Source: Chiloscyllium plagiosum
Lineage: Eukaryota
Length of the DNA: 20,000 nt
Reading direction: 5' to 3'
Assembly (NCBI RefSeq): GCF_004010195.1
Contig: NC_057719.1
Location: forward strand, 21,751,492 to 21,771,491
Shown here one piece after another: positions 1 to 20,000 of this stretch. Every line of letters starts with the position of its first letter. The first letter of the stretch is position 1. The position numbers and the translations under genes were made by a program. The notes under the pieces were generated by a model. That model was not told the DNA's origin, searched no databases, and saw only the letters and a program-made list of their open reading frames with translations.

Positions 1-21
1 GCCGAGCTGGAAGTTTTTGTT

Positions 22-61
22 GCAAACGTTTCGTCCTCTGTCTAGGTGACATCCTCAGTGC
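22..61 (-). ncRNA. Minimal type-I hammerhead ribozyme in PLE pLTR
   Basis: Minus strand reads gca-CTGAGGA-t-gtcacc-tagaca-gaggac-GAAAC-GTT-tgc. It has the CUGANGA/GAAA core, stem I gca/tgc, an imperfect stem II and a palindromic AAACGTTT stem III. Confidence 0.75.
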
Positions 62-167
62 TTGGGAGCCTCCTGTGAAGCGCTTCTGTGGTGTTTCCTC
101 CGGCATTTATAGTGGCCTGTCCCTGCCGCTTCCGGTTGTCAGTTTCAGCTGTTCGCTGTAGTGGCCG

Positions 168-310
168 NNNNNNNNNNNNNNNNNNNNNNNNNNNNNNNNN
201 NNNNNNNNNNNNNNNNNNNNNNNNNNNNNNNNNNNNNNNNNNNNNNNNNNNNNNNNNNNNNNNNNNNNNNNNNNNNNNNNNNNNNNNNNNNNNNNNNNNN
301 NNNNNNNNNN
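168..310. other. Assembly gap (143 N)
   Basis: Run of N. Confidence 1.
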
Positions 311-1004
311 AGTGGTCACAGTAGTCTGGCTGTCATTTTAGAGATGTTCTTGATGTATGGTAGTGTGGCTAGACCTTTGGGTTGTGGCATGTCCTCGTTC
401 TGTTGTCTTTCCCTTAGGCATCTGTTGATGAAATTGCGTGGATATCCATTTTTTGCGAATGCCTTGTATAGGTGTTCCTTTTCCTCTTTTTGCAGTTCTG
501 GTGTGCTGCAGTGTGTTGTGGCCCTTTTGAATGGTGTCTTGATGCAACTTTGTTTGTGTGTATTGGGGTGGTTACTTTCATAGTTCAGGACTTGGTCTGT
601 GTGTGTGGCTTTCCTGTGTACCTGCATGTAGCATTATTCCTGCATGTAGCTCTTGATTTTCCTTATTTACTTGATTTAGATAAATATGTATGTACCCTTT
701 ACACTTCAAATGTTCATGGCCAGATTACTAACAGAAGACAAAGATTACAAAAATGTCAGGTTATCTTCATGTGAAAAGGTCCTGGAAGAAAATATAATGC
801 ATATATATTTGTACAAATGAGAAAGTAAACAAATACTTTACAAATGTTAACACATTAAATTGTGATCCTCTTACACAGAATTGGTATATGTATTAGGTGT
901 CAGTTACAGAAAAATTCTATCTTCAAAAGATTTTAAAATAACCTTCAGGTTTTTTAATGTTTATGCCCTGCTCTTACATGTCTTCACTCTTGGTGTTTTC
1001 TGAG

Positions 1005-1592
1005 CCATTGTCTCAGGTCTGAACCACAGTGTCTGGTTTCTAATCACTGACTCCATTCATCTGCCTGGCAACTGTCTGAGATGAGTTAGACTGCTCACAA
1101 GCCTAGTGCCATATTTGAACCAGAATTAAACTTCCGATCACAATATGCTACCAGTATGGGTGTACCTCCATCAATTTCCCTATTGATCCCTCCCTCAAGT
1201 TAACTGCTGTTGAAACCATCAATCCTATAACTTGTCTCTAGTCTTGACTGTTTCAAGATTTCCTGCCCACATTTTACTTGCTGTTGTTTGTACTTTGATT
1301 TGCACCAAATCTATGCATTTCCTCCTCCTATGCTCAGTGATTTGCATCAGTTCCTAATTAAGCAACACTTTGATTTTAAAATTCTAATCCTTGTCTTTAC
1401 ATTGATATCACCACCCCATTCCATCCAATGAAATTCGTGGGAGGTAATACCTTGAGGTCCTTCAACCCTCTGAGACCGTTGGTTTCCTCTAATTCTGGTC
1501 TATTGAGCAGGCCAAAGTCTAAGCAGTCAGCAACTGAGCCTTCAGCTGTCAAGGGTTTACGTCTGGAACTTTATCTAACGATATGCTCTGTC
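1005..1592 (+). mobile_element. Degraded L2-clade LINE, 3' part of RT (left piece)
   Basis: Broken translations resemble L2 motifs: LVPYLNQ/IFEPELNF (~LGVIFDPELNF), VSSLDC (~VSSRLDY), LSDLHQFLIKQHFDFKILILVF (~LHWLPVxxRIxFKIL). Confidence 0.65.
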
Positions 1593-1597
1593 GTTTG

Positions 1598-2033
1598 GAG
1601 TCATAGAGTCATACAGCACAGAAACAGATCCTTTGGTCCAATCAGTCCATGCCAAACATTATCCCAAGCTAAACTAGTCCCACCTGCCTGCTCCTGGCCC
1701 ATATCCCTCCAAATCTTTCATACACTTATGCAAATGTCTTTTAAATGATGTGATTGTACCTACTTCCACCACTTCTTCAGGAAGTAAATTCCACACACGA
1801 ACAACCTCTGTGTAAAGCATTTGCCTCTCATGTCTTTTTTAAAACTCTCTCACCTTAAAAATGTGCCCCCAAGTCTTAAAATCCTCCATTCTAGCGAAAA
1901 GACCATTAACCCTACCTATACCCCTCATTATTTTATAAACTTCTATCAGGTCTCCTCTCAACCTCCTATGCTCCAGTGAAAAGAAGCCCAGCCTATGCAG
2001 TTTCTCTTTATAACACAAACCTTCTGTACCCTG
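1598..2033 (-). mobile_element. CR1 LINE 3' fragment nested in L2
   Basis: Begins gagtcatagagtcata, the reverse complement of the CTATGACT tail, and resembles the 3' end of the CR1 at 9480-9956. Confidence 0.85.
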
Positions 2034-2205
2034 TCTACTCTTTCTTATAGATTTTCCTTGAAACTGGTTTCTTTGGTTCTCTGCAGCAATAACTTCTCAT
2101 GAGATTTGTGTCAAAATTTGAGTTATAATACACCTTTGAAGCATCTTGGAATGTACTAACACTTTATCGTTTCTGTACATGTACATAGCATTGGTATTGT
2201 TGTAG
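2034..2205 (+). mobile_element. L2 LINE 3' end (right piece)
   Basis: cctttgaagcatcttgga...tgttgt resembles an L2 3' terminus and continues the 1005-1592 piece. Confidence 0.5.
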
Positions 2206-2482
2206 TAGGGGAATACATCCAGCTATTAGATGAGTTAACTGGTTCAGAGAGCTGATTCACTGCTTTACCTTGCTCCCCTATAGATGCCAGGAATTTTTGA
2301 TTTGAGATATAGCCTCTTGGACAGGACTAATTACTAGCTCAGTACTTTGTTGACAATACTATGTCTTCCTGTGATTATAAGCTCCGAGGCCAACTCTCCT
2401 TTAATTGATGAAAAATGGTAAAACTTTCATTGAAAAGCAATAACCAGGTATGCATTTAGATATCTGTTGGAACAATAATGCT

Positions 2483-2957
2483 ATAGAGTCATACAGCATA
2501 GAAACAAACCCTTCAGTCCAACTAGTCCATGCTGACTATGTTCCCAAACTAAACTAGTCCCATCTAGTCTGCATTTAGCCTAAACACTACCCTTCCTGTT
2601 CATGTACTTATCCAAATGTCTTTTAAACATTGTAACAGTACATACATCCATGACTTCCTCTGGCAGTTCATTTGACACACTAACCACTCTGTTAAAAAAG
2701 AAAAGTTGCTCCTCAAGTCCTTTTTAAATCTTTCTCTTTTCACCTTAAATATATGCACCTGAGTTTTAAACTTCCCCATTTTCGGGAAAAAGTCTTTTTT
2801 AACTTATCTTATCCATGCCCCTCATGATTTTATAAACCTCCATAACATCACGCTTCAACCTCCTATGCTCCAGTAATAAATGTCCCAGCCTGTATTAGTA
2901 ACTCAAACCCTCCATTCCAGGCAGGAACCTGATAAATCCTTTCTGAAGCATCTTCCC
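2483..2957 (-). mobile_element. CR1 LINE 3' fragment
   Basis: Starts with the atagagtcatacagc tail; similar to 1598-2033 and the reverse complement of 9430-9956. Confidence 0.85.
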
Positions 2958-3524
2958 TTACTTTGTTCAAGTCATAAAACTTCTTACTCATCTGCTCTGA
3001 GGTGTTTCCAGTTGTTTATTCTGCGATAATCAATTCAAAAGTTAAAGAATTAGAAATCCTCGCGGTGGAGCTATGCTACATTTCCATTCCACAAAGCAGC
3101 TTTGCAATTTCGTTCTATTTCAAATTTCCAAAACGTCAGTATATTTCTTTTGGTTTAAGGTTTCAGGCTCCATTCGTCATGCTCCTCCAACTATTTAGGG
3201 CAATTGATTGGAAATTTATTGCATGAGGAGTGTGGCTTTCTTTCATTATCATTCGTGCTTAGACTGCACAAAAGTTTAGAAACAAAATCAACAGCACCCA
3301 TCATAAATTTGTGTTAAATTCCACGTTATGGGTAATTAGCCCTGGCTATGTAAAAAGAGTCAAAAACAGCCAAGTCTAAAGCAATTACTGCTTAATTTCC
3401 TGACTTTCTGCAACTATTACCAGGAACTGACATTTCACAGAGTGTTACTTTCATGAGTATTCTTTGGTTTCATTTGTAATTTATATTTTGTTATCTGATC
3501 CGATTCTTTGTTAAAAAAAGAGAG

Positions 3525-3720
3525 AGCCTGTGTCTAAGGGGCATAATTTAAAAATTAAAACCAGACTTTTCTGGAGCATAATTAGGAAACACATCTAAAT
3601 TTTGAGACTGGTAAAATCTAGAACTTCCTTCTGCAAAACATTTAATTGTTCATTTTAAACCTGAGATTGGTCAGCAAAAGTTCACTAAAGATATTAAGGG
3701 AATTGGGTAAGTCAGAGTAT
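3525..3720 (+). mobile_element. Old CR1 3' fragment
   Basis: tctaaggggcataatttaaaaatt...aggaaacac...gatattaagggaattggg resembles the CR1 ORF2 C-terminus (RGHxLK). Confidence 0.55.
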
Positions 3721-3822
3721 GTGAAGTTTGCTTAGTTCACTTGTGAGACATGGAACATGGGTGTCACAAATAACGTTCCTTCCGAACTGTGTGTGTTCAT
3801 GATCAGATTGTTCTGTGGTATA

Positions 3823-3920
3823 ATGAGAGCTTGTGCTTCCAAATAAACCTGTTGGGCTATAATGTAATGTTGTGTGATTTTTAACTTTGTCCATCCCAGT
3901 CCAACATGGGCTCCTCCAAG
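3823..3920 (+). mobile_element. PLE pLTR 3' fragment (segment downstream of the HHR core)
   Basis: agcttgtgcttccaaataaacctgttgggctataa...tgtgtgatt...cccagtccaaca matches both arms of 18005-18180. Confidence 0.55.
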
Positions 3921-4110
3921 TTATAATGAGAATGCACATGTTAATGGCAAGACCTATAAGATGATTTAAAACCAACATCAGATGTATGAGACTATGATGA
4001 GAGGGTAATATGAGATTCATGTAAAATATGATGATCTCATGCTCACATGACTCTAACAACAGTAAGAGACAAGACATCAATCTGAAATGAGTATATGAAG
4101 AGCAAGGTCT

Positions 4111-4661
4111 TAGAACTTATACTAGAGAGCTGTTTTTGAGATGAAAATAGTCACAATTTTTAAAACTTTTCATCTTGCTGTTATTGGGGCAATTCATAAA
4201 AGATGCTGAAGTAATGGGAAAACAACACTTATACTGTATGAGAAGACAGTACTGATTGGTCACAAGCAGACTCTGATTTGATTACCATAGAAAATTCATC
4301 AGAACTACAAAGCTCTGTTCTTTGTAGATAGAAAGAACATGTACAAATACTGCACTTGTTGCAATTCAACAAAAGAATTGTTAGTCATTCTCTGGTTCAT
4401 GTCTCAGAGCAATGTCTTGGCTAATAAAGCAAAAATGTCTGCTTTAAAATTTAAACAAAGCTTGGTGGTTAACTGTCAGTCAAATTTACTCTGCATTCAC
4501 CATGGCAATGCCAAACAATTAATACTGTCCTTTCATGGAGTATAAACATTGTTTTTCTTTACTTTGGCATTTCTTGCCATTTGTCCTGATGATAACAAGA
4601 TGAAACATGTCTTTTTTCAATAAAAACAAGTTCTGTACTACCAAATGACTATTATAGAACT
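4111..4661. mobile_element. Old inverted-repeat PLE-derived element with decayed HHRs
   Basis: About 4160-4300 is the diverged reverse complement of about 4488-4610 (ttttcatcttg vs caagatgaaa; aaaacaacacttatact vs agtataaacattgtttt). CTGATGA at 4586-4592 and GAAA at 4602-4605. tagaact occurs at both 4111 and 4655. Confidence 0.6.
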
Positions 4662-5189
4662 GCATTTGATAACCTACACTGTACACATTAAAAAATATTT
4701 TGTAAAGAGGAATTGTCGAACATTAATTAGACCTAAAGAGCAAGCAGCATCCATGTCAACATTTGTGCAGATGTCCAGAATGTGAGATACTTCAGACTGG
4801 GGCTTTGATTTGCAGAGAGTATTAATGGCCTGAAGCAGAAATAAAACAGAAAGGATGGAATAACTGTACAGAGCTGTAACAGAGATCAGTATCATGTGTC
4901 ATAATATTTAAAGGAATTCATTGGACCTCCAGAAAGTCAGACAATAATAAATCTTAAGGAAGGTAAAGACAAAGCTATGGCATAGTTGAAAAGAGCATTC
5001 TCTCAGTATGGCAGAACCAACCAAATGCCCAAACCTAAAAGCAGGCTAACCCATAAGGATTGAGTAACACAAGATTGTACCAGTGATGACTGACCAAGCC
5101 ACTTTCCTTGAAGGGATCCTTTGAAGAAACATGTTTGCATTTTAACAAATAGGCCACAAGTAATGAAAGTGAAATTAGAGAAAACACCG

Positions 5190-5268
5190 GTCACAGATCA
5201 GCCTTGATCTCATTGAATTATGGAACAGATTCAAGTATCTCACTGTCCTATACTTGTTCCTAAGTTCA
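5190..5268 (+). mobile_element. CR1 extreme 3' fragment
   Basis: cagatcagccttgatctcattgaat...cttgttcctaagttc resembles the reverse complement of 19585-19660. Confidence 0.55.
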
Positions 5269-5644
5269 GTCATCACATAAGCGTTTGAGGAGAATTAGCT
5301 TTTGTTTTCACAAAGAGGAATTCACATTTTGTATTATGTATCATTTGTATCAGCTAAGGGTATCCAACCGTAATTATGTAATTGAAACTGAGTTGAAATG
5401 CAAATATTCTGGAGTTGCTGCATTAAAATCAGCCAATTGTCAGATGATGCCAAACCTTTAGTTCCCAATGAAAGACTTGAATCAAGAGCCATGAATCAGG
5501 TGATGTTCCAAAGCCAGTGGTTTGATATAAAATGTAAAGGAAAGGAAATATGTGGTTCTATAACTCCAGACAATCGCTATAAGGATGAAAATCAGAAGAT
5601 TACATTTACACATCCACTCCTCTGATGGTTGAGCATATTTAATT

Positions 5645-6005
5645 CCATAAGACAATAAGATGTTGGAGCAGAAGTCAGTCCTTCACGACTGACATGGCTA
5701 ATGTGATAATCCTCAACTCCACTTTCCTGTCTCTTCCCCATAACCCTTAATTCTCATATTAAAGAAAAATCTGTCTGTTTTAGCCTTGAATGTACTAAGT
5801 AACCCACCATCAATAGAAAGTCCTCCTTATCTCTATTTTAAATGTGTGACACCTTATTCTGAGATTATGCCCTGTGGTCCTAGACTGAGCCACAAGGGGA
5901 AATAACTTTTCCGCATCCAGTGTGACAATTCCCCGAAGAATTTTGTATGTTTCAATAAGGTTGCATCTCATTCTTTGATATTCCAATGACTATAGGCTCA
6001 ATCTG
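5645..6005 (-). mobile_element. CR1 LINE 3' fragment (different subfamily)
   Basis: ccataagacaataag tail, ccccataaccctt and gagattatgccctgtggtcctagac (RGHNL motif on the minus strand). Confidence 0.75.
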
Positions 6006-6023
6006 GATTGTGAAGGAACAAAA

Positions 6024-6902
6024 ATGGCATTTAGAAGTTTACGGGTTACTGAGGATTATGTCTGCAATAAATGCAATTGGTTGCGAATCCTATCAGATCG
6101 ATTGGATCAGTTGGAGAGACAGTCAGAGGCAACGAAGAATTTACAAGAGCAAGGGGATGTGAGGGATGGCAGTCACAGTAAAGGGGGAAAGTCACAGACA
6201 CAGTCACATAGATGGGTTAACTCCAGGAAAGGTAAGAGAGGTAGAGGCAGTTAGTGCAGGAGTCTTCTGTGGTCAACCCCATTTAAAACAAGTATGCTGT
6301 TTTGGAAAATGTTAGGGTGATGGATTCTCAGGGGAACATAGCACGAACATTCTGGTATTGAAACTGGCACTAATGCAATGAGGGGTACGTCGGGTTTCAA
6401 GAGGTCAATTGTGTTAGGGGACTCTCTTGTCTGACGTACAGACAGACGTTTCTGTGGCCAGCAGCAAAAAATCAGAATGGTGTGTTGCTTCCTTGGTGCC
6501 AGGATCAAGGATGTCTCAGAGAGGGTGTAGAATGTTCTCAAGGGGGAGAAAGGCATTGTACACATTGGAACAAACGACATAGAAAGGGAAAAGGTTGAGA
6601 TTCTGAAGGGAGATTACAGAGAGTTAGGCAGGAACTTAAAAAGAAGGTTCTCGAGAGCAGTAATATCTGGATTACTTCCAGTGCTATGAGCTAGTGAGGG
6701 CAGGAATAGGAGAATAGAGCAGATGAATGCATGGCTGAGGAGCTGGTGCATGGGAGAAGGATTCACATTTTTGGATCATTGGAATCTCTTTTGGGGTAAA
6801 AGTGACCTGTACAAGAAGGATGGATTGCACCTAAATTGAAAGGGGACTAATATACTTGCAGTGAGATTTGCTAGAGCTGCTCAGGAGGATTTAAACTCGT
6901 AA
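6024..6902 (+). pseudogene. CR1 ORF1p: partial zinc finger plus SGNH/GDSL esterase
   Basis: YVCNKC; VLGDSLV (~6411); CFLGARIKD; VHIGTNDI (~6557); DGLHLN (~6820). Broken by stops and frameshifts. Confidence 0.88.
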
Positions 6903-7323
6903 GGTGGTGGATGTGACCCAGGGAGATAGTGAGGAAAGAGATCAATCTGAGACTGGAACAGTTGAGAACAGAAGCGAATCAAACAGTCAGGGCAGGTAGG
7001 GACAAAGTAGGACTAATAAAATAAAGTGCATTTATTTCAATACAAGGAGCCTAACAGGGAAGGCAGATGAACTCAGGGCATGGTTAGGAACATGGTACTG
7101 GGATATCATAGTAGTTACGGAAACATGGCTCAGGGATGGTCAGGACTGACAGCTTAATGTTCCAGGATACAAATGCTACTGGAAGGATAGAAAGGGAGGC
7201 AAGAGAGGAGGGAGAGTGGTGTTTTTGATAAGGGATAGCATTACAGCTGTGCTGAGGGAGGATATTCCTGGAAATACATCCAGGGAAATTATTTGTGTGG
7301 AACTGAGAAATAAGAAAGGAATG

Positions 7324-7594
7324 ATTAGATTACTTACAGTGTGGAAACAGTCCCTTCGGCCCAACAAGTCCACACCGACCCTTTGAAGATCAAACCACCC
7401 AGACCTATTCCCCTACACCTAACACTACGGGCAATTTAGCATCGCCAATTCACCTAACCTGCACATCGTTGGATTGTGGGAGGAAACTGGAGCACCCAGA
7501 GAATGTGCAAACGCCACACAGACAGTTGCCCGAGGCAGGGATTGAACCCGGGTCTCTAGCACTGTGAGGCAGCAGTGCGAACCACTGTGCCGCC
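7324..7594 (-). mobile_element. tRNA-derived HE1-like SINE inserted in the CR1 endonuclease domain
   Basis: Minus strand has a ggcggcacagtggtt head, a gggttcaatccc B box and a CR1-like tail gtgtggacttgttgggccgaaggga...ttccacactgtaagtaatctaa. CR1 sequence resumes at caccttattggg. Confidence 0.9.
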
Positions 7595-9637
7595 TGCACC
7601 TTATTGGGATTGTATTATAGACCCCCCTAATAGTCAGAGAGAAATTGAGAGACAAATTTGTAAGGAGATCTCAGTTATCTGTAGGAATAATAAGATGGCT
7701 ATAGGAGGGGGTTTTAACTTTCCGAACATAGACTGGGACTGCCGTAGTGTTAAGGTTTAGATGGAGACGAATTTGTTAAGTGCGTACAAGAAAATTTTCT
7801 GATTCAGTATGTGGATGTATCTACTAGAGAAAATGCAAAACTTGACCTACTCTTGGGAAATAAGGCAAGGTGTCAGTGGGGGAGAACTTTGGGGCCGGCG
7901 ATCGTAATTCTATTCGTTTTAAAATAGTGATGGAAAAGGATAGACTAGATATAAAAGTTAAAGTTCTAAAGTGGAGAAAGGTCAATTTTGACAGTATTAG
8001 GCAAGAACTTTCAAAAGCTGATTGGGAGCAAATGTTTGCAGGTAAAGGGACGGCTGAAAAATGGTAAGCCTTCAGAAATGAGCTAACGAGAATCCAGAGA
8101 AAGTATATTCTTGTTAGGGTGAAAGGAAAGGCTGGTAGGTATAGGGAATGCTGGATAACTAAAAAAATTGAGGGATTGGTTAAGAAAAAGAAGGAAGCGT
8201 ATTTCAGGTATAGACAGGATAGATCGAGTGAATCCTTAGAAGAGTATAAAGGCAGTAGGAGTATACCTAAGAGGGAAATCAGGAGGGCAAAATGGGGACA
8301 TGAGATAGCTTTGACAAATAGAGTTAAGGAGAATCCAAAGGGTTTTTACAAATGCGTTAAGGACAAAAGGGTAACTCGGGAGAAAATAGGACCTCTCAAA
8401 GATCAGCAAGGCAGCCTTTGTTTGGAGCCGCAGAAAATGGGGGAGATACTAAACGAGTATTTTGTATCAGTATTTACTGTGGAAAAGGACATGGAAGATA
8501 TACAATGTAGGGAAACACATGGTGACATCTTGAAAAATGCCCATCTTACAGAGGAGGAAGTGTGTAAAAGTGGATAAATCCCCAGGACCTGATCAGGTGT
8601 ACCTGAGAACTCTGTGGGAAGTTAGGGAAGTGATTGCTGGACCTATTACTGAAATATTTGTTTCATCGACAGTCACAGGTGAGGTGCCAGAAGACTGGAA
8701 ATTGGCTAACGTGGTGCCACTGTTTAAGAAAGGTGGTAAGGACAAACCAGGGAACTATAAAACAGTGAGCCTGACGTCAATGGTAGGCAAGTTGTTGGAC
8801 GCAACCCTGAGGGACAGGATGTACATGTATTTGGAAAGGCAAGGACTGATTAGGGATAGTCAACATGGCTTTGTGCGTGGGAAATCATGTCTCACAAACT
8901 TGATTGAGTTTTATGAAGAAGTAACAAAGAAGATTGATGAGGGCAGAGCAGTAGATGTAATCGATATGGACTTCAGTAAAGCATTTGACAAGGTTCCCCA
9001 TGGGAGACTGGTTAGCAAGGTTAGAGCTCATGGAATGAAGGGAGAACTGGCAAAATATCCTATCTCTTACAGGAGAAGATTGGAACTGTGCCTGTGGGGT
9101 TTTAAGGCACCCAAGTCCTGACACACAGGTGGTGGAGGGTTGTTTTTCAGACTGGAGGCCTGTGACCGCAGGACTTATACACTTAATGGTAAGGTCCTAG
9201 GGAGTGTTGCTGAACAAAGAGACCTTGGAGTACAGGTTCATAGCTCCTTGAAAGATATGATAGTGAAGAAGGTGTTTGGTATGCTTTCTTTTATTGGTCA
9301 GATTTTTGAGTACAGGAGTTGGGAGGTCATGTTGCAGCTGTACAGGACATTGGTTAGGTCACTGTTGGAATATTGCATGCAATTCTGGTCTCCTTCATAT
9401 CGGAAAGATGCTGTGAAACTTGAAAGGATTCAGAAAAGGTTTACAAAGATGTTGCCACAGTTGGAGAATTTGAGTTCTAGAGAGAAGCTGAACAGGCTGA
9501 GGCTGTTTTCCCTGGAGTGTCAGAGGCTGAGGGGTGACCTCATAGAGGTTTACAAAATCATGAGGGGCATGGATAGGATAAATAGACAAAGTATTTTCCC
9601 TGGGGTGGGGGAGTCCAGAAGTAGAGGGCATAGTTTT

Positions 9638-9715
9638 AGGGTGGGAGGGGAAAGGTATAAAAGAGACCTCAGGGGCAGGGTGGGAGGGGAAAGGTATAAA
9701 AGAGACCTCAGGGGC
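9638..9715 (+). repeat. Perfect 39-bp tandem duplication in CR1 ORF2
   Basis: agggtgggaggggaaaggtataaaagagacctcaggggc occurs twice (RVGGERYKRDLRG x2). Confidence 0.97.
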
Positions 9716-9957
9716 AATGTTTTCCACGTAGAGGGTGGTACGGGTATGGAATGAGCTGCCAGAGGAAGTGGTGGAGGCTGGTACAATTGCAACATTTAAA
9801 AGGAATTTGGATGTGTATATGAATAGGAAGGGTTTGGAGGGATATGGGCCAGGTGCTGGCAGGTGGGACTGGATTGGTTTGGGATATCTGGTTGGCATGG
9901 ATGGGTTGGACTGAAGAGTCTGTTTCTGTGCTGTTCATCTCTATGACTCTATGACTG

Positions 9958-10065
9958 TAACTGTGGATTCTGGAAATCTGCAACAAAAACAGAAATTGCT
10001 GGAGAAACACAGAAGGTCTGGAAGCATCTGTGGATATAAACAGACTTAATGTTTCAGAACTCAGT
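9958..10065 (-). mobile_element. Neptune-type PLE pLTR terminal fragment; a short inverted remnant follows at ~10709-10730
   Basis: actgtggattctggaaa...tgctggagaaacacagaaggtctggaagcatctg...gtttc aligns with 11573-11665. gactggctgagcttttcca is the inverted remnant. Confidence 0.7.
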
Positions 10066-10101
10066 CTTTAAGTTACCTCACTGAGTTTGAAAGTTTGTTA
10101 T

Positions 10102-10139
10102 CAGACTTTTCATCACCATACTAGGTAATATAATCAGTG
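10102..10139 (-). ncRNA. Mutated hammerhead (inverted partner of 10575-10614)
   Basis: Minus strand reads ca-CTGATTA-t-attacc-tagtat-ggtgat-GAAAA-GTC-tga, with two core substitutions. Confidence 0.6.
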
Positions 10140-10574
10140 GGAGTCTCTGGTGAAGTGCTGGTCATATGTCCTGCCTCTCTATTTATAGGTCTTGGCTTCT
10201 TAAGGTGGGTGATGTCATTTCTGACTCGTTTTTCAAGGGAAGATAGATAGGATCTAAGTTGATGTGTCAATTGATGGAGTTCTGGTTAGAATGCAATGCC
10301 TCTAAGAATTCTTGTGCATGTCTTTGTTTCGCCTGTCCTCGGATGTGTATGTTGTCCCAGTCAATTTGGTGTCATTCTTTGTCTGTATGTATGAAAACTA
10401 GTCTTTTGGTGGCCAGTTGGTATTCATGTATCATGGTGGCAAGCTTCCTGCTAGTTTGTCCGATGTAGTGTTTTTTTTTACTGTTCTTGCATGGTATCTT
10501 GTAAACGACATTAGTTTTGCTGGTGATATCTAAAAAAAAGAACCAGAATGACACCAATGCTTCACCAGAGACTC

Positions 10575-10614
10575 TCACTGATGATGTTACCTAGTATAGT
10601 GATGAAACGTCTGA
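10575..10614 (+). ncRNA. Minimal type-I hammerhead ribozyme with a canonical core
   Basis: tca-CTGATGA-t-gttac-ctagtata-gtgat-GAAAC-GTC-tga. Stem I tca/tga, stem II gttac/gtgat, palindromic ACGT, GUC cleavage triplet. Confidence 0.85.
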
Positions 10615-10774
10615 AAACAAACCTTCCAGCTCAGCGAGCTAACTTACAGACTTATCATCAACCTGAGTTACAAATCTTCTCAAAAGTGATTTCAGAACTC
10701 AGTTTAGCACAGACTGGCTGAGCTTTTCCACTCTACTGCTACTTACTGGAGTTATATCGAGGCAAATATCTACT

Positions 10775-11005
10775 AGCATTGGGAGCAGTCCAGAGAAAGT
10801 TAACCAGGCTGATACTAGGTATGACCATATGTACTGAATAGGGCCATTCAACCTCTTGAACCTGAGATGTTGATCTGTAGTCTAACTCCATGCACGCGCT
10901 TTCAGCCCATTTCCCTTAATACCTTTGCTTAACAAAATTTTATTGGACTCAGACTTAAAATTAACAACTGACCTAGTATCCACTGCTGTTCATGGAACAG
11001 AGTTT
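10775..11005. mobile_element. Two small CR1 fragments (10775-10822 plus; ~10823-11005 minus 3' end)
   Basis: gcagtccagagaaagttaaccaggctgata (~VQRRFTRLI), then ggccattcaacc...cccttaatacc resembling a CR1 3' end on the minus strand. Confidence 0.55.
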
Positions 11006-11159
11006 GACTTATTTAAGAAGGATGCTTCCAAATTCTGATCATCGTCCAGCAACCATAGAGGAATCTGCACTTACAGAAGTTGAGCAAGGATTGTATTGTA
11101 GTAAGCTGTGATGTTCACCATGAGGAACAGTTTTCTGGTATTTACTGTCAAGGCTCACA

Positions 11160-11562
11160 ACAAAATCTTGTCTTTCAGTAGTGCTTTTAGCATAATGAAG
11201 CATCCCATGTCATTTCACAGGAATGTCATTTTAACACCAAGCTACTTAAGGTGATACTCGGGCACGTTGACAAAACTTGAGTCTGAGATACGTTTTAAGC
11301 AGAATATTAAGGGACAAACAAAGTAGTAGAGATGGAGATATTTAGAGAATGAATTCAAAGGTTTGGTCCAAGGGAACTGAAGGCATTCAGGCACAATTAG
11401 GATCAGGACTTCAAAGTACATTGTTAGACATGAGTGTTTATCTAATTGTTTTTGGGACGTGTAAGATTAAAGAGATGGGAAGGGCTGAGGTCATGAAGGG
11501 ATTTAAAGCCAGGGTGAGAATTTTAAAATTGATGCACAACATAACTGGGAACAAACGTAGGT
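11160..11562 (-). mobile_element. Degraded L2 LINE 3' portion, interrupted by the PLE
   Basis: Minus strand LFPVMLCINFKILTLALNPF (~LHWLPVxxRIxFKIL), similar to the reverse complement of 1340-1560 and 2100-2200. Confidence 0.65.
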
Positions 11563-11653
11563 AAAACCAATGACTGCAGATGCTGGAAACCAGATTCTGG
11601 ATTAGTGGTGCTGGAAGAGCACAGCAGTTCAGGCAGCATCTGAGGAGCAGTAA

Positions 11654-11690
11654 AATTGATGTTTCGGGCAAAAGCCCTTCATCAGGAATA
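11654..11690 (-). ncRNA. Minimal hammerhead ribozyme in the Neptune pLTR
   Basis: Minus strand reads attc-CTGATGA-a-gggc-tttt-gccc-GAAAC-ATC-aattt. Perfect 4-bp stem II; stems I and III look eroded by CpG decay. Confidence 0.8.
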
Positions 11691-11717
11691 CAGGCAGAGA
11701 GCCTGAAGGGTGGAGAG

Positions 11718-11919
11718 NNNNNNNNNNNNNNNNNNNNNNNNNNNNNNNNNNNNNNNNNNNNNNNNNNNNNNNNNNNNNNNNNNNNNNNNNNNNNNNNNNN
11801 NNNNNNNNNNNNNNNNNNNNNNNNNNNNNNNNNNNNNNNNNNNNNNNNNNNNNNNNNNNNNNNNNNNNNNNNNNNNNNNNNNNNNNNNNNNNNNNNNNNN
11901 NNNNNNNNNNNNNNNNNNN
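11718..11919. other. Assembly gap (202 N)
   Basis: Run of N. Confidence 1.
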
Positions 11920-13870
11920 TCTGCTAGGAGGCGCTCAGTCTCCCCAATGTAGAGGAGACCGCATCGGGAGCAATGGATACAATAAATGATATTAGTGGAT
12001 TTGCAGGTAAAACTTTGATGGATGTGGAAAGCTCCTTTGGGGCCTTGGATGGAGGTGAGGGAGGAGGTGTGGGCGCTGGTTTTACAGTTCCTGCGGTGGC
12101 AGGGGAAAGTGCCAGGATGGGAGGGTGGGTCGTAGGGGGGCGTGGACCTGACCAGGTAGTCACGGAGGGAACGGTCTTTGCGGAAGGCGGAGAGGGGTGG
12201 GGATGGAAATATATCCCTGGTGGTGGGGTCTGTTTGGAGGTGGCGGAAATGTCGGCGGATGATTTGGTTTATGCGGAGGTTGGTAGGGTGGAAGGTGAGC
12301 ACTAGGGGCGTTCTGTCCTTGTTGCGGTTGGAGGGGTTGGGTCTGGGGGCGGAGGTGCGGGATGTGGATGAGATGCGTTGGAGGGCATCTTTAACCATGT
12401 GGGAAGGGAAATTGCGGTCTCTAAAGAAGGAGGCCATCTGGTGTTTTCTGTGTGGAACTGGTCCTCCTGGGAGCAGATCCGGCGGAGGCGGAGGAATTGG
12501 GAATACGGGACGGCATTTTTGCAAGAGTTAGGGTGGGAAGAGGTGTAATCCAGGTAGCTGTGGGAGTCGGTGGGTTTGTAGATGATGTCAGTGTCAAGTC
12601 GGTCGTCACTGATGGAGATGGAGAGGTCCAGGAGGGGGAGGGAGGTGTCAGAGATGGTCCAGGTAAATTTAAGGTCAGGGTGGAATGTGTTGGTGAAGTT
12701 GATGAATTGCTCAACCTCCTCGCGGGAGCACAAGGTGGCGCCAATGCAGTCATCAATGTAGCGAAGGAAGAGGTTTGGAGTGGTGCCAGTGTAATTACGG
12801 AAGATCGACTGTTCTACATAGCCAACAAAGAGACAGGCATAGCTCGGCCCATATGAGTGTCCATTGGTCTGGAGGAAGTGGGAGGATTTGAAGGAGAAAT
12901 TGTTAAGGGTGAGGACCAGTTCGGCCAAACGAATGAGAGTGTCGTTGGAAGGGTACTGTTGGGGACGTCGGGAGAGGAAGAAATGGAGGACTTGGAGGCC
13001 CTGGTCATGGCGGATGGAGGTGTAGAGGGATTGGATATCCATGGTGAAGATGAGGCGTTGGGGGCCGGAAAAACGGAGGAATTGGAGGAGGTGGAGGGCA
13101 TGGGTGGTGTCTCAAACGTATGGGGGGAGTTCCTGGATTAGGGGGAATAGGACAGTGTCGAGGTAGGTAGAAATGAGTTCAGTGGGGCAGGAGCATGCTG
13201 AGACAATGGGTCGGCCAGGGTGGTCAGGCTTGTGGATCTTGGGAAGGAGGTAGAACCGGGCAGTGTGGGGTTCCCGAACTGTGAGGTTGGAAGCTGTGGG
13301 TGGGAGATCTCCTGAGGTGATGAGGTTCTGTATGGTCTGGGAGATGATGGTTTGGTGATGGGGGGTGGGGTCATGATCGAGGGAGCGGTTGGAAAAGGTG
13401 TCATCGAGTTGGCGTTTGGCTTCAGCAGTGTGGAGGTCAGTGCGCCAGACTACCACTGCGCCCCCTTTATCTGCTGACTTGATGGTGAGGTCGGGATTGG
13501 AGCAGACGGAGTGCGGGGCTGCGCGTTGTGAGGGTGGGAGTTTGGAGTGGGGGAGAGGTTGAGGCGGTTAATGTCCTGGCGGCAGTTGGAAATGAAGAGG
13601 ACGAGGGCAGGTAATAGGCCAGCGCAGGGTGTCCAGCTGGACGGAGTGTGTTGGAGCCGGGCGAAGGGGTCCTCGGAAGCTGGGCAGAAGTCCTGATTGT
13701 GAAAGTAAGCTCGGAGGCGCAGGCGGTGGAAGAAGTGTTTGACGTCACAGCATGTATGAAATTCATTGATGCGTGGACAGATGGTGATGAAGGTGAGTCC
13801 TTTGCTGAGGACTGATCGTTCATCCTCAGTGAGGGGAAGGAATGGGGGGATGGTGAAAACTCGGCAGGGC
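11920..13870 (-). pseudogene. PLE RT / GIY-YIG polyprotein, disrupted
   Basis: Pieces lie in ORFs 13450..14088, 13112..13456, 12302..13042 and 11682..12524. In-frame TGA at 13112-13114; frameshifts near 13550 and 12450. Confidence 0.9.
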
Positions 13871-14010
13871 TGAGAGCTGGGTTCTGGTGAGGGTGTGGAG
13901 CTGGGAGTGGGGGAGGAGCCTGTAACTGGAGTGGGTGTGGTGGTGGGGAGAATGGGGGTGGAGTCATGAGCAGGGGTGGTGTTCCCCTCAGGGTTCTGGG
14001 GGGCGGGGAC

Positions 14011-14665
14011 AAATGTACACCAGAGAGCATGCTGGAGATAAGTGGATGACCCTTGCATAAGGATACTGAAATCAGTGTATGGGAACACCTCTAATGTTTA
14101 CAGATGATAGGATATTGGAGACAGGTCAGGAGCTTAGTAGTTAATTCTAGGGGGAACATAAGCACGGATGATGTTATCAGCAGCAAATGGATTGTACAGA
14201 AGTGAAGTCAAGCAATATTATGAGGAAGAAAAAGAAGGTCTTGGTGATAGGTCAAATATATATTTTGAAGCTCATCCAATATGTCAAATAAAGATGCAAA
14301 ACATCTAATTTAATCCAGACTGTTGTCAGGGAGGTGATGCTGTCAGTAGCTAAGCAATAGAGTTTGGAGAAGGGCCAAAATCAATGGCTTTAATCTTTAC
14401 AATACTTAAACAGAAGTAAATTACTGCTCACCAAAGACTGGATGTCTGATAATTTAGTAAGTGCTAAGTAGTCAAAGCAATAATGATGTGATAAAGCCTG
14501 GTGGACATCAATGTGCACGTAGAGACTGAAACTGTACTTTTGAACAAATACAGCAATGAGAAATAGGAAGGGTGTGGACTTGTTGGGCCGAAGGGCCTGT
14601 TTCCACACTGTAAAGTAATCTGTAAAGTAATCTAAAAAGGGGTTAAGGACCATTGATCTTGCAGA
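14011..14665 (-). mobile_element. Degraded L2 LINE, RT region (continues 11160-11562)
   Basis: Minus strand FSLYVHIDVHQ (~FHMYADDTQ) and LSDIQSLVSSNLL (~LSDIQxWMSxNFL). 14640-14662 resembles QGSVLGP. Confidence 0.65.
14570..14636 (+). mobile_element. HE1-like SINE 3' tail only, nested in L2
   Basis: gtgtggacttgttgggccgaagggcctgtttccacactgtaaagtaatctgtaaagtaatcta; aaggg flanks both sides (14568, 14637). Confidence 0.8.
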
Positions 14666-14773
14666 AAACTGGTGACAGGAAATGAAAGGGAACCATTCTA
14701 GCTATGAATCAATTATATGAATGAAATCAGTGAAGTGTAGATTACCTTACTACATGACAGTGCAGGGTTATGA

Positions 14774-14900
14774 GGAGAAAGTGAGGACTGCAGATACTTG
14801 AGATCAGAGTCGAAAGTACAGTGGTGGAAAAGCACAGCCGGTCAGGCAGCATCTGAGGAGCAGGAGACTCAATGTTTCTGGCATAACCTTTCATTGGAAT
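14774..14900 (-). mobile_element. Solo Neptune-type pLTR fragment with decayed HHR
   Basis: Aligns with 11570-11690 (gactgcagat...caggcagcatctgaggagcag...atgtttc.ggca...tcat.ggaat). Confidence 0.8.
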
Positions 14901-15529
14901 ATTGAATGGATTTCCTAAAACAATTGCTGCAGAGAGGTTAAGAAGGAATAAGGAGGAATAGTTTGCCTTTAACATAAAATGTTCCTGCTGAGGACCATTT
15001 TGGAACAGAGCTACTGGCAAAAAATCTGATTGCACTGAGTTTCAGGAGATGGACTTGAGAAATAACAACACATTCATGACCTTATGAGAAGAAATGGCCA
15101 TTAGAACTGGATTAGGTTCAATTACTTTTACTGAAGAAAAGGACAGAAAAAAATGGCAACAGTAGTTCAAAGTGTGATAACTTCCTTAACTTCCTTTTTT
15201 TAAGCACAGTTTTCATCTGATTGTGGGCCTTTGCATCTAGGTTCAGAAAGTGTAACCAGTTCTTTGTCATGACTATTCATTACAGGATGGCAGTCTAACT
15301 ATGTGGCAGTGGAGAGGGGCTTACAACAAAGAAAAGATTATAGTAAGGAAGAGAGGTCCAGAAAGACCCATCTGGGAAATCAGTTTGCAGTTCCTGATTC
15401 TCCATTTATTAATTTAACTCTCGTCAAACGTCACTGATTAATACTCACCTGACCTGGCATCTCACTGAGCACTGTTTCTTCCTGGAAATGCTCTATCAGA
15501 GAATTGGCCCCAGAATCAACATGCAAAGT

Positions 15530-15872
15530 GGGGTGGCACGGTGGCTCAGTGGTTAGCACTGCCCACTCACACCGCCAGGGACCCGGATTCGATTTCAACC
15601 TCTGGCAACTGTCTGTGTGAAGTTCGAACATTCTACTCATGGGTTTCCTCCGGACACTCCGATTTCCTTCCAAAATCCAAAGATGTGCAGGTTAGGTGAA
15701 ATGGCCATGCTAAATTATCCATAGCGTTCGGGGATGTGTAGGCTATGTGCATTAGTCAGGGGAAATGTAGAGTAATAGGGGAGGGGAATGGGGCTGGGTG
15801 GGATACTCTTCGGAGGGTCAGTGTGGACTTGTTGGGCCAAATGGCCTGTTTCTACACTGTCGGGATTCCATG
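15530..15872 (+). mobile_element. Full-length tRNA-derived HE1-like SINE
   Basis: A box tggctcagtgg, B-box-like ggattcgatttc, body gatgtgcaggttaggtgaa and CR1-like tail gtgtggacttgttgggcc...cctgtttctacactgt. Confidence 0.92.
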
Positions 15873-17077
15873 TAAATAAAAACATTTTGCAATTCTTATA
15901 ACTCATCTAGTGAATGCTCTCTAAGACAAAGTCACTACAGATAATCAAGTAGCTTGGCCCTGATCATACACTAACTTTAATGGCAGATAAGTGGAAACAT
16001 AATTGTGTGAATCATGTGCAGACAATCAAGAGAAGACTTTGAGACATTGAACACCTCTTTCCTTGAACAGATAGAAAGATGTAAAATTCCAGAAAGGTTT
16101 AAAAGCATTGTGATATATCAATTTACAACCAGAAAACAGATATGCAACAGGTAAGAGCACACAACAGAAAACCCTTCAGTCCCACAAGCCTCTCCTACAG
16201 TTCTGTTGTGAAGTGATTGACTTGTGTAACAGACCATATCTTTTTCCTGGACTATGGGCTGAAAATGAGTAAAACGGACATTGCTTTAAAAATGGAAATA
16301 TACAAAAAGTTAATTGCAACTTTGGAAAAACAAGTAAGACTAGCTGATGCGTACGAAATAATGGGCTGAATATTCACAATGTTAAGAATTCCAGCTCAGC
16401 CTTTCTCAATGTCAGAATAAACCATTGCCTTCTTTAACTAAGTTCTGGATGTGAAGACAACATTTCTTGCGAAGTAGTGGTAGGCTTGTCCATGAAGTGG
16501 GATGACTGCTTGTTTGTAATTTTATTATCTTCAGATCTTGCCTTAATGTACAACTTTCTATTTTACCATCTGCCACGACCAACTTCGATGTCGAAAAATT
16601 TTGATAAGAAAGTCAGAACTGGTACCTGCCAACTACAGCTTGCCATTTGCTCCAAATGATCTCCACTGAGCACCAACATCTCAAGGCATGCTCCATGAAC
16701 ATCAGCCACACTTCCCTCAAGTTCATAAGCATTGGCATCATTCATGTGCCAGACTCTAAGAATATTCTTGGCACATCTCTGATCCTCTTACAGAACACTT
16801 CTGCTCTTCAATGCTGTACCTGTGTACAACAGCAACTATCATTGTAATGCTGCAGGATAGTTTACTCTCAAGGATATGCATGCAACTCATGGGCTGCATC
16901 TCCAGGTTGCTTGCTTGCTCTCTTAGCACTCCCATACTTTGAATCTACCTGGATACTCACAGAATAATTGTTTTGTCTAGCTATTTTTTTTTAATCTTGT
17001 GTCCACAGCAGAGATACCAGGCTCACAGTATGTCTGTATTGCTGTGCCATTTAGCACTGACGCAAAACCAGGAAGTT

Positions 17078-17662
17078 TGTTACGGTTGCGAGCAGTCTTC
17101 AGTCAAGTAAATCAAGGGCGGTATTTAATACTAATCCAGGGGCTTGGACATGGTCAGTCAACCCACTTGTGGCAATTTGAGTCAGGATCCCCTCCTCATA
17201 AGGGGTGAGGAGTCATTCATCAGGCAGCTACACCCCACCCACCCATCTTGACCCTTTATGTCCAGCTATGGTCTCTCTTCATTTAGTAATGACAGAAAGG
17301 CAAATATTAAGAGCGATGAAGTGAGTGGTCTAGCTGTTCTTTTTGCTGCAGGTTGAGAGTTATCCCATGTAAGTGGATAGGAGCAAAGAGGGCATGCAGC
17401 GTTATAGGGTTTGAGATTGGTGTAGTAAATTAAAAAAATTGTTCTTTGCTGTTATTGTTAAAGTTAAAAGTATTCCATTAAAGAAAGTTTTTATTTTAAA
17501 TTGTCACTGAAAGAACCTGGGGTGGTTTTACTTTCATTCTGGGTAGGAAGTAGTCAGAGACAATTTGGGATCTTTGGTAGTTTTGTTAAATCTTAGTATT
17601 TGTCATAAGCCTGGGAATAGTTCAACTTGATTTTCAGCTTGCTGCACGAGTGAGCTGTGACA
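17078..17662. mobile_element. Possible solo LTR (Gypsy-like)
   Basis: Termini TGTTAC...GTGACA, 585 bp, with internal TATA-like and ATTAAA motifs. No TSD seen. Confidence 0.3.
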
Positions 17663-18004
17663 CCTATACCTTAATTCTACATCTCTACTGTGGGCTTGTG
17701 GCCCTTCAGAACATTACCTGACATCAATCAATCTAAGCTGTGAACATTTCCATTCAACTAACCTCAATTGCTTATTTTTTGGATGGGGGTTAGTGTTCTA
17801 GAAATGTTGGTAAATTTACATTCTTTACAATTCTCTGACAATTAACCTGATTGGACTAAGAATGAAACAAATAGCTCTGAAATCCAGAGTCTATTTGTGT
17901 AATGTTCTCAGCTTGATTCTAACAGGAAGCGCTATATTTCCCATGGGTTACTCTGCTACCTTTGTGGTCCAATTTACTCAGTTCTGGTACCTCAGTCAAC
18001 CTTT

Positions 18005-18180
18005 GGTGGAGGCATCTGTACCAAATCCAAATTAAGTCACACAACACCAGGTTATAGTCCAACAGGTTTATTTGAAATCACAAGCTTTATATATGGATAT
18101 ATGGACGGTAACATTTGACATATGGACTGTGTGACTTCTGACCTTGTCCAACCCAGTCGAACACCGACACCTCCACATCA
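18005..18180. mobile_element. Small inverted-repeat PLE pLTR-derived element
   Basis: gtggagg...aagtcacaca pairs with tgtgtgactt...cctccac. Same family as 3823-3920. The centre is filler DNA. Confidence 0.65.
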
Positions 18181-18223
18181 AATCAGATATTAAATAGAAA
18201 CATCTTTTAGCATTATCCTTTCA

Positions 18224-18739
18224 TTTGGCATGTCCATAAAGACTCTAATGATTTATTATAGATGCACCTCAGCAAGCATTCTATCTGGATGCATCACAGT
18301 GTGGTTTGGTAACAACTCTTCCCAAAACCGCATGAAGTTATAGAGCTGTGAACACAGCCCAGGCCATCACACAAACCAGCCTCCAATCCATTGACTCCAT
18401 TTATACTCCCCATTGCCTCAGAAAAGCATCCAACATTACCAAAGACCCCTCCCATCCCGGTCATACTCTCTTCTACCCTCTTCTGTCAGGCAGAAGATAT
18501 AAAAGTTTGAATATATGCACGAACAGCTTCTTTCATGCTGTAATTAGACTTCTGAACGGGCCTCTCAAATATAATGTTGATCTCTTTCTGCACTTTCTCA
18601 GCAGCTGTAACACTGTGTCCTGCACTCTGTTCTGTTATCCTAATACACTTGTACTGTATGATTTACCTTAAAGCATCAAGACAACACTTTCCACTGTACC
18701 TTGGTACATGTGGCAGTTATAAATCAAATCAAATCAAAT
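18224..18739 (+). mobile_element. Rex1/Babar-clade LINE 3' fragment
   Basis: FGMS...YRCTSASILSGCITVWFGN, TAQAIT...SIDSIYTPHCLRKASNITKDPSHPGHTLFYPLLSGRRYKSL...NSFFHAVIRLLN, followed by an (AAATC)n tail. Confidence 0.85.
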
Positions 18740-19577
18740 TTAAGAGATGTCACCTTGGTAAGTTGGAGATATCTAGTGTTAGACATAATTTTGTTTAGAA
18801 GACCATGCAAGTCTTACTTAGATCATAACAGACAGAAGATGTTTTTCGTATCTTTACCCGAACTCCCAAAAACCTTTTCTCTAAGATGAATATATAAAGA
18901 CTTAGGAGTTATTTACTCAATTTTTAATATCAATTTTCAATATGATTACAAAAACTGTAAATCGTTAATGGAATTTTTTTGGGAAAGAAAAATTCATCAC
19001 ACTAAAAGAGAAGTTAATATAAATTACTGAAGTAATGGAGGATTAAATGTCTTCAAATTTACATTGTAGGCAGTTTGGAATAAATCACAGCTTTGAACAG
19101 TTTTGTTTAGTTTGTTCATCTCATATTTAATTGATGTAGAAGTCTATAATTTGCATTATCCCATGACTACAATGTTGGCGAACCTCCAATCAAATGATCA
19201 GGTTTCAATAAACAAGCATTGCTTTCATAGACTATTTGCCATTTGTATAATTTTGCTCCCATAACTCACCAGCTTTGAATGATTGTTAGACCTTTATATA
19301 AATCTGTTGTTTTAAAAACCTTTGCTTCCTTAGTTTTGAAAACTGTGTACTGCACGTGGCAGATTTATTGGATGTGTGTGGTAACAGGAGCTCTGAAAAG
19401 AAATTTTACACAAATATTATTACCTTGCCACTTGAAGCAGATTGCTCAATCTGCTTCTGATCCCATTCCAGCCTCTGTCACAAAGTAACAGAAGGAACCA
19501 AGCTGTTGACAATAGAATTAACCCAATGGTTTCAGGTCCCTAAAATTTTTATTTTCAATGGTGGATATTTCCTCTCT

Positions 19578-20000
19578 GACAATAGACAATAGGTGCAGGA
19601 GTAGGCCATTCTGCCCTTCGAGCCTGCACCACTATTCAATATGATCATGGCTGATCATCCTTAATCAGTATCCTGTTCCTGCCTTATCTCCATAACCCTT
19701 GATTCCACTATCCTTGAAAGCTCTATCCAACTCTTTCTTAAATGAATCCAGAGACTGGGCCTCCACTGCCCTCTGGGGCAGAGCATTCCACACAGCCACC
19801 ACTCTCTGGGTGAACAAGTTTCTCCTCATCTCTGTCCTAAATGGCCTACCCCGTACTTTTAAGCTGTGTCCTCTGTTTCGGCACTCACCCCGCAGCGGAA
19901 ACATGTTGCCTGCCGCCAGAGTGTCCAATCCTTTAATAATCAGATCCCTTCTCAGCCTTCTAAACTCAAGGGTATACAAGCCCAGTCACTCCAGTCTTTC
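19578..20000 (-). mobile_element. CR1 LINE 3' end (third subfamily); runs off the window
   Basis: ORF 19665..19979(-) YTLEFRRLRRDLI...RGHSLK...FTQRVVAVWNALP...FKKELD, with tail gacaatagacaatag. Confidence 0.93.

What the first reader, a model, noticed from the sequence alone, without database searches (positions are those of the whole stretch)
10575..10614. Intact-core minimal hammerhead ribozyme in a Penelope pLTR
Seen: tca-CTGATGA-stem II-GAAAC-GTC-tga with all core nucleotides, a GUC triplet and a palindromic ACGT stem III. Established: PLE pLTRs carry minimal type-I HHRs thought to act as dimers (Cervera & de la Pena 2014). Inference: this is the best candidate here for an active self-cleaving RNA, cutting 3' of C10611, and it could cut any plus-strand read-through transcript.
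Basis: partly seen in the sequence, partly recalled or inferred. Interest (0 to 1): 0.72.

Follow-up and report, generated by a model that had tools for sequence, protein, structure and literature searches.

The report
Decayed hammerhead in mirror-image Penelope insertion
This is a real miniature hammerhead-ribozyme motif in the mirror-image end of an old, broken Penelope-type jumping gene in a shark-like genome, a known feature of such elements; this copy has a weakened stem and is predicted to be tied up by its own mirror partner, so it likely no longer cuts RNA.

Summary
The motif is real: intact core, GUC, palindromic ACGT; 2 exact cores in the window against 0.01 expected. It lies in the inverted pLTR arm (10553-10685, +) of a 624-bp, 5'-truncated Penelope/Poseidon-type insertion (10066-10689) with a 14-bp target duplication, a broken GIY-YIG remnant and a second, core-mutated hammerhead on the minus arm: the known layout. 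'Best candidate for activity' is not supported. Stem II has G-U instead of G10.1-C11.1 and has lost a pair that 94-96% of family depth keeps. Stem I is 3 bp. The window has no same-strand partner for a dimer. The arms differ by 15%, so an intact core needs no selection (about 0.27 by chance). A plus-strand read-through RNA is predicted to pair the motif with the other arm (-125 kcal/mol duplex). No RNA read matched this locus at 99% in about 2% of one run, and a read-end pile-up at 10611 vanished at lower stringency. No cleavage assay was possible. Earlier scan notes report the same kind of element many times in this and other shark-like genomes. Verdict: ordinary relic of a known class.

The parts
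10052..10065 (.). Left copy of 14-bp target-site duplication
   Evidence: Identical to 10690-10703; 0 of 3000 draws of random 40-nt window pairs reached 14, longest 11
10066..10209 (-). 3' pLTR of the element in its own sense, with TATAAA whose first base is 10187; 10066-10162 is the part shared with the inverted arm
   Evidence: Inverted repeat I1; 82 of 97 columns identical; TATAAA position
10101..10140 (-). Second hammerhead relic, core changed at G8, 10.1 and 15.2; predicted dead
10210..10524 (-). C-terminal GIY-YIG endonuclease remnant with two in-frame stops and a 5-residue gap
   Evidence: Translation; 65% and 69% identity to P0001 and P0002; tblastn 10141-10533 E 7e-40; weak GIY-YIG Pfam hits on the homologues, below cut-off
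10525..10552 (.). Inversion junction, unassigned; weak likeness to the TATA region of the other arm, no intact TATAAA
   Evidence: junction spanned without difference by a contig of run X2 (record 12)
10553..10649 (+). Inverted pLTR arm that carries the finding
   Evidence: family alignments begin at 10551-10553
10575..10614 (+). Minimal type-I hammerhead motif: core 10578-84 and 10604-11, extra U 10585, stem II 10586-90/10599-603, stem I 10575-77/10612-14, predicted cut after 10611
10650..10685 (+). 36-nt tail present on this arm only (10686-89 unassigned)
   Evidence: Family copies end in two clusters, at 10648 and 10685 (table 7)
10690..10703 (.). Right copy of 14-bp target-site duplication

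Best explanation
The motif is the minimal hammerhead in the inverted end repeat of a 624-bp, 5'-truncated Penelope-like insertion with a 14-bp target duplication, and this copy is likely an inert passenger that has decayed since it was inserted. Shown: the layout, the broken endonuclease, the 15% difference between arms, the weakened stem II, and that both arms run through the predicted cut site. Inferred: one event copied the element's RNA twice, head to head (endonuclease end plus pLTR on one strand, pLTR plus tail on the other), from RNA that was not cut at the hammerhead. In the active parent element the motif would cut only weakly, as a dimer through the ACGU palindrome or with help from the element's protein. 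Here a plus-strand RNA from upstream would fold back on the other arm, and an RNA starting inside the insertion would lack a partner and a stable stem II.
For: TSD, inverted arm and one-sided 36-nt tail match the published layout (PMC3846280, PMC8557442, passages). Endonuclease remnant with stops. Arms: 15 mismatches in 97, K2P 0.175; a crude neutral chance that 15 core positions survive half that distance is 0.27, and the sister arm did lose its core. A at 10598 breaks a C-G pair: G in 96% (X2), 95% (X10), 95% (X23) of depth and 167 of 177 RNA reads. Stem II hairpin -0.9 kcal/mol against -5.1, -2.4 and -6.5 for the other three relics. Family CpG sites inside the core are decaying: 10604 9%, 10608 20%, 10609 33% of X2 depth. 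Only plus-strand candidate among 4 in a fuzzy scan. Arm duplex -124.6 kcal/mol; stem II pairing probability at most 0.001 for RNAs starting at or before 10200; 0.91 mean probability that motif bases pair with the other arm's region. RNA run X21: 0 of 144 and 0 of 249 laid reads at 99% identity; sense-direction depth 164 just before and 180 just after the cut site.
Against: The core is fully intact and five stem II pairs remain. U at 11.1 is the majority in family DNA laid on this copy (C in 45% of X2, 41% of X10 depth) and both arms have it, so G-U may come from a source element that transposed and need not be post-insertion decay; the U-G pair at 10588/10601 is also the family state. The predicted dimer is only 6.3 kcal/mol above two free monomers for the bare 46-mer. 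Folding programs ignore core tertiary contacts, proteins and co-transcriptional order. RNA evidence is thin: about 2% of one 3'-biased, poly(A) single-cell run, which is poor for seeing cut ends. The size of the rate loss from G10.1-U11.1 is recalled, not measured or read here.
Confidence: 0.85

Rival explanations
1. The copy still cuts weakly when transcribed from a start inside the insertion (10200-10550), pairing in trans through its ACGU palindrome with another family RNA, or helped by the element's RT-endonuclease protein.
For: Intact core and palindrome; family RNA is present in run X21 (249 reads); the lizard element's hammerhead cuts when protein is added (PMC11167929, passages); helix II can be much reduced in engineered hammerheads if G10.1-C11.1 stays (PMC544870, passages).
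Against: This copy lacks that G-C pair; predicted stem II pairing is only 0.01-0.07 even without the other arm; no intact TATAAA in front of the plus arm; no read from this locus.
Confidence: 0.1
2. The host has kept this hammerhead under selection as a processing or regulatory site in a plus-strand transcript.
For: Core intact in an insertion that probably predates the split of organisms A and B (record 7); the other arm's core is lost.
Against: Neutral survival is about 0.27; stem II has lost a family pair; no host exon among 110 open frames scanned; fold-back predicted.
Confidence: 0.03
3. The match is chance.
For: No Rfam hammerhead hit; folding z-score 0.11.
Against: 0.01 expected by shuffling; same motif at the same place in the sister arm and in a related element at 25-58, with stem I U-A replaced by G-C and a stem II U-G replaced by C-G; over 13,000 contigs of one run lie on the arm.
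Confidence: 0.01

Closest known systems
Minimal hammerheads (min-HHR) of metazoan PLE pLTRs, incl. fish Poseidon, Neptune and Xena (Cervera and De la Pena 2014, PMC4209133; parts 1-2 of 4 read, supplement file 2 searched)
   Same: Type-I topology, no stem III beyond a palindrome at 15.2-16.2, extra nucleotide between 9 and 10.1, long stem II, position in a pLTR, mostly single copies; paired motifs on opposite strands 100-700 bp apart are described there too.
   Different: The paper calls G10.1-C11.1 highly conserved; here it is G-U. Helix I there is 4-5 bp in the Schistosoma families (2 bp in Drosophila virilis), here 3 bp. No shark entry for four search terms in supplement file 2; file 1 could not be searched.
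EN+ Penelope insertions with inverted 5' pLTR, 30-40 bp tail and TSD (Adineta Pen2a, PMC3846280; Craig 2021, PMC8557442; passages read)
   Same: 5' truncation, adjacent inverted pLTR, tail on one end only (36 nt), target duplication.
   Different: Only the endonuclease end was copied (624 bp); TSD is 14 bp against 8-10 bp in the rotifer examples read.
Anolis Poseidon element PAc (Frangieh 2024, PMC11167929; passages read)
   Same: Penelope/Poseidon-type element with hammerhead in the pLTR; uncut RNA is the main insertion substrate, which fits both arms here spanning the cut site.
   Different: PAc is intact and assayed (hammerhead cuts only with protein); this copy is a broken remnant with no assay.

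Membership tests
PLE minimal hammerhead (min-HHR) | Core C3-A9, G12-A15.1, U16.1, H17 intact | tested here: met
PLE minimal hammerhead (min-HHR) | Extra nucleotide between 9 and 10.1 | tested here: met
   U at 10585
PLE minimal hammerhead (min-HHR) | Palindrome at 15.1-16.1 in place of stem III | tested here: met
   ACGT 10607-10
PLE minimal hammerhead (min-HHR) | Stem II present, with pair changes across families | tested here: met
   5 contiguous pairs; no X2 variant at 4% or more in 10586-91 or 10599-602; U-G against C-G in the 25-58 copy
PLE minimal hammerhead (min-HHR) | G10.1-C11.1 pair (typical trait, not part of the paper's descriptor) | tested here: not met
   G-U here; C in 41-65% of family depth or reads
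PLE minimal hammerhead (min-HHR) | Located in a pLTR | tested here: met
Active self-cleaving ribozyme | Cleavage after H17 as monomer or dimer | not testable with these tools
   No assay; read ends inconclusive
Active self-cleaving ribozyme | Same-strand partner nearby for a cis dimer | tested here: not met
   Only plus-strand candidate in the 20-kb window; beyond the window not seen
Rfam hammerhead families | Match to a covariance model | tested here: not met
   No hammerhead hit
EN+ Penelope-like element | C-terminal GIY-YIG endonuclease joined to a reverse transcriptase | tested here: met
   Remnant matches P0001 and P0002; P0002 has RVT_1 above cut-off, GIY-YIG weak; the remnant alone had no Pfam hit
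EN+ Penelope-like element | Direct or inverted pLTRs, tail, TSD | tested here: met
Penelope/Poseidon clade | No zinc-finger linker between RT and endonuclease; RT phylogeny | tested here: inconclusive
   No cysteine motif visible in the linker of P0001 and P0002 (read by eye; criterion from PMC8557442); linker absent from this copy; no tree built
Non-LTR retrozyme | Tandem repeats, each unit with a hammerhead | tested here: not met
   No tandem array here; definition from bioRxiv 2026.07.22.740005, part 1

The most novel reading that the evidence does not exclude
Intact-core relics like this one form a genome-wide pool of weak cut sites that work in trans, pairing through the ACGU palindrome with family RNA or the element's protein, and the mirror-image insertion layout switches them off: fold-back pairing hides the motif and A-to-I editing rewrites stem II (A>G excess in RNA runs at 10589 and 10596).
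Probability: 0.06. Interest if true: 0.5.

Novelty: new member of a known kind. Interest (0 to 1): 0.1.

Why it matters
Little on its own: it is one decayed copy of a very abundant, described motif. It does show that an intact hammerhead core in a repeat-rich vertebrate genome is weak evidence of activity, and that both arms were written from RNA spanning the cut site, in line with the in-vitro finding that uncut RNA is the insertion substrate. The open question of what PLE hammerheads do is better tested on young family copies than on this one.

Tried and rejected
Read-end pile-up: at 93% likeness, run X21 showed 5 molecule ends at 10611 against depth 15, from reads of another copy with its own flank. 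At 80% the table of ends was empty, and reads with that flank rose from 14 to 45 with a longer aligned part. It is another locus, one base off the expected 10612 start, in a library not suited to mapping ends: not counted as cleavage. Run X22 laid 0 reads (no test). No RNA holder was listed for the stretch; not used as evidence. No whole genome is held, so copies could not be counted or phased; two metagenome pattern scans found 0. Allele shares from contigs are depth-weighted, favour this copy's letters and are not copy numbers. Rfam, solved-structure search (only chance-level hits) and Pfam on the remnant gave nothing. The promoter/terminator scan is for bacteria and was ignored. Pfam on 110 of 110 open frames of 42 aa or more outside the coding remnants found no host exon, only two LINE-type hits and one weak stray hit, all below cut-off, so host transcription direction is unknown. 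Absolute probabilities of the monomer fold were not used, since every minimal hammerhead scores poorly as a monomer. A paper search for rate effects of a G-U closing pair gave nothing usable. Lunse et al. on dimer cleavage is not held; only its title was seen in a reference list.

Full report
Observation. The window reads TCA-CTGATGA-T-[stem II]-GAAAC-GTC-TGA at 10575-10614. In hammerhead numbering (recalled convention) C3 is 10578, A9 10584, G10.1 10586, 11.1 10603, G12 10604, C17 10611. The exact core pattern occurs 2 times in the window against 0.01 in 200 shuffles. Rfam gave no hammerhead family and the 40-mer folds no better than shuffles (z 0.11).

Context. The motif lies in one arm of an inverted repeat: 10553-10649 against 10162-10066, 82 of 97 columns identical, K2P 0.175. 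Between the arms the minus strand encodes the end of a GIY-YIG-type endonuclease with two stops in 105 codons. A search of longer proteins returned 2 hits among 25 candidates, both Stegostoma proteins, at 65% and 69% identity; P0002 has an RT domain above cut-off and both have weak GIY-YIG hits below cut-off. The read-through end of P0001 also aligns to the plus arm across the motif (E 8e-05), tying this pLTR to that RT-endonuclease family. No zinc-finger linker is visible in these proteins, which points to the Penelope/Poseidon clade by the criterion in PMC8557442; no tree was built. A 14-bp duplication flanks the unit at 10052-65 and 10690-703 (0 of 3000 random draws reached 14), giving a 624-bp insertion. 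The plus arm runs 36 nt further than the minus arm, and family copies end in two clusters at 10648 and 10685. This is the published layout: truncated copy, adjacent inverted pLTR, one-sided 30-40 bp tail, TSD (PMC3846280, PMC8557442). Contigs of run X2 span the left junction, the inversion junction and the right junction with 0, 0 and 1 differences (records 10, 12, 15; this run may be the assembly's source). A contig of organism B covers 10662-10875 with 12 differences and 1 gap (record 7), but has only 28 letters on the insertion side, under the tool's 31-letter rule, so a shared old insertion is likely, not proven. That the host is a shark-like fish is inferred from the homologues.

Family comparison. 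With no genome held, I laid four runs on 10545-10695 at 80% likeness: 13,153 contigs (X2), 12,725 (X10), 1,811 (X23) and 249 reads (X21). In X2 all 22 changes at 4% or more are in the printed table; in the motif they fall on N7, the loop, 10598, 10603, 10614 and the CpG positions 10604, 10608, 10609. So core and stem II are conserved in the family apart from CpG decay (9%, 20%, 33%). This copy has A at 10598 where 94-96% have G, which breaks the sixth stem II pair. At 11.1 it has U; C is seen in 45%, 41%, 53% and 65% (X2, X10, X23, X21). Both arms carry U, so this may be inherited from the source element; that counts against calling it private decay. These shares are depth-weighted and lean towards this copy's letters.

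Is it the best candidate? A fuzzy scan found 4 relics in the window. Stem II hairpin energies: this copy -0.9, sister arm -5.1 (core broken), 25-58 minus -2.4 (core intact, GUU, G10.1-C11.1), 11658-85 minus -6.5 kcal/mol (AUC, no stem I). Modelled as a homodimer, this copy lies 6.3 kcal/mol above two free monomers, the 25-58 copy 1.3. It is the only plus-strand relic, so there is no cis partner within the window. If the arms were identical at insertion, a crude neutral chance that 15 core positions survive is 0.27, so an intact core needs no selection.

Read-through transcripts. Any plus-strand RNA from upstream, for example from the LINE remnant that ends near 9950, contains the antisense arm 390 nt before the motif. 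The duplex is predicted at -124.6 kcal/mol; stem II pairing falls to at most 0.001 for starts at or before 10200 and is 0.01-0.07 for later starts. The plus arm has no intact TATAAA in front; its clear homology starts 25 nt after the first base of the TATAAA of the minus arm. In about 2% of one poly(A) single-cell run no read matched at 99% (0 of 144; 0 of 249), and sense-direction depth shows no step at the cut site (164 before, 180 after). This is weak: small share, 3' bias, and 37% of those reads have a G12 change. The 5 ends at 10611 came from another copy and did not survive the looser lay.

Mechanism. Shown: layout, breaks, stem II state, both arms spanning the predicted cut. Inferred: the element's protein nicked both strands 14 bp apart and its RNA was copied twice head to head, from RNA not cut at the hammerhead (a re-ligated circle would look the same). 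The 'uncut template' reading was prompted by earlier scan notes and agrees with PMC11167929, where hammerhead mutants insert normally and cleavage needs the protein. PMC4209133 found no cleavage for a single min-HHR and low cleavage for dimers. The copy is therefore most likely inert (0.85); weak cleavage in trans is the main rival (0.10).

Novelty. The motif class and insertion layout are in print. A shark-specific description was not found by four terms in supplement file 2 of PMC4209133 (file 1 not searchable and may bear on this); a 2026 preprint includes one chondrichthyan among genomes with type-I hammerhead repeats. Paper searches run. Earlier scan notes describe many such copies in this genome, with counts of 70,000-160,000 that I could not check.

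Papers seen: PMC4209133 main text parts 1-2 of 4 and a supplement search; bioRxiv 2026.07.22.740005 part 1 of 5 and passages; passages only of PMC11167929, PMC8557442, PMC3846280, PMC6765202, PMC5625713, PMC2837043, PMC544870; Lunse et al. title only.

Noticed in passing
window 10581-10615 (family reads laid on it): A>G is more frequent in RNA-type runs than in DNA runs, e.g. 10589: 26% (X21), 7.8% (X23) against 0.5-0.6%; 10596: 30%, 4.5% against about 1%. Possible A-to-I editing of fold-back family RNA; alleles of a few expressed copies could explain X21, X23 is only guessed to be RNA, and the excess also shows in the opposite read direction. Lizard Penelope is already reported as heavily edited (PMC5625713, passage).
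   Followed up: partly
window 9955-10065: The insertion target is itself the 3' part of a pLTR of a second family, like 11560-11700 and 14765-14915; likeness stops at its GAAAC, next to the target duplication.
   Followed up: partly
window 25-58 (-), with 310-621 (-): Related Penelope element with intact core, GUU triplet and G10.1-C11.1 but two stem II mismatches; thumb-region remnant 58% identical to P0001. A better, still doubtful, candidate.
   Followed up: partly
window 11658-11685 (-) and 11920-14100 (-): Second-family hammerhead with a perfect 4-bp G-C stem II but AUC, broken palindrome and no stem I, behind a long RT-endonuclease remnant with a cysteine-rich linker (Neptune-like, label recalled).
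   Followed up: partly
window 5979-9950 (+): Long decayed LINE (esterase-like, endonuclease and RT pieces) with an exact 39-bp tandem duplication at 9638-9716.
   Followed up: no
window 168-310 and 11718-11919: Runs of N, both inside Penelope-like remnants.
   Followed up: no
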